Shown here piece by piece: positions 1-64,000 of a stretch of DNA of 64,000 bases. The notes beneath the pieces were generated by a model. That model was not told the origin of the DNA, did not search any database, and saw nothing but the letters and a program-made list of their open reading frames with translations. The number at the start of each line of letters is the position of its first letter. Within the stretch, counting starts at the first letter, position 1. The translations under genes were made by a program, and so were the position numbers. The DNA is from a virus, in IMG/VR virus record IMGVR_UViG_3300014039_000006. One strand, written 5' to 3'.

Positions 1-1
1 C

Positions 2-1324
2 GGACGAAAAGCAGATACGACAGCCGGACGAAGAAGCACGGCAGAAGGATATAATACAACCGCTTCTGATACATACGCTCATGCCGAAGGGTATCAATCC
101 GTGGCAAGTAACATTTCAAGCCATGCCGAAGGGTACGACACCGAAGCAAGCGGGTATTATACCCATGCCGAAGGCTACGGAACAAAAGCTACAGATCAAG
201 GCGCACATGCCGAAGGATATTCAACAGAAGCATCCGGTTCGGACGGATCCCACGCAGAGGGTTACCAGACAAAAGCAAGTGGTTCAAACGCTCATGCCGA
301 AGGAAGAGAGACGGTTGCTTCCGGCACATATTCCCACGCAGAAGGATATCAGTCTAAGGCGACAAAAGGCGCCGCACACGCAGAAGGTCAAAAAACAACA
401 GCATCTGCTTACTATTCCCATGCAGAGGGCGAAGAAACCGTGGCATCCGGCTATGACTCCCATGCAGAAGGTCGTGGTGTTATTGCTAACGGCGAGTACC
501 AGCACGCACAGGGTAAATACAACGTTGAAGACACCAAAAACCAATACGCACATATTGTAGGCGGTGGAATAAGCGAAGATAGCCGAAAGAATATCCATAC
601 ACTTGATTGGAACGGAAATGCGGTGTTTTCCGGAGACGTGACAAATGGTGACGGCGTGTCCATGAATCAGTTAAAAAGTCAGATCGAAAGCAGTGGAAGT
701 GACCTATATACAAGCACCGGAATTAATATCGGAAGAAAAGGTGGAACAACAGCCGGAAGTCGAAGCAGTGCGTTGGGTGCTGAAAACGAAGCGTCTGGAA
801 GCTGTTCATATGTAGAAGGGAATAATTGCGTTTCGTCATATCAGAACACACACGCAGAAGGATATTCAACAAAAGCCACGGGAAACAATGCACATTCCGA
901 GGGGAGCGGAACAGAAGCGTCTGGAGAGCACTCTCACGCAGAAGGAACAAACACAAAAGCCAAAGGGTATGCTTCCCATGCGGAAGGAATTGAAACAATT
1001 GCAAACGGAAGCGGACAGCATGTAGGTGGAAGATACAATGTCGAAGATACTCAAGGACAGTATCTTTTCATTATCGGAAACGGAACAAGCGACACGGAAA
1101 GAAAAAATGCAATGACGCTTGATTCAAGTGGAAACGCTACGGTTAGCGGAAATATGATATGCAACTATACAGACGGTTCGCAAATATCAATGGTAGGCAT
1201 GAAAGCGCAAATGGACGGACAATACAACGGTCTTTCTTCTAGCTTATCTTCACTTAGTCAGGCGCTAACGGCGCTTACAGAAAGAGTAGCGGCATTAGAA
1301 GGAAATACAGAAACCACATCATAA
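2..1324 (+). CDS. Tail fibre / adhesin-like protein with Hep_Hag-type repeats (5' end outside window)
   Basis: The frame is open from base 2, upstream of the M at 101. Two blocks of ~14-aa xHAEGxxTxASGxx repeats each end in GxYNVEDT...RKNxxTLDxxGNAxxSG. C-terminal coiled-coil-like tail. Confidence 0.7.
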   Translation, partial: GRKADTTAGRRSTAEGYNTTASDTYAHAEGYQSVASNISSHAEGYDTEASGYYTHAEGYGTKATDQGAHAEGYSTEASGSDGSHAEGYQTKASGSNAHAEGRETVASGTYSHAEGYQSKATKGAAHAEGQKTTASAYYSHAEGEETVASGYDSHAEGRGVIANGEYQHAQGKYNVEDTKNQYAHIVGGGISEDSRKNIHTLDWNGNAVFSGDVTNGDGVSMNQLKSQIESSGSDLYTSTGINIGRKGGTTAGSRSSALGAENEASGSCSYVEGNNCVSSYQNTHAEGYSTKATGNNAHSEGSGTEASGEHSHAEGTNTKAKGYASHAEGIETIANGSGQHVGGRYNVEDTQGQYLFIIGNGTSDTERKNAMTLDSSGNATVSGNMICNYTDGSQISMVGMKAQMDGQYNGLSSSLSSLSQALTALTERVAALEGNTETTS

Positions 1325-1341
1325 AAGGTAGGTGATAGATT

Positions 1342-1650
1342 ATGAAACGAGGTACAACGCCAACACTTGAAATTGCGGTAGACGGAGTAAAAGTCGCAGA
1401 TTTGTCAAATATCTATGTCACGTTCAAACAGGATGATTTGATAATTACAAAGTCCGGCGAGGACATACAAGTGAATGAAGATGATAATTCGTTAGGAGTT
1501 TCTTTAAGCCAAAAGGAAACTCTTTTTTTTCGCCCAGGATTCGTTTACTTGCAGATGCGTGCGGTTACAAGTGGTGGAAATGCCATTGCGACAGATGTTC
1601 AGAAAATGGATGCATTGGAAATCTTGCAAGAGGGGGTAATTGACTTATGA
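1342..1650 (+). CDS. Hypothetical protein, tail-fibre module
   Basis: 102-aa ORF with an SD-like AGGTAGGTGA upstream, co-directional with the fibre genes. No motif recognised. Confidence 0.55.
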   Translation: MKRGTTPTLEIAVDGVKVADLSNIYVTFKQDDLIITKSGEDIQVNEDDNSLGVSLSQKETLFFRPGFVYLQMRAVTSGGNAIATDVQKMDALEILQEGVIDL

Positions 1651-1868
1651 GTTGTGGGTGTGGAATCAAACTGACGGTTTCTGAAAAATTTCAAGAAGTA
1701 ATTGGAACAGAAACCTACAAAGGGGATTACACCGTTATTCCCAAAGTGGAAGAACAAGTAATGGAGACAAAAAACAAAACCATGACCGACAATGTGAAAG
1801 TTTTGAAAATCCCTTATAGTGAGGTAGATAACTTGTCTGGCGGTCAAACAATTACCATAGGAGGTTAA
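1647..1868 (+). CDS. Hypothetical protein
   Basis: 73-aa ORF whose start overlaps the upstream stop (ATGA coupling). Confidence 0.45.
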   Translation: MSCGCGIKLTVSEKFQEVIGTETYKGDYTVIPKVEEQVMETKNKTMTDNVKVLKIPYSEVDNLSGGQTITIGG

Positions 1869-1872
1869 GAAC

Positions 1873-2445
1873 ATGGCAGTTAACAAAGTAGTTTACGGCG
1901 AAGAGGTACTTATTGATTTGACAGGAGATTCCGTTACAGAAGATACCCTTGCAAAAGGCATTACGGCGCATGACAAGTCCGGAGCGGTTATTACTGGTAC
2001 AAGTACAAAGGATGTGGACTCCACCGATGCAACGGCGGCAGTAGCAGAAATTCTTCTTGGAAAAACCGCATACGCAAGAGGTCAGAAGCTAACGGGTACA
2101 ATGCCGAACAATGGAGCGGTTACGGGAGAAATCACGGACAAAGATACGGATTACACAGTTCCTCTTGGTTTCCATGACGGATCCGGAAAAGTGGGAATTG
2201 CAACAGCAGAAAAAGCAAAGATTATTGCCGGAAACATTAAGCAAGGCGTAACCCTTCTTGGAGTTGAAGGTACATATTCCGGTGAGGGGGTAAATTTACA
2301 AGCTAAAACAGTTACTCCGTCAAAAACTGCACAGACGGTACAGGCAGATGCCGGATATGATGCCTTATCTTCTGTTACTGTAAATGCAATTCCTTACACG
2401 GAAACAGCTAATGCCGCCGGAGGAAAGACGGCAACAATCGGTTAA
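1873..2445 (+). CDS. Tail fibre-associated protein (shares N-terminal module with the next ORF)
   Basis: GGAGG SD. N-terminus MAVNKVVYGEEVLIDLTGDSVTEDTLAKGITAHDKSGAVITG parallels MAINKVEYSGNTLIDLTSDSVTPESLLSGVTAHDASGNLITG of ORF 2460. Confidence 0.6.
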   Translation: MAVNKVVYGEEVLIDLTGDSVTEDTLAKGITAHDKSGAVITGTSTKDVDSTDATAAVAEILLGKTAYARGQKLTGTMPNNGAVTGEITDKDTDYTVPLGFHDGSGKVGIATAEKAKIIAGNIKQGVTLLGVEGTYSGEGVNLQAKTVTPSKTAQTVQADAGYDALSSVTVNAIPYTETANAAGGKTATIG

Positions 2446-2459
2446 AGGAGCAATGGATT

Positions 2460-3299
2460 ATGGCAATTAATAAAGTGGAATATAGCGGAAATACATTAAT
2501 TGACTTGACTTCTGACAGCGTGACACCGGAATCTTTGCTTTCCGGTGTCACTGCGCATGATGCGTCAGGAAATTTGATTACAGGAGAACTTAATCCGCAA
2601 AAAATATTTGATAATGCCGGATATCACAACAGTATTTTTCGCGGAAAGAACTTGGGAACGTCTGTCACGGAAGAACAATACGAAGCTATTTCTTCCGGAG
2701 AGTTCACAGATTTATTTGTTGGCGATTACTGGACTTTGAATAACGTAGTTTACCGTATCGTCGGCTTTGACCTGTTTTTACATACAGGAGATACAGAACT
2801 TACAACGCATCACGTTGTTATTGTTCCTGATAAAAATATGTACAGTCACGCGATGAACGATACAAATGTGACTACAGGTGGTTATTATAACAGCAAAATG
2901 AAACAAAGTGGTCTGACACAGGCTCTGACTACGGTAAAGGCGGCATTTGGTGAAAGTCACATAGTAAAAAGAAGAGTAATTTTGACGAATGCCATAAGTG
3001 GAGATAATCCATCCGGATGGGCGTGGTACGATACCTACATTGACCTTATGACAGAACGGCAGGTATATGGATCTCCTGCATGGGGACAGGCGGCACATAA
3101 TGGATATGATGCCGGATGTGAGTATTCAAGACTCCCATTGTTTACACTTGCACCGGAATTTATCACAAATAGAGCATGGTATTGGCTGCGAGATATCCGG
3201 TCGTCGTCTGCCTTCGCCGATGTCGGCAGCCTTGGCGGTGCCGACGGCGCCGGCGCGTCCTACTCCGGCGGGGTTCGCCCGCTTTTTTTAATCTCTTAA
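2460..3299 (+). CDS. DGR target protein 1 (putative receptor-binding protein with C-terminal variable region)
   Basis: AAGGAG SD. The C-terminus WYWLRDIRSSSAFADVGSLGGADGAGASYSGGVRPLFLIS is encoded by VR1. Lies directly upstream of avd-TR-RT. Confidence 0.85.
   Translation: MAINKVEYSGNTLIDLTSDSVTPESLLSGVTAHDASGNLITGELNPQKIFDNAGYHNSIFRGKNLGTSVTEEQYEAISSGEFTDLFVGDYWTLNNVVYRIVGFDLFLHTGDTELTTHHVVIVPDKNMYSHAMNDTNVTTGGYYNSKMKQSGLTQALTTVKAAFGESHIVKRRVILTNAISGDNPSGWAWYDTYIDLMTERQVYGSPAWGQAAHNGYDAGCEYSRLPLFTLAPEFITNRAWYWLRDIRSSSAFADVGSLGGADGAGASYSGGVRPLFLIS
3194..3281 (+). repeat. DGR variable region VR1
   Basis: Colinear with TR 3901-3988. All 21 mismatches are at TR adenine positions. Confidence 0.9.
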
Positions 3300-3309
3300 T
3301 CGTCAATCG

Positions 3310-3326
3310 CCGCCCCGTGTGGGCGG
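3310..3326 (+). promoter_or_regulatory. GC-rich hairpin downstream of VR1 (DGR target-recognition-type element)
   Basis: CCGCCC-CGTGT-GGGCGG lies 29 nt after the VR1 end. The same CGCCC-CGTGT-GGGCG core follows VR2 and VR3. Confidence 0.65.
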
Positions 3327-3349
3327 AGTTGACGGAGAAAGGAACATAT

Positions 3350-3877
3350 ATGTCAGAAATACCAAAGTCAAGAAGAAAAGAATCAAAATTAGAAGTAATC
3401 CACAAAGCATATAGACTACGTTCAAGAATAACAAATGAGCTAATATGCAGTTTCGGATATTCTCAAAAGAAATATGAAGCACATTTAAACAAGGCGGTAA
3501 GACATATTCGGGATGAAACAGAACGTAAGGAGAAGAAAGAAGTTTTACGCAAAATGGAAGAAAACTTTGATTTCTGGATTATTGAAAAAGAAAGAGATGA
3601 TATCCTGCATTACACAAAAGGGATCGTAAATCATCTTATATCTGCAAACACGATATATCCGGTCAACGTACCGGAATATGAAGAGCGAAGACTGGAAATG
3701 GACAGGGCATTAGTGTGTTGCACGTGTCTTCAACAGGAATTGCAGTACATTGCAGAAGTTCTTCCGTCCGACAAGAATAAATACATGAACATAGTGCTTG
3801 AAATTCAAACGATTCGAGAAATGATAAAGGGACTTCGACAATCTGACAACAGATTTTTAAGAGATATTAAGAAATAA
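3350..3877 (+). CDS. avd: Accessory variability determinant (Avd)-like protein
   Basis: 175-aa basic, helical-looking ORF between the target gene and TR, with a GGAGAAAGGAA SD. ATG at 3350 is chosen because the upstream part of track ORF 3176 overlaps VR1. Confidence 0.7.
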   Translation: MSEIPKSRRKESKLEVIHKAYRLRSRITNELICSFGYSQKKYEAHLNKAVRHIRDETERKEKKEVLRKMEENFDFWIIEKERDDILHYTKGIVNHLISANTIYPVNVPEYEERRLEMDRALVCCTCLQQELQYIAEVLPSDKNKYMNIVLEIQTIREMIKGLRQSDNRFLRDIKK

Positions 3878-3900
3878 GAAGTATGTTAGGGTAACCTTTG

Positions 3901-3988
3901 TATCCAGTCGTCGTCTAACTTCGCCAATGTCAACAACAATGGCAATGCCAACAACAACGACGCGTCCAACTCCAACGGAGTTCGCCCG
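3901..3988 (+). repeat. DGR template repeat (TR)
   Basis: Contains 26 adenines and reads as AAY-rich SSNFANVNNNGNANNNDASNSNGVRP. Matches VR1, VR2 and VR3. Confidence 0.9.
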
Positions 3989-4029
3989 ATTTCACAACTA
4001 CCTACTTGACATAGATTCTACTGGTAGCA

Positions 4030-5346
4030 ATGGGAAAGGAAAGGTTATCCATTCAGTGGAAACTGATAAAAGAAAATTCCGATATACTAAGTTACGACAA
4101 GGTATTAGAAACGGGGTTAAATATGAATCCATTAATAGATGCGAATAGTTTATATGACGCCGGAACACTTGCAATAAAAAGCAGCAGCTTCAAGTACAAA
4201 ACACAATTATTTGAAATGAACCATCTTTTGGAAACTGCATTATTGCAGAGAGAATTGCAAGAAGGAACGTATAAGCCGGAAAAAGGAACAAAGTTTCTGA
4301 TCCATGAAAGAGGAAAAATCAGATACATCACAAGCAACACGATGAGGGATAAAACGGTTAACCATGTGTTGTGTGATGAAATCGTCATACCATCCATAGA
4401 AAAGTACTTGATTTACGACAACAGCGCTTCGCAGAAAGGCAAGGGAACTTCTTTTGCCAGAAAGAGACTGGAAGAACACTTGCACAGTTATTATAGAAAA
4501 TATGGAACTAATGACGGCTATATCTTGTTGATGGATTTTTCTGGTTATTATGCAAATATTCCACACGATAAATGCAAGGACATTCTGTATAGAATGGTTT
4601 TCCGAGACGGACTTGAAGAAGAACCGACCAAAACAGTAATTGAAAATATTTTTAAATCCTACGAAATGGATGTTTCCTATATGTCTGATGAAGAAATAAA
4701 AGTCTTGTATAGCACAAAGGTAGATCCTGTAATGAACCAAAACGTTCCGAAAGAATTGCTTACAGAACAAAAGATGCTAAAGAAAGGAGCGGACATAGGA
4801 AATCAGCTTGCTCAAGCAATAGGAATTACTTTTCCTTATAAGATTGATAATTATGTGAAAATCGTAAGAGGGTGCAAATTTTACGCCAGATATACGGATG
4901 ACAGCTATATTATTTCGAGCGATAGGGAATTTTTGTTTGATGTTTTGGACGGTATTAAAGAAATTGCGGATGAACATGGAATCATATTGAACAAAAAGAA
5001 AACGAGGATAGTAAAGATTTCCTCGTTTTTCAGATTTATGCAGATAGGATATTCCCTAACTGCCACAGGAAAAGTGATAAAGAAAATAAATCCTAAAAAT
5101 GTGAGAAGGGAAAGGGTGAAGCTGAAAAAATATAAAAAGTTGTTAGATAATGGAAAAATGACATATGCAGACATAGAAAATTGCTTTAAGTCTTGGATAT
5201 GTACATACTGGAAAATTATGTCGCACCAACAATTATACAATATGAACGCCCTGTATAAGGAGCTGTTTGGAAAGGGAATAAAATGGAAAACGAAAAATTC
5301 ACGATTACATTGGTTGATGGAACACAGTTCACCGGACTTTCAATGA
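4030..5346 (+). CDS. DGR reverse transcriptase
   Basis: RT motifs: LLMDFSGYYANI, NSASQKGKG (SQ motif) and the catalytic YTDD box (ARYTDDSYII). Immediately downstream of TR. An alternative start is at 4123 (MNPLID). Confidence 0.85.
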   Translation: MGKERLSIQWKLIKENSDILSYDKVLETGLNMNPLIDANSLYDAGTLAIKSSSFKYKTQLFEMNHLLETALLQRELQEGTYKPEKGTKFLIHERGKIRYITSNTMRDKTVNHVLCDEIVIPSIEKYLIYDNSASQKGKGTSFARKRLEEHLHSYYRKYGTNDGYILLMDFSGYYANIPHDKCKDILYRMVFRDGLEEEPTKTVIENIFKSYEMDVSYMSDEEIKVLYSTKVDPVMNQNVPKELLTEQKMLKKGADIGNQLAQAIGITFPYKIDNYVKIVRGCKFYARYTDDSYIISSDREFLFDVLDGIKEIADEHGIILNKKKTRIVKISSFFRFMQIGYSLTATGKVIKKINPKNVRRERVKLKKYKKLLDNGKMTYADIENCFKSWICTYWKIMSHQQLYNMNALYKELFGKGIKWKTKNSRLHWLMEHSSPDFQ

Positions 5347-5582
5347 ATGGTAACTGCTTCATTAGTAGTACGGAGATTGAGAAAGACAAACTTGCCGATG
5401 ACAATCTTTTGACTGTCACAATTAACGAAGAAACGTATGAGAATATGACTTGCGACAATCTTTGGGAGGATAATGGAGAATGGTGGTTTATCTTGCGTGA
5501 AAAGACCACAGAGGAACTGAAAGAATTAGAACTGAATGCAAAGATTGAGTTCTTGATGGCGATGCAGGGGGTAATTGAATGA
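5283..5582 (+). CDS. Hypothetical protein
   Basis: 99-aa ORF overlapping the RT 3' end in another frame. No motif. Confidence 0.45.
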   Translation: MENEKFTITLVDGTQFTGLSMNGNCFISSTEIEKDKLADDNLLTVTINEETYENMTCDNLWEDNGEWWFILREKTTEELKELELNAKIEFLMAMQGVIE

Positions 5583-5713
5583 GCAAAAATTTTAAAAAAG
5601 TACAAATGTACTACAAGATGGGTATTTACAATAAGCAGATAGTTAAAATGCTCGTATGGAAGCTGATTACTTCCGACGAGTACGAATTAATCACCGGAGA
5701 AAAGTATGAATAA
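5579..5713 (+). CDS. XkdX-like small phage protein
   Basis: 44-aa ORF not in the track: MSKNFKKVQMYYKMGIYNKQIVKMLVWKLITSDEYELITGEKYE. The ending ITxxEYxxITG is typical of the XkdX family. ATGA-coupled to the upstream ORF. Confidence 0.55.
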   Translation: MSKNFKKVQMYYKMGIYNKQIVKMLVWKLITSDEYELITGEKYE

Positions 5714-5945
5714 TCCAGAAGAAAAATTTACAAGATCTGATGTGGAAATAGCGATAGAAGAAGCCATTGACAGTTATACATTGCGCCTTATGGTTGCGGA
5801 TAGTAAAAAACCCGATCTGCTTATTCAATCGTACAAAAGATTGCATGAAGATGGAAAGATATTAAAGAAAGATCTTCTTGATCGTGTAATGTGGGAAATC
5901 ATTACACAGGAAGAATACAATTACATAACCGGACAGGAGGTATAA
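5706..5945 (+). CDS. Hypothetical protein with XkdX-like C-terminus
   Basis: C-terminus EIITQEEYNYITGQEV. Position just before the holin. Confidence 0.5.
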   Translation: MNNPEEKFTRSDVEIAIEEAIDSYTLRLMVADSKKPDLLIQSYKRLHEDGKILKKDLLDRVMWEIITQEEYNYITGQEV

Positions 5946-5949
5946 GTAT

Positions 5950-6315
5950 ATGGAAGAATGCATTAAATTAATTGCTGTATTGGCAATCCTAGCGTTGGCA
6001 AACATTGTCGGCGGTGTGGTAAACAATGTTAAGTTAAAGAAGTTTTCTTTCAGCTGGAAAAAACTGCTGAATGGAGTGATTCAGTTTTTAGGAATTGGAT
6101 TTATGTTTGTAGCGTTGGCATATTGCATAGAAACCATTCCAGAAATTGGAAATGCTCTGGGCGTACAACCCAAAACAATGATATTAGCTGCTATTACCAT
6201 ATATGCAAAGAAGATTTTCGAGCAGCTTAATGATTTTATCAATTTAAAGAAGGAAATAAAGGCAAATTCGGAAGAAGAAAAAGAAGAAGTAGACACAGAA
6301 TATATGGATATGTGA
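5950..6315 (+). CDS. Holin
   Basis: 121 aa with three hydrophobic segments and a charged C-terminal tail. Directly precedes the endolysin. GGAGG SD. Confidence 0.7.
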   Translation: MEECIKLIAVLAILALANIVGGVVNNVKLKKFSFSWKKLLNGVIQFLGIGFMFVALAYCIETIPEIGNALGVQPKTMILAAITIYAKKIFEQLNDFINLKKEIKANSEEEKEEVDTEYMDM

Positions 6316-6325
6316 GGTGGCAGAT

Positions 6326-7531
6326 ATGGAAGTAAAAGAGTTTATTGATAAAATTGCAGAAAAAACCATTGCATCTTGCAAGGATGTAAACCTGTTGCCG
6401 TCACCGTCCATTGCACAGGCAATTATAGAAAGTGCGCATGGGACCAGTCAGCTTGCGGTAGAAGCTAATGCGTTGTTTGGAATTAAGGCAGACAGTAGAT
6501 GGAGTGGAAAAACGTATCAGAAATCCACAAAAGAATTTCAAAACGGACAGTATGTTGATGTTGTGGCAAAATTTCGAATGTATGATACATGGGAAGAGTC
6601 TATTGAAGATCACGCACAGTTTCTTATAAAAAACAAAAGGTATTCAAACCTTGTAGGAGTAACGGATTACAAGGAATACTGCAAGTTGATAAAGGAAGAC
6701 GGATATGCTACTTCGCCTACATACATCCAAACACTTATTGATTGCATTGAAAAATACAACCTCACGCAGTATGATACCGATGAGGACCAGGAGGAAAAGC
6801 CGAAACAACCGAAAAAGATTCGGTCATTCAATGTTCATGCTGGGCATAACCCTAGCGGCAAAGTTGCTTGCGGTTCGGTGGGTTATCTGAACGAGTCCGA
6901 TGAAAACCGGAATGTCTGCAATGGATTGATTGAAAAAATCAAGAACGCCGGACACGTAGTTTATAACTGCACCTGTGATGACGGTACAAGCCAAAAAGAT
7001 GTATTGCAAAAGATTGTAGCAAAGTGCAATCAACATACGGTTGATCTTGATATTTCCGTTCACTTCAATGCCTTGTCAAAGGAATACATTTCAGACAGTA
7101 AGACAAAGGGCGTTGAGGTGTGGATTCATCCGAATAACAAGGGAAAAGAAGTTGAAAAAACTGCACAGGCAATTTGTGACAGCGTAGCCAAATTGGGATT
7201 TACAAACCGTGGCGTCAAGTATTCTGACGGTCTTTATGTTCTTAAGAACACAAAATCTCCGGCGATGCTGATTGAGTGTTGCTTTGTAGACGATGTAGAC
7301 GATTTCCAGCTTTATGAATGTTCCAAAATGGTACAGGCTATTTATGACGGTCTTTCCATTGAAACAGTGGAAGATAAGGAAGAAAAGAAGTTGTACTATG
7401 TCATTGCCGGTGTATATTCTTCGGAAGAAAATGCAAAGGCATTTGCGGAATCACTTGCAAGCAAGGGTTACCTGATGAATGCAGACGGCAACCTCATCCG
7501 TGGAATTACAACGCAGATTAAAGAAATGTAA
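6326..7531 (+). CDS. Endolysin (glucosaminidase + N-acetylmuramoyl-L-alanine amidase + SPOR-like domain)
   Basis: N-terminal LPSPSIAQAIIESAHGTS (glucosaminidase-type). Central HAGHNPSG...VHFNA (Amidase_3-type). C-terminal YYVIAGVYSSEENAKAFAESL (SPOR-like). Confidence 0.8.
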   Translation: MEVKEFIDKIAEKTIASCKDVNLLPSPSIAQAIIESAHGTSQLAVEANALFGIKADSRWSGKTYQKSTKEFQNGQYVDVVAKFRMYDTWEESIEDHAQFLIKNKRYSNLVGVTDYKEYCKLIKEDGYATSPTYIQTLIDCIEKYNLTQYDTDEDQEEKPKQPKKIRSFNVHAGHNPSGKVACGSVGYLNESDENRNVCNGLIEKIKNAGHVVYNCTCDDGTSQKDVLQKIVAKCNQHTVDLDISVHFNALSKEYISDSKTKGVEVWIHPNNKGKEVEKTAQAICDSVAKLGFTNRGVKYSDGLYVLKNTKSPAMLIECCFVDDVDDFQLYECSKMVQAIYDGLSIETVEDKEEKKLYYVIAGVYSSEENAKAFAESLASKGYLMNADGNLIRGITTQIKEM

Positions 7532-7537
7532 GAAAAT

Positions 7538-7568
7538 GGGGATGTCATTACGGCATCCCCTTATTTTT
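7538..7568. terminator. Bidirectional intrinsic terminator between the lysis genes and the repressor
   Basis: GGGGATG-N9-CATCCCC followed by TTATTTTTA. Convergent genes lie on both sides. Confidence 0.7.
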
Positions 7569-8361
7569 ATCTCACGCCTAAAGTCCCGTCAGAATTTAGA
7601 AATCCGACAATATATCCGATTTTATCATCAATGTCCCTATCTTTAAATACAAGGTTGCTATTGATAACGGAAATGTATTCCCATATTTTCTTCCCATTGA
7701 CAATTCTATGAGTTTTCTGCACCAGATAAATATATCCGTCAAGGGTAACAATGCATAATTCATTGTCAAGTGCGTCACGGTCAGCAGAAATCAAGATAAT
7801 TTCACCTTGCATAAAATGTGGCATATAATAGTTACACGGCATTTTCAAACCGCAGTAAACCTTATTTCTGATGGATTCGGGTAAGTCATTGATGCATAGG
7901 GTTTCCGTGACATTGGTTGTCATTAAGTGGCTGTCGAGATATTTGGGAGTAAAGACGGAAATGTATTTCTTCTTCCATTCAAGTTTCGAGTATATTTTCT
8001 GCTGATGCCGGATAAAATATCTCACCATGTACAAGGAATGTTCCGGAAGTGTTTTGCATATGGCAATAGATTCTTGCGTAACCGGGTTGATGCAATTTGC
8101 GCCAATCAAATCGTCAACACTGATTTTAAGAGCCTTTGCAATGGAAACGACCGTTGATAGCTGAATATCCTTTTTCCCCTTATCATAAAGGATATTATTT
8201 AGCGTTGCGGTAGATATTCCGGTAATTTCTGCAAACTCGCTTTGCGTCATATCCGGTTGCCCGGTATACAACATGATGTTGTTTCTCAAATTCTCAATAC
8301 AATTTTCTGAATCATTTGAGAGTTTTGTCGATAAATAACGTATTCTTTCTTCTGTTAACAT
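7567..8361 (-). CDS. CI-like repressor (XRE HTH plus C-terminal domain)
   Basis: HTH segment MTQSEFAEITGISTATLNNILYDKG...VVSIAKALKISVDDLIG. 264 aa, divergent from the early genes. Confidence 0.7.
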   Translation of the reverse strand: MLTEERIRYLSTKLSNDSENCIENLRNNIMLYTGQPDMTQSEFAEITGISTATLNNILYDKGKKDIQLSTVVSIAKALKISVDDLIGANCINPVTQESIAICKTLPEHSLYMVRYFIRHQQKIYSKLEWKKKYISVFTPKYLDSHLMTTNVTETLCINDLPESIRNKVYCGLKMPCNYYMPHFMQGEIILISADRDALDNELCIVTLDGYIYLVQKTHRIVNGKKIWEYISVINSNLVFKDRDIDDKIGYIVGFLNSDGTLGVR

Positions 8362-8711
8362 AGTTTTCCCCTTTCACAAACGTGTTAAGATGTAAGTGTC
8401 TTCCATGAAAGGAAGATACAAGTTCCGGTTTGAGGGCGGTGTTTATTGGCGTTTTCACCGTCCTCATTTAAAAATATTATAAATCGGCGTAAAAAATCTC
8501 ACAAGAAAAGATCATGTAAAATATTGCATTATGTGATAAATTGTTTGATAATTTAATTGTGTAAAAAGGGAATTGGGAGGTGCAAAATGGAAGAAGAGGA
8601 TTATAAAAACAAAATCATTAAAATGATTAATGAAATGGAAAACGAAGATTTTCTTTTCAAAATTTATCATTATATAATTCCAAAATATAAGAAAGAAAAA
8701 GAAGCAGGAAA

Positions 8712-9080
8712 TTAATCCTGCTTCTTATATTTTTCCGACATTCCTTTAGCTATCTTTCTAAGAGCCTTCTTACTGTCTTCATCAAGTCCCATATAAACTG
8801 TAATTAAAGACTTTATAAAATCATCATCTGAATCATCGATCTCGGAAAGCAACTCTGTAAAGGTTCCGTCCTTTTCTTTGTAAACGTTTCCAGTGCCATT
8901 AATCAACCAATCTTCATTGACATTAAATTCCTTGCATATCAAAGCAAGAGTCTGATCTGAAGGAAAATTTTCTCCGCTTTCTATTTTACATATTGCAGAT
9001 CTTGAAATTGATAATTTTTTCGCAAATGCATTTTGACTTAATCCAGAATCGTTTCTGATTTTTTTGATTCTTTCATTCAT
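8712..9080 (-). CDS. XRE-family HTH repressor
   Basis: MNERIKKIRNDSGLSQNAFAKKLSISRSAICKIESGEN. AAGGAGG SD before the ATG at 9080. Confidence 0.8.
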   Translation of the reverse strand: MNERIKKIRNDSGLSQNAFAKKLSISRSAICKIESGENFPSDQTLALICKEFNVNEDWLINGTGNVYKEKDGTFTELLSEIDDSDDDFIKSLITVYMGLDEDSKKALRKIAKGMSEKYKKQD

Positions 9081-9113
9081 AACACAACCTCCTTTCTGAA
9101 AATATATTAGCAT

Positions 9114-9203
9114 ACAATGTTCATTTAGTCAACATAAAAGTATTGACACATATCATTTAATGTGCTAATATGTGTACATCAGATGAACAAAGGAGGTGGA
9201 TTT
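9114..9203. promoter_or_regulatory. Divergent early promoter/operator region (genetic switch)
   Basis: TTGACA (9143-9148), 17 nt, TAATAT (9166-9171). Inverted GTTCAT...ATGAAC elements flank it. Lies between divergent genes. Confidence 0.55.
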
Positions 9204-9371
9204 ATGGCAGATGTATTAGGAATGGTTATTCCGGAAAATGAGCAGGAAGAAATCAAAGAGTTTGTTTCAACATTATTGATTCTTCCAAAAGAAGATAGAG
9301 CGGTACTTCTTTCAAATGCTAATGCATTTAAGGTTCGTAGAGATATTGAAAAAGCAAAGAATGCGAGATAA
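9204..9371 (+). CDS. Small early protein (Cro position)
   Basis: 55 aa, AAAGGAGG SD, first gene of the rightward early operon. No clear HTH seen. Confidence 0.5.
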   Translation: MADVLGMVIPENEQEEIKEFVSTLLILPKEDRAVLLSNANAFKVRRDIEKAKNAR

Positions 9372-9379
9372 GGAGTGGA

Positions 9380-9547
9380 ATGGAGAACAATATTGATCTT
9401 TTAAAAGAAACTCTCTGTCAACAGTTGCAGCTATTGGCAGAGAGAAGCAAAAAAGAGGATATATCGGTGAAAGAACTTTGCGATATATCCAATGAAATGA
9501 ACAAACTGGTAAGTGCTATTTACGGCTTAAGTGTTCGTTCAATATAG
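9380..9547 (+). CDS. Hypothetical small protein
   Basis: 55-aa ORF not in the track (MENNIDLLKETLCQQLQLL...), with a GGAGTGGA SD. Confidence 0.4.
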   Translation: MENNIDLLKETLCQQLQLLAERSKKEDISVKELCDISNEMNKLVSAIYGLSVRSI

Positions 9548-9710
9548 ATTGAATGTCGCTAATATTTCTTTGGATTGCTGGTAGTTCAGTAAGCATATCG
9601 TTTTGAGCCATATTTTGAACTGCACAACATTTCCTATTAAGACTATTAAAATACCAAGCGCATTTATCTTTAATGCAATCTTGGAAGTTGTTTATAGGAC
9701 ATTTAGACAC
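9516..9710 (-). CDS. Hypothetical Cys-rich small protein
   Basis: 64 aa with an AGGAGGTGA SD on the minus strand. Confidence 0.45.
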   Translation of the reverse strand: MSKCPINNFQDCIKDKCAWYFNSLNRKCCAVQNMAQNDMLTELPAIQRNISDIQSILNEHLSRK

Positions 9711-9759
9711 GGTATCACCTCCTTATAGGAGAGTATAACACACGGAAAGGAGAAACGAA

Positions 9760-10554
9760 ATGGAGGAACTTGTTAAGGTGGACATGAGAACACCTATTGA
9801 AATTGCCCTTGATATTGATAATGAGGGAATGACAACGGCTAGAAAGTTGTATGAGTTCTTAGAACTTGATACAAGCCATTATTCAAGGTGGGTAAAGGCA
9901 AATATCATTGAGAATGAATTTGCTACGGAAAACGAGGATTATTTTTACTCGCCATCAATGGCGAATGAACAAAGTAGGGGTAATTTTGCAGAAGATTATA
10001 AGTTGACGGCGCACTTTGCAAAGAAATTATCTGTCAAGGGAAATGGGGAAAAAGCAGAACAGGCAAGAGAGTATTTTACTACCGTAGAGGAACGAGTCAA
10101 GCAGAAAGCAATTGATATGTCACAACTTTCTCCGCAGATGCAAATGGTTATGTCTATGGCAGAGGGAATGGCAAGACAGGAATTGGAGCAGAAGCGACAG
10201 GCGAAGAAGATTGAGGAAGTACAACAGACCGTCAGCAATATGAAAGACATTTTCACAACGCCGATTGGTGATTGGAAAAATGAGATTAACGCTAGGGTTC
10301 GCGAGATCGCCATTAAGAGTGGTATTCCTTATCAGGAGTTATACGGTCAGCTTTACGGAGAACTGGAAAACAAGGCGCATTGCTGTTTAAGCCGTTTACA
10401 GGAAAACAAGAAAAAGAGAATGGAAAATGCCGGAAACACAAATACGGCAATTAAAGAAGGCACAACTAAGATTGCGGTTATTTGTGACAAACCACAGCTT
10501 AAAGAGATTTTTGAAAGTATCGTGAGGACTTATGCGATGCGGTACTGTTCGTGA
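9760..10554 (+). CDS. Phage antirepressor (AntA/AntB-type N-terminus)
   Basis: N-terminal TTARKLYEFLELDTSHYSRWVKANIIENEFATENEDY resembles the AntA/AntB antirepressor domain. Confidence 0.6.
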   Translation: MEELVKVDMRTPIEIALDIDNEGMTTARKLYEFLELDTSHYSRWVKANIIENEFATENEDYFYSPSMANEQSRGNFAEDYKLTAHFAKKLSVKGNGEKAEQAREYFTTVEERVKQKAIDMSQLSPQMQMVMSMAEGMARQELEQKRQAKKIEEVQQTVSNMKDIFTTPIGDWKNEINARVREIAIKSGIPYQELYGQLYGELENKAHCCLSRLQENKKKRMENAGNTNTAIKEGTTKIAVICDKPQLKEIFESIVRTYAMRYCS

Positions 10555-10565
10555 AAGGAGTAGAA

Positions 10566-10850
10566 ATGAAAACATATACACAGTTAAGCGGAGAAGTGAT
10601 AAGAGGAAATGAGGAAGAAATTTATTTGACTAGAGTGCGGTCAAGTAACATTTTACAATCTTTTTTCTGCAATGAAGAAAGGCTATATTGCATTTCTTCC
10701 CATGATTCGAAATTGATTCACAAAGATAAATCATATGAAGATGCAGTAACAATGATTGTTGCAGAAGAGAAAGAAGAGATTACGCATTATTGTTACATAG
10801 TGATTGCAAATTGCTCTGGAACTTTTATATCTGAATGGGAGGATGTTTAA
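10566..10850 (+). CDS. Hypothetical protein
   Basis: AAAGGAG SD before the ATG at 10566. Confidence 0.5.
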   Translation: MKTYTQLSGEVIRGNEEEIYLTRVRSSNILQSFFCNEERLYCISSHDSKLIHKDKSYEDAVTMIVAEEKEEITHYCYIVIANCSGTFISEWEDV

Positions 10851-11263
10851 TGAAAAACCGAGAGAAATACGCAGACTTTCTTATTGAGTGTGCGATACGT
10901 GGAACAGGTGTTGCGGTTAACAAGGACGGCAAGCCTTGTAATTGCATGGATTTAGAGTGCGGAGATTGTCTTTTTAACAATCCGTCTGTGGATTGTGCAG
11001 AAATGACGAGAAAATGGGCGTACGCAGAGTATGAAGAGCCGAAAGTCGATTGGAGTAAAGTGCCGGTTGATACGAAGATGTGGGTTAGAAGTGCGAAAGA
11101 TAAGCCGTGGATTCCGAGACATTATTCAGGAATGAGAGATCGCTCGGGAAATCCGCTTGTATTTGAAGATGGTTGCACATCGTTTACTTGCGAAAGAGAT
11201 TCTTGCGGAAAGCCATTTTTAGGAGTTTATCTTGATTACAGATTTGATGAGGATATCTTATGA
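10850..11263 (+). CDS. Hypothetical protein
   Basis: GGGAGGA SD. Cys-rich. Confidence 0.5.
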   Translation: MKNREKYADFLIECAIRGTGVAVNKDGKPCNCMDLECGDCLFNNPSVDCAEMTRKWAYAEYEEPKVDWSKVPVDTKMWVRSAKDKPWIPRHYSGMRDRSGNPLVFEDGCTSFTCERDSCGKPFLGVYLDYRFDEDIL

Positions 11264-11667
11264 GAAAGAAATTGATTGTGTTTCTTCCTATTATAATGGC
11301 GTTTCTTTTATCCATTCCAGTCAAAGCCAATAACGAACCGTTTGTGATGCACACCACGGCATATTGCCAGGGAACGATAACTGCAAGCGGAACAAAGGTC
11401 AGACGTGGCATATGTGCCGTGAAGAAAGAATGGTTGGGAAAACTTGCCATTGTCTACGAATACAAGGACGGAGAGATCGGGGATGTTATCGGATATTATG
11501 AGTGCCTTGATACAGGATTTGGTGGCGATGCTGATGGTGACGGTATTGGAAGCATAGAAGCCGGAAGGTGCATTGATATTTATTTTCCAACTTTGGAAGA
11601 ATGTAAGGATTGGATGAAGCAGACAGGTGGAAAAGTATATGTCCAGCTTGTGGATGCGGAAGGTTAG
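11260..11667 (+). CDS. Secreted 3D-domain protein
   Basis: Signal-peptide-like MRKKLIVFLPIIMAFLLSIPVKA, then HTTAYCQGTITASGTKVRRGICAV (3D-domain type). Confidence 0.6.
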   Translation: MRKKLIVFLPIIMAFLLSIPVKANNEPFVMHTTAYCQGTITASGTKVRRGICAVKKEWLGKLAIVYEYKDGEIGDVIGYYECLDTGFGGDADGDGIGSIEAGRCIDIYFPTLEECKDWMKQTGGKVYVQLVDAEG

Positions 11668-11682
11668 GGAGAAGGTGAAGAA

Positions 11683-11811
11683 ATGTACATACCACCGTTT
11701 TGGTGCGGAGTGATTGCCACGATCTTATTTGAACTGGCAGTAACAATTATTATGGCATTTGCCGTAAGGACGAAACCGGAGAAAGGAGAGGAAGACGATG
11801 ATCGTAACTAA
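11683..11811 (+). CDS. Small membrane protein
   Basis: 42-aa ORF not in the track, with one hydrophobic helix (FWCGVIATILFELAVTIIMAFAV). Confidence 0.3.
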   Translation: MYIPPFWCGVIATILFELAVTIIMAFAVRTKPEKGEEDDDRN

Positions 11812-11949
11812 TTTTAATGAGATGAGCATTGAAGAACTGGAAGCTATTTGTGACACGCTCCACATGGAATTATCCATTAACGACGGAAAGATCGTAGGGG
11901 CAGAGGAATAGCACCTACAACGACCGGAAATCAGAATAGGTGCTATAAA

Positions 11950-12378
11950 GTGAATCAGCTATTGCTTTTTCATGCCCTATTATACCGGAGAAAGGAGAAA
12001 AAGTCAAACGTGACAAAAGATAGGATAGAAAAAATTCTTATGAATATGGGGATATATCCATATCATGTTGGGTTTAAGTATCTTGTAGAAGCGATCCCGT
12101 TAGCTTTTGAAACCTTAGGAAAAACATCATTTGCAATGTATATCTATTGCGAGGTTGGAGAGAAATGCGGAGTTGATTACAGGTGCGTAGAACGTGGAAT
12201 AAGAGAGTCGCTAAAGAACATCAAAAGAGATAGCAGCGATTTCAAAAAGTACATCGGGATTAACAAGAATGAAAAGGTTACCACGAAGAAATTTCTTTCC
12301 ATGTTTGCATACAATTCTTTAAAAGAAAGGGGTGAAAGAATTGAACGAGATACAAATAACAGGAACGGTATTGGATAA
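11950..12378 (+). CDS. Spo0A C-terminal-domain-like DNA-binding protein
   Basis: GIYPYHVGFKYLVEAIPLA...YCEVGEKCGVDYRCVERGIRESLKNI resembles the Spo0A effector domain. The true start may be internal (GTG 12010 or ATG 12040). Confidence 0.5.
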   Translation: MNQLLLFHALLYRRKEKKSNVTKDRIEKILMNMGIYPYHVGFKYLVEAIPLAFETLGKTSFAMYIYCEVGEKCGVDYRCVERGIRESLKNIKRDSSDFKKYIGINKNEKVTTKKFLSMFAYNSLKERGERIERDTNNRNGIG

Positions 12379-12955
12379 TCCGAAATATTCACATTCGATC
12401 GGAGATTGCGTGATTTATTCATTTCCACTTGCGACCAGAAGATTAAGCAGAAATGTAGATTATGTAATGGTGCATATTTACGAAGAAATTAAAGACCAGT
12501 TTTACTTCGGTAAAAAGATTTCTATTTCTGGTGAAATGAGGACTTACAGGAGAAGAGGGGATGACGATAAACTTCATCTTTATCTGTATATAATGCCATA
12601 TGCAATAGATACAAATTCGGAGTTACTTGGAGAGGACGAAGACACCGGAGTTATCGAAGGGGAAATTCAATGGATTATTCCCTTGAGGAAGACTCCCAGA
12701 GGTCGAACAATCGTTGATTTTTGCTTGAAAAGTGAAAGGTTTAACGGAAAATACGACACCATTCCTTGTATTGCATGGGAAGAAAATGCGAATGATATTT
12801 CCTTATTGAAACCTGGAGATAAATTGAAAGTGAGAGGACGGTTGCAGAGCCGTGAATATGTAAAGAAATTTGAAAGCGGAGAAGCGGAAGTAAGAACCGC
12901 CTATGAGTTTTCTGTTTTTGAAGTGGAAGGGAGAAAAAATGGACTTAAACAGTAA
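12332..12955 (+). CDS. Tandem OB-fold, SSB-like protein
   Basis: Two repeats of the pattern ITGxV...P......G..v..F.la....., as at an SSB N-terminus. GTG start. Confidence 0.45.
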   Translation: MKELNEIQITGTVLDNPKYSHSIGDCVIYSFPLATRRLSRNVDYVMVHIYEEIKDQFYFGKKISISGEMRTYRRRGDDDKLHLYLYIMPYAIDTNSELLGEDEDTGVIEGEIQWIIPLRKTPRGRTIVDFCLKSERFNGKYDTIPCIAWEENANDISLLKPGDKLKVRGRLQSREYVKKFESGEAEVRTAYEFSVFEVEGRKNGLKQ

Positions 12956-13250
12956 AGAAAAAGAGGAACTATTTCAAAAAATGAACAGTGCAAATGTAGA
13001 TACGGTTTACGAGATCATCAAGAAAGATCAGCTTATCTTGATGATGCACGAATTAAAGGTGAAACAAGGTGCCGATCAAAAATTAACAACAACAGCGCTT
13101 CAAGCATTTTGCATATTGTTAGGAACTCTTGAAGGAGAAACAGGCTGCATAATTAAGAAAGTTGCATATGATCTTCTGTTTTCAATAATTGATATGAGAT
13201 TGCGCATGGAATATGAAGCAGAGAAAGGAGAAAAGGAAGATGAAAATTAA
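12939..13250 (+). CDS. Hypothetical protein
   Basis: ORF with an internal ATG and an SD-like GGGAGAAAAA. Confidence 0.45.
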   Translation: MDLNSKEKEELFQKMNSANVDTVYEIIKKDQLILMMHELKVKQGADQKLTTTALQAFCILLGTLEGETGCIIKKVAYDLLFSIIDMRLRMEYEAEKGEKEDEN

Positions 13251-15195
13251 ACACGTATTTGCACAGAATTTCTGCAAGTTTACAGGAACAAAAACGATTG
13301 ATTTTGATTTTTCAGACAAGACGATCGTTTCCGGAGCAAATGAAGCCGGAAAGTCTACAATTAAGACACTGATTTATTGGATCCTGAATTGCCGTGATGA
13401 AAACGGTAAGGAGATTACAGGAATCAGACCGCATGATAAGGACGGCGTGTACATGGACAACGTAGAAACGGTTGGAGCGGTTACATTTGACATTGACGGC
13501 GAAGAAAAGACCATGAAGAAGGTATTCCGGCAGAATATTAATAAGAAAGGCGAGTTTACCGGAAACGTCACGGATTATTATGTCAATGATATTCCGAAGA
13601 AAGCCACGGATTATGCGGATTTTATTGGCGAACGGATTGTTTCTGACGGTAAATTACCGTACTGCATTAATACCATGACTTTACTGCTTAAAAACTCCAC
13701 AGAACAGCGTGCGTTGTTACATGATACGTTCGGTCAACATACCGATGCGGATATCTGCGATATGTTTCCGGAGTTTGAGCCGTTGAAATCTATTCTTTCA
13801 GACGGAACAATCGAGGAACTGAAAAAGCGATGTAACACACAGTTGAACGGCACAAGAGGTAAGAACGGTAGCAAAGGATTGAATGACTTGCTTGACGAAA
13901 TCCCTAGCCGTATTGATGAGGTCAGCAGACAGAAAGTTGACCTTGACTTTGCGGAACTTGAACTGCAAAAGAACGGGATCCTTGAAAGAATTGCACAAAT
14001 TGACAAGTCATTATCAGACAATGAAGAACTTCTTGAAGAGGAAAAGAAGAAATCGGACGGCATTCTGGAATTGAAATTCAAGATTTCAGAATTGCAGAAC
14101 GAAGCCAACAGGAAAAACGACAAGAAGCGTGCTGATATCCGGTCACAGATTAGCCGTTTGGAGAACAACAGAGTGCAGTTGGATTCCGAAATTAAGGATC
14201 TTACCTTCAAGGACAAGTATCTTTCCAATTCGATCCTTACAAAAACAGAAGAACGAAAGAAACTCGCGGAGAAGTGGAAGGTAGAACATGACCGTGTATT
14301 TGACGATTCTACACTGGTTTGTCCTTATTGCGGTCAAGAATACCCAGAAGAGAAAAAAGGCCAGTTAAAGGCTGAATTTCAACAACACAAGGCCGATGAA
14401 CTGAAACACATCGAAGAAGAGGGAATGAATCTGAAATCTTACATTGACGATGGCAATGCAGAGATTTCAAAGATGCATGAATCTATTGAAGAAAAGAACA
14501 CAGAATTGCAGAAGATTATTGATGAAATTGCAAATTTGAATGCAGAATACAATGCAATTTCGGCTGTTGTGGATATTTCCGATACGGAAGAGGTAAAGGA
14601 AATTCAGAAACAGATTTCAGAAATGGAATCTGCAATGAAGAAAGAAAATTACATTGATGATATCAGGGTGAAACACAAAGCGGAAAGAGACCTTGCGAAT
14701 GCAGAATTAGCAGAGGTTCAGGCTAAAATTGCAAAGTCAGCATTCAATGCACAATTAGATGACAGAATCGCAGAACTGGAAGAGGAAAATAGAAATATCG
14801 CACAGAAAATTACGGACGTTCAAGCACAACTTGACCTGTTAAAACGGTTTAGTCGGAAGAAAAATGAACTTCTGGAAGCAGATGTGAACAGTTACTTGAA
14901 TTTCTGCAAGGTGAAAATGTTCCGTCCTCTTATTAACGGTGACACAGAAGAATGCTGCGAGTTTATTTACAACGGAGAGCCATACGGACAAAGATTAAAC
15001 CATGGAGCAAGGATTCTTGTAGAAATTGACATTTGCCGGGCATTTCAGAAGAAATATGGAGCAGAGATCCCAATTATCGTTGATGATACAGAGTCCGTTG
15101 ATGATTGGCGTATTCCGGAGATTGAAAGTCAGCTTATTTTATTGAAAAGAACGGATGAAAAGGAATTGTTCGTGAAAGGAGTCACGAATGGGTAA
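13240..15195 (+). CDS. AAA/SMC-like ATPase (SbcC/Rad50-like recombination protein)
   Basis: Walker A GANEAGKST, a long central coiled coil containing CPYCGQ, and a C-terminal IIVDDTES (Walker B-like). Confidence 0.7.
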   Translation: MKIKHVFAQNFCKFTGTKTIDFDFSDKTIVSGANEAGKSTIKTLIYWILNCRDENGKEITGIRPHDKDGVYMDNVETVGAVTFDIDGEEKTMKKVFRQNINKKGEFTGNVTDYYVNDIPKKATDYADFIGERIVSDGKLPYCINTMTLLLKNSTEQRALLHDTFGQHTDADICDMFPEFEPLKSILSDGTIEELKKRCNTQLNGTRGKNGSKGLNDLLDEIPSRIDEVSRQKVDLDFAELELQKNGILERIAQIDKSLSDNEELLEEEKKKSDGILELKFKISELQNEANRKNDKKRADIRSQISRLENNRVQLDSEIKDLTFKDKYLSNSILTKTEERKKLAEKWKVEHDRVFDDSTLVCPYCGQEYPEEKKGQLKAEFQQHKADELKHIEEEGMNLKSYIDDGNAEISKMHESIEEKNTELQKIIDEIANLNAEYNAISAVVDISDTEEVKEIQKQISEMESAMKKENYIDDIRVKHKAERDLANAELAEVQAKIAKSAFNAQLDDRIAELEEENRNIAQKITDVQAQLDLLKRFSRKKNELLEADVNSYLNFCKVKMFRPLINGDTEECCEFIYNGEPYGQRLNHGARILVEIDICRAFQKKYGAEIPIIVDDTESVDDWRIPEIESQLILLKRTDEKELFVKGVTNG

Positions 15196-15619
15196 GCCAG
15201 TTCAAGAAAGTCGATTTGAATACAAAGGATATCCTTGCGTTGTTTTGTTTCAACCTATCGGATTCAGGACTGGATATGTCGGGATTCGTTCTGAAAAGAC
15301 GATAAAGGCAATAAATATTGAAGAAATTAATTGTCACGGTGGAATTACCTACGCAAAAAATCATCTGTACGGACAGAAAGATCAAGACATCTTTTGGATC
15401 GGTTTTGACTGCGGACATTGTTTTGATGGGTATGATGCTGAAAAAATTAAAGAGTATTACAAGGACAATGAACGGGTAATGAAGTCGTTTGTAATAATGC
15501 AGACATTTTACCGGGAACGAAACAAAGAATTAGAAGTAAGAACTTTGGAATATGCAGAAGAAGAGTGCAAGAAAATTGTAGAACAGTTGGTTTTACTTGA
15601 AAAGGAGGAAGAAAAATGA
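15188..15619 (+). CDS. Hypothetical protein
   Basis: 143-aa ORF overlapping the ATPase stop. Confidence 0.5.
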   Translation: MGKPVQESRFEYKGYPCVVLFQPIGFRTGYVGIRSEKTIKAINIEEINCHGGITYAKNHLYGQKDQDIFWIGFDCGHCFDGYDAEKIKEYYKDNERVMKSFVIMQTFYRERNKELEVRTLEYAEEECKKIVEQLVLLEKEEEK

Positions 15620-15927
15620 AGTTGTATTTTCACTTTTTAGATTCCAGTGTTATCGGTGGGGTTCGTGTTGAAGAGTGTGAGGTTAATGAAAAGCCAAAAT
15701 CATATACGGCGTCTACGAAGTTTCCGGAAGGCTATACGGATAGGATAGTAAGAAAGACGGAAATCGGTGTAGTTATTGGCAGATTTAATCCGGTTGTCGT
15801 GCACTATGAGAAAGACGAAGACCGTGCAAGAAACTTGTTTATTAGAAAAGTTATCGAGAAAATGAACGTTCTTGATGATGAAGAAGCAAGGTTGAAAAAG
15901 TTATATGAAATTTTAAATCAAAAATAA
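15616..15927 (+). CDS. Hypothetical protein
   Basis: ATGA-coupled ORF. Confidence 0.5.
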   Translation: MKLYFHFLDSSVIGGVRVEECEVNEKPKSYTASTKFPEGYTDRIVRKTEIGVVIGRFNPVVVHYEKDEDRARNLFIRKVIEKMNVLDDEEARLKKLYEILNQK

Positions 15928-15940
15928 ATGGAGGTAGGAA

Positions 15941-16213
15941 ATGAAAATTGAAAAGACCACAAACATATGTGCCAAAACGACAAATGGCGTAGAAATCAAA
16001 GTTGGTGATTCCCTGTTATTTACGGCAGAAGGAAAGAGCATTGTAGGAAAGTTTAAGGGATTCGGTAAACGCGGATCCTTGGAATTTGAAAACATTCTTG
16101 ACGGTAGCTTGTTTGCGTTGATGCCGAAGAGCATTGAAAAGATTTATCCGGCGAAATTGGTTGTTGATGATGATTTCCCTATGAACAAACCGGAAGAAAG
16201 TGAGGTTAAGTGA
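15941..16213 (+). CDS. Hypothetical protein
   Basis: GGAGG SD. Confidence 0.5.
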   Translation: MKIEKTTNICAKTTNGVEIKVGDSLLFTAEGKSIVGKFKGFGKRGSLEFENILDGSLFALMPKSIEKIYPAKLVVDDDFPMNKPEESEVK

Positions 16214-16215
16214 TT

Positions 16216-16965
16216 ATGGCAGAAACGGCAGAGGTAGCAGTTAAAAACAAGGCAGAAGTCAAGGAAAGCACAAACAAGGTTACAGATTATAGCCTTGGAA
16301 TCTTTGGAACTTCGGACAACTTCATTATGGCAATGCAGATGGCAAAGGCGCTTTCTGAATCGACCATTGTTCCGCAGATTTACCAGAAGAATCCGTCAAA
16401 CTGTTTGATTGCGATTGAACAGGCGCAACGACTTAATATCAGTCCGATTATGGTTATGCAGAATTTGTTCCCGATTCAGGGAAAACCGTCATGGGCGTCG
16501 AAATTCTTGATTGCCATGATAAACCAGTCCGGAAAATTCGACATGGAATTGCAGTATGAAGAGACGAAAGACAAGGACGGAAAGCCGTATTCTTGTGTGG
16601 CTTGGACTACGAAGAACGGCAGAAAAATTGAAGGTATGGAAGTCAATATGCAAATGGCAAAAGACGAAGGGTGGTACGGAAAGAACGGCAGTAAGTGGAA
16701 AACCATGCCACAGCTTATGCTTCGCTACCGTGCAGCTTCATTCTTTTCTTCCTTAAACTGTCCTGAACTTACACTTGGCATTCACACAAAGGAAGAATTA
16801 GAGGACGGAGATTTCAAGGAATATCCAATGGAAGATTTACAGAAGATTGTACAGAAGGACATTGAACAGAACGCCAACGCACAGGAATTTGAGGAAGTTG
16901 CAGAGGGCGAAGTTGTAACCGAACCGGACGGACAGGCGGTAAAGGCTCCGTTTGCAGAGGGATAA
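16216..16965 (+). CDS. recT: RecT-family single-strand annealing protein
   Basis: LIAIEQAQRLNISPIMVMQNLFPIQGKPSWASKFLIAMINQSG...MLRYRAASFF is typical of RecT. Confidence 0.75.
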   Translation: MAETAEVAVKNKAEVKESTNKVTDYSLGIFGTSDNFIMAMQMAKALSESTIVPQIYQKNPSNCLIAIEQAQRLNISPIMVMQNLFPIQGKPSWASKFLIAMINQSGKFDMELQYEETKDKDGKPYSCVAWTTKNGRKIEGMEVNMQMAKDEGWYGKNGSKWKTMPQLMLRYRAASFFSSLNCPELTLGIHTKEELEDGDFKEYPMEDLQKIVQKDIEQNANAQEFEEVAEGEVVTEPDGQAVKAPFAEG

Positions 16966-17002
16966 GGCATGATGAAACAGGGTGATGCGAGGAAGGAGTT
17001 TT

Positions 17003-17428
17003 ATGCAAGCAGAATGGAAGATTAAAGGTATTTACAAGGCAGACGCTCAAAAGATTGCGGATGAAATAGGGGACAATAAGATTTCTCCGCAAGAATTACT
17101 AGAAAAGGCAAGGAATGAAGATTCTGAACTTCATAAGTGTTTTGAGTGGGACGATTCCGTAGCTGCCGAAAAGTACAGATTGATACAGGCGAGACAGATA
17201 ATTGTGAACCTTGTGTATAAAAAGGCCACAAAAGAGGAACAGCCTGTAAGATGCTTTCAGATTAGTTCCGAAAGAACCGTCTATCAGCCAACGACACAAT
17301 TTCTTGTGCAAGAGGACGAATATCAGGCATTGCTTAAACGGGCGAAATCGGAACTTGAAAGTTTCAAAAGGAGATATTCTACACTTACTGAATTGGAGTC
17401 GGTATTTGAAGCAATAGAAGCATTATAA
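17003..17428 (+). CDS. Hypothetical phage protein
   Basis: GGAAGGAG SD. Contains the conserved-looking SELHKCFEWDDSVAAEKYRLIQARQII. Confidence 0.5.
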   Translation: MQAEWKIKGIYKADAQKIADEIGDNKISPQELLEKARNEDSELHKCFEWDDSVAAEKYRLIQARQIIVNLVYKKATKEEQPVRCFQISSERTVYQPTTQFLVQEDEYQALLKRAKSELESFKRRYSTLTELESVFEAIEAL

Positions 17429-17449
17429 AGGAACAAAAATATATTTAGT

Positions 17450-17730
17450 GTACTGGTAGGTGTTATGTTGGCATTAAAGTCAATAATTCAGAAAAGGAAA
17501 CTACAGATAAGAGAAGCAAAATACAAAACATAGGAAATAACTAAAAATTGATTTTAAAGCTGACACAATGCCTATCAGTACAAAAGGCATTTTCAAGTGT
17601 CTAGTAGGTAAGTTGATTTCTTACCAAAACACTACAGAACAGCAAACTACAGAGCAGAAAACTATAATGCAGAACAGCGTAGCAAAAAAATAGATAAACC
17701 ACATAGATTTTGACTTACCTGTTAGGCACT
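17450..17730 (+). ncRNA. Candidate structured RNA: two tandem stem-closed domains (17450-17581 and 17596-17730)
   Basis: A 15-bp stem (17450-17464 / 17567-17581) and an 18-bp stem (17596-17613 / 17713-17730). All 6 non-Watson-Crick positions are G.T in the + sense. The ~100-nt loops are A-rich and homologous. The 327-nt gap has no ORF. Confidence 0.5.
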
Positions 17731-17755
17731 TGATGATGCAAAAGAAAGGAGAAAA

Positions 17756-18433
17756 ATGGCAAAAGCAAAGAAAATCACAATCGAACCGCTGAAAGAAACT
17801 ACAATGCTTATTTCTCTTGTTGGAGATACTGATTTGATTTTATCTTCTAGAAACAGGCTGTATGTTCAATCGGAAGTTTGGAGACAATCACACGATAAAG
17901 GAAGTGATCTACCGGATATATTTAAACAATCAAAGAACATCTGGGAGAACAGAATTACTTCTATTCACTGGAAGAATCCTATTGAATATCACGATGAAGA
18001 TATTTCTCTTTACACGGAAGATGAATGGAAGAAGTACATGAAAGAAAATCAGCCTTGCTTGCTCGGAATTGGCTTTAGAAAAAGTTTTAAAGAAGCGTTT
18101 GTTACTTTTTACAAGGACAGTACAGGTAAAAACGGAACTGATTTTACAAGAGCATTGTGTATGGGAGACACCATTTTTCCTATTACGTTTTCTTCTGTAA
18201 GAATTGAAGATACTCTTGTCCCGACTAATGAAATGTGCACAACCTCTGTTATACAGACACAGAATGTTTTTAGCGGTTGGAAATGCGATATTTTGATTAG
18301 TTGCGTTGACATTGTTTTTCCGCCGGAAACAATCTTATCTGTTATTAATACAACAGGAAAATATATCGGCATTGGATCGCAACGCAAGAACGGAATGGGA
18401 AGATACCACATTGAAAATGTAAAAATGGTTTAG
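17756..18433 (+). CDS. Hypothetical protein with RAMP/Cas6-like C-terminal glycine loop
   Basis: 225 aa, AAAGGAG SD. GIGSQRKNGMG lies 10 aa from the C-terminus and fits GhGxxxxxGhG. No other motif recognised. Confidence 0.6.
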   Translation: MAKAKKITIEPLKETTMLISLVGDTDLILSSRNRLYVQSEVWRQSHDKGSDLPDIFKQSKNIWENRITSIHWKNPIEYHDEDISLYTEDEWKKYMKENQPCLLGIGFRKSFKEAFVTFYKDSTGKNGTDFTRALCMGDTIFPITFSSVRIEDTLVPTNEMCTTSVIQTQNVFSGWKCDILISCVDIVFPPETILSVINTTGKYIGIGSQRKNGMGRYHIENVKMV

Positions 18434-18447
18434 AAAGGAGTTTTTCG

Positions 18448-18675
18448 ATGAGAGTTATAAGTCAGGACGGAACACTTGATATTCCGTATGAAGGCCATAT
18501 ATTCGGTGCAGATACGGAAGAAAATTGCATAATAGCGGTACATTTTAAAAACCCTAGTCCATGCATGGCTTGGTATTCTACGAAAGAAAAAACACTTAAG
18601 GCTCTTAAAATGTTGCGCGAAGCACGTAAAAACGGATGCGTAGTATTTCAATTTCCAAAGGAAGATGAGGTATAA
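18448..18675 (+). CDS. Hypothetical protein
   Basis: AAAGGAG SD. Confidence 0.5.
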   Translation: MRVISQDGTLDIPYEGHIFGADTEENCIIAVHFKNPSPCMAWYSTKEKTLKALKMLREARKNGCVVFQFPKEDEV

Positions 18676-18677
18676 AT

Positions 18678-19034
18678 ATGAAGATTATTGAGGGAAAAGA
18701 AAAAGAATACAAGGAATGGTACGACAAAAATAGCGATGCTTATAGCAGAGCATGTTTTACATTCGCAGAAAGATGGGCGGAACTTTTGGAAGAAAAAATA
18801 GACAACTCTTCCGATTGCCCGATGAAGGTAATTGTCGATAACGCAGAACAATTAAGTGACGAAGCAGACACAGAAGGAATCACGGGATTTATGTATGGTT
18901 GCGCTGTTAATATTCTCTCGAGAGAATGGGAATACGGCGATGAATTGAGAAGATGGCATAACGGAAAATACGATTATCAGGGCGAAGGAACTGTAAATCC
19001 GGCTATTCTTACGGTTGGTGGCAAAGATGATTAA
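18678..19034 (+). CDS. Hypothetical protein
   Basis: 118-aa ORF in the array. Confidence 0.5.
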   Translation: MKIIEGKEKEYKEWYDKNSDAYSRACFTFAERWAELLEEKIDNSSDCPMKVIVDNAEQLSDEADTEGITGFMYGCAVNILSREWEYGDELRRWHNGKYDYQGEGTVNPAILTVGGKDD

Positions 19035-19731
19035 TCTGAAATGCCTATCTTCCGGAAGTAAAGGGAACTGCTATCTTCTGGAAGCTGATAACGGAGAAGT
19101 GCTTATCATTGATGCCGGAATACCAATCATGGATATTAAGCGTGGTCTGAACTGGAATGTAAGAAGTGTAGTCGGTGCGGTTGTTACGCACCGGCACACA
19201 GACCACAGTAAAAGCATTGATGATTTACGTCACATGGGAATAAGGGTTGTTGCACCGTATGAATCCGGAAATGTAAAGTCCATGAGTTTTTCGATGGGAA
19301 GTTTCAAGATGCAGGCTTTTGATGTTCCACATAACGGTTGTTGGAATAACGGATTTTTGATTAAGACTCCGGACGGACAGAAAATCTTGTATATGACCGA
19401 TTTGGAGTATTGCCCGTATTCTTTCCGGAAGCAGAGCGTAGACCATATGCTTATCGAGTGCAATTACATGAAATCACTGGTTGATACGGACGCTCCGAAT
19501 TATGTTCACAAGATTCGAGGTCACTGTGAACTGGAAACGACAAAAGGAATCGTCAAAGAGAACGCAACAAATAGCCTTGTAAACGTTATATTGTGTCATT
19601 TGGGGCGTGATACTTGCGAAGAGGACAAAGTTATCGAAGAAGTAAAAAAGATCGTTCCTAAAGCCAATGTGGACGTTGCAAAAGTCGGTAAGGAATGGAT
19701 TTTAAGAAAGGGCGGTGAGTGTCCGTTTTGA
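19015..19731 (+). CDS. Metallo-beta-lactamase-fold hydrolase
   Basis: HxHxDH motif in VVTHRHTDHSKS. 238 aa. Confidence 0.75.
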   Translation: MVAKMINLKCLSSGSKGNCYLLEADNGEVLIIDAGIPIMDIKRGLNWNVRSVVGAVVTHRHTDHSKSIDDLRHMGIRVVAPYESGNVKSMSFSMGSFKMQAFDVPHNGCWNNGFLIKTPDGQKILYMTDLEYCPYSFRKQSVDHMLIECNYMKSLVDTDAPNYVHKIRGHCELETTKGIVKENATNSLVNVILCHLGRDTCEEDKVIEEVKKIVPKANVDVAKVGKEWILRKGGECPF

Positions 19732-19900
19732 GTACTTGGATTTCTATTTTTGATGCAATATCAATAGTGATAGATAGTCTTTGTGTATCATTTTGGTATT
19801 TGCAGTTTAAGAAAGAACAATCACAAAAAAATTTGTTTTGGCTTATTGTGTGTTCGGTATTATTGATAAAAACAATTATTTGAAAGCGAGGTAAAACGCA

Positions 19901-20332
19901 ATGAATAAAGTAATTATATGTGGAAGACTTGTCCGTGATCCGGAAGTGAGATATTCACAGGGAGAAAAGTCAACGGCTATCGCAAGGTACACGGTAGCGG
20001 TAGACCGGAAATTTAAAAAAGACGGAGAACAGAGCACAGATTTTATTAGCTGCATTGCTTTTGGAAAGCCGGCTGAATTTGCGGAAAAGTATCTCCGCAA
20101 GGGAATTAAGATGCTGATTGTCGGTCGCATTCAGACCGGAAGTTACACAAACAAGGACGGTCAGAAAGTCTACACGACAGACGTTGTTGTTGAGGAACAG
20201 GAGTTTTCAGAAAGCAAAAATTCTTCTCAATCTGCAAATCAGAACACGCAAGCACCTCCCGTTGGCGAATCTACTGGCGATGAATTTATGAGCATTCCGG
20301 ACGGAATCGACGAAGAACTACCATTTAACTAA
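19901..20332 (+). CDS. ssb: Single-stranded DNA-binding protein
   Basis: MNKVIICGRLVRDPEVRY...FISCIAFGKPAEFAEKYLRKG and an acidic C-terminal tip DEELPF. Confidence 0.9.
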   Translation: MNKVIICGRLVRDPEVRYSQGEKSTAIARYTVAVDRKFKKDGEQSTDFISCIAFGKPAEFAEKYLRKGIKMLIVGRIQTGSYTNKDGQKVYTTDVVVEEQEFSESKNSSQSANQNTQAPPVGESTGDEFMSIPDGIDEELPFN

Positions 20333-20344
20333 GGAGTGTGCGAT

Positions 20345-20731
20345 ATGAAGAAAAAGGAACTTGCATATACCATGCTTCAAGGTGGCGCATCCATTAATGA
20401 AGTAGCTGAAAAGACAGGATTCAGTAAAGTCTACGTTAGGGAAATAAGAAGAAGTGCCATTCCTAAAATTACAATTTCGGATTATGAAGACAAAATTTGT
20501 TCCATGAGAGAAGAGGGAAAAACATATGAAGAAATCGGCAGAGAAATCGGATATAGCGAATCGACAATCAAAAACTTTTTGCAGAAAGTCAGACAGGAAA
20601 GGAAGATCGTAGAAAACGCCCAGGAAGAAAGGAATCTTACATACGCTTCCAATAAACCTCCGAGAAGTTACCGGGTTTCCTATCATGGGAAACGGTATCT
20701 TTGCGAAAATGAGTTTTATATTCCGAGATAA
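20345..20731 (+). CDS. HTH DNA-binding protein (two sigma-70 region 4-like HTH units)
   Basis: GASINEVAEKTGFSKVYVREI and TYEEIGREIGYSESTIKNFLQKV. Confidence 0.55.
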   Translation: MKKKELAYTMLQGGASINEVAEKTGFSKVYVREIRRSAIPKITISDYEDKICSMREEGKTYEEIGREIGYSESTIKNFLQKVRQERKIVENAQEERNLTYASNKPPRSYRVSYHGKRYLCENEFYIPR

Positions 20732-20743
20732 TGGAGGTTTTTG

Positions 20744-20923
20744 ATGAAAACAAGAATTGGACGTTTGAAAATTGGAGATTGCTTCACTTGTGATGGAATT
20801 ATGTACAAAATAATTTCATTAGAAGAAAATCTAAGCGGATATGTTGTTTGCCGCGATCTGGAAATCGGTAAGATGTGGCTTTTTCAGATTGATGAAAAAG
20901 TTGAAGCGGTTATATTAAGGTGA
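20744..20923 (+). CDS. Hypothetical small protein
   Basis: GGAGG SD. Confidence 0.45.
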   Translation: MKTRIGRLKIGDCFTCDGIMYKIISLEENLSGYVVCRDLEIGKMWLFQIDEKVEAVILR

Positions 20924-20938
20924 TTGGAGGAAAAGAAA

Positions 20939-21505
20939 ATGAAGGTAAAAAGAACAGTAACAATGAAAGTTAGCAATTTTGAGGTTGGCGATCGGATCAC
21001 CGTAAAACTTTCTGGATATGGGAAGTTTACGGCTACGGCACACGAGATCACAGACAAGGGAACACTATTTATCTTTGATGATTGTGTTTGTGAAAGACAA
21101 ATGAACGAAGAAAATACGAATGAAGGTGGATATTTGGAATCAGACCTTAGAAAGTTTGTGGCACAGGATCTGTTAAAGGCATTTCCGGATAAACTTTTGG
21201 AGAGAATGGCAAAGGACGATAACGGAGATCTACTTTCCATTCCGACCTACGGACAGGTTTTGGGTAAAGACTGGGACGATGAGTGGGATGAGAAAAACAT
21301 TGAGATCGACAAGAGAGAACAATTGCCACTGATGCAGAAAAGAAAGAACCGGATTGCAGATTTACAAAACGAATGGACATGGTACTGGTTGCAAAATAAA
21401 GTCCTGTCGTCGTCTGCCTTCGCCGGTGTCGGCGGCGATGGCTATGCCGGCTACGCCGGCGCGTCCGACTCCGGCGGGGTTCGCCCAGCTTTCCTAATCA
21501 AGTAA
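20939..21505 (+). CDS. DGR target protein 2 (remote VR; paralogue of 27084..27653)
   Basis: C-terminus WYWLQNKVLSSSAFAGVGGDGYAGYAGASDSGGVRPAFLIK is encoded by VR2. TTGGAGGA SD before the ATG at 20939. Confidence 0.85.
   Translation: MKVKRTVTMKVSNFEVGDRITVKLSGYGKFTATAHEITDKGTLFIFDDCVCERQMNEENTNEGGYLESDLRKFVAQDLLKAFPDKLLERMAKDDNGDLLSIPTYGQVLGKDWDDEWDEKNIEIDKREQLPLMQKRKNRIADLQNEWTWYWLQNKVLSSSAFAGVGGDGYAGYAGASDSGGVRPAFLIK
21401..21486 (+). repeat. DGR variable region VR2
   Basis: Colinear with TR. All 22 internal mismatches are at TR adenines. Confidence 0.9.
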
Positions 21506-21512
21506 TCATTAA

Positions 21513-21535
21513 TCCACGCCCCGTGTGGGCGTGGA
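21513..21535 (+). promoter_or_regulatory. GC hairpin downstream of VR2
   Basis: TCCACGCCC-CGTGT-GGGCGTGGA, identical to the copy after VR3. Confidence 0.65.
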
Positions 21536-21565
21536 AATGGAAGTAAATTAAAGGAGTGACAAGAA

Positions 21566-21808
21566 ATGAAAATTGAATGTTTGGATTTAAGACCTTGTAA
21601 ATATGATGGAAAAAACTATCTTTTTCATTGTTGGGAGCATTTTTCAGAGATTGTGGAACCATCACCATTGATGGGAGGACATTGTGGTGGAGTAGTTGGT
21701 TGTACTTTTGGAATTGTGGAAGATGAAAACGGAAAAGTTTTTCGGGTTCCAGCCTACGAAATTACATTTACTGATAACAAGTTTAGAGAATATTGTTTTG
21801 TGGATTAA
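21566..21808 (+). CDS. Hypothetical protein
   Basis: AAAGGAG SD. Confidence 0.5.
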   Translation: MKIECLDLRPCKYDGKNYLFHCWEHFSEIVEPSPLMGGHCGGVVGCTFGIVEDENGKVFRVPAYEITFTDNKFREYCFVD

Positions 21809-21830
21809 ATTAAAGGAGTGAAAATAAAAG

Positions 21831-21998
21831 ATGAATGAAAATTATTACAAGAATATGCCGGAAGACTTCCGGAAAGCGGTAGCGGTAATCAAGGATTACT
21901 GCCAGAATGAAGAATGTGCAGCAGACTGTGAATGTGACAACTGTCCGTATCCGTTAAGCATGATACGGTGTGGGGATCGTTTAAAGGAAGTAAATTAA
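21831..21998 (+). CDS. Hypothetical Cys-rich small protein
   Basis: 55-aa ORF not in the track (MNENYYKNMPEDFRK...CQNEECAADCECDNCPYP), with an AAAGGAG SD. Confidence 0.45.
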   Translation: MNENYYKNMPEDFRKAVAVIKDYCQNEECAADCECDNCPYPLSMIRCGDRLKEVN

Positions 21999-22015
21999 AG
22001 TTTAGGAGGACAAAC

Positions 22016-22342
22016 ATGCAGGAAGCGTTTAAAAGAATTCTGTCAAAGCTTGAGGGAATAGAAGTACACTGTTTAGAAATGAGTGATTGGCAAGGACAGA
22101 ATGCGATTGAAAGTGCTATTGAAATTGTCAAACAGGAACAACAAAGTTACATTGGAAATTGGATTCCATGTAGCGAAAGGCTCCCTGATAAAGAAGGAAG
22201 CTATTTGGTTGTAGGAAAGACAGGCGGTGCCGTTGTTACAAGATGGTATGCACCAAGCAAATATTATCCGAATGGTCATTTCGGTGGAAATTGTGCAGAT
22301 TACATCAGATATTGGATGCCAAGACCGATAGCACCAGAATAA
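22016..22342 (+). CDS. DUF551-type phage protein
   Basis: WIPCSERLPDKEGSY motif. TAGGAGG SD. Confidence 0.6.
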   Translation: MQEAFKRILSKLEGIEVHCLEMSDWQGQNAIESAIEIVKQEQQSYIGNWIPCSERLPDKEGSYLVVGKTGGAVVTRWYAPSKYYPNGHFGGNCADYIRYWMPRPIAPE

Positions 22343-22381
22343 AAAGCGGAACTAAACTGAAATTTAGGAGGAATAATAAAA

Positions 22382-22582
22382 ATGGCAAAATACACTGTAT
22401 ATGGAAACTATATCTTTCCATGCGTTTTGGGTGAATATGAAGCTGATTCACAGGAAGAAGCTATTCAAATGGCATTAGACGATGCAGAACCCGATATGGG
22501 ATTATGTTATACCTGTTCCAGAAAATTTTCGGATAGTGGAATGCTTGATGAAGAATCTTGCACAGCAGAAATTGAAGATTAA
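22382..22582 (+). CDS. Hypothetical protein
   Basis: TAGGAGG SD. Confidence 0.5.
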   Translation: MAKYTVYGNYIFPCVLGEYEADSQEEAIQMALDDAEPDMGLCYTCSRKFSDSGMLDEESCTAEIED

Positions 22583-22594
22583 CGGAGGTAAACC

Positions 22595-22900
22595 ATGAAA
22601 TATGTAATTGAATTAGAACCAATCAAGGGAACAAACCTTTATAAGGCGAAAGGATTTAACACACTGGTGTTTGATGAGTACGGATTGCAACAGCTTACAC
22701 CGTATGAGGTCATTAGATTACCCCGAATTGGAGATACCATAAGAAACGAGAACGGAACAGCACTTTATGAGTTCAGAGGTTATGACAAAAATGGAAGAAT
22801 CAATGCGGTAAATAAATCGAGTGGAAGGTTTGCAAATTTAAGCAGAGACCATATCGTCGTTGTAGACGATAAAACTAATCCGGAAAAAATAGAGTGCTAA
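22595..22900 (+). CDS. Hypothetical protein
   Basis: GGAGG SD. Confidence 0.5.
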   Translation: MKYVIELEPIKGTNLYKAKGFNTLVFDEYGLQQLTPYEVIRLPRIGDTIRNENGTALYEFRGYDKNGRINAVNKSSGRFANLSRDHIVVVDDKTNPEKIEC

Positions 22901-22916
22901 AGGAGAACGATGCAGA

Positions 22917-23501
22917 TTGAGTTATCAAGATATAAGAAAGCAAAAGGCGATAGAGCAGAAGAACCGGAAACGACTGTTGGAAGTGAATGGGAGCCTTGAT
23001 GATAGTAGCGGAATTTACTTTTTGACACGAACGGACGAAAACGGCATTAAATACGCCTACATCGGACAGGCAAAGCACATTCTCACAAGGCTTGCACAGC
23101 ACCTTGTCGGTTATCAGCATATCGACCTCTCGTTGAAGTCTCATGGTTTGTATTCTGTTGATAATATTTACGGTTGGAAGATTGGGTTTCTGCATTTTCC
23201 GTTAGAAAAACTGGACGAAAAAGAACAATATTACATAAGGCAGTATGCAGTGAATGGTTATCAGCTTCGGAACAAAACCGGTGGCGGTCAAGGAAAAGGG
23301 AAAGAGAAGATTGACGAATACCGACCGGTGAAAGGCTACTATGACGGATTGAAACAAGGTAGAAAGAACCTTGCGAGGGAATTGTCCTGTATCATTGAAA
23401 AACACCTTGTTATTTCTTTGAAAGCGGAGAAACAGGGAAATAAGGTTTCACAGAAGCAGTACGAAAAGTTTATGGATTTGCTAAAGGTTGGTGATGAGTG
23501 A
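22917..23501 (+). CDS. GIY-YIG nuclease-domain protein
   Basis: GIYFLTRTDENGIKYAYIGQAKHILTRLAQH. TTG start after AAAGGAG. Confidence 0.65.
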   Translation: MSYQDIRKQKAIEQKNRKRLLEVNGSLDDSSGIYFLTRTDENGIKYAYIGQAKHILTRLAQHLVGYQHIDLSLKSHGLYSVDNIYGWKIGFLHFPLEKLDEKEQYYIRQYAVNGYQLRNKTGGGQGKGKEKIDEYRPVKGYYDGLKQGRKNLARELSCIIEKHLVISLKAEKQGNKVSQKQYEKFMDLLKVGDE

Positions 23502-23624
23502 CATAGAAGAAATCCAAGGTAAAAGAGAGTATTGCAAGCGAAAAGAAGATCAAGCTGATTAAGAAAAAATAAAGAAAGGAATAAGGTTGTGCGCACATAA
23601 AACCATGGTTTCCTTTCGAGAGAA

Positions 23625-24461
23625 ATGAAAAAATTAAAATGCGAAATTTACAGAGATTCAATGCAAAACTACAAGAAATATGCAATCCCTCCGGCACAGC
23701 TTATTATTGCCGATGTCCCTTACAATGTAGGGAATAACTTCTACGGAAGCAACCCTATGTGGTATCAAGGTGGGGACAATAAAAACGGAGAAAGCAAACT
23801 TGCCGGAAAAGCCGCTTTTAATTCAGACTTCAACTTTAATCTTTATGAGTATTTTCATTTTTGTTCAAAAATGCTTAAGAAAGAGCCTAAGAAATCCAGC
23901 GTAAGAGGTAGAAGTTCAGAAGCACCATGCATGATTGTATTTTGTTCTTTTGAACAGATGTACACATTGATTGAAGCGGCTAAAAAGCACGGATTTGTTC
24001 ATTACATACCACTTGTATTTGTCAAAAATTACAGTCCGCAAGTATTAAAAGCAAATATGAGAATTGTGGGAGCTACGGAATATGCCCTTGTGCTTTACAG
24101 GAATAAGTTGCCGAAATTTAGAAACGGTGCGAAGTTTGACGAAGAAGGTAAAACCATTCGTGGAACTGGAAAGATGATCTTTAACTGGTTTTCATGGGAG
24201 AAAGACGGAAAAGATATTCCGAAAATTCATCCGGCACAGAAACCAGTAGTGGTACTAAAGAAGCTAATCGAGATTTTTACAGACGAAGGAGATGTTATTA
24301 TAGACCCTTGTTGTGGAAGCGGAAGCACGTTAAGAGCCGCAACAGAAATGGGTAGAAGTGCTTTTGGATTTGAAATTGACCGGAATTTCTATCAAAGAGC
24401 CAAAGAAGAAATGCTTAATTTTGAAAAAGAAAATCAAATGAGCATATTCGATTATGAATAA
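23625..24461 (+). CDS. DNA methyltransferase (N6-A / N4-C, beta class)
   Basis: Motif IV IADVPYN precedes motif I IDPCCGSGSTLRAA. Confidence 0.8.
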   Translation: MKKLKCEIYRDSMQNYKKYAIPPAQLIIADVPYNVGNNFYGSNPMWYQGGDNKNGESKLAGKAAFNSDFNFNLYEYFHFCSKMLKKEPKKSSVRGRSSEAPCMIVFCSFEQMYTLIEAAKKHGFVHYIPLVFVKNYSPQVLKANMRIVGATEYALVLYRNKLPKFRNGAKFDEEGKTIRGTGKMIFNWFSWEKDGKDIPKIHPAQKPVVVLKKLIEIFTDEGDVIIDPCCGSGSTLRAATEMGRSAFGFEIDRNFYQRAKEEMLNFEKENQMSIFDYE

Positions 24462-24511
24462 ATATATTCTAACTGGAATAAGAAAATTCACGGAACTTGA
24501 AAGGAGTAAAA

Positions 24512-25075
24512 ATGCCAAAACATTATGATGATCCACAGGAAATTGCAAGAATGATGGTGGAATTGAAACGTTTACGGCAGACGGCGCAGAGAAGTCCGTT
24601 TACCGGATTGCTTACCATTTTCTGCTATGTCCTTTGGAAAGATTACAAATATAGCCAAACAAAACTTGCGAAATTCTGTGAGGACTTTTCAAAGTACGAT
24701 GCAGAATATGACGGACAGAATATTTCCGAACTTGATAACGGGTTATGGGATTATGCCGATTGGAAAGTGGAATTTACGCCGTATACTGAAAAGGATTATC
24801 CGTTTTACAAGTCCCCTATGGCACAGAAAGTAGTACGGGAACAGGTGAAAGCCAACAACGAAATTAATGAGAAAGCGACGAGGTATTTAACCTACGGATT
24901 TACGGTTTTGATGAATGACGGAACGAAGAAACAGAAGTTGACAAACATCAAAGATAAAATCCAGAAGCGCATTGATGAAGTGACCGCCGATGAAAGAGAC
25001 AAGTGCATCATGGATTTGTGGAAAGAGTTGGTTGACGAAGCCGGAATTTACATTGAGAAACCGGTGATCGATTAA
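24512..25075 (+). CDS. Hypothetical protein
   Basis: AAAGGAG SD. Confidence 0.5.
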   Translation: MPKHYDDPQEIARMMVELKRLRQTAQRSPFTGLLTIFCYVLWKDYKYSQTKLAKFCEDFSKYDAEYDGQNISELDNGLWDYADWKVEFTPYTEKDYPFYKSPMAQKVVREQVKANNEINEKATRYLTYGFTVLMNDGTKKQKLTNIKDKIQKRIDEVTADERDKCIMDLWKELVDEAGIYIEKPVID

Positions 25076-25094
25076 AGGAAAGGAGTTGTTATGA

Positions 25095-25790
25095 GTGAAA
25101 GGAAAACGAACGTTTGACATAAAGCTTGTTAGTTCCGACACTTTTCTTAATATGCCGATATCTGCACAATGTTTATTCTTCCACCTTTGCATCAGGGCAG
25201 ACGATGAAGGATTTGTTGACCGTGTAAAAAGCATTATAAAACAGTGCGGTGCTACGGATGAAGATTTGGAAGTGTTGAAGAAAAAGAGATACGTTCTTAC
25301 ATTTCCAGAATCGAATGTCATCGTGATTAAACACTGGAAACTTCACAATCTGATTGACAAGGACGAGTTTGAATCTACGGTATATGCCGAGGAAAAGTCA
25401 AAACTGTACGAAAAAGAGAACGGTGCTTATACCTTTGATTCACGCAAGGCTGAAAAGTTGAGTGACAAATTGAATATTGGTGAAAGAAAAACTCAATTAG
25501 ATACCGTAAAAGAAGTGATTTCCTATTTAAACGAGAAATGCGGTACGAAATACCGTTACTCCACGCTTGCTAATCAGAGAGGAATCGTTGCAAGGCTTAA
25601 TGAGGGAAATTACACCGTTGAAGATTTTAAGGCAGTGATTGATAAAAAGGTGGCTGATTGGGGAAATAACCCTACAATGTGCACCTATTTACGACCGGAA
25701 ACTTTGTTCGGAAACAAGTTTGAAAGCTATCTTAATCAGTTATCTTCTTCCGGAAAAACTGAATTTGACGAATGGGGTGATTGCCGTTGA
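25095..25790 (+). CDS. Replisome organizer / DnaD-like phage replication protein
   Basis: C-terminal VISYLNEKCGTKYRYSTLANQRGIVARLNEGNYTVEDFKAVIDKKVADW...YLRPETLFGNKFESY (phage conserved C-terminal / DnaD-like repeat). Confidence 0.7.
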   Translation: MKGKRTFDIKLVSSDTFLNMPISAQCLFFHLCIRADDEGFVDRVKSIIKQCGATDEDLEVLKKKRYVLTFPESNVIVIKHWKLHNLIDKDEFESTVYAEEKSKLYEKENGAYTFDSRKAEKLSDKLNIGERKTQLDTVKEVISYLNEKCGTKYRYSTLANQRGIVARLNEGNYTVEDFKAVIDKKVADWGNNPTMCTYLRPETLFGNKFESYLNQLSSSGKTEFDEWGDCR

Positions 25791-26413
25791 CACGTGATGA
25801 AACAATAGAAATTTTGATGATGGTTCAAGCCGCTTACCCGAATTTTAACGTACCGGACAAAAAAGTCACGGTCAACACATGGTTTCTCTTCTTTGAGAAT
25901 TACTCGGTTGATGTGATTAAGGGAGCATTAATGGCATACATCACAAGTGATAAGAACGGATTCGCTCCGGCAATCGGACAGATTATCGAAATTGCAGAGT
26001 CCATGACAAACGCACAGGAACTTGACAGTATGGCGGCGTGGTCTCTTGTCAGTAAGTCATTGCGAAATGGATATTATCACGCAAGGGAAGAGTTTGAAAA
26101 ACTGCCGAAACTGGTACAACAAGCGGTCGGAAGTCCGGACAATCTTCGAAATTGGAGTACATCGGATTATAGTGCTATCGAAACTGTGATCCAGAGCAAC
26201 TTCTTACGGTCTTACCGGATATGCGTTGAACGTGACAAGAAAATGCGTTGTATGCCGGAACAAATCAGAAACCAGATCGAAAACAATATACCTGTTTTTC
26301 ATCTTCCGGAATCAGAACCGAAACCGATGATTGAGCAAAATAAAACGGACGGAATTTCAGAAAAAACGGAAAAGTTGCTGGAAGAGTTTAAAAGAAAGGA
26401 AATGATGAATTGA
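25781..26413 (+). CDS. G39P-like helicase loader/inhibitor-domain protein
   Basis: TIEILMMVQAAYPNFNVPDKKVTVNTWFLFFENYSVDVIKGAL resembles the SPP1 G39P family. Confidence 0.5.
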   Translation: MPLTRDETIEILMMVQAAYPNFNVPDKKVTVNTWFLFFENYSVDVIKGALMAYITSDKNGFAPAIGQIIEIAESMTNAQELDSMAAWSLVSKSLRNGYYHAREEFEKLPKLVQQAVGSPDNLRNWSTSDYSAIETVIQSNFLRSYRICVERDKKMRCMPEQIRNQIENNIPVFHLPESEPKPMIEQNKTDGISEKTEKLLEEFKRKEMMN

Positions 26414-26820
26414 TGAAAGATTATTGTATTTTCCACGAACGAATGAAAAGCAGAATGAATCTTTGTTGTATGACCGGAAGAGAACTTTCCGAAAAGACGG
26501 GAATAACAGAAGTTTCAATAAGCAGATATTTAACAGGGCAAAGAGTTCCAAAAGCGACAGAAATAATAAAAATTGCAAATGCTTTGAATTGCTCTTGTGA
26601 TTATCTTTTAGGGAAAAATCCGAAGAAAAATTTATCCATCAAAGAAGCTATCAACATTCTTGAATTAAATAGACCTTTTGAAGAAAATGAACTTCAAAAT
26701 GCGCTTGATATTGCGATCGAATCGTTAAAAATGCAAATAAAAATGGAAAAAGAATGTTCTACTTATGATGAGTGCCGCAAGTGTAATATTTGCCTTAGCG
26801 ATTTCATTATAGAAAAGTGA
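26410..26820 (+). CDS. XRE-family HTH protein
   Basis: MTGRELSEKTGITEVSISRYLTGQRVPKATEIIKIANALNCSCDYLLG. Confidence 0.7.
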   Translation: MMKDYCIFHERMKSRMNLCCMTGRELSEKTGITEVSISRYLTGQRVPKATEIIKIANALNCSCDYLLGKNPKKNLSIKEAINILELNRPFEENELQNALDIAIESLKMQIKMEKECSTYDECRKCNICLSDFIIEK

Positions 26821-26862
26821 ATGAACGGAAACATGAATATCCAGTATTGAGAAAGGATCCTT

Positions 26863-27066
26863 ATGAAGCAAACATTCATAGTAAGAATTAAAACTAATCA
26901 CAAAAGTTTTAACAAATGGATTAAAGAACATGATAAGACAGTAAGAGAAAAAGTACTCGATGATGCGATTCTTTATTTTGAGAAGCACGCACACGAGGTA
27001 TACGACCATGTGAGCGCAAGGGATTTTATTTGCGACAGGTTGGAAGAACTTAAAAACAAAAATTAA
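26863..27066 (+). CDS. Hypothetical protein
   Basis: AAAGGA SD. Confidence 0.45.
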   Translation: MKQTFIVRIKTNHKSFNKWIKEHDKTVREKVLDDAILYFEKHAHEVYDHVSARDFICDRLEELKNKN

Positions 27067-27083
27067 GAATGGAGGAATTTAAA

Positions 27084-27653
27084 ATGAAAGCATGGAGAAA
27101 AGTAAAAATGGAGATCAAAAACTATGAGGTCGGAGATCAGATCGCGGTGAAACTCAAAGGCTTCGGAAAATTTACTGCAACGGCACAGAGAGTTTATGAC
27201 GATGGAAAAACGCTGTTTCTTTTCGATAACTGCGTTGCAGAACGGCAGATGAACGAAAACGGTTCAAATTCCGGAGGTTTTTATGAATCCGACTTATGCA
27301 AGTGGATGAATACAGAATTGGTGAAAACTTTTCCCACTAAACTTCTTGACCGCATGATTTATACGAACGAAGAACATGAATGCCTGCTTCGAATTCCGAC
27401 AAGAAAGGAAATGTTCGGAGAAGATGAATATAGTCAATATTACGAACCGGATAACGAGGAACAATTTGAACTTATGAAAGACAGAAAAAACCGTGTTTGT
27501 TCTCTTCCTGATGATGAATATGCATGGTATTGGTTGATGAATGCGCATCTCCGGTCGTCGTCTTACTTCGCCCCTGTCAGCGCCAGTGGCCGTGCCAACG
27601 GCTTCGGCGCGTCCAGCTCTGGCGGGGTTCGCCCGGCTTTCCTAATCAAGTAA
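27084..27653 (+). CDS. DGR target protein 3 (remote VR; paralogue of 20939..21505)
   Basis: C-terminus WYWLMNAHLRSSSYFAPVSASGRANGFGASSSGGVRPAFLIK is encoded by VR3. The N-terminal ~140 aa align with target 2. Confidence 0.85.
   Translation: MKAWRKVKMEIKNYEVGDQIAVKLKGFGKFTATAQRVYDDGKTLFLFDNCVAERQMNENGSNSGGFYESDLCKWMNTELVKTFPTKLLDRMIYTNEEHECLLRIPTRKEMFGEDEYSQYYEPDNEEQFELMKDRKNRVCSLPDDEYAWYWLMNAHLRSSSYFAPVSASGRANGFGASSSGGVRPAFLIK
27548..27635 (+). repeat. DGR variable region VR3
   Basis: Colinear with TR. 20 mismatches are at TR adenines, plus one C->T at 27620. Confidence 0.9.
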
Positions 27654-27660
27654 TCATTAA

Positions 27661-27683
27661 TCCACGCCCCGTGTGGGCGTGGA
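27661..27683 (+). promoter_or_regulatory. GC hairpin downstream of VR3
   Basis: TCCACGCCC-CGTGT-GGGCGTGGA. Confidence 0.65.
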
Positions 27684-27719
27684 AATGGAAGTGAAATTAA
27701 AATTTCGGAGGTAAAGTAG

Positions 27720-28307
27720 ATGGCACAATATAGAACAAAATCATGTGAAATTGAAGCAATTCAATGGACTGATAATACAAATGAAATAAAATCATTTTGT
27801 GGAAATAGTTGCACATATTCCGTAGAAGAACAGTGCATGGGAAGTTGGAAAGGCATTCCGATCGAGAGATTGATTATTCACACATTGGAAGGAGATATGG
27901 TTGCAAGCAGAAACGACTACATCATAAAAGGATTGAAAGGTGAATTTTATCCATGCAAGCCAGATGTATTTAACCAAAAGTATAAATTAATAAATGATAC
28001 TATGGAAATACAAGAAGAGCAGAGATGGATACCGGTAACTGAAAGGTTGCCAGAAGAACTTACACCAGTAAATATTACGTGGATAAATAGAAATCCTGAA
28101 CAATATTATGCGGATATAAAGGATGTTCCTTTTTCCACTACAGGAGTTTTTCATCGCGGAAAGTGGTATTGGTGGTCTACGGTAGTTGTTGATTATCTTT
28201 CAGAATATGGAAGATATGACATGGATTTGGTAGATAAAGATATTGAAATTATAGCATGGCAACCGTTGCCGGAGCCGTACAAAGGAGAAAATAACCACAA
28301 TATGTAG
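27720..28307 (+). CDS. DUF551-type phage protein
   Basis: WIPVTERLPEE motif. GGAGG SD. Confidence 0.6.
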   Translation: MAQYRTKSCEIEAIQWTDNTNEIKSFCGNSCTYSVEEQCMGSWKGIPIERLIIHTLEGDMVASRNDYIIKGLKGEFYPCKPDVFNQKYKLINDTMEIQEEQRWIPVTERLPEELTPVNITWINRNPEQYYADIKDVPFSTTGVFHRGKWYWWSTVVVDYLSEYGRYDMDLVDKDIEIIAWQPLPEPYKGENNHNM

Positions 28308-28333
28308 CAATCCCGGATTACAAGATATTGTAT
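28293..28333. repeat. 41-bp imperfect-palindrome repeat, copy 1
   Basis: AACCACAATATGTAGCAATCCCGGATTACAAGATATTGTAT matches 39326-39366 at 38 of 41 positions, in the same orientation. Confidence 0.8.
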
Positions 28334-28350
28334 GGAAAGTGAGGAAAATA

Positions 28351-29115
28351 ATGGCAAGGAGAGAATTGTTACACATAAGTAAATTAAATGATTTTGGGAA
28401 ATGGCTTGAAGAACAAGGATATATGATTTTACCAACGAGCAAAAATCCATATGAGGTTTTAAGAGCAAAAAAGGATAAGGATATAGTAATCATTTATTGC
28501 AAAGCAAGTAGTAAGGAACATTTGTCCATAATGGATAAGGATTATTCTTTGATTCGAAGATTTATCAACGAAAGTAAGAAGAATGTCAATGTCGACCGAA
28601 TTGAGAACATGACGGAGAATGAAGCGGTTAAGTATATGAAGATAGAAAGAGAGTGCATTAATCGAAATTGCGACAGGAATTGCGCAGAATGCGATATTGT
28701 ACAGGAAGTAGATGATCTGAACAGTGCTTATGATGTCGCGATTAAGGCGTTGAAAGACATTTCTTGGTATCAGGCATTGGGAAATAAAGAAGAATGCCAA
28801 AAAGCATTTATTCTTTACAGGGAAATGTATAAGCGAAAGTTTACGCTTGAAATCGTGGAAGAGTACATGAAGTTTGAAGACGAATGTCTAAGAAAGAACT
28901 TTACTTTTAAGAGTTTGATCGAAGCAAGAGAAAAGCAGACACCAAAGCAGCCATGTCTTGAAGGTGACGGATACGCAGATGGACATCTTGTATATAACAC
29001 GTGGATCTGTCCTTGCTGCGGCAAGTATTATGAGATTGACTATGAAAAATATGATTACTGCCCGAATTGCGGACAGGCTGTAGATTGGAGTATGGAAAAT
29101 GAAGATATTGATTGA
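28351..29115 (+). CDS. Hypothetical protein with C-terminal zinc ribbon
   Basis: CPCCGKYYEIDYEKYDYCPNCG. Confidence 0.5.
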   Translation: MARRELLHISKLNDFGKWLEEQGYMILPTSKNPYEVLRAKKDKDIVIIYCKASSKEHLSIMDKDYSLIRRFINESKKNVNVDRIENMTENEAVKYMKIERECINRNCDRNCAECDIVQEVDDLNSAYDVAIKALKDISWYQALGNKEECQKAFILYREMYKRKFTLEIVEEYMKFEDECLRKNFTFKSLIEAREKQTPKQPCLEGDGYADGHLVYNTWICPCCGKYYEIDYEKYDYCPNCGQAVDWSMENEDID

Positions 29116-29560
29116 TATTCCAAAAGAATTTGAGATTGATTACCGTACAGACAGATTCGCTGACTTTTTTGGTCGTGTTGAAGCTGACATGGATGTGATA
29201 TGCGGCAACTATGAGAGAGAAACAGCGGATATGATGGTAAATGCTTTTGCCGAAAGCAGACCATACGATTTGGACGTAGTTATGGAGCAGTTAGAATCGA
29301 GAACGGATATTGACAAAATAATAGGGAAAAAGAAAGAATACGGAAGGTGGATTCCAGTAGAAGAATACCTACCTCCGATACCAGAAAGCGAATACATACA
29401 CATTCTTCATTCAAGCGAAGTTGTTGCCGTATTATCTGATTGCGGAAACGTATTTATTGCTAAATACAACTTTGGTATTGAAAGGTGGATAGGGGCATCG
29501 GATCATAAAATTACTCATTGGACTCCATTACCGGAAACACCCGAGAAAGGAATAAAATGA
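29099..29560 (+). CDS. DUF551-type phage protein
   Basis: WIPVEEYLPP motif. Confidence 0.55.
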   Translation: MKILIDIPKEFEIDYRTDRFADFFGRVEADMDVICGNYERETADMMVNAFAESRPYDLDVVMEQLESRTDIDKIIGKKKEYGRWIPVEEYLPPIPESEYIHILHSSEVVAVLSDCGNVFIAKYNFGIERWIGASDHKITHWTPLPETPEKGIK

Positions 29561-29799
29561 ACATAAGCAAAAAACTAATTGATTTTATGTGGATTCCTGT
29601 TTCCAAAAGGCTGCCGAAAGAAGATTTGTATTGCAAGGGAGCAAGTAAACCTTGTTTGGTTGCAGCGAGAAAATACGGAGTTTTTGATGCATATTATGAT
29701 TTTGAAAACCATGAATGGGCTTTTCTTGAAGAAGAATGCTATGCTTCTACAAACGAAGTTACCCACTGGATGCCAATTTCGGAAGCACCGTGGAAATAA
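29557..29799 (+). CDS. DUF551-type phage protein
   Basis: WIPVSKRLPKEDLY motif. ATG overlaps the upstream stop. Confidence 0.55.
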   Translation: MNISKKLIDFMWIPVSKRLPKEDLYCKGASKPCLVAARKYGVFDAYYDFENHEWAFLEEECYASTNEVTHWMPISEAPWK

Positions 29800-29835
29800 A
29801 AATTATCTTCATAATAGATTAAATAACCTCATATA

Positions 29836-30057
29836 ATGAAAGGAAAACGGCTTATGAAGTTGTCCAAACTTACAAAGCCGGAACTTGACAAAATACTTCA
29901 AAATGCCAATTTTACGAAAGATGAAGAAGAAATATTTTTAATGTTGTCAAAAGGAAAATCTATAACAGAAATTGCTTGCGCTTTAAATTTGTGCAATCGT
30001 TCTGTAAACAGGAAAATTCTTCTTTTGAAATCTAAAATAAAAAGATTGGAGTTGTAA
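29836..30057 (+). CDS. Sigma-70 region 4 / LuxR-type HTH regulator (late regulator candidate)
   Basis: FTKDEEEIFLMLSKGKSITEIACALNLCNRSVNRKILLLKSKI. Alternative ATG at 29854. Confidence 0.6.
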   Translation: MKGKRLMKLSKLTKPELDKILQNANFTKDEEEIFLMLSKGKSITEIACALNLCNRSVNRKILLLKSKIKRLEL

Positions 30058-30150
30058 AATGGTTAAAGTTACTCTGAATGGCGAAGAAGTTAAAACAGAA
30101 GAATTAGAACTTTCACAAAAGATCATAGAATATATAGTTTCTTTGTTGGA

Positions 30151-30179
30151 TTGACAGAAAAATATTATAAGAGTAAAAT
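30151..30179 (+). promoter_or_regulatory. SigmaA-type promoter upstream of the serine integrase
   Basis: TTGACA, 17 nt, TAAAAT. A 9-bp-stem hairpin (30175-30208) follows. Confidence 0.55.
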
Positions 30180-30233
30180 GCCGTATATCGTGATGTATGC
30201 GGCATTTTTACTAAAGAAAGGAGTAGTGTTTTA

Positions 30234-31598
30234 ATGAATTGTGTCGCATATATGCGTGTTTCAACGGAGAAACAAGCAGAAGAAGGAAATGGATTGGATA
30301 GTCAAAAACGGGATATCGAAATATATTGTCGCAAAAATGAGTTGATTATATCCGATTGGTATATTGATGACGGATATACAGGAGCGAATACCGATAGACC
30401 GGCTTTGCAAAGGCTGATTACGGATTGTTCAAAACACAGGATAAAATGCATAGTTGCTTTTAAACTGGACAGGCTTTCACGTAGCATGGTTGATGGAATA
30501 TACTTGATAGAGAGAGTTTTCATGCCAAATCAAGTAGAATTTAAGTGCGTGCATGACAGTGTAAGCTATGATAGTCCTATGGAACAAGCATACACACAAA
30601 TGATGGCTGTATTTGCACAACTTGATAAAAACACGATGCTGTTGAGAATGCGCGGAGGAATGCTTGAAAGAGTAAAAAAAGGATATTGGATGGGCGGTGG
30701 AAATACACCTTATTGTTACCGATATGATACTGAATCCGGTACACTGATTCCGATACCTGAAAGAGCAGAACAGGCAAGGCAAGCGTTAGAAATGTTCATA
30801 AACGGATATTCTGATGAACAAATAATGAAAATGTTTGGATATAAAAGCGAATTTGTTGTCAGAAGAATACTTACCGGAGTTGTAAACATTGGGATGATAC
30901 CGTACAAAGGAGAGGTTTTTCAAGGACTTCACGAACCTATCTTTGATAAAAGCCGGTTTGAACTTGCACAGGAAATAAGAAAGTCCAGAAGAATAACAAG
31001 GACAAAATGCTTTGACCGAGAAACAAATTTGCTTACTGGATTATGTTATTGTGGCGTGTGCGGTTGCAAAATGAGATACCAGAAATGGACTCATGGAAAG
31101 CACAGGATTTATTGCTGTTCCAGAAACAAGGATTTAAACTATCTTCCGAACTGGTCTGAAAATTGCGATAATTCTCTTGTGTGGGCGATTGATATTGAGA
31201 AGCAAGTTGAAAAAGAGATACTGAAAATATCCGTTAATCTTTCAAAAAGCAAGCCAAAAGAGAAGAAAAGTAAACTTGAAATCATGGAATCACAGCTTGA
31301 TAAAGAGAAAGTAAAGTTAAAAAGGCTTTATTCTTTATACGCAGACGGAAACGACACCGTTCTTGACATGATTAAAGACCTAGAACTGAAAATTGATGGG
31401 ATGAAGATGAAAATAACAGAAGAAGCCAAAAGTCCGTTGAATACACAGAAGAAAGAGTTTGTTTATGAAAATATAAAAAACCTTGCCGATATGTGGGGTC
31501 ACATTGACAAGGCTAAGAAAAACTCTATATTAAAAAGCATAATATCTAAAATTGTAATTGTCAATGATGATATTGAAATACAATTAAAAAACTTTTAG
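30234..31598 (+). CDS. Large serine recombinase (integrase)
   Basis: N-terminal AYMRVSTEKQAEEGNGLDSQ catalytic domain, recombinase domain, zinc ribbon CYCGVCGCKMRY and a C-terminal coiled coil. 454 aa. Confidence 0.9.
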   Translation: MNCVAYMRVSTEKQAEEGNGLDSQKRDIEIYCRKNELIISDWYIDDGYTGANTDRPALQRLITDCSKHRIKCIVAFKLDRLSRSMVDGIYLIERVFMPNQVEFKCVHDSVSYDSPMEQAYTQMMAVFAQLDKNTMLLRMRGGMLERVKKGYWMGGGNTPYCYRYDTESGTLIPIPERAEQARQALEMFINGYSDEQIMKMFGYKSEFVVRRILTGVVNIGMIPYKGEVFQGLHEPIFDKSRFELAQEIRKSRRITRTKCFDRETNLLTGLCYCGVCGCKMRYQKWTHGKHRIYCCSRNKDLNYLPNWSENCDNSLVWAIDIEKQVEKEILKISVNLSKSKPKEKKSKLEIMESQLDKEKVKLKRLYSLYADGNDTVLDMIKDLELKIDGMKMKITEEAKSPLNTQKKEFVYENIKNLADMWGHIDKAKKNSILKSIISKIVIVNDDIEIQLKNF

Positions 31599-31918
31599 AA
31601 CGTAACGCCATAACGATAGCATTGCGTAGAGATATACTGTTAGCAGAAGCATAGTGCAAGTCCTACGGCGAATAGTCTCTGCTAATTTGATGCCGCATAT
31701 ATCACGGTTTTAAGCCATTTTTGAAAAATAAATGTCGCTAAAGTGTCGCTTTTATGTCACTTTTGGCGTCTTTTTTTATGCAAAAATTTAGACATAAGGA
31801 GACGAAAACATGTTATTTAATTTCAGTTCAGTAGACTCTCCGGAACAACCACTTTTTCTTACACAAGATGAAACGGATATTTTGGTAGAATCAGAAAAAC
31901 TTGATAGGAGGTCAGACC

Positions 31919-32419
31919 ATGCAACCGTATGTAAACCCGAACTACTTTAATGCTCAACCTCAATATGGAGTTGGCAATTATTATTCGTATCAACCGCAGA
32001 GAATTAATCCGGCAGAACAGAATTATGCTTCTTATTCTCCACAGATGCAGACCGGTCCCATTCAGCAAAATCAAGGCATTCACGGAAAATTTATCCAGAT
32101 GCCGGAAAACATTGTTGCTAATGATGTGCCTATGGACGGATCCGTTGCCATTTTCCCTATGCAAGATATGAGCAGCATCTTTGTTAAAAGTTGGGGAGCA
32201 GACGGCAAAATCGCTACGGTCGTTTTTAAGCCTGTTTTGAACGATAGCACTAACAATTTACTGTTCGATGCAGAAAAAGCGAAATTTGACCTATCAGACG
32301 AAGCCACAGCGGTATTTATGAAACGCTTTGATGAACTGGAACAGAAGATTGAGCAGTTAAAAACTTCGCAGACGCAAAAGAAAACTTCAACTTCGCAGAG
32401 AAAGGATGATTCAGAATGA
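31919..32419 (+). CDS. Hypothetical protein with Q/N/Y/P-rich N-terminus
   Basis: TAGGAGG SD. MQPYVNPNYFNAQPQYGVGNYYSYQPQRINPAEQNYASYSPQMQTGP is followed by a folded-looking domain. Confidence 0.55.
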   Translation: MQPYVNPNYFNAQPQYGVGNYYSYQPQRINPAEQNYASYSPQMQTGPIQQNQGIHGKFIQMPENIVANDVPMDGSVAIFPMQDMSSIFVKSWGADGKIATVVFKPVLNDSTNNLLFDAEKAKFDLSDEATAVFMKRFDELEQKIEQLKTSQTQKKTSTSQRKDDSE

Positions 32420-32655
32420 TGGGTATAAATCCAATGCAGCTTATGCAGATGTTTAAGGGAAATCCACAACAGGCTATGCAACAGCTTATGGGTAATAGTC
32501 AGATCATGTCCAACCCAACAGCTAAAAACGCTTTGAATATGGCTCAAAAAGGAGATTTCAAAGGAATAGAGCAGATAGCAAGAAATATGTGCAAAGAAAA
32601 CGGTGTAAATCCGGAAGAAATGTACAACAACGTAAAAAGTCGTTTTGGTATGTAG
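32416..32655 (+). CDS. Hypothetical M/Q-rich small protein
   Basis: ATGA-coupled. MMGINPMQLMQMFKGNPQQAMQQLMGNSQ. Confidence 0.5.
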   Translation: MMGINPMQLMQMFKGNPQQAMQQLMGNSQIMSNPTAKNALNMAQKGDFKGIEQIARNMCKENGVNPEEMYNNVKSRFGM

Positions 32656-32722
32656 CATATTAGAGGTGCGCGCAAATCTTAAGACCTCTTTATGAAATAA
32701 TTTTATTAAGGAGGACAATAAT

Positions 32723-33520
32723 ATGTTCGAATCAAACACACCCTTTACAATGCCCGTAATGCCTGCTACCGGTGGCTATGATAACGGTGGAGCATGGGGA
32801 GACGGCGGATGGTTATGGATCATCGTTGTGTTTGCCTTACTCTTTGGCTGGGGAAATAACGGCTGGGGAGGATTCGGCGGTGGCAACGGTGGCGGTTATG
32901 TCGCAACGGCAGCTACACAAGCAGACATTCAGCGTGGATTCGATAATTCCGCAGTAATCTCAAAACTTGACGGTATTACAAACGGATTATGTGATGGTTT
33001 CTATGCAGTAAATAATGGTATGCTTACCGGGTTTAATGGAATCAACACAAACATCTTGCAGACCGGATACGGAATCCAACAGGCAATCAACGCAGACACA
33101 ATAGCCAATATGCAGAACACAAACGCCTTACAGGCTCAACTTGCAAACTGTTGCTGTGAAACCCGTGAAGCTATTCAGGGAGTAAACTACAACATGGCAC
33201 AGAATACCTGTGCATTGCAGAACACCATGAACAGTAACACGAGAGACATTATTGACAGCCAGAACGCAGGAACCCGTGCGATCTTAGACTATTTGTGTCA
33301 GGAAAAGATCTCTTCCTTACAGGCAGAGAATAACGATCTCCGCAGAGCAGCTTCACAGGATCGTCAGAGCGCATTACTCACTACTGCAATGTCTGCACAG
33401 ACAAACCAGATTATTGATGCGATCCGTCCGACACCTGTTCCGGCATTCCCGGCATCTAACCTTTACGGATATTCCGCATACAACGGATATGGATGTAATA
33501 GCGGTTGCGGTTGCGCATAA
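32723..33520 (+). CDS. Hypothetical membrane-anchored G/N/Q-rich protein with Cys clusters
   Basis: AAGGAGG SD. Hydrophobic WLWIIVVFALLFGW, a GWGGFGGGNGGG tract, an NCCCE cluster, and C-terminal GCNSGCGCA. Confidence 0.55.
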   Translation: MFESNTPFTMPVMPATGGYDNGGAWGDGGWLWIIVVFALLFGWGNNGWGGFGGGNGGGYVATAATQADIQRGFDNSAVISKLDGITNGLCDGFYAVNNGMLTGFNGINTNILQTGYGIQQAINADTIANMQNTNALQAQLANCCCETREAIQGVNYNMAQNTCALQNTMNSNTRDIIDSQNAGTRAILDYLCQEKISSLQAENNDLRRAASQDRQSALLTTAMSAQTNQIIDAIRPTPVPAFPASNLYGYSAYNGYGCNSGCGCA

Positions 33521-33747
33521 TGGGTGACAACAACAACGGTTGGTCTTTTCTTGATATGCTTACCGTGTTTTCGGTCTTACTGCAAATGATGGGTTATCAA
33601 AGCGACCAGAAGCAAGCGTCCAATGACGATATTTTGAGAGAGTTGCAAAGACAGAACATGGATTATCTGGAAAAGATCACGGCACAACAAAAGAAAATCA
33701 TGGAAATTTTATCTGAAATAAAGTCAGATTTCGCCAATAATGGCTGA
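33520..33747 (+). CDS. Hypothetical small membrane protein
   Basis: ATG overlaps the upstream TAA. One hydrophobic helix. Confidence 0.45.
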   Translation: MGDNNNGWSFLDMLTVFSVLLQMMGYQSDQKQASNDDILRELQRQNMDYLEKITAQQKKIMEILSEIKSDFANNG

Positions 33748-33753
33748 TAACAA

Positions 33754-33784
33754 AGGGGTAGGCGAAAGTCTACCCCTTATTTTA
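33754..33784 (+). terminator. Intrinsic terminator
   Basis: AGGGGTAG-N8-CTACCCCT followed by TATTTT. Confidence 0.65.
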
Positions 33785-33804
33785 ATAACAGGAGGTAAAA
33801 ATTT

Positions 33805-34233
33805 ATGGCTTGCAGAAATGTATGTAAATTGTGCGACAATCTTATCATTTCCCAGTCGGTCACGTTTACAGACGGAAACCTTATCATCAATCTTCCAGCC
33901 GGAAGTTATGCAAACGGAAAGAAAGCCTGCATCGTTGTAGCGCAGGCAATTCCGGATGCAACAACGATTAATGCTCCGGTGTACATTACCATCGGAACAG
34001 GAACGGTGCTTTATCCACTTACAAAGCGTAATTGCCGACAGGTAACAGCTTGTGGATTAAGAACACGGACAAGATACAGTACTTGCGTAGAAACCACACC
34101 TACAGGCGGTTTATTCCGACTTCTCGGAGATCCTTGCTGTTCTCCAAATAACAATCTTACATCAATTAATGGAACAGCTCCGGTTGCGCCGACAAATGAT
34201 GTACAGACTCAAAGTGTGAAAGGAGTGAAGTAG
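33805..34233 (+). CDS. Hypothetical Cys-rich beta-type protein
   Basis: GGAGG SD. N-terminal CRNVCKLC and C-terminal CC. 142 aa. Confidence 0.55.
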   Translation: MACRNVCKLCDNLIISQSVTFTDGNLIINLPAGSYANGKKACIVVAQAIPDATTINAPVYITIGTGTVLYPLTKRNCRQVTACGLRTRTRYSTCVETTPTGGLFRLLGDPCCSPNNNLTSINGTAPVAPTNDVQTQSVKGVK

Positions 34234-34234
34234 T

Positions 34235-34921
34235 ATGCATATCAAAAGAATCCATGAAATGTTAGAGTGTCTTACCGAAGTAGCAAAGACACAGCTTGAT
34301 AAAGGAGCCAGTTGCGTAAACACGGACGAAATGGGTAAGGTGGTAGACATGATTAAGGATCTTACCGAAGCGGAGTATCATGCCCTTATCGCAAAGTCCA
34401 TGGAAGAATACGAAGAAGAGGAAAAGGAAGCCGAGAAATTCCGTCTGCATCTTTTTGAGGAAAGGTTTGGAGAAGATGAAGGAAGAAGATTTTACGACCA
34501 TTACAGATACGCTAATGGAAGATTCGCACCTAAAGGATCCGGAACATATAGACGTAATTATACTCCTTATCTTGGCAGTTCTTCTTTCATGCCTGAATGG
34601 GACGAAAACGAACCCATGTCCCAAAGAAGAATGAGGGACATGGACAGGCACGACGGAAGAATGTATTATACCGAACCGTCTTATCAGAGTAATAGCCGTG
34701 AATACAGTGAAAGCCGATATGACAAGGCAAGACGTATGTACACGGAAAGCAAGGAAATGCATAAGGCGAATACACAGACCGATAAAGACCAGAAGATGAA
34801 AGACCTTGAAAACTATTTCAAGGAGATTTCCGAGGACTTAACCGATGTGATTTCTGACGCTACGGCAGAGGAAAAAGCCATGTTGAGAACAAAATTAACC
34901 GGACTTGCCGGAAGAATTTAG
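34235..34921 (+). CDS. Hypothetical charged/low-complexity protein
   Basis: AAAGGAG SD. R/Y/E/D/M-rich central region. Confidence 0.55.
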   Translation: MHIKRIHEMLECLTEVAKTQLDKGASCVNTDEMGKVVDMIKDLTEAEYHALIAKSMEEYEEEEKEAEKFRLHLFEERFGEDEGRRFYDHYRYANGRFAPKGSGTYRRNYTPYLGSSSFMPEWDENEPMSQRRMRDMDRHDGRMYYTEPSYQSNSREYSESRYDKARRMYTESKEMHKANTQTDKDQKMKDLENYFKEISEDLTDVISDATAEEKAMLRTKLTGLAGRI

Positions 34922-35055
34922 ATGATAGGGGCAGAAATGCCCCTATTCCTGTACATTGACAACTAAATAGTGGCTAGTGATTAAGGCGTCTAAAGTTGAT
35001 TAATTTTATCGAATATGGTAGAATTTTCCCATCATAAAAGAGAGGGGATATACAT

Positions 35056-36405
35056 ATGAAGATTTGTCCTAAATGCAGTTCATTTGCAAATGATGATTCA
35101 AATTTCTGTCCAAGATGTGGATCTAACCTTGATACCAATATTCCGGTTTCTAATCATTCACAATTAAGAACGGAGAAAAACAAGAATAAAGTGTCTGCAT
35201 CTGCAATAGTAGCTACTGTTATAGGAACTATTGCTTTGTGCCTGTACTTTAGTTATTTTTCATTATTTGTTGGAACGGTAGGTATAATTGTTGGAATTAT
35301 TGCGATTGCGCTATCAAGATCGGATAGGAGCAGATTTATTTCAATAATCGGAATTTCATTTTCAGTATTGGCTTTTATTACATTCTTTGCCTTTCAAAGA
35401 GAACAGGCTAATAATGAAAAACCAAATGAACAAAAAGAAGAAATTGCCGTTGAAACACCTAGTCCGACCGTTGAACCGACAGAAGCACCTATAAACTATA
35501 AAGAAGTTTTTCTCTATGATTTGATTTTGAATAGTACATCGTATGTAAATCAATATGTGGAAACTTCATTTTCCATACATTATTGTTATCCAAAAGAAAA
35601 TGATGGATTAACGGAAATTGCGAGTGAATATACGGATTATGACTTAACCGGAGAAATGGATAATATTTTTATTTATCTTGACGGGTTAGTGGAGTATGAA
35701 ATGGATCAGTATATTACTGTCCGAGGAAGGTTTGTATACAAAGATTCTAGATACTGTATTATTGATGCCGAGGTTACCGACATTGGTTCGCAATCCGAGA
35801 AGAGTTTTCAAGACGGTCTCATCATTTACACGCATTACCGGAACGAGGAATTACAGGCAAGCAAGGAAAGTTTTATTGCAAGTTGTGTGGAAGTGTCCTA
35901 TGATGATCTTTTGCGTTATCCGGAAACCTATCAAGATGTGCCGATTAAACTCACCATAGTTGCATCTGATGTAAAAGCAGACGGTTGGATTTTCAAGGGA
36001 GATATTCTTGCGGAGTATCAAGGCGGCGACTTGATTGTGTTTGACGATCGAGAAGTCCGTGAGCCGAGACTTGTTAACGGAGATAAGGTGACCGTTTATG
36101 CGACAGGTGACGGACTTGGAAAGATGAAGATAAAAGAGGATCGTTTCATATACGAAAAGACCGTAGATGATTACAACGTACCGCAGATAAGCATTAAGTA
36201 CACGGAGTGGGATAAAGCGTTTACGGAAATGGATAGCAGTTCAAAGGCAAGCGACGACGGCGACCTCTATGATGAAGGTAAGCGTGCCGGAGATGACCTT
36301 GCAGAAACACTAGGAGAAATTGATTGGGACGAAAACAAGGAAGATGCGAGAGAAGCCGGAGAAGAACTTGCGGAATACATAAACGAAATAATAGGTGCAG
36401 AATAA
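35056..36405 (+). CDS. Zinc-ribbon membrane protein
   Basis: CPKCSSF...CPRCGS, then three hydrophobic segments, a large extracytoplasmic-looking domain and an acidic tail. Confidence 0.6.
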   Translation: MKICPKCSSFANDDSNFCPRCGSNLDTNIPVSNHSQLRTEKNKNKVSASAIVATVIGTIALCLYFSYFSLFVGTVGIIVGIIAIALSRSDRSRFISIIGISFSVLAFITFFAFQREQANNEKPNEQKEEIAVETPSPTVEPTEAPINYKEVFLYDLILNSTSYVNQYVETSFSIHYCYPKENDGLTEIASEYTDYDLTGEMDNIFIYLDGLVEYEMDQYITVRGRFVYKDSRYCIIDAEVTDIGSQSEKSFQDGLIIYTHYRNEELQASKESFIASCVEVSYDDLLRYPETYQDVPIKLTIVASDVKADGWIFKGDILAEYQGGDLIVFDDREVREPRLVNGDKVTVYATGDGLGKMKIKEDRFIYEKTVDDYNVPQISIKYTEWDKAFTEMDSSSKASDDGDLYDEGKRAGDDLAETLGEIDWDENKEDAREAGEELAEYINEIIGAE

Positions 36406-36412
36406 GGGAATT

Positions 36413-36447
36413 GGGGCGGTTTAATCCGCTCCTTTTCTTTTTTTTAA
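36413..36447 (+). terminator. Intrinsic terminator
   Basis: GGGGCGG-N6-CCGCTCC followed by TTTTCTTTTTTTT. Confidence 0.75.
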
Positions 36448-36455
36448 ATTTGTGC

Positions 36456-36497
36456 TTGACTTTTTGTAGCGACAGTATTATATTTACTGTAGCGACA
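36456..36497 (+). promoter_or_regulatory. Promoter with two AGCGACA operator-like repeats
   Basis: TTGACT, 17 nt, TATATT. TGTAGCGACA occurs at 36465-36474 and 36488-36497. Confidence 0.5.
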
Positions 36498-36518
36498 AAA
36501 AAGAAATGAGGTGAGAAG

Positions 36519-36698
36519 GTGTCGCCAGAAAGAGGAAGACCAAAATTAGACAATAAAAAAGACACTATGCTTAGAGTTCGTATTGATGATGATGTAGTTA
36601 AGAAATTGGAAATCGCTTCAAATAACTTGAACATAACGAAGTCTGATGTTGTTAGAAATGGTATAGAAAGTGAATACCAAAGGTCATTAAAAAAATAA
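36519..36698 (+). CDS. Ribbon-helix-helix (CopG-like) regulator
   Basis: 59-aa ORF not in the track (GTG start): MSPERGRPKLDNKKDTMLRVRIDDDVVKKLEIASNNLNITKSDVVRNGIE. Confidence 0.55.
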   Translation: MSPERGRPKLDNKKDTMLRVRIDDDVVKKLEIASNNLNITKSDVVRNGIESEYQRSLKK

Positions 36699-36821
36699 AG
36701 TGTTGCTCCGCTACCAACGACAACAACACTTTAAGAACCGAGATTTCTCTCATGTGAAATATTCTATCACACGGGAAAATCTCTTTCAAGTAAATTTTAA
36801 TTTTTGAAAGGTGGTAGAATA

Positions 36822-37061
36822 ATGAATAAGTTTCTTGAAATTATTTACATGAACCAGATTATGGACAAGGACTGGGGCAAATGCGAAGAGAACTTCGCAA
36901 AGTTCACGAACAGGCTGAAAGAAATCGTAAGCGAAGAGATTTTCGAGGAGTTAGACGAACTTCTCACGGACTGCATCACCGAAAACAACGCCATGTATGC
37001 CGTAGACGGTATGAAGCTTGCAATCGGCGTTCTTGACGGAACGTTCATTCCGAAAGCGTAG
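36822..37061 (+). CDS. Hypothetical protein
   Basis: AAAGGTGG SD. Confidence 0.5.
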   Translation: MNKFLEIIYMNQIMDKDWGKCEENFAKFTNRLKEIVSEEIFEELDELLTDCITENNAMYAVDGMKLAIGVLDGTFIPKA

Positions 37062-37073
37062 GAGGTGACCACT

Positions 37074-37211
37074 ATGAAAAATTCTTACACAATGGTTACC
37101 ATTCCACAAGAAAGATACGATCGCATGGTGGAATCCTACGACAAGGCACTGAAAGAACTGGAAGAACTTCGGAAGGAGTTGGAACAGTTCAAGAAGGGCG
37201 GTGCTTGCTGA
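37074..37211 (+). CDS. Hypothetical small coiled-coil protein
   Basis: 45-aa ORF not in the track, with a GGAGGTGA SD. Confidence 0.45.
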   Translation: MKNSYTMVTIPQERYDRMVESYDKALKELEELRKELEQFKKGGAC

Positions 37212-37900
37212 TGAATGAACTTGTAAACATTGAGGGAACGGATTTAAGAATTCGCGAGTGGAACGGTCAAAGAGTGGTTACGTTTAATGATATTGATGAA
37301 GTTCACGGAAAAAGGCCAGGAACTTCGAGAAGAAACTTCAACAGATATAAGCAATATTTTGTTCAAGGTGAAGATTTCTTTTCTCTGACAAGAGAATGTT
37401 CTAATGAGACAAATTGTCCCAATAGAAACATTAAAATACCAAACAAAGGTATTGTGGTGTTGACAGAAAGCGGTTATTTGATGATAACAAAGACTTTCAA
37501 TGATGAACTTTCTTGGAAAGTACAACGATCTTTGGTCGAAGTTTATTTTCATTGCAAGGGATTACAGGAAGAAGTTGATCCAGAAACCGATGATGCGGAC
37601 ATTGACTTGATCGAGGAAAAACCGCAAGTGCCACTTATCAAAGGGTGGCACAACCGGAACAAGGGCAGACTTGCAAGGATTCAGAGCCGTACCGGACTCA
37701 CATTGACAAGGATTTACCATTGCATCCTTAAGAATGTCGGCGAAAAATACGACCTCAAGGAAGCAAACAATATGTACAAGAAATGCACCGGAAAAGAACC
37801 GGAATACGCAATGGACATTGTAGAATACTTTCCGGAACTTGCGGAAGCTGCCGACAGGTATCTGGACGGCGTAGAACGAGCATTGAACGCAAGGAGGTAG
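37211..37900 (+). CDS. ORF6N-domain antirepressor-like protein
   Basis: IREWNGQRVVTFNDIDEVHGKRPGTSRRNFNRYKQYFVQGEDFFSL. Confidence 0.65.
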   Translation: MNELVNIEGTDLRIREWNGQRVVTFNDIDEVHGKRPGTSRRNFNRYKQYFVQGEDFFSLTRECSNETNCPNRNIKIPNKGIVVLTESGYLMITKTFNDELSWKVQRSLVEVYFHCKGLQEEVDPETDDADIDLIEEKPQVPLIKGWHNRNKGRLARIQSRTGLTLTRIYHCILKNVGEKYDLKEANNMYKKCTGKEPEYAMDIVEYFPELAEAADRYLDGVERALNARR

Positions 37901-37907
37901 AGAAACG

Positions 37908-38189
37908 ATGACGGAACCTAAAATATTGAACCATTGCCCGTTATGCGGTGCAAACATGAAATACATGGCAATCAGACAATATGGGGAAGTGCATGAAATC
38001 ACTTCAAGAGGTCACATCAAAGCTAATTCAAGAAGAGAAAGCATAGATTCAGTTAACACAAACTATCTGATCTGTTGTAGTGACGAATGTAATTTTATAG
38101 CGGAAAATCTTCTGTCTGAAGATCACCCAGAAATCAAGATTTTTAAAGAAAGAGGTACATTTTATTATACCGTGGAGGACAAGGAATGA
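37908..38189 (+). CDS. Hypothetical zinc-ribbon protein
   Basis: CPLCGAN...CCSDECNF. Confidence 0.45.
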   Translation: MTEPKILNHCPLCGANMKYMAIRQYGEVHEITSRGHIKANSRRESIDSVNTNYLICCSDECNFIAENLLSEDHPEIKIFKERGTFYYTVEDKE

Positions 38190-38506
38190 GAAAGAAATAT
38201 CAGGATTTTCTGCTTGAAGCACTGGACTTACTGGACTGCATACCTCCGGCAGAGGAAGATCGACCGCCGGAAATGGTAGCCAGAGATTACAGTAACGCCG
38301 TGTTTCTTATGCAGAGAATGAGACAGTATGTAGATGCCATGAACAGGATCGAACCGAAGATTTTGCATGAAAGAAAGTACCGTGACGGAAGATACAACCT
38401 TGAAGAAATCACCGGAATGTTTAACAAGTACGGGGAAGAAGCAGAAAAGGAAATGATCCGGTACAAGGCTTTCATCAATCAGAGAAAAGCGGAGAACTGG
38501 AGATAA
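38186..38506 (+). CDS. Hypothetical protein
   Basis: ATGA-coupled ORF. Confidence 0.45.
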   Translation: MRKKYQDFLLEALDLLDCIPPAEEDRPPEMVARDYSNAVFLMQRMRQYVDAMNRIEPKILHERKYRDGRYNLEEITGMFNKYGEEAEKEMIRYKAFINQRKAENWR

Positions 38507-38567
38507 CAGTAAAGACCACTAGCCATTATTGGTTGGTGGTTTTTATTTTGACAAAAGGAGGTAGCAG

Positions 38568-38891
38568 ATGTATTTTACAGTGAACAATAATACGTGGGTG
38601 CTGAAATTCGTAAACCCACAGAGCAAAGACTTACAGAGAAGCGACGGAACTTACACGTTTGGAGTCACGGACAACTCCGTGAAAACCGTCTTTATCATGT
38701 GCGGAATGTCACCGGAAATGACGGAAAGAGTGCTATGCCACGAGATCACACACGTTTTCTGCTTTGAGAACGGTATTTCTATTCCGATTGAACTGGAAGA
38801 ACGACTATGTAACTTCATGGCTGATTATGGGAAAGAAATCATTTATCTGTTGGACGATTTGTTGAAAAACATTGAGAGGATCGCAATATAA
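38568..38891 (+). CDS. Small HExxH metallopeptidase-like protein
   Basis: VLCHEITHVFCFENGIS. Paralogue-like to 55672..56037. GGAGG SD. Confidence 0.55.
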   Translation: MYFTVNNNTWVLKFVNPQSKDLQRSDGTYTFGVTDNSVKTVFIMCGMSPEMTERVLCHEITHVFCFENGISIPIELEERLCNFMADYGKEIIYLLDDLLKNIERIAI

Positions 38892-39325
38892 GTAAAAATC
38901 GTAGTAATCGCGTACTAATGATTTTTGAGATTTTCCGTGAAAACCGATTTTCAAAAATCTCGGGAAAAACGCCAAAAAAAGATGTCACCCCAAAAAAGTC
39001 CGGGAGAAAAAAATTTCTTTCTTCCTCCCGGCTCCCTTCGCCCAACTCTAACGGCAATGCGATTATTTATATTGTACCCATACCGACTACACACCGGCGA
39101 AACTCCGGCATCATACCGGCATTAATACGGCGGCGGTTGTGTGCGCTACTGCCTACGCTGAAATCCGCACACGGCGTTAGAGGGGCACAATCAGACCATA
39201 CAAGCATAAATATATTATGGTATGGTACAATGCCATAATAAAGCCTATTAGCGGCGTTGTCAAGGTGCATTCTGATCCGTATTGTGTCAACCTGTCTACT
39301 TTAAAAGTGACAAAATAACACTTTT

Positions 39326-39366
39326 AACCACAATATATAGCAATCCCGGATCGCAAGATATTGTAT
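39326..39366. repeat. 41-bp imperfect-palindrome repeat, copy 2
   Basis: AACCACAATATATAGCAATCCCGGATCGCAAGATATTGTAT. Confidence 0.8.
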
Positions 39367-39379
39367 AATTTTGAATAAA

Positions 39380-39423
39380 ACCACCGCCCGGAATCGAACC
39401 GGGCAAGCACTCAATACGGTGGC
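39380..39423 (-). ncRNA. tRNA-like acceptor/T-arm minihelix B
   Basis: Minus strand: GCCACCG-N13-CCCGG-TTCGATT-CCGGG-CGGTGGT, followed by TTTTATT. The 5' G belongs to the TAG stop of the upstream ORF. Confidence 0.55.
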
Positions 39424-39536
39424 TAACGCTCAAGTTCAAAGATCGCCCAGCGCAAAGCTGCGACCGCTTCCGTGTCGTTTTCTTTCTCTGCACGCTCCAA
39501 CAGGGTGTATAAGGTGTCTATCTTTTTGTTTTCCAT
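39423..39536 (-). CDS. Hypothetical 37-aa protein (mini-operon ORF4)
   Basis: Not in the track. AAAGGAG SD. MENKKIDTLYTLLERAEKENDTEAVAALRWAIFELER. Confidence 0.4.
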   Translation of the reverse strand: MENKKIDTLYTLLERAEKENDTEAVAALRWAIFELER

Positions 39537-39568
39537 AGTTGCATACTCCTTTCTTTTATTTTTGTATA

Positions 39569-39622
39569 TGGCAAAGCCGGGGAATCGAACCCCGGAAAAT
39601 ACCGTCTATTCTTGTCTATGCC
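39569..39622 (-). ncRNA. tRNA-like acceptor/T-arm minihelix A
   Basis: Minus strand: GGCATAG-N20-CCGGGG-TTCGATT-CCCCGG-CTTTGCC-A. The 5' strand contains the TAG stop of ORF3. Confidence 0.5.
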
Positions 39623-39888
39623 AAAATCATTCTAGCCGTACTATATACATACTGTCTATTAAAACGGTGATGCTTGAAATCTCCAACGCTTTCAATTCTT
39701 TCTGCCGTGTTGGGATATTTCAAAGAAAAAACCGTGAAATACTTATCGAGCAGATCATCCGGACACTCTAAACAGTTTATCGCGCTCTGAATCTCGCTTT
39801 TGTTACTGTTCTGGTAGATCCCGTCAATCTTCACGCCTTTTTCTTCCTGTAATTGCTCCAATTTCTTAAGCATTTCGTATTTTGTCAT
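39616..39888 (-). CDS. Hypothetical 90-aa protein (mini-operon ORF3)
   Basis: GAAAGGAAG SD, ATG at 39888 (MTKYEMLKKLEQL...). The upstream part of track ORF 39616..39960 overlaps the RNA motif. Confidence 0.55.
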   Translation of the reverse strand: MTKYEMLKKLEQLQEEKGVKIDGIYQNSNKSEIQSAINCLECPDDLLDKYFTVFSLKYPNTAERIESVGDFKHHRFNRQYVYSTARMILA

Positions 39889-39904
39889 AATATTTTCTTC
39901 CTTT

Positions 39905-39973
39905 CTGCCCTGTCTCATCGGTACAGGTGGGGCGGTTCCTGTAGACGGTGGATTTTCCACCGTTTCGACTATC
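39905..39973 (-). ncRNA. Hammerhead type II-like element 2
   Basis: Minus strand: ATAGTC-GAAA-CGGTGG/CCACCG-TC|TACAGG/CCTGTA-CCGATGA-GAC. Confidence 0.55.
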
Positions 39974-40112
39974 TACAACTATTTAATTCAATGCATTTGT
40001 GGTTGCAATCTTCAATGCTTCCGGCAAATACGATTATATCGTTTCCGTCCTCACTCTTTTCTACTACGCAAAAGCCAAAATAATTATGATATGTTATATA
40101 ATATTCGTTCAT
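39969..40112 (-). CDS. Hypothetical 47-aa protein (mini-operon ORF2)
   Basis: Not in the track. MNEYYITYHNYFGFCVVEKSEDGNDIIVFAGSIEDCNHKCIELNSCR. Confidence 0.4.
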   Translation of the reverse strand: MNEYYITYHNYFGFCVVEKSEDGNDIIVFAGSIEDCNHKCIELNSCR

Positions 40113-40124
40113 TCCTTTCCCCTT

Positions 40125-40192
40125 CTAGCCTGTCATCATCGGAGCCGGGCGGCTGTCCCACGGCTGACGCTCCGGAGAGCGTTTCGACTATT
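40125..40192 (-). ncRNA. Hammerhead type II-like element 1
   Basis: Minus strand: ATAGTC-GAAA-CGCTC-TCCG-GAGCG-TC|AGCCG/CGGCT-CCGATGA-T-GAC. Confidence 0.55.
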
Positions 40193-40373
40193 TGTTTTCA
40201 ATTTCTTCTTTATATCTTTCTGCTTCTTCCAGTGTTGCGAAGTGTTTGCCAAATCCGCAATATGCAAATGTCTTTCCACCGTCAACGCTTCTAAAGATCA
40301 TAGCGTTGTAGTTGTAAATGTTTGCGACTGGAAAATGTAATTTCTGGATTTCTACCTTTTCGATTGTTTTCAT
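40188..40373 (-). CDS. Hypothetical 61-aa protein (mini-operon ORF1)
   Basis: AAAGGAGAG SD. Confidence 0.55.
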   Translation of the reverse strand: MKTIEKVEIQKLHFPVANIYNYNAMIFRSVDGGKTFAYCGFGKHFATLEEAERYKEEIENK

Positions 40374-40414
40374 ATTTGACTCTCCTTTTTGTTTGGTTTG
40401 TTTTCTTGTTGATA

Positions 40415-40580
40415 TTAATATAACACGATAACGTCATATTTGCAATATAAAATATGTAACAAAATTAATAAAAAATCGCATCCATTAATTGTTTAATATG
40501 TATAACGATAACGTTGTAATAATAACACGATATAATATTTGTTGACATGGATAAAACAATATGCTATCGTTATATGCAGA
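40415..40580. promoter_or_regulatory. Divergent promoter region with four TAAC(AC)GATA(A/G)C operator-like sites
   Basis: Sites at 40420-40434, 40501-40514, 40521-40536 and, inverted, 40561-40577. TTGACA at 40542. Minus-strand TTGCAA, 17 nt, TATATT spans site 1. Confidence 0.55.
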
Positions 40581-40619
40581 TAATATAAAACATAGCCAAT
40601 AGAAAGCGAGGTAGTAAGA

Positions 40620-40823
40620 ATGCCGGCAACAAAAGCACATATTAAAGCAACAACCAAATACGAGAAAAAAGCGTATTTTAAAACTTTGGTAAGATTTAAA
40701 AAATCAGATGAAGAAAAGATCAGAGAAGCAGCAGCCGGAAATCTAAATGGATTTATAGTTGATTGTGTACTGAAAGCAATTAATGACGTAAGCGAAAATA
40801 ATTTAATAGGTGCAAAAGAATAG
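40620..40823 (+). CDS. Small RHH/Arc-like regulator (paralogue of 41010..41426)
   Basis: KATTKYEKKAYFKTLVRFKKSDEEKIREAAAGNLNGFIVDCVLKAI aligns with KKAQNNYNSKFDLVQIKLPKGTKEKIREIIKENDTISGFCLKAVLNAI. Confidence 0.5.
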   Translation: MPATKAHIKATTKYEKKAYFKTLVRFKKSDEEKIREAAAGNLNGFIVDCVLKAINDVSENNLIGAKE

Positions 40824-40845
40824 GGACGGGAAACCGTCCTTTTTC
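40824..40845 (+). terminator. Intrinsic terminator
   Basis: GGACGG-GAAA-CCGTCC followed by TTTTT. Confidence 0.7.
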
Positions 40846-40889
40846 TATGGGATCCCCGGATATGGAATAGTTATATAACATGATATATA

Positions 40890-40990
40890 ATAATTTCTAT
40901 ATGGTAATTATTATATAGTGATTCTGTATGATATTTACTATATAATAATTCTGTGTTAAAATTACTATATAGTAATTCGTATATAATAAT
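40890..40990 (+). repeat. Array of about four direct repeats (consensus ACTATATAGTAATTCTGT)
   Basis: Copies near 40894, 40909, 40937 and 40963, just upstream of ORF 41010. Confidence 0.6.
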
Positions 40991-41009
40991 CATAACAGGA
41001 GGTTTTACA

Positions 41010-41426
41010 ATGGCATTACCGAAATATGTTAAAAAGGCGCAGAATAACTATAATTCTAAGTTTGATCTTGTGCAAATTAAACTACCAAAAGGAACAAAGG
41101 AAAAGATCCGGGAAATAATCAAAGAAAATGATACTATAAGCGGATTCTGTTTAAAAGCTGTCCTAAATGCAATCGAAAACGGAAGCAGTGCGCAGGATCC
41201 CGGAGCAGTACCCGGTGAATCGGATCCGGATTTTGAGGAATACGACGAGAAGAGACAACAGCAAGAACTACAAGCCATGCTGGACGCTGCCAGAGCGAGA
41301 CACGCAGCCAATAATTACGAGGACAGGGAGCAGAAGCGCAGAGATACCATCGCGGCAGCTTCGGACATCAACGAAGGAGTGGCTGACTACAAGAAACCCG
41401 ACCCGGAGACCTACTTAAACGATTGA
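41010..41426 (+). CDS. RHH/Arc-like regulator paralogue with acidic C-terminal extension
   Basis: GGAGG SD before the ATG at 41010. N-terminal 50 aa are homologous to ORF 40620. Confidence 0.5.
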   Translation: MALPKYVKKAQNNYNSKFDLVQIKLPKGTKEKIREIIKENDTISGFCLKAVLNAIENGSSAQDPGAVPGESDPDFEEYDEKRQQQELQAMLDAARARHAANNYEDREQKRRDTIAAASDINEGVADYKKPDPETYLND

Positions 41427-41737
41427 AATTTGATTTTTACCCATTAGGTGGATAAATTATCAAGAAAAGATTTAAAAACCTTGTATAAGACGATTTGAAC
41501 CCTTAAAAAGGTTTTTAGTGTAACGGGTCAGCCAAAAGAGAAAACCGGACAATTTTTTCCCAACCCGGCACTTTTATTCCTGACCTCTGCCCCTATTATA
41601 TTTATAACAGTAGTGTATATTAAAGGTCTCTGTATGTAAATTCTTGGCTACTCACTACAGTTTAGAAAAAATATAGATTATGAGGGGGAATAATGGCCGG
41701 AGTTGCGGATGCAACCCGGAGCGCAGCGGAACATGGA

Positions 41738-41853
41738 GGATATAAATAAACATCTTTTCAGTTTATTTATATCCGACCGAGTGATAAATAAACATCTTTT
41801 CAGTTTATTTATCACGAGTACAGATATTGAACATCTTTTCAGTTCAATATCTG
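41738..41853 (+). repeat. Three tandem perfect hairpins with an invariant 9-nt loop
   Basis: Hairpins at 41738-41774, 41781-41815 and 41821-41853, all with the loop ATCTTTTCA closed by AAC/GTT. Stems are 12-14 bp; the third stem differs in sequence but stays complementary. Confidence 0.8.
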
Positions 41854-41878
41854 AACACTACTGATATACCTAAACAAT

Positions 41879-41996
41879 CTCAACGTAAATAAAGCCAATA
41901 AACTATCGTTTAGTCAATACATTGTTTTTATAACACTCTCAACGTAGATACTACCAATAACTTACCGTGTAGCCAATAACTTATATTTATAACACT
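41879..41996 (+). repeat. Two adjacent 59-bp direct repeats
   Basis: 41879-41937 and 41938-41996 match at 46 of 59 positions. Both start CTCAACGTA and end TTTATAACACT. Confidence 0.8.
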
Positions 41997-42328
41997 ATTA
42001 TTTACACTGTATATATTATATATAAGGGGAAGTGATTTTGAAACCGACAAATTGTTGACGAAAATTAGTTGTTGCATCATTCCGGTATTTAGTGTATCGT
42101 TAAATCATAAGTTGAACAGTGAAAACTTAATATCGTACAACACACATTAGTTTTACCAGTTATGCAAGTTTTATTTTTGTTTGATTCATCAAAAAGAGTT
42201 TTACAGTTTACAGTTACATTTACGATTTGATTACCAAGGAAGTGTTTAGAGATTGACGCTATAATTGCGTTTATTTCTTGATACTTCCTTTTTTGTTTGC
42301 CCAAAATACCGAGAAAGGAGCCGGAACG

Positions 42329-43108
42329 ATGAACGAAGAAAAGAAAGTTGAAGTTGTCAGTTTTGCGGATCAGGTAGAAGCCGAATTTATCCGGCTTTAT
42401 GAACAGTACCGGATAGCAGACGCCCCAGAGCGAAGAGTCCCGGATATGATCGACGCTATCTGGCCGAAGATCTACAAGAAGATTTTTGAACTGGATGAGT
42501 CCGAATCCTGGATTAATTGCAGTCATACAAGATTAAGGACTTGGAGATATTTAGACGTTGAATCTGTATGTGACGCCTATATAAATCTTTGCCGTGTATA
42601 CGGTGGAAAGATTAAACTTAATTCTTTCTGTGAATTAACTGGTATACATAGATATACTCTAGATCTATGGCATGAAAAAAATATAAATAATACTGTTATA
42701 TTTGAATTATCCGAAAAAGATATAGAGAAAGAATATAAGGAGACCGTATATATATTTAATAATATAAATGGCGAGGATATTGTTAGAAGACCTGAATGGA
42801 ATGAGATGAGGTTAAGTACTAAAAGAATCGACGTGCGACAAAAAATTGTCACTGCTGCCCGAGAGCAGAGCCGAAATGCAAGGTCAATTGACACTGTTGG
42901 TAATATCCAGATGAGCAACAATGATGAGGAACTCGGTTTCTTGTATGATACTAAACGAGATTTCAGAAAAGAGAGCATCAGACAGGCGTTAACAGTGGAT
43001 GATCTGCCAAAACTGGGAAATCTTAACAGGGGCACAGAAACACAAGATATAGTATGTAACGCAATACCGAATACTACATATGCGAAAATGACAGAAAATA
43101 GCGAATAA
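42329..43108 (+). CDS. Putative terminase small subunit
   Basis: AAAGGAG SD. HTH-like CDAYINLCRVYGGKIKLNSFCELTGIHRYTLDLW as in many TerS proteins. Lies at the head of the packaging region but 4.7 kb from TerL. Confidence 0.45.
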   Translation: MNEEKKVEVVSFADQVEAEFIRLYEQYRIADAPERRVPDMIDAIWPKIYKKIFELDESESWINCSHTRLRTWRYLDVESVCDAYINLCRVYGGKIKLNSFCELTGIHRYTLDLWHEKNINNTVIFELSEKDIEKEYKETVYIFNNINGEDIVRRPEWNEMRLSTKRIDVRQKIVTAAREQSRNARSIDTVGNIQMSNNDEELGFLYDTKRDFRKESIRQALTVDDLPKLGNLNRGTETQDIVCNAIPNTTYAKMTENSE

Positions 43109-43380
43109 AAATAGAGTATAGTCTATTTTTACGCATGAAAAATTGTGCAATATGACCAACGAATCCGGAATGACTCCTTGACTACCAGAAGCACCCGGGA
43201 GGGGTTACACGGGAGCCGCCGAAACCGCCCGCTTAGCCCCACAACCACCCGCAAAATCAAAAGCCGTTTATCCAAAACAGATAAACAATGCAAGGACAAT
43301 CCAATCCTTAAAAAATTTTTTAAAAACAAAAAGGAGAAAGATAAAATGAGAAGATAAAACGCACAATGGGAAATTTAAAA

Positions 43381-43409
43381 AATAAAAGACCTCTCCGAAG
43401 AGAAGTCCT
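43381..43409 (-). terminator. Intrinsic terminator (minus strand)
   Basis: Minus strand: GACTTCTC-TTCG-GAGAGGTC followed by TTTTATTTTTT. Confidence 0.65.
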
Positions 43410-43415
43410 TTACAA

Positions 43416-43574
43416 TTATTTCCCAATGCTTTTTAAATAAGCATCCAGGGATTTATCCAATATTTTACTCATTGGTATGCCGCTTTCGTCGGAATACTCC
43501 TTTAATCTCCGGTGTATTTCCTTGTCAATAGAACTTGAAATAAAAATACGGTTTTTCAATCTTCTGTCAGCCAT
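43416..43574 (-). CDS. Ribbon-helix-helix (CopG-like) protein
   Basis: 52-aa ORF not in the track, AAGGAGGTGA SD. MADRRLKNRIFISSSIDKEIHRRLKEYSDESGIPMSKILDKSLDAYL. Confidence 0.55.
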   Translation of the reverse strand: MADRRLKNRIFISSSIDKEIHRRLKEYSDESGIPMSKILDKSLDAYLKSIGK

Positions 43575-43702
43575 GTAATCACCTCCTTTGGTGGATTATA
43601 CAATAAAATTCCATATAGTTCAATAAGCTACTTGAAATTTTATCTAAAATGCTATATACTTATAGAAAAGTACATAAGCATTTATAAAAAGGAGATTGGA
43701 CT

Positions 43703-44278
43703 ATGAAAATTGGGTATGTGAGAGTTTCAACAGTGGATCAGAATGAAGATCGACAGATTGAGGGACTTGAAAAGTATGGAATTGAAAAATGGTACATGGA
43801 GAAGGTTTCCGGGAAAAACATGAACCGGGAGCAGCTACAGGAAATGCTTTCTTGCATAAAAGAAGGAGATACCGTTTATGTACATGATTTTAGCCGATTG
43901 GCAAGAAGTACCAAGGATTTATTGGAAATCGTAGAAGTCCTTAATAAAAAGGGCGTTCACCTTGTAAGTAACAAGGAAAACATTGATACGTCTACTCCAC
44001 AAGGAAAATTGATGGTAACAATGCTTGCTGCAATTTACGAGTTTGAGAGAACAAATATGCTTGAACGTCAGGCAGAGGGAATTGAAATTGCAAAGAGGAA
44101 AAAGGTTTACAAGGGAAGAAAGCCGAAAGATATTTCCAGAGAGCAGATAATTGACGGCCTTAAGAGATACAAAGACGGACTTGTTACGAAAAAGGATCTC
44201 GCAAAGGAAATCGGGGTTTCGATTCCGACGCTTAACAAGAACTTTGACGAATTTGATCTTGGGAACAGTAAAGAATGA
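43703..44278 (+). CDS. Small serine recombinase (resolvase/invertase family)
   Basis: MKIGYVRVSTVDQNEDRQ catalytic N-terminus and a C-terminal HTH. 191 aa. Confidence 0.9.
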   Translation: MKIGYVRVSTVDQNEDRQIEGLEKYGIEKWYMEKVSGKNMNREQLQEMLSCIKEGDTVYVHDFSRLARSTKDLLEIVEVLNKKGVHLVSNKENIDTSTPQGKLMVTMLAAIYEFERTNMLERQAEGIEIAKRKKVYKGRKPKDISREQIIDGLKRYKDGLVTKKDLAKEIGVSIPTLNKNFDEFDLGNSKE

Positions 44279-44421
44279 AAATTTTTGGAAAAGAAATAAA
44301 CGACGAATGTAAAAATTGCGGAAAGATTCTTGAATGCGAATTATTCCGTCAAGGTCACGGGATTGGCGTTGAGCGTACCAATGTATCAGAAATGGTACGA
44401 TGCCAATTAGACCACTATCAA

Positions 44422-44494
44422 AGGGATATCGCCAAGCGGTAACGGCACAGGATTTTGATTCCTGTATTCGTGGGTTCGAATCCCACTATCCCCG
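44422..44494 (+). tRNA. tRNA-Gln (anticodon UUG)
   Basis: Cloverleaf: acceptor AGGGATA/TATCCCC (A1.C72 mismatch), D arm GCC..GGC, anticodon arm CAGGA-TTTTGAT-TCCTG, T arm GTGGG-TTCGAAT-CCCAC. No encoded CCA. Confidence 0.8.
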
Positions 44495-44693
44495 TTTGGG
44501 TTACTTTTTCATAGCCCATGACATTTTCTCCTTTATACGTAAACCCACTAGCGGAAAGCTGTTAAGGACCGTCACAAGGTCCGGTGGGATTCTATGGATG
44601 GTGCATTCCATAACCGTAAAGACGGACACCAAAGAAATCCTTTCTAAGTGTTAAATGTACAGTGCCGGTTCTGATGCACGGAGCCGGTGCGCA

Positions 44694-44771
44694 TGGATAG
44701 TATGCAAACGGGTAAGCAAAAGGTCGAAAGACCGGATCAGCATTGCAAGGTTCAAGTCCTTGCCTATCCAC
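44694..44771 (+). ncRNA. tRNA-shaped RNA 1 lacking an anticodon loop
   Basis: Acceptor TGGATAG/CTATCCA, U8, D loop with GG, T arm GCAAGG-TTCAAGT-CCTTGC. The anticodon arm is replaced by GGTC-GAAA-GACC plus an 11-nt linker. Confidence 0.6.
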
Positions 44772-44941
44772 TCTCCGTAAGGCCATACGGAGCCTAGGAG
44801 CCGGTCATAGATATGTTGCAAGCAGAAATGACGGTGAAAAACTTATATTCGTGGTGAGAAGCTAAAACGTGAGACAACATAGCCGTTTGGTAGCGAATAG
44901 CATTCTTGAAGTTTCAAATGGGTTTATAGGGGATGCCATAA

Positions 44942-45057
44942 CGGATAGTAGCTCAATAGGAAGAGCAGTATTTGAAAAATGTGTTAACAAAACACTAACA
45001 GCAATTACTTTTTTCAGGGGCGCATACGTGTTGGCGGTTCGAGTCCGTCCTATCCGA
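44942..45057 (+). ncRNA. tRNA-shaped RNA 2 with an expanded, branched anticodon domain
   Basis: Acceptor CGGATAG/CTATCCG, U8, D arm GCTC-AATAGGAA-GAGC, T arm GGCGG-TTCGAGT-CCGTC. A 65-nt insert (TGAAAAA...TTTTTCA stem, GTGTT/AACAC hairpin) replaces the 17-nt anticodon arm. Confidence 0.6.
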
Positions 45058-45203
45058 TTTACAACGCACACAGCAATTACAATGGACAAAACAGATAATT
45101 TTGAAACCAATAAATGCGTTGTTTTTATACAACCCTAACAGCAAACAATAATTATTTTTCTTTGGGCAAAAATGAAAAACAAGGGTTGGGAAAGGTGAAA
45201 AAA

Positions 45204-46664
45204 ATGGAATTTTCAGAAGCAATGAGAAATGACGGGAAGTTTACAAGAACGGAAAATGGTGCTGTTGCGTTAAACACAACAGGAAATTCGTGCCTTGATC
45301 TTTTTGGAACGATAGGTTCATTAAGATGCGCTGATAAAGTAAGGATTGAAACCATGTTTGCGGAAGCATACAAAGAAAATCCATTACTTGCTACAAAATG
45401 CGTATTTTACGCAAGAGACATTAGATGCGGTCTTGGCGAGAGAAAAACATTTAGAACACTTATTAAGTATATGGCAGAAAATCACCCAGAATCTATTCGC
45501 AATAATATTGATTTGATTGGCTTTTACGGAAGATATGATGATCTTTATTCTCTTGTCGGAACGCAACTTGAAGATGAAATGTTTTCTTCGATGAAAGATC
45601 AGTTTGAAAAAGATCTGGACTCCATGGAAAAAGGTTGCGCAGTTTCGCTTCTTGGAAAATGGATTAAAACAAGCGCAACCAGAAACAAAGACGGTAAGCA
45701 ACTTGGAATTTTGACGGCTGAAAAATTAGGATATGAGAACAAAGAATTTAATATTCTTGTTCGTAAATTACGGTCTTATATAGGGATTGTTGAAAGGGAT
45801 ATGTCTGCCGGAAACTGGGATAAAATTAAATATCCGGAAGTACCTAGCCGTGCAATGATGCTTTATAGAAAAGCGTTTGAAAGACACGATGCAGAAAGAT
45901 TTTCGGATTTTACAAGAAAAGCGTTATCTGGCGAAGAAAAAATCAATTCTTCTACGCTTTACCCATATGATATTGTCGAAAAAATATTATATAGTGGAAA
46001 AAATAGTGAAGTATTAGAAGCACAATGGAAGCAACTTCCTGACTACGTGGAAAAAGGAACAAATGCTTTGGTTATGGCAGATGTATCGGGATCCATGTAT
46101 GGAAGACCAATGGCAACATCAATTGGCCTTGCAATTTACTTTGCAGAGAGAAATGTCGGTGCATATCATAATCTGTTTATGACATTTTCCAGTATGCCAA
46201 AAACAGTTGCCTTAAAGGGAGAAACGCTTGAACAGAAGATATGCAATGTGAGCAGAGCGAATTGGAGCATGAATACAGATCTTCAAGCGGCTTTCTATAA
46301 AGTCCTTGAAATTGCGAAAAAAAACAATGTTTCACGGGAAGAAATGCCAAAATCTATTATTGTTATTTCTGATATGGAAATTGATGCTTGCGGAGACGAA
46401 GACTGGTCTTTCTATGACAATACGGCAAAGAAATTTAATGAGTCCGGTTATGATATTCCAAACATTATTTTTTGGAATGTAAACAGCAGAAGCAATGTAT
46501 TTCACGCAGATGCGGACAGAAAAGGAGTTCAAATTTGCAGCGGACAGTCAACCACAGTCTTTAAGCAATTGATTGGTTGCATTGGCTTTACTCCGGTTGA
46601 AATGATGAAAAAAGTTTTATGCTCTGAAAGATACGAGAATATTTCGATAGTGGGGAAAGCCTAG
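45204..46664 (+). CDS. Ro60-like architecture protein (helical N-domain + vWA with MIDAS; resembles DUF2828 family)
   Basis: N-terminus FTRTENGAVALNTTGNSCLDLFGTIGSLR (recalled as the DUF2828 signature). ~300-aa helical region, then the DxSGS MIDAS motif in VMADVSGSMYG. Confidence 0.6.
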   Translation: MEFSEAMRNDGKFTRTENGAVALNTTGNSCLDLFGTIGSLRCADKVRIETMFAEAYKENPLLATKCVFYARDIRCGLGERKTFRTLIKYMAENHPESIRNNIDLIGFYGRYDDLYSLVGTQLEDEMFSSMKDQFEKDLDSMEKGCAVSLLGKWIKTSATRNKDGKQLGILTAEKLGYENKEFNILVRKLRSYIGIVERDMSAGNWDKIKYPEVPSRAMMLYRKAFERHDAERFSDFTRKALSGEEKINSSTLYPYDIVEKILYSGKNSEVLEAQWKQLPDYVEKGTNALVMADVSGSMYGRPMATSIGLAIYFAERNVGAYHNLFMTFSSMPKTVALKGETLEQKICNVSRANWSMNTDLQAAFYKVLEIAKKNNVSREEMPKSIIVISDMEIDACGDEDWSFYDNTAKKFNESGYDIPNIIFWNVNSRSNVFHADADRKGVQICSGQSTTVFKQLIGCIGFTPVEMMKKVLCSERYENISIVGKA

Positions 46665-46665
46665 A

Positions 46666-46767
46666 ATGATCTTGAATTGCATAAATTGTGGCGCACCGAT
46701 TGATAATACGAAAACGAAATGTCCGTATTGCGACACTCCGTATAAGTTAAATGGATTTACTGGTTAG
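46666..46767 (+). CDS. Zinc-ribbon mini-protein
   Basis: 33-aa ORF not in the track: MILNCINCGAPIDNTKTKCPYCDTPYKLNGFTG. Confidence 0.35.
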   Translation: MILNCINCGAPIDNTKTKCPYCDTPYKLNGFTG

Positions 46768-46943
46768 ATTTCAGAGGAAAGTGGACGTGGCGTATTAAAT
46801 ATAGGCGGTCATTTCTACGATGTTTATTTATCCAGTGTAGAAGTGAAAAATGATTGCTACATGGGATATAGGGATAACACAGGAAGACTGATAAGAAAAT
46901 CCGGGTACATTCACAGAATGTTTACATTGGAGACTTACTAAAC

Positions 46944-47432
46944 ATGATGATAAATATTTTGTTTCTCGTGGATTCAATAGAAGATGCCGCATTAGAAACA
47001 TACATAACTGAAAATGTCGTGAAAGATAAACGGGGAATTTTTGACATTGATTATGACAATGCAATGATAAGCATTAATAACATAAAAGTGTGGTTTTGCG
47101 CTCCAGAAGCTGAAAGATGCATTTCTCCAATATTGTTTTGCAATTGTGTAGTTGTAGATGTAAATACGGCTAAAGGAATTTTGGAAAAAGAAAATCTGCA
47201 AAGGATGTGTAAAACGATACCGTTTTATGACAGGGCGTGTTTTTATAAAACAATGATTGACGAATGGGAGAGGAAGAACGTGAAAAAGAGTATTATTGAC
47301 CGCTGGAAGAAACACGGAGAATTTACAAGGCGTTGCATGATAGCCGGATTTTCAAAAGACTTCATTCCTACACGTTTTGAATATGCGATTACAGGCACTA
47401 AACTTCATAAGTTGATTTATGGGAGAAACTGA
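46944..47432 (+). CDS. Hypothetical protein
   Basis: 162-aa ORF. Confidence 0.5.
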   Translation: MMINILFLVDSIEDAALETYITENVVKDKRGIFDIDYDNAMISINNIKVWFCAPEAERCISPILFCNCVVVDVNTAKGILEKENLQRMCKTIPFYDRACFYKTMIDEWERKNVKKSIIDRWKKHGEFTRRCMIAGFSKDFIPTRFEYAITGTKLHKLIYGRN

Positions 47433-47578
47433 TGTCAGAAAGAGAACTTAAGTTGAAAATTGAAGAATGTGCGGAACAGATAGCTAAGTCTTTGTGCAAA
47501 GGCAAGGATATTGAGATTCGAAAGTCTGCAAATGGAATCAGCGTTGCGGAAATAAGCAAGAAAGTTGTGAGACGATGA
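47432..47578 (+). CDS. Hypothetical small protein
   Basis: 48-aa ORF not in the track, ATGA-coupled. Confidence 0.4.
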   Translation: MSERELKLKIEECAEQIAKSLCKGKDIEIRKSANGISVAEISKKVVRR

Positions 47579-47751
47579 AAAAGAAAATAGAACGAATTAT
47601 TGACTTTTTGGATTCTTTTTTCTATTATCCAAAGATGAAGAGATATTTTATCGATAAGGGGTTGTTTAGCTACAATCCTTGGCAATATGAAAAATTTGCC
47701 AGAATAAAATATGCGTGGTGGCATTGTCACCATGGAAAATTGAGAGATTAA
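47575..47751 (+). CDS. Hypothetical small protein
   Basis: 58-aa ORF not in the track, ATGA-coupled. Confidence 0.4.
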   Translation: MKKKIERIIDFLDSFFYYPKMKRYFIDKGLFSYNPWQYEKFARIKYAWWHCHHGKLRD

Positions 47752-47835
47752 ATCTAACGGCACAACAGATATGGTTGTTGTGCAACAAGTCAAAATGGAG
47801 ACTTCTTTTATTTTGCAAAGGAGGTCTCTTTCTTT

Positions 47836-49587
47836 ATGTCTGTTGAACTCCAACAAACAGTTCAAGGTTATGAAAATTACATACAAAGAAAAGGCATAGA
47901 TGAAGAAGTCATTTATGCAATGCTAGAAGCGTCCACAGTAGCCATTAAGACGGAAAAGGATATTCAGTACGGACTTGTCCTTGCGGATAAAACCAAAAGT
48001 CTTATAGACTCATATACGGCATTGCATACAGACGGAGGAAGTATATGGGATCTTGAAGCATACGCTCAAAAGCACGAAACAGAGTACAAACTTGTTAATT
48101 GGGAATATGATCTTTTGTGGCTTGAAGCAAGAGAAAGATTTGAAAGTTTTATGCTTTACCTTGAAAAACGCCGTCCAGTAGAAGAAAGGTTTTATCAACC
48201 TAGAGTTATTCCGCTTAGAAGAGTTGCTAATGGCATTCAGGATCTTGTCGATGACAAACTGGACGAATTGTTTGTAAACTGCCCGAGCCGTGTTGGAAAA
48301 ACACAAATTGTTAAGTTGGGATTCGTTTGGTATGGATCTAAATTTCCAGAAAAATCCAACCTTTACACTGCATATTCGGACAAGATTACCGGCGGATTCT
48401 ATGACGGCATTCTTGAAATTATGACCGATCCAACATACACATATGCAGATATTTTTCCTGAAAACGTAGAAAAGAAGCTGATTACAGATGGAAAAGACAC
48501 AACGATTGACCTTATCCGAAAGAAAACTTATCCAACGTTTACCATGCGAAGTATTTATGGAACGCTGAACGGAGCCTGTGATTGTTCTGGAATGGGAGTT
48601 GCAGACGATTTGTTTAGTGGTATTGAGGAAGCATTAAGTCTAGATCGTCAGATCACCGTATGGGGGAAATTTGATAACAACTTTATGAAGCGTCTTAAGC
48701 GTAAGGCGAAATTGATTAATATGGGAACTAGATGGGCGCCTTTAGACGTTCAGGGAAGAAGAAGAAACCTTCTTGAAAACAAACCGGAATATAAAAACAG
48801 AAGGTGGAATGCGATTGTAATTCCGGCTTTAAATGAAAACGAAGAAAGTAACTTTGATTACCCGTATAATCTCGGATATTCTACCGAAGATTATTTGATG
48901 ATTCGGTCTTCTTTTGAGGAAAACGATGATATGGCATCTTGGTATGCACAGGATCAACAGGAGCCGATTGATCGTCATGGAGCATTATTTACCACTGACA
49001 ACATGAAATATTTTAATCCTACACAGGATTTACCGGATCGAGTACCGGATCGTATATTTGCAGCAGTGGATCCGGCATATGGTGGTGGTGACTTTGTGGC
49101 AATGCCTATTTGCTATCAGTTTACAACAGATTACTTTGTGGTAGATGTGGTTTACAACAACGGGGACAAAGAAGTTACAGTCCCGGAAGTAACGCAAAGA
49201 ATAGCTTTTCACCTTGAAAAATTCGCACCAAAAACAGCAGAGGTGCATTTTGAGGAAACAAAAACAACTACAGAATACCGGACTTTATGCCAGGAAGAAT
49301 GGAAAAGATTAAATGCACCGGTAAATGCTACGCATGACGCAGCACCAAACAACATATCCAAAGTTGACCGAATAAAAAACCATGCTCCGGATATTAGGAA
49401 ACTGTATTTTGTTGATAGGGAGCATCGAACAAAAGAGTACAACCAGTACTTTCAGAACATATTGACTTTTAAAACAGACGGTAAAAATAAGCATGATGAC
49501 GGAATAGATGCCACGGCGCAGCTTTGCGATATGATTTATGGCAGAAGAAGAACACGAAACACTGTTATTATTCAGAGTCCAATTTAA
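47836..49587 (+). CDS. Terminase large subunit
   Basis: Walker A-like NCPSRVGKTQ, and the C-terminal nuclease motif AAVDPAYGGGDFVAMPICY...HDDGIDA. AAAGGAGG SD. Confidence 0.85.
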   Translation: MSVELQQTVQGYENYIQRKGIDEEVIYAMLEASTVAIKTEKDIQYGLVLADKTKSLIDSYTALHTDGGSIWDLEAYAQKHETEYKLVNWEYDLLWLEARERFESFMLYLEKRRPVEERFYQPRVIPLRRVANGIQDLVDDKLDELFVNCPSRVGKTQIVKLGFVWYGSKFPEKSNLYTAYSDKITGGFYDGILEIMTDPTYTYADIFPENVEKKLITDGKDTTIDLIRKKTYPTFTMRSIYGTLNGACDCSGMGVADDLFSGIEEALSLDRQITVWGKFDNNFMKRLKRKAKLINMGTRWAPLDVQGRRRNLLENKPEYKNRRWNAIVIPALNENEESNFDYPYNLGYSTEDYLMIRSSFEENDDMASWYAQDQQEPIDRHGALFTTDNMKYFNPTQDLPDRVPDRIFAAVDPAYGGGDFVAMPICYQFTTDYFVVDVVYNNGDKEVTVPEVTQRIAFHLEKFAPKTAEVHFEETKTTTEYRTLCQEEWKRLNAPVNATHDAAPNNISKVDRIKNHAPDIRKLYFVDREHRTKEYNQYFQNILTFKTDGKNKHDDGIDATAQLCDMIYGRRRTRNTVIIQSPI

Positions 49588-49601
49588 AGGGGAGGCATTT
49601 T

Positions 49602-50012
49602 ATGACAACACAGGAATACTTAAGTCAGGTAGAAAGATATAACCGCATGATTAAAAATAAACTGGAAGATATTGGAAAACTTCGGGCAATGGCTACGTCC
49701 ATTACTTTAAGTCCAAAAGATGTTGATGTTCAGAAAACAACGGAAAAAGATAAAATCGGATCCGTTGTTGTAAAAATTATCGACATGGAAAAAGAAGTTG
49801 ACGCCTTGATTGACAAAAGATGCCGCATTATTAATCAGATTGAAAGCGTGTCGGATCAGAATATGTATGAGGTTCTTGCGCAGAGATACATAAAAAACAT
49901 TCAGCCTAAGTCAATCTGCATTGAAAAAATTGGTTCGGAGAGACACATTCGCCGGATTTTAAGATCGGCAGAGACAGAGTTTGAGCGTATGTACGGAGCG
50001 GAATATATGTAA
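49602..50012 (+). CDS. Sigma-like / ArpU-DUF1492-type late transcription regulator
   Basis: YLSQVERYNRMIKNKLEDIGKLRAMA...MYEVLAQRYIKNIQPKSICIEKIGSERHIRRILRSAETEF (C-terminal region-4-like HTH). Confidence 0.55.
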   Translation: MTTQEYLSQVERYNRMIKNKLEDIGKLRAMATSITLSPKDVDVQKTTEKDKIGSVVVKIIDMEKEVDALIDKRCRIINQIESVSDQNMYEVLAQRYIKNIQPKSICIEKIGSERHIRRILRSAETEFERMYGAEYM

Positions 50013-50133
50013 TGTCCGCAAATGTCCGCATTTGTCATTATATGTCAGTTGAAATACGAAAAACCGTATTTTATAATTAAAATCGAAATAGTACCGATAG
50101 AAGTATTCCTCATTTGTATCACCCCAATGCGAG

Positions 50134-50161
50134 AGCACCGTCTTTGTAGATGGTGCTTTTT
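50134..50161 (+). terminator. Intrinsic terminator
   Basis: AGCACC-N12-GGTGCT followed by TTTTT. Confidence 0.65.
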
Positions 50162-50163
50162 GC

Positions 50164-50379
50164 ATGATGAAAAGAGATTTTATGAAATACAAACCCAAAA
50201 CCATATACTGTCCACAATGCAACCGCAAGGTAGGAACACATGATGGACGATCAACAAACAATCTTATTTGCAGATGTAAGAAGTGTAAAAAGAGAGTTAT
50301 TTATTATCCGGCAACTATGGAAACGGAAGTAAAGCCACTTCCGAAAAGAACCACAAGCAGCGGAATGACATTTATCTAG
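50164..50379 (+). CDS. Com-like zinc-ribbon protein
   Basis: IYCPQCNRKVGTHDGRSTNNLICRCKKCKKRVIY resembles the Mu Com family. The start may be the ATG at 50182. Confidence 0.5.
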   Translation: MMKRDFMKYKPKTIYCPQCNRKVGTHDGRSTNNLICRCKKCKKRVIYYPATMETEVKPLPKRTTSSGMTFI

Positions 50380-50387
50380 GAGTAATT

Positions 50388-51923
50388 ATGCAGACAGGAA
50401 GAACCGTTTTATACACTGATGTGCCAGAAATTACATACGATAACGTTATTGAAGTCTTAAGAAAAGCAATGTCGGGGCATACGGTCAATTCTGCAAGAAT
50501 AAAGTTTTTGCTTGAATATGATGCCGGATATCAGCCGATTTTAAGAAAGAAAATAGTACGTCCTGAAATTGATTGTCAATGTGTAGATAACGTAGCAAAT
50601 GAAATAACAGAATTTTGGTGCGGTTTTTGTGGAGGAAATCCGATTACCTTAGTTCAAAACGGAGATAGCACTAATCCTAGAATCGCAGAAGGAATCAAGG
50701 CATTAAACAAAGAATACGATTTAGCAAAGATAAAAACCAAAACGCAAGAAATATTTCGATATATGTTTGTTTGCGGAATTGGCTATGTACTGATTGACGT
50801 AAATACGGAATGGAAAAAAGGGAAAAGTCATTTTACTTACGATGTTCTGGATCCTAGAACGGCATTTGTTGTTAAGTCAAGTTATTACCCAGATCACAGG
50901 GTAATGCTTGGAGTTACTTATAGACATGATGATTCATCCGGAAATACATATTTTACTTGTTATAGTAAAGATGCTCGATATGAAATCAAGAATCAGGTAG
51001 AGCATATGGAAAGAAGCGGAGAAATCAATTTCCTAGGAACCATTCCGATTATTGAATATTTCAGATCCTATGATCGTATGGGGGTATGGGAAAGACAGAT
51101 TCCGGAAATGGACAACTTGAATTTGATGATATCTGATTTTTCCAATGATGTAGACCAAAACACACAGGCTATCTTCCATTCAAACGATATAGAATTTCCT
51201 AAAGTTACTGTAGAAAATGAAGATGGAACAGTTACAGAAGAAGTTAAAAAGCCCAAAAATGGAGACTGGTTACAAACGTTTACTACGTCAGAAGGAAAAA
51301 CACCGATTATTGAGCCAATATCAATAGATTATGATTATTCTGGAATGCTGAATAACATACAGGTAAGAAGACAAATGATATTGGAAAAATGCAATGTTCC
51401 GCAAAGAAACGATAATTCTGGTGGTAGTACCGGAGTTGCAATGAGCGATGCAACCGGATGGAGTCATGCGGAAATGGCAGCTTCAAAACAGCAGATGATT
51501 ATTGATTCTTGCAAAATGGAAGAGGTCGAAGTCGTTCTCGCAGCTATTAATATTTCCCAAGAAGTGGAACAGGAGAATCCGCTTAGGGAACTTAGCTTAG
51601 AAGATATAGAGCCAAACATTAAACGGCAAAAAACATATGAAATGTCAACGAAGGTTAATTCTATGGCAACTTTATTGAGTCATGGATTTAGCCTTGAAGA
51701 TGCGGTTAATTCAATTCCGTTTTTTGATGATCCTAATGAGGTTTGCTTGAGAAGTGGAGAAGGGATAAAGAAATACCAAGATAGTATATTCAATAAAACT
51801 TCACAGAATCAGGCACAAGGTGGAGAAGGAGAACAGAAACCAAACTCTGACAGGACAATGCAGGATCTTTCCGATCAGGTTTCCAACAGTCCGGTGATTG
51901 ATAAGAGCCGAACGGATAAGTAG
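50388..51923 (+). CDS. Portal protein (SPP1 Gp6-like)
   Basis: 511 aa, downstream of TerL. N-terminal pattern ...IKFLLEYDAGYQPILRKK...NVANEITEF...GNPITL. Confidence 0.8.
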   Translation: MQTGRTVLYTDVPEITYDNVIEVLRKAMSGHTVNSARIKFLLEYDAGYQPILRKKIVRPEIDCQCVDNVANEITEFWCGFCGGNPITLVQNGDSTNPRIAEGIKALNKEYDLAKIKTKTQEIFRYMFVCGIGYVLIDVNTEWKKGKSHFTYDVLDPRTAFVVKSSYYPDHRVMLGVTYRHDDSSGNTYFTCYSKDARYEIKNQVEHMERSGEINFLGTIPIIEYFRSYDRMGVWERQIPEMDNLNLMISDFSNDVDQNTQAIFHSNDIEFPKVTVENEDGTVTEEVKKPKNGDWLQTFTTSEGKTPIIEPISIDYDYSGMLNNIQVRRQMILEKCNVPQRNDNSGGSTGVAMSDATGWSHAEMAASKQQMIIDSCKMEEVEVVLAAINISQEVEQENPLRELSLEDIEPNIKRQKTYEMSTKVNSMATLLSHGFSLEDAVNSIPFFDDPNEVCLRSGEGIKKYQDSIFNKTSQNQAQGGEGEQKPNSDRTMQDLSDQVSNSPVIDKSRTDK

Positions 51924-51930
51924 GTGACCT

Positions 51931-52527
51931 ATGGACAAATTAAATGTATTGTCGTTTGATCGCTATTTTGGAGAAATGGAATTATCCGAAGAACAAAAGA
52001 AAATGAGGATTGAAGAAGCAGAAAAGTTTGAAAAAATGATGTTTTTTATCTTTGAACTGGTTTCTATTATGTTGGATTACCAATACATAAACAAGGAATA
52101 TTTGGAGCAAGAATTGAAACAGCGTTATTTAAACATAGCTGAAAAGTATTCCGGCATTGATGATTATGTAGAGGATTATGCACAGGAATTTGCTTCTTTA
52201 ACCATTCAGGTTACCTTAGAAAACCTGTCAGATGATTACTATACGTCAGAAGAGAGAGCAACTCTGATAGCGGAGAATGAAGCCAATAGCAATATCAATT
52301 ATTTTGACATGAAACAGGCTATTGAAGAAAGAAAAACAAAAAAGCGTTGGAAAACACAACGGGATAAGAAAGTAAGGGAAACACATAGACGGATTGACGG
52401 ACAAGAAATTGACATTGAAGACGCTTTTCTTGTAGGTGACAGTTTAATGAGGTTTCCAAAAGACATTTATTACGGTGCAAGACTTGAAGAGATAGCCGGA
52501 TGTAGATGTGTAGTTGAATATTTATGA
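51931..52527 (+). CDS. Minor head protein (Mu F / SPP1 gp7-like)
   Basis: WKTQRDKKVRETHRRIDGQEIDIEDAF...CRCV. Follows the portal gene. Confidence 0.65.
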   Translation: MDKLNVLSFDRYFGEMELSEEQKKMRIEEAEKFEKMMFFIFELVSIMLDYQYINKEYLEQELKQRYLNIAEKYSGIDDYVEDYAQEFASLTIQVTLENLSDDYYTSEERATLIAENEANSNINYFDMKQAIEERKTKKRWKTQRDKKVRETHRRIDGQEIDIEDAFLVGDSLMRFPKDIYYGARLEEIAGCRCVVEYL

Positions 52528-52652
52528 TATTAAGCCATTAGGAATTTTTCTAGTGGCTTTTTATATGCCCCAGAGAAGGGGTTTTTAAATTTCGCAAACG
52601 TCAGAGAAAGACGGAATAACGAGCAAAATTATTGAAAGAAAGAGGTAAAAAC

Positions 52653-63210: not shown

Positions 63211-64000
63211 ATGAACGTATCAGATGCAACCAAAAATGAATACAGGAGTTCCAGTGTTCACAAGAACCTAACTATTAAATTTCCGGAAATTGGACTCACG
63301 ATTGATAACACAAAAATTTATCAAGAAAGTATGAAACTCAAAGAGTCCATTCTGGAAAAGAATAACATTGAGTTTGTCGGTTGCATCGCCAGTTCCTTTT
63401 CCGTCCAGATTCAAGGACTTAAGGAAGATGTTAAGGGAAAAAAAATTGAAGCATCTATTACCACGGACGGAAGCACCGATGAACCGATACCGTTATTTCA
63501 CGGCATCGTAGACAGTGCCGTATTGCAAGACAACCGATTAAGCAAGACCATAACGGCATATGACATTCTTTATACCAAAGGAAATACAGAGGTTTCCGGT
63601 TGGTACAATTCTCTGACATTTCCTATCACCATAAAGCAGTTTCGGGATTCCTTGTTTTCCTATCTTGGGATCACACAGGACGAAACATCACTTGTCAACG
63701 ATGAAATTTCCATAAGCAAGCAGTACGACCCAAAGACGCTTAAGGCTTTGAATGTGATTAAGGCTATCTGCCAGATAAACGGAGTTTTTGGCATTATCAA
63801 CCGTGACGGTTTATTTGAATACCGGACAACGCAAAGCGGTCTTTATCCGTCTGGAAACCTTTATCCGTCCGATGATTTGTACCCGTTTTCCGGTGACGAA
63901 ACGGAACTTACCGAGGAAGAAGTTGCGGAAGCAATGCAGTATTACAAGAAAATCCGGTACGAGGAATTTAAGGTAAAGCCGGTTGACAAAATCACCATTA
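63211..64000 (+). CDS. Tail-associated protein (Tal / tail endopeptidase-like), 3' end outside window
   Basis: ATG at 63211 after GAGGGAAAAGG. The frame is open to the window end (MNVSDATKNEYRSSSVHKNLTIKFPE...). Absent from the track because it has no stop. Confidence 0.6.
   Translation, partial: MNVSDATKNEYRSSSVHKNLTIKFPEIGLTIDNTKIYQESMKLKESILEKNNIEFVGCIASSFSVQIQGLKEDVKGKKIEASITTDGSTDEPIPLFHGIVDSAVLQDNRLSKTITAYDILYTKGNTEVSGWYNSLTFPITIKQFRDSLFSYLGITQDETSLVNDEISISKQYDPKTLKALNVIKAICQINGVFGIINRDGLFEYRTTQSGLYPSGNLYPSDDLYPFSGDETELTEEEVAEAMQYYKKIRYEEFKVKPVDKITI

Follow-up and report, generated by a model that had tools for sequence, protein, structure and literature searches.

Two type II hammerhead motifs on the stop codons of small phage genes, probably self-cleaving ribozymes that divide an operon transcript into single-gene messages

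Introduction

What are two hammerhead-like RNA motifs doing between the small genes of a tailed phage, and are they self-cleaving ribozymes in the first place? Clusters of type II hammerheads that flank small phage ORFs were described in 2011 (Perreault et al., PMC3088659). Examples are those of Clostridium scindens and Azorhizobium caulinodans and the ardA triple of Agrobacterium tumefaciens (PMC3088659, PMC6155905). Clustered prophage hammerheads cleave in vitro, an Agrobacterium tumefaciens set in vivo too, and Perreault et al. proposed that they process polycistronic mRNA (PMC3088659). The role of bacterial and phage hammerheads is still called largely elusive (PMC6765202, PMC6155905).

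The locus studied here lies in the window, that is, the whole 64,000-nucleotide stretch of the IMG/VR virus record IMGVR_UViG_3300014039_000006 that was analysed. An earlier note had read two type II hammerhead motifs from its minus strand, and re-reading of the sequence, comparison with Rfam and covariation among relatives bear this out for both.

The phage and its small-gene operon

The window encodes a terminase, a portal, a major head protein, anti-repressors, an endolysin and a large serine integrase (PHROGs), a gene content that identifies the virus, of about 57 kb, as a tailed phage. Since a scan of GTDB representative genomes with the stem I/core pattern of hammerhead 2 gave no match, the host was read from relatives of the terminase, which occur in Lachnospiraceae and Clostridia genome bins (MAGs); it is probably a Lachnospiraceae or other Clostridia bacterium.

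Most genes in the window lie on the plus strand, and the two hammerheads are found in a minus-strand island of small genes, which is arranged in the following order:

40417-40445, minus strand: promoter-like site TTGCAA-17-TATATT with an upstream TG (consensus scan, 9/12 matches; putative function)
40188-40373, minus strand: ORF1, 61 aa; TAG stop overlapping hammerhead 1 at its first base
40124-40189, minus strand: hammerhead 1, type II (Rfam RF02276 and covariation)
39969-40112, minus strand: ORF2, 47 aa; ribosome-binding site (RBS) GGGGAAAGGA after the hammerhead 1 tail, TAG stop overlapping hammerhead 2
39904-39970, minus strand: hammerhead 2, type II (full-length match to Rfam RF02276)
39616-39888, minus strand: ORF3, 90 aa, conserved core gene of the operon
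39570-39622, minus strand: tl1, a tRNA-like element right after the ORF3 stop; acceptor-like stem and T-arm CCGGGG-UUCGAUU-CCCCGG
39423-39536, minus strand: ORF4, 37 aa; 86-92% amino acid identity in L004-L008
39379-39424, minus strand: tl2, a tRNA-like element; stem AGCCACCG / CGGUGGUU and T-arm CCCGG-UUCGAUU-CCGGG, then UUUUAUU

The promoter-like site is followed by a conserved leader with the RBS AAAAGGAGAG, and the same leader is present in the related IMG/VR contigs L005, L007 and L008. The exact ORF1 protein recurs in at least 22 contigs from several samples, homologues of ORF2 with 73-78% identity sit inside the hammerhead arrays of L037 and L141, and ORF3 is 86-94% identical at the amino acid level in L004-L008 and about 60% identical in more distant phages. 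Comparison of ORF1-ORF4 with Pfam and PHROG gave no assignment save a weak match of ORF4 to phrog_9101, and a tblastn search of GenBank phages with ORF1 and ORF3 gave no match. Each ribozyme ends about 18 nt before the next start codon and a few nucleotides before its Shine-Dalgarno sequence. At the other end, each begins at the TAG stop of the preceding ORF (40190-40188 and 39971-39969), as the earlier note had stated.

Architecture of the two hammerheads

Read directly, both elements follow the same order: the 3' strand of stem II (GUC), G12A13A14, the stem III hairpin, C17, the stem I hairpin, the core CCGAUGA and finally GAC, after which comes a tail complementary to loop I. The parts are, for hammerhead 1:

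40188-40186 / 40134-40132, minus strand: stem II, GUC / GAC
40185-40183, minus strand: G12A13A14
40182-40177 / 40172-40167, minus strand: stem III, 6 bp
40166, minus strand: C17; predicted cut 40166|40165
40165-40161 / 40147-40143, minus strand: stem I, 5 bp
40142-40136, minus strand: core CCGAUGA (C3-A9), with C4 at 40141
40135, minus strand: extra U between A9 and G10.1
40154-40151 / 40130-40127, minus strand: pseudoknot AGCC:GGCU between loop I and the 3' tail

and for hammerhead 2:

39969-39967 / 39914-39912, minus strand: stem II
39966-39964, minus strand: G12A13A14
39963-39956 / 39952-39945, minus strand: stem III, 8 bp
39944, minus strand: C17; predicted cut 39944|39943
39943-39938 / 39927-39922, minus strand: stem I, 6 bp
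39921-39915, minus strand: core CCGAUGA, with C4 at 39920
39933-39930 / 39910-39907, minus strand: pseudoknot GCCC:GGGC between loop I and the 3' tail

All proposed pairs of both copies are canonical, and stem III opens with an A-U pair in each. C3, G5, A6, G8, A9, G12, A13, A14, the A15.1-U16.1 pair and a non-G nucleotide at position 17 are present in both, as is the G10.1-C11.1 pair that closes stem II (G40134-C40186 in hammerhead 1, G39914-C39967 in hammerhead 2). A loop I/3'-tail pseudoknot of at least 4 bp, a tertiary contact of the type II class, can likewise be formed by both copies. The U4 that RF02276 calls for is replaced by C4 in both (40141, 39920).

This re-reading agrees with the earlier note on the A15.1-U16.1 pair and C17, on cleavage after 40166 and 39944, on the loop I/3'-tail pairing, and on three departures from consensus, namely C4, a stem II of 3 bp and the extra U after A9 in the first element. 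It parts from it on the length of stem III in the second element, where the pairing stands and 8 bp are counted instead of 6 bp plus the A-U pair.

Family assignment

The covariance search with the Rfam type II model that the earlier note had proposed places hammerhead 1 firmly in the family, with a full-length RF02276 match of 43.1 bits (E = 1.7e-5 over the whole window) against a gathering score of 37 bits. Hammerhead 2 also matches over its full length, at 32.1 bits and thus below the gathering score; this match was obtained only in a narrow scan, the Rfam default filters having missed the element in 64-kb and 10-kb scans. The orthologues in L007, which carry U4, reach 47.6 bits (hammerhead 1) and 37.4 bits (hammerhead 2), i.e., about 5 bits more, so that C4 alone accounts for the sub-threshold score of hammerhead 2. 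The two copies are like RF02276 in their permuted arrangement (loops close stems I and III, and stem II is the open one), core and short stem II, as well as in the Watson-Crick pseudoknot between loop I and the 3' tail (PMC3088659), and differ from it by C4 in both copies and by the extra U between A9 and G10.1 in hammerhead 1.

With its short core, the hammerhead is known to give false positives in large databases (PMC3088659), which raises the question whether both matches might be chance occurrences of a short motif. The sequence pattern GTCGAAAC..GTC..CYGATGA matches twice in the window, whereas not one of 100 dinucleotide-preserving shuffles yields even this pattern. Chance would also have to place two copies in the same orientation, each exactly on a stop codon, and to supply orthologues with compensatory changes, and these comparative data already refute such a reading, to which we give practically no credence. 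A family model of our own, run over the whole window with filters off, finds these two sites alone, the next best scoring 10 bits.

Folding of the individual sequences does not distinguish the hammerhead structure (z = -0.67 and -1.39), and the minimum-energy structure of hammerhead 1 is a different one (-24.7 kcal/mol, versus -16.5 kcal/mol when the nested stems of the hammerhead are scored and the pseudoknot is left out). A weak signal is expected here because the fold depends on non-canonical and pseudoknot contacts, and these energies were left out of the evidence for it. In hammerhead 2, C4 permits an alternative 4-bp helix on the minus strand (39966-39969 / 39917-39920), composed of G12-C4, C11.1-G5, U-A6 and G-U7, which forms part of the structure of lowest energy. 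Such a helix would be a competitor of the active core and may bear on slowed or conditional cleavage.

Relatives and covariation

Relatives were collected from IMG/VR contigs via ORF3 and via stem I/core patterns that accept C or U at position 4, and these searches yielded dozens of hammerhead orthologues and paralogues. Stems I, II and III and the pseudoknot all covary. In sets that are in part selected for pairing (the scanner set a minimum of 4 bp for stem I and for stem III, and the 142-hit alignment is model-fitted), 98.3% of cells are paired across 27 unique relatives, with both sides changed in 11 of 16 pairs, and 98.5% are paired across 142 distinct family-model hits, which come from 100 further loci and show compensatory changes in 14 of 15 pairs. 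Slid controls reach 30-51% for the smaller set and 28-58% over both. One of the stem I/core pattern searches left stem III and the whole 5' half unconstrained; all loci that it recovered keep G12A13A14, the GUC triplet and a complementary stem III, the latter in several sequences, with one stem II change each in L010 and L026.

The pseudoknot comprises at least four Watson-Crick pairs in all 27 unique relatives, where it appears at the same position as five different sequence pairs (AGCC:GGCU, GCCC:GGGC, UGGC:GCCA, GGUC:GACC and UUGC:GCAA). Loss of stem complementarity at homologous loci, which the earlier note would have counted against its own proposal, was looked for; pairing is kept (98%, with compensatory changes).

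The position next to stop codons recurs among the relatives. Of the 217 unique ribozyme contexts collected over all loci, 196 have G12 no more than 12 nt from the stop codon of an ORF that is at least 25 codons long, and in 93 of these it is a TAG whose G is shared with stem II; the first ATG follows stem II at a median distance of 18 nt. A DNA search of GenBank phages matched Dulem virus 39 alone, over a hammerhead segment of 50 nt. The stretch of that phage that was examined has three Rfam Hammerhead_II matches, and the two of these in its small-ORF operon lie directly 3' of stop codons. Longer series also occur: L063 (8158-11328, plus strand), L125 (3616-6710, plus strand), L032, L064 and L066 carry arrays of 6-9 same-strand type II hammerheads, each after an ORF.

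Core variants and cassette boundaries

The earlier note had worried that the departures from consensus might make these elements variant or inactive hammerheads or members of a related fold, a concern that the relatives and the literature do not sustain. A stem II of 2-3 bp is normal for the type II class (PMC3088659). The extra U after A9 occurs in 25 of the 142 distinct relatives, and the hammerhead of CChMVd tolerates an additional nucleotide between A9 and G10.1, where a U speeds trans-cleavage 3-4-fold (PMC3705267). Position 4 is U in 123 and C in 19 of the 142 distinct hits and is the sole constrained core position that varies appreciably. A scan neutral at position 4 finds C4 in 25 of 136 pattern-type ribozymes, nearly all of them from the hammerhead 2 subfamily, whose stem I reads URCAGGAACYGCCCYACCUGYA. 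Within this subfamily C4 is the majority state (40 of 57 occurrences; 24 of 35 unique sequences) across many samples. In the hammerhead 1 subfamily, by comparison, it is seen in this phage alone among the relatives found, and the closest relatives, L004-L007, have U4 in both ribozymes. The identical sequence with both C4s was recovered from independent assemblies of other samples, and is therefore not an assembly error. Comparative data thus identify C4 and the extra U as recurrent natural variants in the phage ribozyme population.

The same two departures are known from viroids, where they are compatible with function in vivo: a U4C variant had considerably reduced activity in vitro and retained infectivity in vivo (PMC3088659), and CChMVd (+) carries an extra A10 (PMC3088659, PMC3705267). 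The viroid hammerheads are type III ribozymes in circular RNA replicons, whereas those considered here are type II ribozymes of DNA phages, in which the variants are common and C4 is the majority in one subfamily. With C4, intrinsic cleavage is probably slower, and the ribozymes probably remain functional.

Near relatives differ in their flanked ORFs: the number of ORF-ribozyme units is three in L007, one in L005 and L006 and zero in L008, and L157 retains ORF1 with another ribozyme and another ORF after it. In an alignment with L157, the window loses homology exactly at TAGTCGAAAC of hammerhead 1 and regains it at TAGTCGAAAC of hammerhead 2, so that conserved ribozyme segments coincide with cassette boundaries. 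These comparisons show that ORF-plus-ribozyme cassettes are shuffled among related phages; that the boundaries fall exactly on the 5' core segment of the ribozyme appears to be a new detail.

Such boundaries also lend some weight to a reading in which both copies are crippled relics, inactivated by the change from U4 to C and kept as hairpins or as recombination linkers between cassettes. The reduced in vitro activity of U4C (PMC3088659) and the score of hammerhead 2 under the Rfam threshold point the same way, and the U4 of the closest relatives would allow the loss of function to be recent. Against this, C4 dominates the hammerhead 2 subfamily in many samples and alongside several stem III sequences, the bearers of C4 keep all other core positions and stems, and variation confined to position 4 is the pattern of a tolerated change and not of decay. 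We accordingly regard the relic reading as unlikely, if one to be taken seriously.

Proposed function

The data are best explained, in our judgement and with good though not full confidence, by a model in which both elements are genuine type II self-cleaving ribozymes that sit in intercistronic gaps and would turn a polycistronic transcript into single-gene mRNAs. Each ribozyme would cut after C17 (40166|40165 and 39944|39943) during or just after transcription. Of the two products, the upstream one would carry the stem III hairpin at its 3' end, followed by C and a 2',3'-cyclic phosphate. The downstream one would open with a 5'-OH placed directly at the stem I hairpin, and every single-gene mRNA would thus bear a hairpin at each new end. 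Type II is the sole permutation in which both products retain a capped helix. Hairpins at RNA termini hinder both 5'-end-dependent and 3'-exonucleolytic decay in Firmicutes. The stability and translation of each message would thereby become independent of its neighbours, and the ribozyme would act as a natural insulator. Messages whose fate does not depend on their neighbours would make ORF-plus-ribozyme units portable, which fits the shuffling of cassettes. Cutting of the mRNA into single-gene messages is the most likely role of the ribozymes, to which the protective-hairpin and insulator functions are inferred additions. The overlap with stop codons, together with the hairpins left on either side of the cut, offers a possible reason why type II is a suitable permutation for processing between cistrons.

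An engineered counterpart is RiboJ, an insulator made from a satellite-RNA hammerhead, which is placed upstream of the RBS, where its cleavage strips away the preceding RNA context and a hairpin remains at the 5' end. The phage elements resemble it as self-cleaving hammerheads upstream of an RBS and differ in that RiboJ is engineered and their own insulator role is inferred.

The ribozymes might instead excise the RNA of the flanked ORF, the ends being joined by an RtcB-type ligase of the host or by the ribozyme itself into circular or rearranged RNA. Ends with 5'-OH and 2',3'-cyclic phosphate are, by established biochemistry, substrates of RtcB-type ligases, and because stem II (GUC/GAC) is common to both ribozymes, a chimeric hammerhead could re-form across a ligated junction. 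Stem II varies within the arrays of other phages, however, no sequence feature requires such a reading, and spliced or circular products were sought for the clustered prophage hammerheads and none was found (PMC3088659). Excision with ligation is thus very improbable, and processing into separate messages remains the preferred explanation.

The locus belongs with the clustered prophage hammerheads: it has two same-strand copies next to non-conserved small genes, in a phage identified by terminase, portal and capsid. It shares with them several same-strand ribozymes flanking small non-conserved ORFs and a proposed role in mRNA processing. Cleavage has been shown for such clusters and is predicted for the present copies; the present locus adds that the ribozymes overlap stop codons exactly, that cassettes form a mosaic among near relatives and that tRNA-like elements lie downstream. 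Documented before are the ribozyme class itself, its type II topology and its pseudoknot, as are its occurrence in clusters between small phage ORFs and the two core variations. The dominance of C4 in one phage subfamily and the strictly polar association of tRNA-like minihelices with hammerhead arrays appear to be new details.

This group of phages could make the question of the role of hammerheads testable. Near-identical operons with 0, 1, 2 or 3 ribozyme cassettes offer a natural comparison for that role, and the U4 and C4 alleles of otherwise almost identical ribozymes offer a second.

tRNA-like elements downstream of the hammerheads

Both tl1 and tl2 are built from an acceptor-like stem of 7-8 bp and a canonical T-arm, and are without a D arm, an anticodon arm or CCA; tl2 lies directly 3' of the ORF4 stop and may also terminate transcription. 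The T-arm of these tRNA-like minihelices is GGUUCGAUUCC, and they are also present in L004, L010, L013, L017, L019 and L029-L222. Elements of the tl1 type are present in more than 120 IMG/VR contigs, and Rfam has no family for them. The covariation of tl1 is limited, as expected of a highly conserved sequence: 95% of cells are paired, and a single sequence accounts for most of the change in the 5 pairs that differ on both sides.

ARAGORN does not call either element a tRNA, and in Rfam the matches to mascRNA (RF01684; 19.5 versus 42.5 bits) and to tRNA-Sec (18 and 14 versus 47 bits) fall short of the thresholds. The mascRNA identity was rejected on this score, as was RAGATH-36 (RF03104; 18.6 bits versus a gathering score of 70), to which the T-loop-like first hairpin alone aligns. 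An attP site was judged unlikely: the large serine integrase is 8 kb away, no tyrosine integrase was found among the ORFs scanned against PHROGs, and the elements include the complementary 5' strand and are strictly polar relative to the operon.

This polarity holds for loci ascertained from either side. At hammerhead-ascertained loci, 40 tRNA-like elements within 1.5 kb of the last ribozyme lie downstream on the same strand, none lies upstream and 2 lie on the opposite strand; at tl1-ascertained loci, a hammerhead is found within 1.5 kb upstream in 37 of 71 cases and downstream in 0 of 48. We read the elements, from their form and position, as putative RNase P/Z-type processing sites or tRNA-shaped attenuators. 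Their presence hints that phages mix ribozyme and RNase P/Z punctuation.

In other systems, mascRNA is released from MALAT1, and mitochondrial tRNAs punctuate transcripts. The phage elements are like these in presenting an acceptor/T-arm mimic at an RNA end that RNase P and RNase Z could cut; they are unlike mascRNA in their bacterial-phage context, in an Rfam score far below threshold and in that their processing is predicted.

A broader and distinctly more tentative model would treat the island as a modular array punctuated by RNA, in which optional ORF-plus-hammerhead cassettes stand upstream of a conserved ORF3-tl1-ORF4-tl2 core, minihelices of a so far undescribed family mark the junctions of that core, RNase P and RNase Z would cut these, and the C4 subfamily would represent a tuned, slower or conditional ribozyme. 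We hold this model to be possible and somewhat doubtful. If it is true, a ribozyme and the tRNA-processing enzymes of the host do the same job in one transcript.

Other features of the window

Beyond tl2, a candidate non-coding RNA of about 235 nt lies at about 38993-39263 on the minus strand (folding z-score -2.9). It comes with a near-consensus promoter of its own (TTGACA-17-TATTAT, 39263-39235) and with a terminator that is strong (39031-39000), and is conserved in L004-L008 with a variable inserted hairpin; Rfam gave no match to it at E <= 10.

On the plus strand, the region 44422-45057 carries a tRNA-Gln(UUG) and, after it, two tRNA-like RNAs; the first lies at 44695-44770, and the second, at 44942-45057, has an insert of 54 nt in its anticodon arm. 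Directly downstream, 45114-46664 (plus strand) encodes a 516-aa protein assigned to phrog_850 ('RNA-binding protein') with the Pfam domains DUF2828, DUF7788 and VWA. The same arrangement is present in L002, L016 and L023. A PDB sequence search with this DUF2828/VWA protein gave no match; together with the tRNA-like RNAs it may resemble Ro60 with YrlA-type Y RNAs.

A reverse transcriptase (phrog_1423; 4030-5346, plus strand) looks like that of a diversity-generating retroelement. It is preceded by a 92-nt template-like repeat (3901-3992). A copy that lies 707 nt further upstream (3194-3285) shares 76% identity with this repeat and departs from it largely at template adenines. Nine degenerate repeat copies at 36-988 (plus strand), mostly 42 or 84 nt apart and with a recurring CAYGCNGARGG, lie inside a 407-aa ORF (101-1324; phrog_25468), which presumably encodes a repetitive structural or tail protein.

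Finally, the window encodes a large serine integrase (phrog_95, E = 5e-101; 30234-31598, plus strand) and a separate small serine recombinase/invertase (phrog_125; 43703-44278, plus strand), a combination that suggests that the phage is probably temperate and may carry an invertible segment.

Follow-up and report, generated by a model that had tools for sequence, protein, structure and literature searches.

Three tandem hairpins with a nearly invariant loop precede the packaging operon in a clade of uncultured temperate gut phages and may act as a DNA-level signal

DNA hairpins that are read through their loops are already known from the promoters of phage N4, from rolling-circle origins, and from single-strand initiation signals. 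At the early promoters of N4, hairpins that extrude when the DNA is supercoiled are recognized by the virion RNA polymerase. These hairpins, with stems of 5 to 7 bp and loops of 3 nt, do not form a tandem array, and they are located at the end of the genome in a lytic podovirus that has its own RNA polymerase. Nick and initiation hairpins (pT181 IR-II, pMV158 IR-I, the circovirus nonanucleotide loop, RSF1010 ssiA/ssiB, and the G4 complementary-strand origin) are single-hairpin systems, one per origin or, in G4 and RSF1010, two or three different ones, and a 9-nt loop is the rule in circoviruses and geminiviruses. Packaging sites such as lambda cosB and the SPP1 pac sites have conserved sequences that are recognized in duplex form. 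The locus described here differs from the known loop-read hairpins in being a tandem triple at a packaging operon. We know of no other temperate double-stranded DNA phage with three tandem copies of a hairpin with an invariant 9-nt loop beside its packaging operon, and a literature search found no description of an array of this kind.

The likeness to N4 lies in the use of small hairpins as a protein code in a double-stranded DNA phage, in the identity carried by loop and upper stem, and in the number of sites, three. The array differs in its longer stems (12 to 14 bp) and 9-nt loops, set in tandem at 39- to 42-nt spacing. No N4-type single-subunit virion RNA polymerase was found among the ORFs scanned, and an N4-type hairpin promoter serves as an analogy only. 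Like R3/R2/R1 of lambda cosB and pacL/pacR of SPP1, the array consists of phased sites upstream of a small-terminase-like gene, next to repeats and bendable DNA; unlike them, it is built of covarying perfect palindromes with a fixed center, and the 259-aa product of the gene is a weak candidate for a terminase subunit. With nick and initiation hairpins it would share a DNA stem-loop whose conserved, recognized loop stands beside iterons, but it has three copies of the same loop, no nickase or dedicated primase occurs among the ORFs scanned, and the loop is not known to match any of their nick sites. Among RNA systems, lambda nut boxB and HK022 put likewise place hairpins with conserved loop identity after an upstream operon and ahead of a terminator that the polymerase has to pass; the array departs from them in its Watson-Crick-only pairing, its much longer A/U-rich stems, and the lack of any Rfam match, and neither a boxA-like partner nor an N-like protein was identified. 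In repeating a hairpin whose loop is invariant while the stem is free to vary, the array also resembles the protein-sponge RNAs CsrB and RsmZ, from which it differs in that its loop has no GGA motif and the evidence points to DNA, not RNA.

The window, by which we mean the whole 64,000-nucleotide stretch analyzed (IMG/VR virus record IMGVR_UViG_3300014039_000006), is from a temperate, Firmicutes-style tailed phage. Shine-Dalgarno sites are strong, nearly all genes are on the + strand, and the genes include those for an endolysin, anti-repressors, RecT, SSB (two SSB-like proteins in all), an SMC-like ATPase, a DnaD-like initiator with a helicase loader, and a large serine integrase, with TerL at 47836-49587. 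No isolated phage has nucleotide similarity to positions 41400-42400, and the nearest TerL among isolated phages, that of Clostridium innocuum phage Maintenon, is 38% identical. The array lies inside a 0.9-kb noncoding region, 41427-42328, whose architecture is conserved throughout, and stands 0.5 kb upstream of a helix-turn-helix (HTH) protein gene at the head of the TerL operon. The features of the region and its flanks are as follows.

41010-41426, + strand: gene for a 138-aa protein, putatively ribbon-helix-helix, syntenic in every hairpin-bearing relative
41590-41611: invariant block CCCCTATTATATTTATAACAGT, with a -10-like TATAAT read on the minus strand (promoter-like match 41623->41595, minus strand)
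41693-41749, + strand: 18-codon mini-ORF MAGVADATRSAAEHGGYK (ATG at 41693, stop at 41747-41749), unconserved and probably not a gene
41697-41719: GC-rich hairpin H0, CCGGAGTTGC-GGAT-GCAACCCGG, from folding as single-stranded DNA
41719-41729, + strand: motif GAGCG-N(1-2)-AGCG(A/G), here GAGCGCAGCGG, which contains GCG-N-AGC; from alignment
41738-41774: hairpin H1, 14-bp perfect stem GGATATAAATAAAC / GTTTATTTATATCC (41738-41751 and 41761-41774, 100% complementary), loop ATCTTTTCA at 41752-41760
41781-41815: hairpin H2, 13-bp perfect stem GTGATAAATAAAC / GTTTATTTATCAC (41781-41793 and 41803-41815), loop ATCTTTTCA at 41794-41802
41821-41853: hairpin H3, 12-bp perfect stem CAGATATTGAAC / GTTCAATATCTG (41821-41832 and 41842-41853), loop ATCTTTTCA at 41833-41841
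41873-41990, + strand: iteron-like pair of 59-nt repeats in tandem, with CTCAACGTA and two CCAATA(A/C) boxes in each
42010-42029: invariant tract of alternating A/T that leads into a G run, TATATATTATATATAAGGGG, with promoter-like matches on both strands
42237-42300, + strand: long, conserved hairpin with imperfect pairing (42237-42290) and TTTTTTGTTT after it, about 30 nt ahead of the next start codon
42329-43108, + strand: gene that opens the late/packaging operon; its 259-aa HTH product is a small-terminase-like candidate

A preliminary description of this DNA had reported three perfect hairpins with identical loops and AAC/GTT closure within 116 nt, and these are confirmed at 41738-41853. 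The loop ATCTTTTCA and the closing AAC/GTT pairs are common to H1, H2, and H3, and the 15-nt core that they form, AACATCTTTTCAGTT, is all that the three units share. This 15-mer occurs exactly three times in the window, each time in the array; at up to two mismatches there are four matches against 0.56 expected, a count reached in none of 100 shuffles. The stem of H3 can be extended to 15 bp with one mismatch (41818-41856). When positions 41680-41870 are folded as single-stranded DNA, either strand forms H1-H3 and the G+C-rich hairpin just upstream, with energies of -41.8 and -39.9 kcal/mol for the two strands (z = -10.1 and -8.8 against 200 shuffles). A-T pairs make up 76% of the stems, which are perfectly regular, whereas the linkers that delimit them (GGAG, CGACSGAG, and CGASTW) are G+C-rich. 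All three hairpins have the same orientation, with the pyrimidine-rich loop on the coding strand, and they are followed by CGACCGAG, CGAGTA, and AACACT, respectively, with no T runs.

Relatives were collected by means of the 259-aa gene and DNA patterns. Five diverged lineages, all of the same gut clade of uncultured temperate phages, bear the array: the window with L144; L121, L139, and L148; L122-125, L141, L142, and L146; L132; and L135. Every one of the five retains exactly three hairpins, unchanged in position and orientation and spaced at 39 to 42 nt, at identities of the downstream 259-aa protein as low as 69% (L132) and 62% (L135). None of the 14 array-bearing contigs ends at the region, all of them running through the array, so that there is no sign of a fixed genome end. 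The stems vary freely, both between lineages and between hairpins within one genome, with pairing always perfect; the H1 orthologues of L121, L122, L132, L135, and L139, for example, have differing stems, all of them perfect. The loop, by contrast, is ATCTTTTCA in 10 of 16 distinct hairpins and ATCTTCTCA, ATCTTTCCA, or ATTTTTTCA in the remainder, variants that differ by T/C transitions only (consensus ATCTTYTCA-like).

In an alignment of the 16 distinct hairpins over 14 stem positions, both-sided changes occur at 13 of the 14, with 67 doubly changed cells and no one-sided change, and pairing across the inner 12 stem positions is 100%. Covariation scores 0.77, compared with 0.22 in shuffles, none of 500 of which reached 0.77, and with 0.09 to 0.13 when the register is slid. 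To account for the five lineages, a minimum of 28 compensated pair replacements is required. These comparisons therefore give very strong support to selection that maintains intrastrand pairing together with a sequence-specific loop and closing pairs. The earlier proposal that the structure and its asymmetric loop are what is conserved, drawn from the window, is thus borne out in the relatives, with massive covariation in the stems and a nearly invariant loop.

The nature of the pairing bears on whether the hairpins work as DNA or as RNA. The contiguous stems contain 209 pairs, every one of them Watson-Crick; G·T and G·U pairs, bulges, and mismatches are absent, and each stem terminates at a true mismatch, not at a wobble. 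A control is available 0.4 kb downstream in the same contigs, where the conserved terminator hairpin has 29 G·U pairs in 155 (19%). Fisher's exact test of 0/209 against 29/155 gives p = 3e-12, a value which, as the cells are non-independent, is an illustration and not a proper probability. Both strands of the array fold equally well. This pattern, unlike the behavior of an RNA helix, points to a requirement for pairing of H1-H3 on both strands, or as DNA; set against the G·U-rich terminator nearby, the Watson-Crick-only stems are therefore read as constrained at the DNA level. The comparison suggests a cruciform or a single-stranded-DNA hairpin recognized through its loop. A caveat is that perfect palindromes are prone to self-correction through template switching in replication, which could partly explain Watson-Crick-only stems even if the working form were RNA. 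Template-switch correction itself requires the formation of a DNA hairpin. As to the cruciform, a 9-nt spacer makes extrusion less favorable than in spacer-free palindromes.

The preliminary description had proposed a hairpin recognized through its loop, as RNA or as single-stranded DNA. A recognized single-stranded hairpin appears to be the right class; the RNA options, whether nut- or put-like sites or the target of an RNA-binding regulator, are disfavored by the absence of G·U pairs, although the downstream terminator gives antitermination some context. Of what had been offered, a single-stranded-DNA packaging or replication signal fits best. More generally, structure at the DNA level can be told apart from structure at the RNA level by sequence alone, when Watson-Crick-only covariation is gauged against a G·U-rich RNA hairpin of the same contigs.

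The order of elements around the array runs from the invariant block through H0, the GAGCG motif, and H1-H3 to the 59-nt repeats, the A/T tract, a poorly structured stretch, the terminator, and a ribosome-binding site. At the position of H0 each lineage has a hairpin of unrelated sequence (GTCCGC-TGT-GCGGAC in L122, GTCGGC...GCCGAC in L132, and TCAAATACAAGG-TCT-CCTTGTATTTGA in L135). The GAGCG motif takes the forms GAGCGAAGCGA in L121, GAGCGGAGCGA in L122 and L132, and GAGCGTCAGCGA in L135; we take it to resemble the stable d(GCGNAGC) DNA mini-hairpins and the Firmicutes Chi sequences (AGCGG, GAAGCGG). L124 has a single copy of the 59-nt repeat. Short inverted repeats (pairs I6 and I7) flank the array region. 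The G·U pairs of the element at 42237-42300 can form on the + strand only, and it therefore counts as an RNA-level intrinsic terminator or attenuator of that strand. Between it and the array no conserved RNA structure was found. Three distant homologues of the downstream gene, at no more than 50% identity (L154, L156, and L158), have a similar leader of hairpin plus T run directly before the gene, and another, L136, at 47% identity, has perfect DnaA boxes, TTATCCACA, at this position.

Neither flanking protein has a direct match in Pfam, PHROG, or PADLOC. The upstream 138-aa protein, a weak paralogue of the product of 40620-40823 (E 1e-4), is putatively of the ribbon-helix-helix type from a reading of its sequence. 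For the downstream 259-aa protein, structure prediction from 7 sequences gave a model too poor for use (pLDDT 41), whereas an AF2 model from 55 sequences that included remote homologues reached pLDDT 83 and is helical, with a helix-turn-helix. This model has no significant match in the PDB; among the predicted viral structures of BFVD it matches a "DNA-packaging protein" (E 1e-5) and a "gp3" (E 0.13), and a few of its remote homologues weakly match GP3_package and the small-terminase PHROG (terS). The gene is 3 to 5 kb upstream of TerL in every relative, with variable accessory genes in the gap (invertase, tRNA, Ro-like protein, and RtcB), and is therefore placed as the first of the late/packaging operon. 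The gene that the preliminary description took for a putative small terminase, about 0.5 kb downstream of the array, does resemble one, though weakly. Upstream of homologues at 50% identity or less, no ATCTTYTCA hairpins were found in the stretches recovered, several of them very short, and the array is therefore not an obligate partner of the 259-aa family.

Our leading reading, which we hold tentatively, is that H1-H3 form a cis-acting DNA signal, read through the loop, that loads a protein for the initiation of packaging or the control of the late operon. Each site, an A/T-rich perfect palindrome, would extrude as a cruciform under negative supercoiling or, alternatively, would fold into a hairpin whenever its strand is single. 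Either form would display the fixed loop ATCTTYTCA, or its complement, together with the closing AAC/GTT pairs, and a sequence-specific protein would recognize the loop and the top of the stem. The remaining stem would need only to pair and so would drift by compensated changes. The three sites, 39 to 42 bp or about four helical turns apart, adjoin the iteron-like 59-nt repeats and the A/T tract, and their likely job would be the loading of a phage protein that sets a late event in motion. Because the array heads the packaging operon as a phased triple site with iteron-like repeats alongside, we rank recognition of the packaging start by the small-terminase-like HTH protein, the candidate binder, above supercoil- or topology-dependent control of a late promoter, and that in turn above a priming or secondary-origin signal. 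The folding as DNA, the identity of the binding protein, and the role in packaging or late control are what we infer here.

If the DNA reading is right, the array offers a compact and easily testable non-B DNA signal for protein recognition in a double-stranded DNA phage, one that could couple supercoiling or the state of replication to packaging or late expression. A more specific version, in which extruded fixed-loop hairpins in a temperate Firmicutes-type siphovirus code for terminase loading or for a supercoil-gated late operon, seems to us unlikely in that full form. Were it true, the logic of the hairpin as signal, known from N4 promoters and rolling-circle origins, would extend to packaging or late control in an ordinary prophage, with DNA topology as the switch.

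Several other explanations have to be weighed against a loop-read DNA signal, and the one to which we give most credence, while still doubting it, is that the hairpins act as RNA in a long leader or inter-operon transcript, either as nut- or put-like antitermination sites or as the sites of an RNA regulator that allow read-through of 42237-42300. The conserved RNA-level terminator so close to the first late gene leaves no room for a promoter before the start codon, so that this gene must be reached by read-through; the same leader-terminator layout recurs in distant homologues, the hairpins are co-oriented with the pyrimidine-rich loop on the coding strand, and no strong terminator was found between the upstream gene and the array. 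Against this are the fact that none of the 209 pairs is G·U even after 28 or more compensated replacements, with 19% G·U in the neighboring RNA hairpin, and the lack of conserved RNA structure in the interval between array and terminator. No convincing sigma-70-type promoter on the + strand was found upstream of the array, the best flanking promoter-like matches being on the minus strand, and the array has no Rfam match, either at gathering score or at E <= 10; over 41300-42400, the four sub-threshold Rfam matches all lie outside the array and score far below gathering. The regularity of the A-T-rich stems is also a trait that we take to be unlike known nut or put elements. A replication signal, which we consider improbable without dismissing it, would make the hairpins sites of single-strand initiation or primosome assembly, or would combine them with the 59-nt iterons and the A/T tract into a secondary origin, used when the strand is displaced in sigma-mode or recombination-dependent replication. 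Iteron-like repeats, a pure A/T tract of about 20 bp, and hairpins together resemble the layout of plasmid and phage origins, the GCG-N-AGC motif presumably matches the class of stable DNA mini-hairpins reported at some origins, the DnaA boxes of L136 precede a homologue of the same gene, and the phage encodes the two SSB-like proteins, RecT, and the SMC-like ATPase. However, the DnaD-like initiator and helicase loader are 16 kb away, no motif of the array region recurs near that replication module, and structure-specific primosome proteins would have no need of an invariant loop; the ORFs scanned, about 50 with Pfam or PHROGs, contain no primase and no HUH or Rep_trans nickase.

Less weight still falls to readings in which no hairpin forms or the repeats serve recombination. 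Binding of a dimeric repressor or activator, such as a ribbon-helix-helix or HTH neighbor, to the palindromes as duplex operators is quite unlikely: genes of DNA-binding type do flank the region and the sites are about four helical turns apart, but a dimer that reads half-sites would conserve the arms and tolerate imperfect symmetry, whereas here the arms vary yet stay perfectly complementary and it is the asymmetric center that is conserved. Very little credence goes to a recombination site or selfish repeat, in which the serine recombinase at 43703-44278 would act on the array as a res-like target of three subsites or as an invertible switch, or the palindromes would have been captured with no function for the phage. 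Three inverted-repeat sites over some 116 bp resemble the three-subsite layout of res, the gene for the 191-aa resolvase/invertase is 1.85 kb downstream, and the region has short inverted repeats at its flanks. The recombinase, however, is present only in the window and the L121/L148 lineages and is absent from L122-125 and from the recovered parts of L132 and L133; the arms are unconserved, unlike res half-sites; and the motif is undispersed, with one array in the window and none in GTDB genomes or elsewhere in IMG/VR. Every contig that spans the region has the same block order and orientation, and an invertible segment was rejected on this single arrangement.

An attenuator, in which translation of the 18-codon ORF would melt H1 and thereby control downstream transcription, has a probability close to nil. 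The ORF exists as the preliminary description reported, and in the window its stop falls inside the 5' arm of H1, the layout that had been called attenuator-like. The G-rich box before it, GAGGGGGA, ends just 3 nt upstream of the ATG, and the ORF is not conserved across the five lineages. Its start, frame, length, and stop position vary in L121 (12 codons, stopping 14 nt before H1), L122 and L124 (a 61-codon frame through all three hairpins), and L132 (18 codons of unrelated sequence, stopping 6 nt before H1), while L135 has no ATG and L139 has an ATG followed immediately by a stop. On this lack of conservation the attenuator idea is therefore rejected. The hairpins themselves are A/T-rich and have no U tract, so they are not terminators, and a terminator scan found none at the array.

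Other candidates were tried and set aside. A coding frame through the hairpins (41703-41864, with the peptide repeat NKHLFSLF) is open in the window, in L122 and L124, and, by reading, in L121; the frame breaks in L132 and L135, where the loops are spaced at 41/40 and 40/39 nt, which are not multiples of three. Type III toxin-antitoxin systems have near-identical tandem repeats, a terminator, and then a ToxN/AbiQ-type toxin gene; here the units share the 15-nt core only, and the downstream protein is a helical HTH protein with no PADLOC match. By eye, pairing of the loop with an arm of the terminator, the Shine-Dalgarno region, or a tRNA anticodon loop was inconsistent across the loop variants, and likenesses of the core to CodY, LexA, or cre boxes or to pC194-type nick sites were weak and left the palindromy unexplained.

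Searches with the motif indicate that the array is limited to one small clade of uncultured gut phages, and its practical importance is correspondingly modest. Among 185,579 GTDB genomes there was no array and no homologue of the 259-aa gene. In IMG/VR the 15-mer taken singly gave only scattered single chance matches, and patterns of two or three loops returned only the same five related contigs, plus unrelated tandem repeats. A metagenome scan yielded eight unrelated tandem repeats and six more contigs with the array, all from the same clade.

The late/packaging operon, headed by the gene for the 259-aa helix-turn-helix protein, probably needs read-through or antitermination. A conserved RNA-type terminator occupies 42237-42300, about 30 nt 5' of the start codon of this first late gene, and comparable leader terminators precede distant homologues of the gene in three other contigs (L154, L156 and L158). 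The region 5' of the gene differs in L136, in which a cluster of perfect DnaA boxes (two copies of TTATCCACA and one of TGTGGATAA, at 289-451) precedes a homologue 47% identical to the 259-aa protein and stands where the hairpins would stand. This arrangement suggests that, in mobile elements other than this one, an origin-like element can lie in the region 5' of this gene family.

Sequence motifs also occur near the hairpin array and the putative ribbon-helix-helix gene upstream of it. At 41719-41729, and at the equivalent positions in relatives, there is a conserved GAGCG-N-AGCG(G/A). It contains AGCGG, with GAAGCGG found in L132, a relative's contig carrying the array; both resemble Chi sequences of Bacillus and Staphylococcus. 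The motif also includes GCG-N-AGC, which resembles the stable DNA mini-hairpin motif. Just 5' of the putative ribbon-helix-helix gene, four clustered copies of ACTATATAATAATT in alternating orientations (40860-41000) look like an operator. Another set of repeats, with the sequence ATAACACGATAACG, occurs at 40380-40620, a divergent region.

Three other genes lie elsewhere in the window:

12332-12955, second, atypical SSB/OB-fold protein, 207 aa
13213-15195, SMC-like ATPase, 660 aa, adjoining the SSB/OB-fold protein
43703-44278, serine resolvase/invertase, 191 aa, one of the variable accessory genes that separate the 259-aa gene from TerL

The SMC-like ATPase has matches to Lamassu LmuB in PADLOC and to a PHROG annotated "SbcC-like palindrome-specific endonuclease subunit". 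It and the SSB/OB-fold protein are noteworthy in a genome that keeps perfect palindromes. Only some relatives have the serine resolvase/invertase, and comparison of the window with the relatives' contigs revealed no inversion of the region near this gene.

There are also two candidate RNA elements. The tRNA model matches a tRNA-like RNA at 44942-45057 (+) with a score of 41.6 bits; the acceptor, D and T arms of this RNA are intact, and a 54-nt insert takes the place of the anticodon arm. Its neighbors are as follows:

44422-44494, normal tRNA-Gln(TTG)
45114-46664, Ro-like protein, 516 aa (DUF2828/DUF7788/VWA; PHROG annotation "RNA-binding protein"), directly 3' of the tRNA-like RNA

The tRNA-like RNA and the Ro-like protein resemble a phage-encoded YrlA-type Y RNA with its Ro partner. 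The other element is a match to the type II hammerhead ribozyme at 40124-40189 (-), scoring 43.1 bits against a gathering score of 37. It directly follows a 61-codon ORF (40188-40373, -) that has a good ribosome-binding site. Both the match and this ORF lie on the minus strand; the rest of the genome is transcribed rightward.

At the left of the window is a further gene:

4030-5346, reverse transcriptase

Just 5' of it lies a 92-nt template-like repeat (3901-3992), which is 76% identical (22 mismatches) to 3194-3285, at the 3' end of the ORF at 2460-3299. Together, the reverse transcriptase, the repeat and this ORF likely constitute a candidate diversity-generating retroelement.

What the first reader, a model, noticed from the sequence alone, without database searches (positions are those of the whole stretch)
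44422..46664. tRNA-Gln plus two tRNA-shaped RNAs without anticodon loops, directly upstream of a Ro60-like (helical + vWA) protein
44694-44771 and 44942-45057 keep the elements that build the tRNA elbow. These are 7-bp acceptor stems (TGGATAG/CTATCCA and CGGATAG/CTATCCG), U8, a D loop with GG, and canonical T arms (UUCAAGU and UUCGAGU). In RNA 1 the anticodon arm is replaced by a GGUC-GAAA-GACC tetraloop hairpin. In RNA 2 it is replaced by a 65-nt branched insert. Neither can decode. The next gene (45204..46664) has a ~300-aa helical N-domain and a vWA domain with a DxSGS MIDAS motif (ADVSGSM), which is the Ro60/TROVE architecture. Its N-terminus looks like the DUF2828 family as I recall it. 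Bacterial and some phage Ro60 orthologues are encoded next to Y RNAs (YrlA) that carry a tRNA-mimicking module. Here the RNAs have normal tRNA topology (open acceptor end), unlike YrlA as I understand it, and the protein is not a canonical Rsr. The pairing may therefore be a distinct RNP.
Basis: partly seen in the sequence, partly recalled or inferred. Interest (0 to 1): 0.8.

Follow-up and report, generated by a model that had tools for sequence, protein, structure and literature searches.

The report
Phage Ro-like protein with tRNA-mimic RNAs
A gut phage encodes a ring-shaped Ro60-like protein next to four small RNAs (two tRNA-shaped, two hairpin-shaped) that share a module, a 7-bp stem followed by ACAGCAA; this module sits beside the same protein family in phages of many hosts and matches no Rfam family, so it is probably the unrecognised "Y RNA" partner of this protein.

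Summary
tRNA-Gln (44422-44494), RNA1 (44694-44771), RNA2 (44942-45057) and a DUF2828+DUF7788/vWA gene (45204-46664) are all present. The predicted protein fold matches Ro60/Rsr best, over its full length.

It is a short helix (P1) followed by 1-2 nt and ACAGCAA (more generally AC-N-GCAA). RNA2 carries it as a hairpin at the tip of its anticodon arm. RNA1 carries a degenerate copy. Two further stand-alone units (45060-45122 and 45128-45191) lie between RNA2 and the start codon.

This module is tightly linked to DUF2828 genes, always on the same strand. A covariance model trained on other phages gives 103 hits in 80 independent loci, all on the gene strand. Searching for the RNA pattern alone recovers the gene in 70 of 80 loci.

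In other phages the module closes a permuted tRNA-like domain with the YrlA topology. RNA2 is therefore a circular permutation of a YrlA-like Y RNA. About a fifth of the stand-alone units display anticodon-stem-loop mimics.

Best reading: a Ro60/Y-RNA-type ribonucleoprotein built from a divergent protein family and an RNA family I could not find described. No binding or expression data exist. I classify it as a new variant of a known kind, with interest about 0.8.

The parts
44422..44494 (+). Canonical tRNA-Gln (anticodon UUG), the first gene of the RNA cluster
   Evidence: ARAGORN; Rfam tRNA 59 bits. A tRNA-Gln is also linked to the gene in relatives L002, L004-L007 and L221.
44495..44693 (+). 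Conserved, strongly structured spacer RNA of unknown role. It includes the hairpin GGACC-GUCACAA-GGUCC, which has a 7-nt loop.
   Evidence: MFE -64.4 kcal/mol, z = -3.26, 0 of 200 shuffles fold as well. Compensatory changes: GGACC/GGTCC to GGATC/GATCC in L004/L005; to GAACC/GGTTC, and TATGGA/TCCATA to TATGAG/CTCATA, in L221. No Rfam match.
44694..44771 (+). RNA1, a compact tRNA-shaped RNA with acceptor, D arm and T arm. In place of the anticodon arm it has a short hairpin (GGUC 44722-25 / GACC 44730-33), then GGA and UCAGCAU (44737-43), a degenerate copy of the module.
   Evidence: Sequence and fold, z = -3.0. Identical in L004/L005 except for the hairpin loop. The L221 homologue keeps acceptor, T arm and GAUCAGCAU but lacks the hairpin. 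The same architecture with a full P1 hairpin and ACAGCAA occurs at L001 1622-1718 and in related loci.
44942..45057 (+). RNA2, a tRNA-topology RNA whose elongated anticodon arm carries the module: P1 hairpin GUGUU (44981-85) / AACAC (44991-95), then UA, then ACAGCAA (44998-45004).
   Evidence: Rfam tRNA 41.6 bits with a 54-nt insert. Arm covariation in relatives. The P1 hairpin covaries: GUGUCAU/AUGACAC in L006, GAGUUGA/UCAACUC in L221. Among 159 distinct tRNA-topology elements of 110-129 nt in all loci, 129 carry the motif preceded by a hairpin.
45060..45122 (+). Stand-alone unit A: P1 ACAACGCA (45061-68) / UGCGUUGU (45115-22), ACAGCAA (45070-76), and an internal anticodon-like hairpin AAAA-CAGAUAA-UUUU (45088-45102).
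   Evidence: Model R1, trained without this window, scores it 34.7 bits, E = 5e-6. The L221 homologue scores 49.5 bits. The 7-nt loop reads CUGCUAA in L004 and CUGUUAA in L221.
45128..45191 (+). Stand-alone unit B: P1 CAACCCU (45130-36) / AGGGUUG (45182-88), ACAGCAA (45138-44). It ends just before the ribosome-binding site GAAAGGUG.
   Evidence: R1 scores it 21.9 bits, E = 0.007. Conserved in L004/L005 and L221.
45204..46664 (+). Gene for a 486-aa DUF2828 + DUF7788/vWA protein with MIDAS motif DVSGSM, predicted to have a Ro60-like ring fold.
   Evidence: Pfam; PHROG 850 'RNA-binding protein', 2e-133. AlphaFold model. Foldseek: 1yvr E = 1e-6, TM 0.61/0.58, with 9nf8, 9l5y, 9kop, 2i91 and 2nvo next.

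Best explanation
The locus encodes a Ro60/Y-RNA-type ribonucleoprotein made of non-canonical parts. The DUF2828 protein is a sequence-divergent Ro60-like ring: a helical-repeat domain plus a vWA/MIDAS domain.

The four RNAs upstream of it are its cognate small RNAs. They are probably transcribed with the tRNA-Gln and the gene, and released by tRNA-processing enzymes. Each carries the same proposed protein-binding module, a 7-bp helix (P1) followed by 1-2 nt and single-stranded ACAGCAA. This plays the part that the conserved stem and GNCGAA motif play in bacterial YrlA.

The rest of each RNA is a display module that imitates part of a tRNA. RNA1 and RNA2 imitate the acceptor/T/D elbow. Unit A imitates an anticodon stem-loop. 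Through these mimics the particle would engage proteins that recognise tRNA, such as processing, modification, repair or tRNA-targeting enzymes.

What is shown: the protein fold, the existence, conservation and covariation of the RNA module, and its two-way, strand-specific linkage to the gene family.

What is inferred: physical binding, expression and processing of the RNAs, and the downstream role.
For: Protein:
- The 11 best PDB matches of a confident model are all Ro60/Rsr, aligned over the full length.
- The family occurs in 709 GenBank phage records.

Linkage from gene to RNA:
- In 80 IMG/VR loci chosen by protein similarity alone, ACAGCAA occurs 262 times on the gene strand and 46 times on the other. 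With a P1 stem in register the counts are 118 and 2. Of the 118, 84 lie within 500 nt upstream of the gene.
- Model R1 gives 103 hits at E<=0.01 in 80 independent GTDB loci. All 103 are on the gene strand, in 59 loci.
- R1 also hits GenBank phages it was not trained on: Pseudoalteromonas J2-1, Staphylococcus Alsa_4 and Sinorhizobium phiN3.

Linkage from RNA to gene:
- The pattern GGACAC-NN-ACAGCAA-N25-55-GTGTCC was found in IMG/VR. In 70 of 80 loci a DUF2828 gene lies in the DNA held, always on the same strand.

Structure of the module:
- All 7 P1 pairs covary.
- ACAGCAA and the G that follows P1 are 97-100% conserved.

In the window:
- R1 finds only three sites in 64 kb on both strands: unit A, unit B and the module inside RNA2.

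Link to YrlA:
- Units with long loops contain a T arm, then a closed acceptor hairpin, then a D arm: 20 distinct examples in 17 loci.
- The LeBron example hits Rfam YrlA at 39.8 bits, E = 1.3e-5.

tRNA context:
- 64 of 80 loci have tRNAs within 3 kb, 351 on the gene strand and 4 on the other.
- In Felix O1 the units alternate with tRNAs in the array.
- RtcB or an RNA ligase lies nearby in Listeria LP-125 and Pectobacterium CBB.

Precedent:
- Canonical Ro60 proteins, including a phage one, bind Y RNAs encoded next to the gene (PMC4201824, PMC12135203).
Against: - No binding, expression or processing data were available; the case is comparative.
- Pfam TROVE does not match any of 11 family members at E<=10. 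A family profile does not find Ro60 in the PDB by sequence. Common descent with Ro60 therefore rests on fold alone (TM 0.5-0.6).
- Some DUF2828 loci show no unit within the flanks: Vibrio, Stenotrophomonas, 21 of 80 GTDB loci and 23 of 80 IMG/VR loci.
- Ten motif-bearing loci had no gene in the DNA held.
- RNA1's copy of the module is degenerate, and its hairpin is missing in a relative.
- Many loci are related gut phages, so the counts overstate independent events.
- R1 E-values are rough.
Confidence: 0.72

Rival explanations
1. The units are only cis-acting leader elements. The protein, or a host factor, binds the unit next to the ribosome-binding site to autoregulate translation of the DUF2828 gene. 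They are not trans-acting RNAs.
For: Most units lie within 500 nt upstream of the start codon. In many loci the last unit ends 16-17 nt before it. Window unit B ends at the ribosome-binding site. No + strand terminator separates the RNAs from the gene.
Against: Units also lie downstream of the gene and are closed by a terminator in mycobacteriophages and Staphylococcus phages. They sit between tRNAs of arrays, away from the gene, in Felix O1 and L038/L019. They come in 2-7 copies. The module is embedded in tRNA-shaped bodies that carry the signals for RNase P/Z processing. Autoregulation could still be a secondary role of the last unit.
Confidence: 0.1
2. The RNAs act independently of the DUF2828 protein. 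They could be processing or spacer elements of phage tRNA arrays, or free decoys for host tRNA-directed enzymes. They would be near the gene only because both belong to the phage's tRNA/RNA-metabolism module.
For: Strong co-localisation with tRNA genes. Units inside large tRNA arrays with no DUF2828 gene in the DNA held. Anticodon-loop mimics in 22 of 95 and 17 of 78 units, against fewer than 0.5 expected.
Against: The module tracks the gene itself. 70 of 80 motif-selected loci hold the gene, typically 16-128 nt away. This includes phages with one tRNA or none near the gene: this window, Tourach, LeBron and Staphylococcus BE22. The link holds across actinobacterial, firmicute, proteobacterial and campylobacterial phages, which share no host factor specific to them. 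The Ro60/Y-RNA precedent predicts exactly this gene-RNA adjacency.
Confidence: 0.12
3. RNA1 and RNA2 are decaying tRNA pseudogenes, or RNA2 is an intron-containing tRNA that is spliced into a decoding tRNA.
For: Both keep tRNA arms. RNA2 passes the Rfam tRNA threshold. Similar elements are annotated 'tRNA-Val' (122 nt) in Aeromonas phage Aeh1 and 'tRNA-Undet' in Synechococcus phage B23.
Against: The insert is itself conserved and covaries (P1 hairpin plus AC-N-GCAA) across distant phages, including Aeh1 and B23. The arms show compensatory changes. The insert is 54-62 nt with no ribozyme match in Rfam. From general knowledge, the known bacterial and phage tRNA introns are self-splicing group I introns of a few hundred nt. 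Removing the insert does not obviously leave a 5-bp stem with a 7-nt loop.
Confidence: 0.03

Closest known systems
Bacterial Ro60 (Rsr) with YrlA Y RNAs (Rfam RF02553; Chen et al. 2014, PMC4201824)
   Same: A ring-shaped helical-repeat plus vWA/MIDAS protein is encoded next to, and on the same strand as, one or more small RNAs. Those RNAs combine a conserved stem-plus-motif module with a tRNA-like domain. In other phages the DUF2828-linked RNAs have the exact YrlA topology: ends in the stem, then T arm, closed acceptor, D arm. One of them reaches 39.8 bits on the YrlA model.
   Different: The protein belongs to Pfam DUF2828/DUF7788, not TROVE, with no TROVE hit at E<=10. The conserved motif is ACAGCAA rather than GNCGAA(N)G. 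The window's RNAs are circular permutations (open acceptor end, module closed by a loop) or lack the tRNA-like domain entirely. Nothing in the window hits YrlA or Y_RNA at E<=10. Units come in arrays of up to seven and are often interleaved with tRNAs.
Thermus phage phiLo Ro60 with Yrl1/Yrl2 (PDB 9KOP, 9L5Y; PMC12135203)
   Same: A phage-encoded Ro-like ring with two Y-like RNA genes directly upstream. It is a structural match of the model (E = 4e-6). According to that paper, the particle recruits host PNPase and attenuates its ribonuclease activity.
   Different: phiLo Ro60 is a canonical TROVE protein and its RNAs carry the CGAA motif. The sequence profile of the DUF2828 family does not detect it (E = 2.1).
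Canonical tRNAs and other tRNA mimics (from general knowledge: mascRNA, viral 3' tRNA-like structures, tmRNA)
   Same: RNA1 and RNA2 keep the acceptor stem, U8, the D-loop GG and the T loop that build the tRNA elbow. They are therefore plausible substrates of RNase P, RNase Z and CCA-adding enzymes.
   Different: They have no anticodon loop, so they cannot decode. Instead they carry a conserved module linked to a Ro-like protein. RNA1 is not detected by the tRNA model.

Membership tests
Pfam DUF2828 (PF11443) + DUF7788 (PF25043) / PHROG 850 | Score above the curated cut-off of the family models | tested here: met
   DUF2828 137.9 bits (cut-off 29); DUF7788 140.7 bits (cut-off 27.1); phrog_850 E = 2e-133.
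Ro60 / TROVE | Match to the TROVE sequence family (Pfam) or to Ro60 sequences | tested here: not met
   No TROVE hit at E<=10 in any of 11 diverse members. The family profile against PDB sequences gives 9l5y/9kop only at E about 2.
Ro60 / TROVE | Helical-repeat ring followed by a vWA domain (fold level) | tested here: met
   Model pLDDT 86.2, pTM 0.87. The top 11 Foldseek PDB hits are all Ro60/Rsr/phage Ro60, over 509-572 aligned columns, TM 0.47-0.61.
Ro60 / TROVE | MIDAS motif DxSxS in the vWA domain | tested here: met
   DVSGSM at residues 293-298. D293, S295 and S297 are invariant in 11 diverse homologues and in 56 homologues.
Ro60 / TROVE | Binds Y RNA on the ring and single-stranded RNA ends in the central cavity | not testable with these tools
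   Needs biochemistry or a complex structure.
YrlA Y RNA (Rfam RF02553) | Covariance-model score at or above the gathering score (69 bits) | tested here: not met
   No YrlA or Y_RNA hit at E<=10 in window 44300-45300. Best related hit: LeBron L017 4535-4643, 39.8 bits, E = 1.3e-5.
YrlA Y RNA (Rfam RF02553) | 5' and 3' ends pair in the protein-binding stem, and the tRNA-like domain has a closed acceptor stem | tested here: not met
   Window RNA1 and RNA2 have open acceptor ends, and the module is closed by a loop. The feature is met by long units in 17 other loci.
YrlA Y RNA (Rfam RF02553) | GNCGAA(N)G motif near the 5' end (PMC4201824) | tested here: not met
   The conserved motif is ACAGCAA, 97-100% conserved in 78 independent hits.
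YrlA Y RNA (Rfam RF02553) | Encoded within a few kb of the Ro-like gene on the same strand | tested here: met
   Window RNAs lie 13-510 nt upstream of the gene on the same strand. 103 of 103 model hits are on the gene strand.
tRNA (Rfam RF00005) | Covariance-model score at or above 29 bits | tested here: inconclusive
   RNA2 scores 41.6 bits; RNA1 gives no hit at E<=10.
tRNA (Rfam RF00005) | Anticodon stem with a 7-nt anticodon loop | tested here: not met
   ARAGORN calls neither RNA. RNA2 has a 54-nt insert and RNA1 a 4-bp hairpin at that place.

The most novel reading that the evidence does not exclude
Phages from many host phyla carry a modular RNA system that I could not find described. 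A Ro-like ring (DUF2828) is loaded, through the P1-ACAGCAA handle, with interchangeable tRNA-part mimics: elbows, whole permuted tRNA bodies, or anticodon stem-loops.

The 'anticodon' of these mimics changes even between close relatives. In unit A the triplet reads GAU, GCU or GUU in three related phages. The particles would act as decoys, sensors or capture devices against host tRNA-targeting immunity, such as anticodon nucleases and tRNA-cleaving toxins. Alternatively they would channel cleaved tRNAs to repair or decay.

This would also explain the spacers in phage tRNA arrays and give the tRNA-like domain of Y RNAs a concrete function.
Probability: 0.25. Interest if true: 0.92.

Novelty: new variant of a known kind. 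Interest (0 to 1): 0.82.

Why it matters
The purpose of the tRNA-like domain of bacterial Y RNAs is, as far as I know, still unsettled. Here the same logic recurs with a different protein family and a different RNA handle. The tRNA mimic comes in several interchangeable forms, including circular permutations and bare anticodon-loop mimics. That argues that presenting tRNA shapes on a Ro-like ring is the selected function.

The family is common. It occurs in 709 GenBank phage records, including Felix O1-like, Listeria, Staphylococcus, Campylobacter and mycobacteriophage groups that can be handled in the laboratory. The hypothesis is therefore directly testable.

It also has practical value for annotation. 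It explains unannotated gaps next to these genes, spacers in phage tRNA arrays, and 110-125-nt 'tRNA-Undet' or 'tRNA-Val' calls. It supplies a covariance model for an RNA family that matches nothing in Rfam 15.

Tried and rejected
- **Rfam on the locus.** A scan at E<=10 gave only the two tRNA hits and noise. No Y_RNA, YrlA, riboswitch or ribozyme was found.
- **PDB by sequence.** Searches with the protein and with a family profile found nothing useful. Only fold comparison revealed Ro60.
- **RNAalifold on the RNA2 class.** It resolved the tRNA arms but not the insert, because MAFFT misaligns the insert. I read the P1 hairpin by eye and with a script.
- **tRNA pseudogene and tRNA intron readings.** Rejected on conservation and covariation of the insert.
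- **Pairing statistics on the first unit set.** The first unit set was selected for pairing, so its percentage paired is circular. I relied instead on strand asymmetry, and on a model-based search of loci the model was not trained on.
- **DUF2828 loci without units.** No units were detected near the genes of Vibrio TCU-VP04, Stenotrophomonas DLP_6 or Aeromonas Aeh1, which has only the long tRNA-like form 2.7 kb away.
- **Material not held.** The supplementary tables of Chen et al. 2014 and the Sim et al. 2020 review were not available. I therefore could not check whether any DUF2828 phage was in their lists.
- **Model coordinates.** They could not be read, so I did no surface or cavity analysis.
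- **Literature.** Searches for DUF2828, DUF7788, PF11443, Ro-like with phage, YrlA with phage, and tRNA-like decoys found no description of these RNAs.
- **No model for RNA1.** Too few distinct sequences were available to build one.
Full report
**1. What is in the window**

ARAGORN and Rfam confirm tRNA-Gln(UUG) at 44422-44494.

RNA2 (44942-45057) passes the Rfam tRNA threshold at 41.6 bits. It has complete acceptor, D and T arms, and 54 nt where the anticodon loop should be.

RNA1 (44694-44771) shows the described 7-bp acceptor stem, U8, D-loop GG, T loop UUCAAGU and a GGUC-GAAA-GACC hairpin. It folds accordingly with z = -3.0. No Rfam model sees it at E<=10.

The ORF starting at the ATG at 45204 (486 aa) matches Pfam DUF2828 and DUF7788, and weakly VWA_2. 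It also matches PHROG 850 'RNA-binding protein'. It carries an invariant DVSGSM MIDAS motif.

The window is a phage genome. A serine invertase lies upstream, and the large terminase, portal and major head genes lie downstream. The closest relatives binned with cellular genomes are Lachnospiraceae MAG contigs.

**2. The protein is Ro60-like by fold, not by sequence**

I built an AlphaFold2 model from 56 homologues with 40-94% identity. It has pLDDT 86.2 and pTM 0.87.

Its 11 best PDB matches are all Ro60 proteins aligned over their full length:
- Xenopus Ro60 (1yvr, E = 1e-6, TM 0.61/0.58)
- human Ro60
- Thermus phage phiLo Ro60 (9l5y, 9kop)
- Deinococcus Rsr (2nvo)

The next hits are isolated vWA domains.

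Sequence methods do not connect the families. There is no TROVE hit at E<=10 in 11 members. A family profile finds phiLo Ro60 only at E about 2.

The family is large. It gives 709 GenBank phage records and at least 7,900 database clusters, and it has homologues in giant viruses. Actinophage annotators already call it 'Ro-like RNA binding protein'.

**3. The unifying RNA element**

I aligned RNA2 with tRNA-model hits that carry 59-62-nt inserts upstream of the gene in relatives. This showed an invariant C-GCAA inside the insert.

Searching for ACRGCAA in ten unrelated GenBank phages showed 2-7 copies beside the DUF2828 gene in most of them. The hosts were Salmonella, Listeria, Mycobacterium, Bacillus, Staphylococcus, Enterococcus and Campylobacter. 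The copies lie in unannotated gaps or between tRNAs.

In each stand-alone copy, the 7-9 nt that end 1-2 nt before the motif pair with a strand 30-50 nt downstream, and that strand is followed by G. The consensus is:

5'-wRGRnnC-nn-ACAGCAA-[variable loop]-GnnYCYw-G-3'

**4. Statistics**

*Forward test, from gene to RNA.* I took 80 IMG/VR loci chosen by protein similarity alone. The results come:

| Measure | Gene strand | Opposite strand |
|---|---|---|
| ACAGCAA occurrences | 262 | 46 |
| With a P1 stem in register | 118 | 2 |

Of the 118, 84 lie within 500 nt upstream of the start.

*Reverse test, from RNA to gene.* The pattern GGACAC-NN-ACAGCAA-N25-55-GTGTCC hit at least 120 IMG/VR stretches. 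Of the 80 I examined, 70 contain a DUF2828 gene in the DNA held, always on the same strand. In 64 of them the unit is upstream of the gene, all within 246 nt, mostly at 16-128 nt. The other ten lie inside large tRNA arrays or at the edge of the stored DNA.

*Model-based test.* Covariance model R1 was built from 55 units, excluding the window and its near-identical relatives.
- In the whole 64-kb window, on both strands, it finds only unit A (45060-45122, 34.7 bits, E = 5e-6), unit B (45128-45191, 21.9 bits, E = 0.007) and the module inside RNA2 (15.8 bits).
- In 80 GTDB loci chosen by protein only, it gives 103 hits at E<=0.01, all on the gene strand, in 59 loci.
- In 78 of those hits all seven P1 pairs are always formed, and all seven covary (2 to 37 double changes). 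The covariation score is 0.64, against 0.30 for shuffles and 0.10-0.15 for slid registers.
- ACAGCAA and the trailing G are 97-100% conserved.
- It also hits GenBank phages it was not trained on: Pseudoalteromonas J2-1, Staphylococcus Alsa_4 and Sinorhizobium phiN3.

**5. Four architectures share the module**

- **(A) Short stand-alone units** of about 52-75 nt. Window units A and B belong here.
- **(B) Long stand-alone units** of about 105-155 nt. Their loop holds a T arm, then a closed acceptor-like hairpin, then a D arm, which is the YrlA topology. I found 20 distinct examples in 17 loci, including Felix O1, Tourach, LeBron, Bacillus Nate, phiN3 and J2-1. The LeBron example, with GCAGCAA, hits Rfam YrlA at 39.8 bits, E = 1.3e-5, below the gathering score of 69.
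- **(C) tRNA-topology RNAs of 110-129 nt.** The module sits at the end of a long anticodon arm with P1 closed by a loop. RNA2 is one. Of 159 distinct elements of that length, 129 have the motif preceded by a hairpin. The 'tRNA-Val' of Aeh1 (with ACCGCAA) and the 'tRNA-Undet' of Synechococcus phage B23 (with ACUGCAA) are members.
- **(D) Compact tRNA-topology RNAs of about 78-102 nt.** The P1 hairpin and motif replace the anticodon arm directly, as at L001 1622-1718. RNA1 fits this class with a 4-bp hairpin and the degenerate motif UCAGCAU.

C and D are circular permutations of B. In B the order is 3' strand of P1, RNA ends, 5' strand of P1, ACAGCAA. In C and D the same strands are joined by a loop, and the RNA ends lie in the acceptor stem. 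P1 hairpins of class C covary: GUGUU/AACAC, GUGUCAU/AUGACAC, AAGUCA/UGACUU and GAGUUGA/UCAACUC.

**6. Conservation of this particular locus**

Two IMG/VR relatives with about 90% protein identity share the whole 800-nt non-coding region at 96% identity, with compensatory changes.

A contig whose protein is 76% identical keeps the order tRNA-Gln, structured spacer, RNA1, RNA2, unit A, unit B, gene. In that contig:
- RNA2's P1 hairpin is entirely different in sequence but still pairs, and is followed by UA-ACAGCGA.
- Unit A scores 49.5 bits.
- RNA1 keeps the acceptor, the T arm and GAUCAGCAU but lacks the hairpin. RNA1 is therefore real and conserved, but its hairpin (and the GAAA loop) is dispensable.

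**7. Display modules**

In the stand-alone units, 22 of 95 (training-set survey) and 17 of 78 (independent hits) contain a hairpin with a stem of at least 4 bp and a 7-nt loop CU-NNN-AA, the signature of an anticodon loop. Shuffled loops give 0.45 and 0.29 on average, and never more than 3.

The triplets include UUU, GUU, GCU, GCA, GAA, GUA, UGA, UCC, UUC and GAU. In window unit A the hairpin AAAA-CAGAUAA-UUUU reads CUGCUAA and CUGUUAA in two relatives.

**8. Context**

tRNA genes accompany the gene in 64 of 80 loci, 351 on the gene strand and 4 on the other. In Felix O1 the units alternate with tRNAs. From general knowledge, processing at the flanking tRNA ends would then release them.

In mycobacteriophages the gene is followed by a short unit, a YrlA-like unit, another short unit and a terminator. 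RtcB lies 1.3 kb downstream in Listeria LP-125. An RNA ligase and a CCA-adding/phosphodiesterase enzyme flank the gene in Pectobacterium CBB.

In the window no + strand terminator separates the RNAs from the gene. This is weak evidence.

**9. Interpretation**

The best-supported explanation is a Ro60/Y-RNA-type particle. The Ro-like ring would bind the P1-ACAGCAA handle, and the variable part would present tRNA shapes.

This follows the precedents of Rsr with YrlA (PMC4201824) and of phiLo Ro60 with Yrl1/2, which recruits host PNPase (PMC12135203).

Binding, expression, processing and the biological role are inferred, not shown. A role of the gene-proximal unit in autoregulation is compatible with this and not excluded. 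The pseudogene and intron explanations are rejected.

**10. Novelty**

The kind of system, a Ro-like protein with tRNA-mimicking small RNAs next to the gene, is known. Four things appear to be undescribed:
- the RNA family itself (no Rfam family matches it; no paper found in the held library)
- its pairing with the DUF2828 branch
- the open-acceptor permuted forms
- the anticodon-loop mimics

Chen et al. 2014 searched only genomes annotated with TROVE proteins.

**Caveats**
- Many loci are related gut phages.
- Model E-values are approximate.
- The library does not cover subscription journals.

Noticed in passing
window 40124-40189 (- strand): A type II hammerhead ribozyme match above the Rfam gathering score (43.1 bits against 37, full model length), about 4 kb upstream of the RNA cluster.
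   Followed up: no
window 44495-44693: A strongly structured spacer between tRNA-Gln and RNA1 (z = -3.26), conserved with compensatory changes in L004/L005 and L221. It contains a branched domain (CCCAC...GGUGGG) with the hairpin GGACC-GUCACAA-GGUCC, whose 7-nt loop looks anticodon-like, and a 12-bp hairpin just before RNA1. It matches no Rfam family and may be a further RNA of the same system.
   Followed up: partly
window 44275-44442 and 46667-46768: Two small Cys-rich ORFs flank the cluster. The upstream one (55 aa, with CxxC) ends inside the tRNA-Gln gene and is conserved in L221. The downstream one (33 aa, CxxC...CxxC) starts 3 nt after the DUF2828 stop codon.
   Followed up: no
L015 7154-7275 (Aeromonas phage Aeh1) and L016 4869-4978 (Synechococcus phage B23): Features annotated 'tRNA-Val' (122 nt) and 'tRNA-Undet' (110 nt) are class-C members: tRNA bodies with a P1 hairpin plus ACCGCAA or ACUGCAA in the anticodon arm. 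The Aeh1 RNA has an encoded CCA end.
   Followed up: partly
L038, L019, L085 (IMG/VR contigs): Tandem P1-ACAGCAA units lie inside very large phage tRNA arrays (18-19 tRNAs; 7 tRNAs plus a tmRNA in L085). No DUF2828 gene is present in the DNA held, so the gene may lie further away on these 62-117-kb contigs, or these units may work without it.
   Followed up: partly
window 45092-45098; L004 and L221 homologues of unit A: The 7-nt loop of the anticodon-like hairpin in unit A differs between close relatives (CAGAUAA, CUGCUAA, CUGUUAA) while the stem is kept. Selection may be acting on the mimicked 'anticodon'.
   Followed up: partly
window 44991-44995 with 44981-44985 or 45028-45032: In RNA2 the strand AACAC before ACAGCAA can pair either with the upstream GUGUU (hairpin form) or with a downstream GUGUU in the variable region (the form the R1 model chose). 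The downstream alternative does not appear to be available in L006 (by eye).
   Followed up: no
window 30234-31598 and 43703-44278: Two serine recombinase/invertase genes (PHROG 95 and 125). The second lies immediately upstream of the RNA cluster.
   Followed up: no
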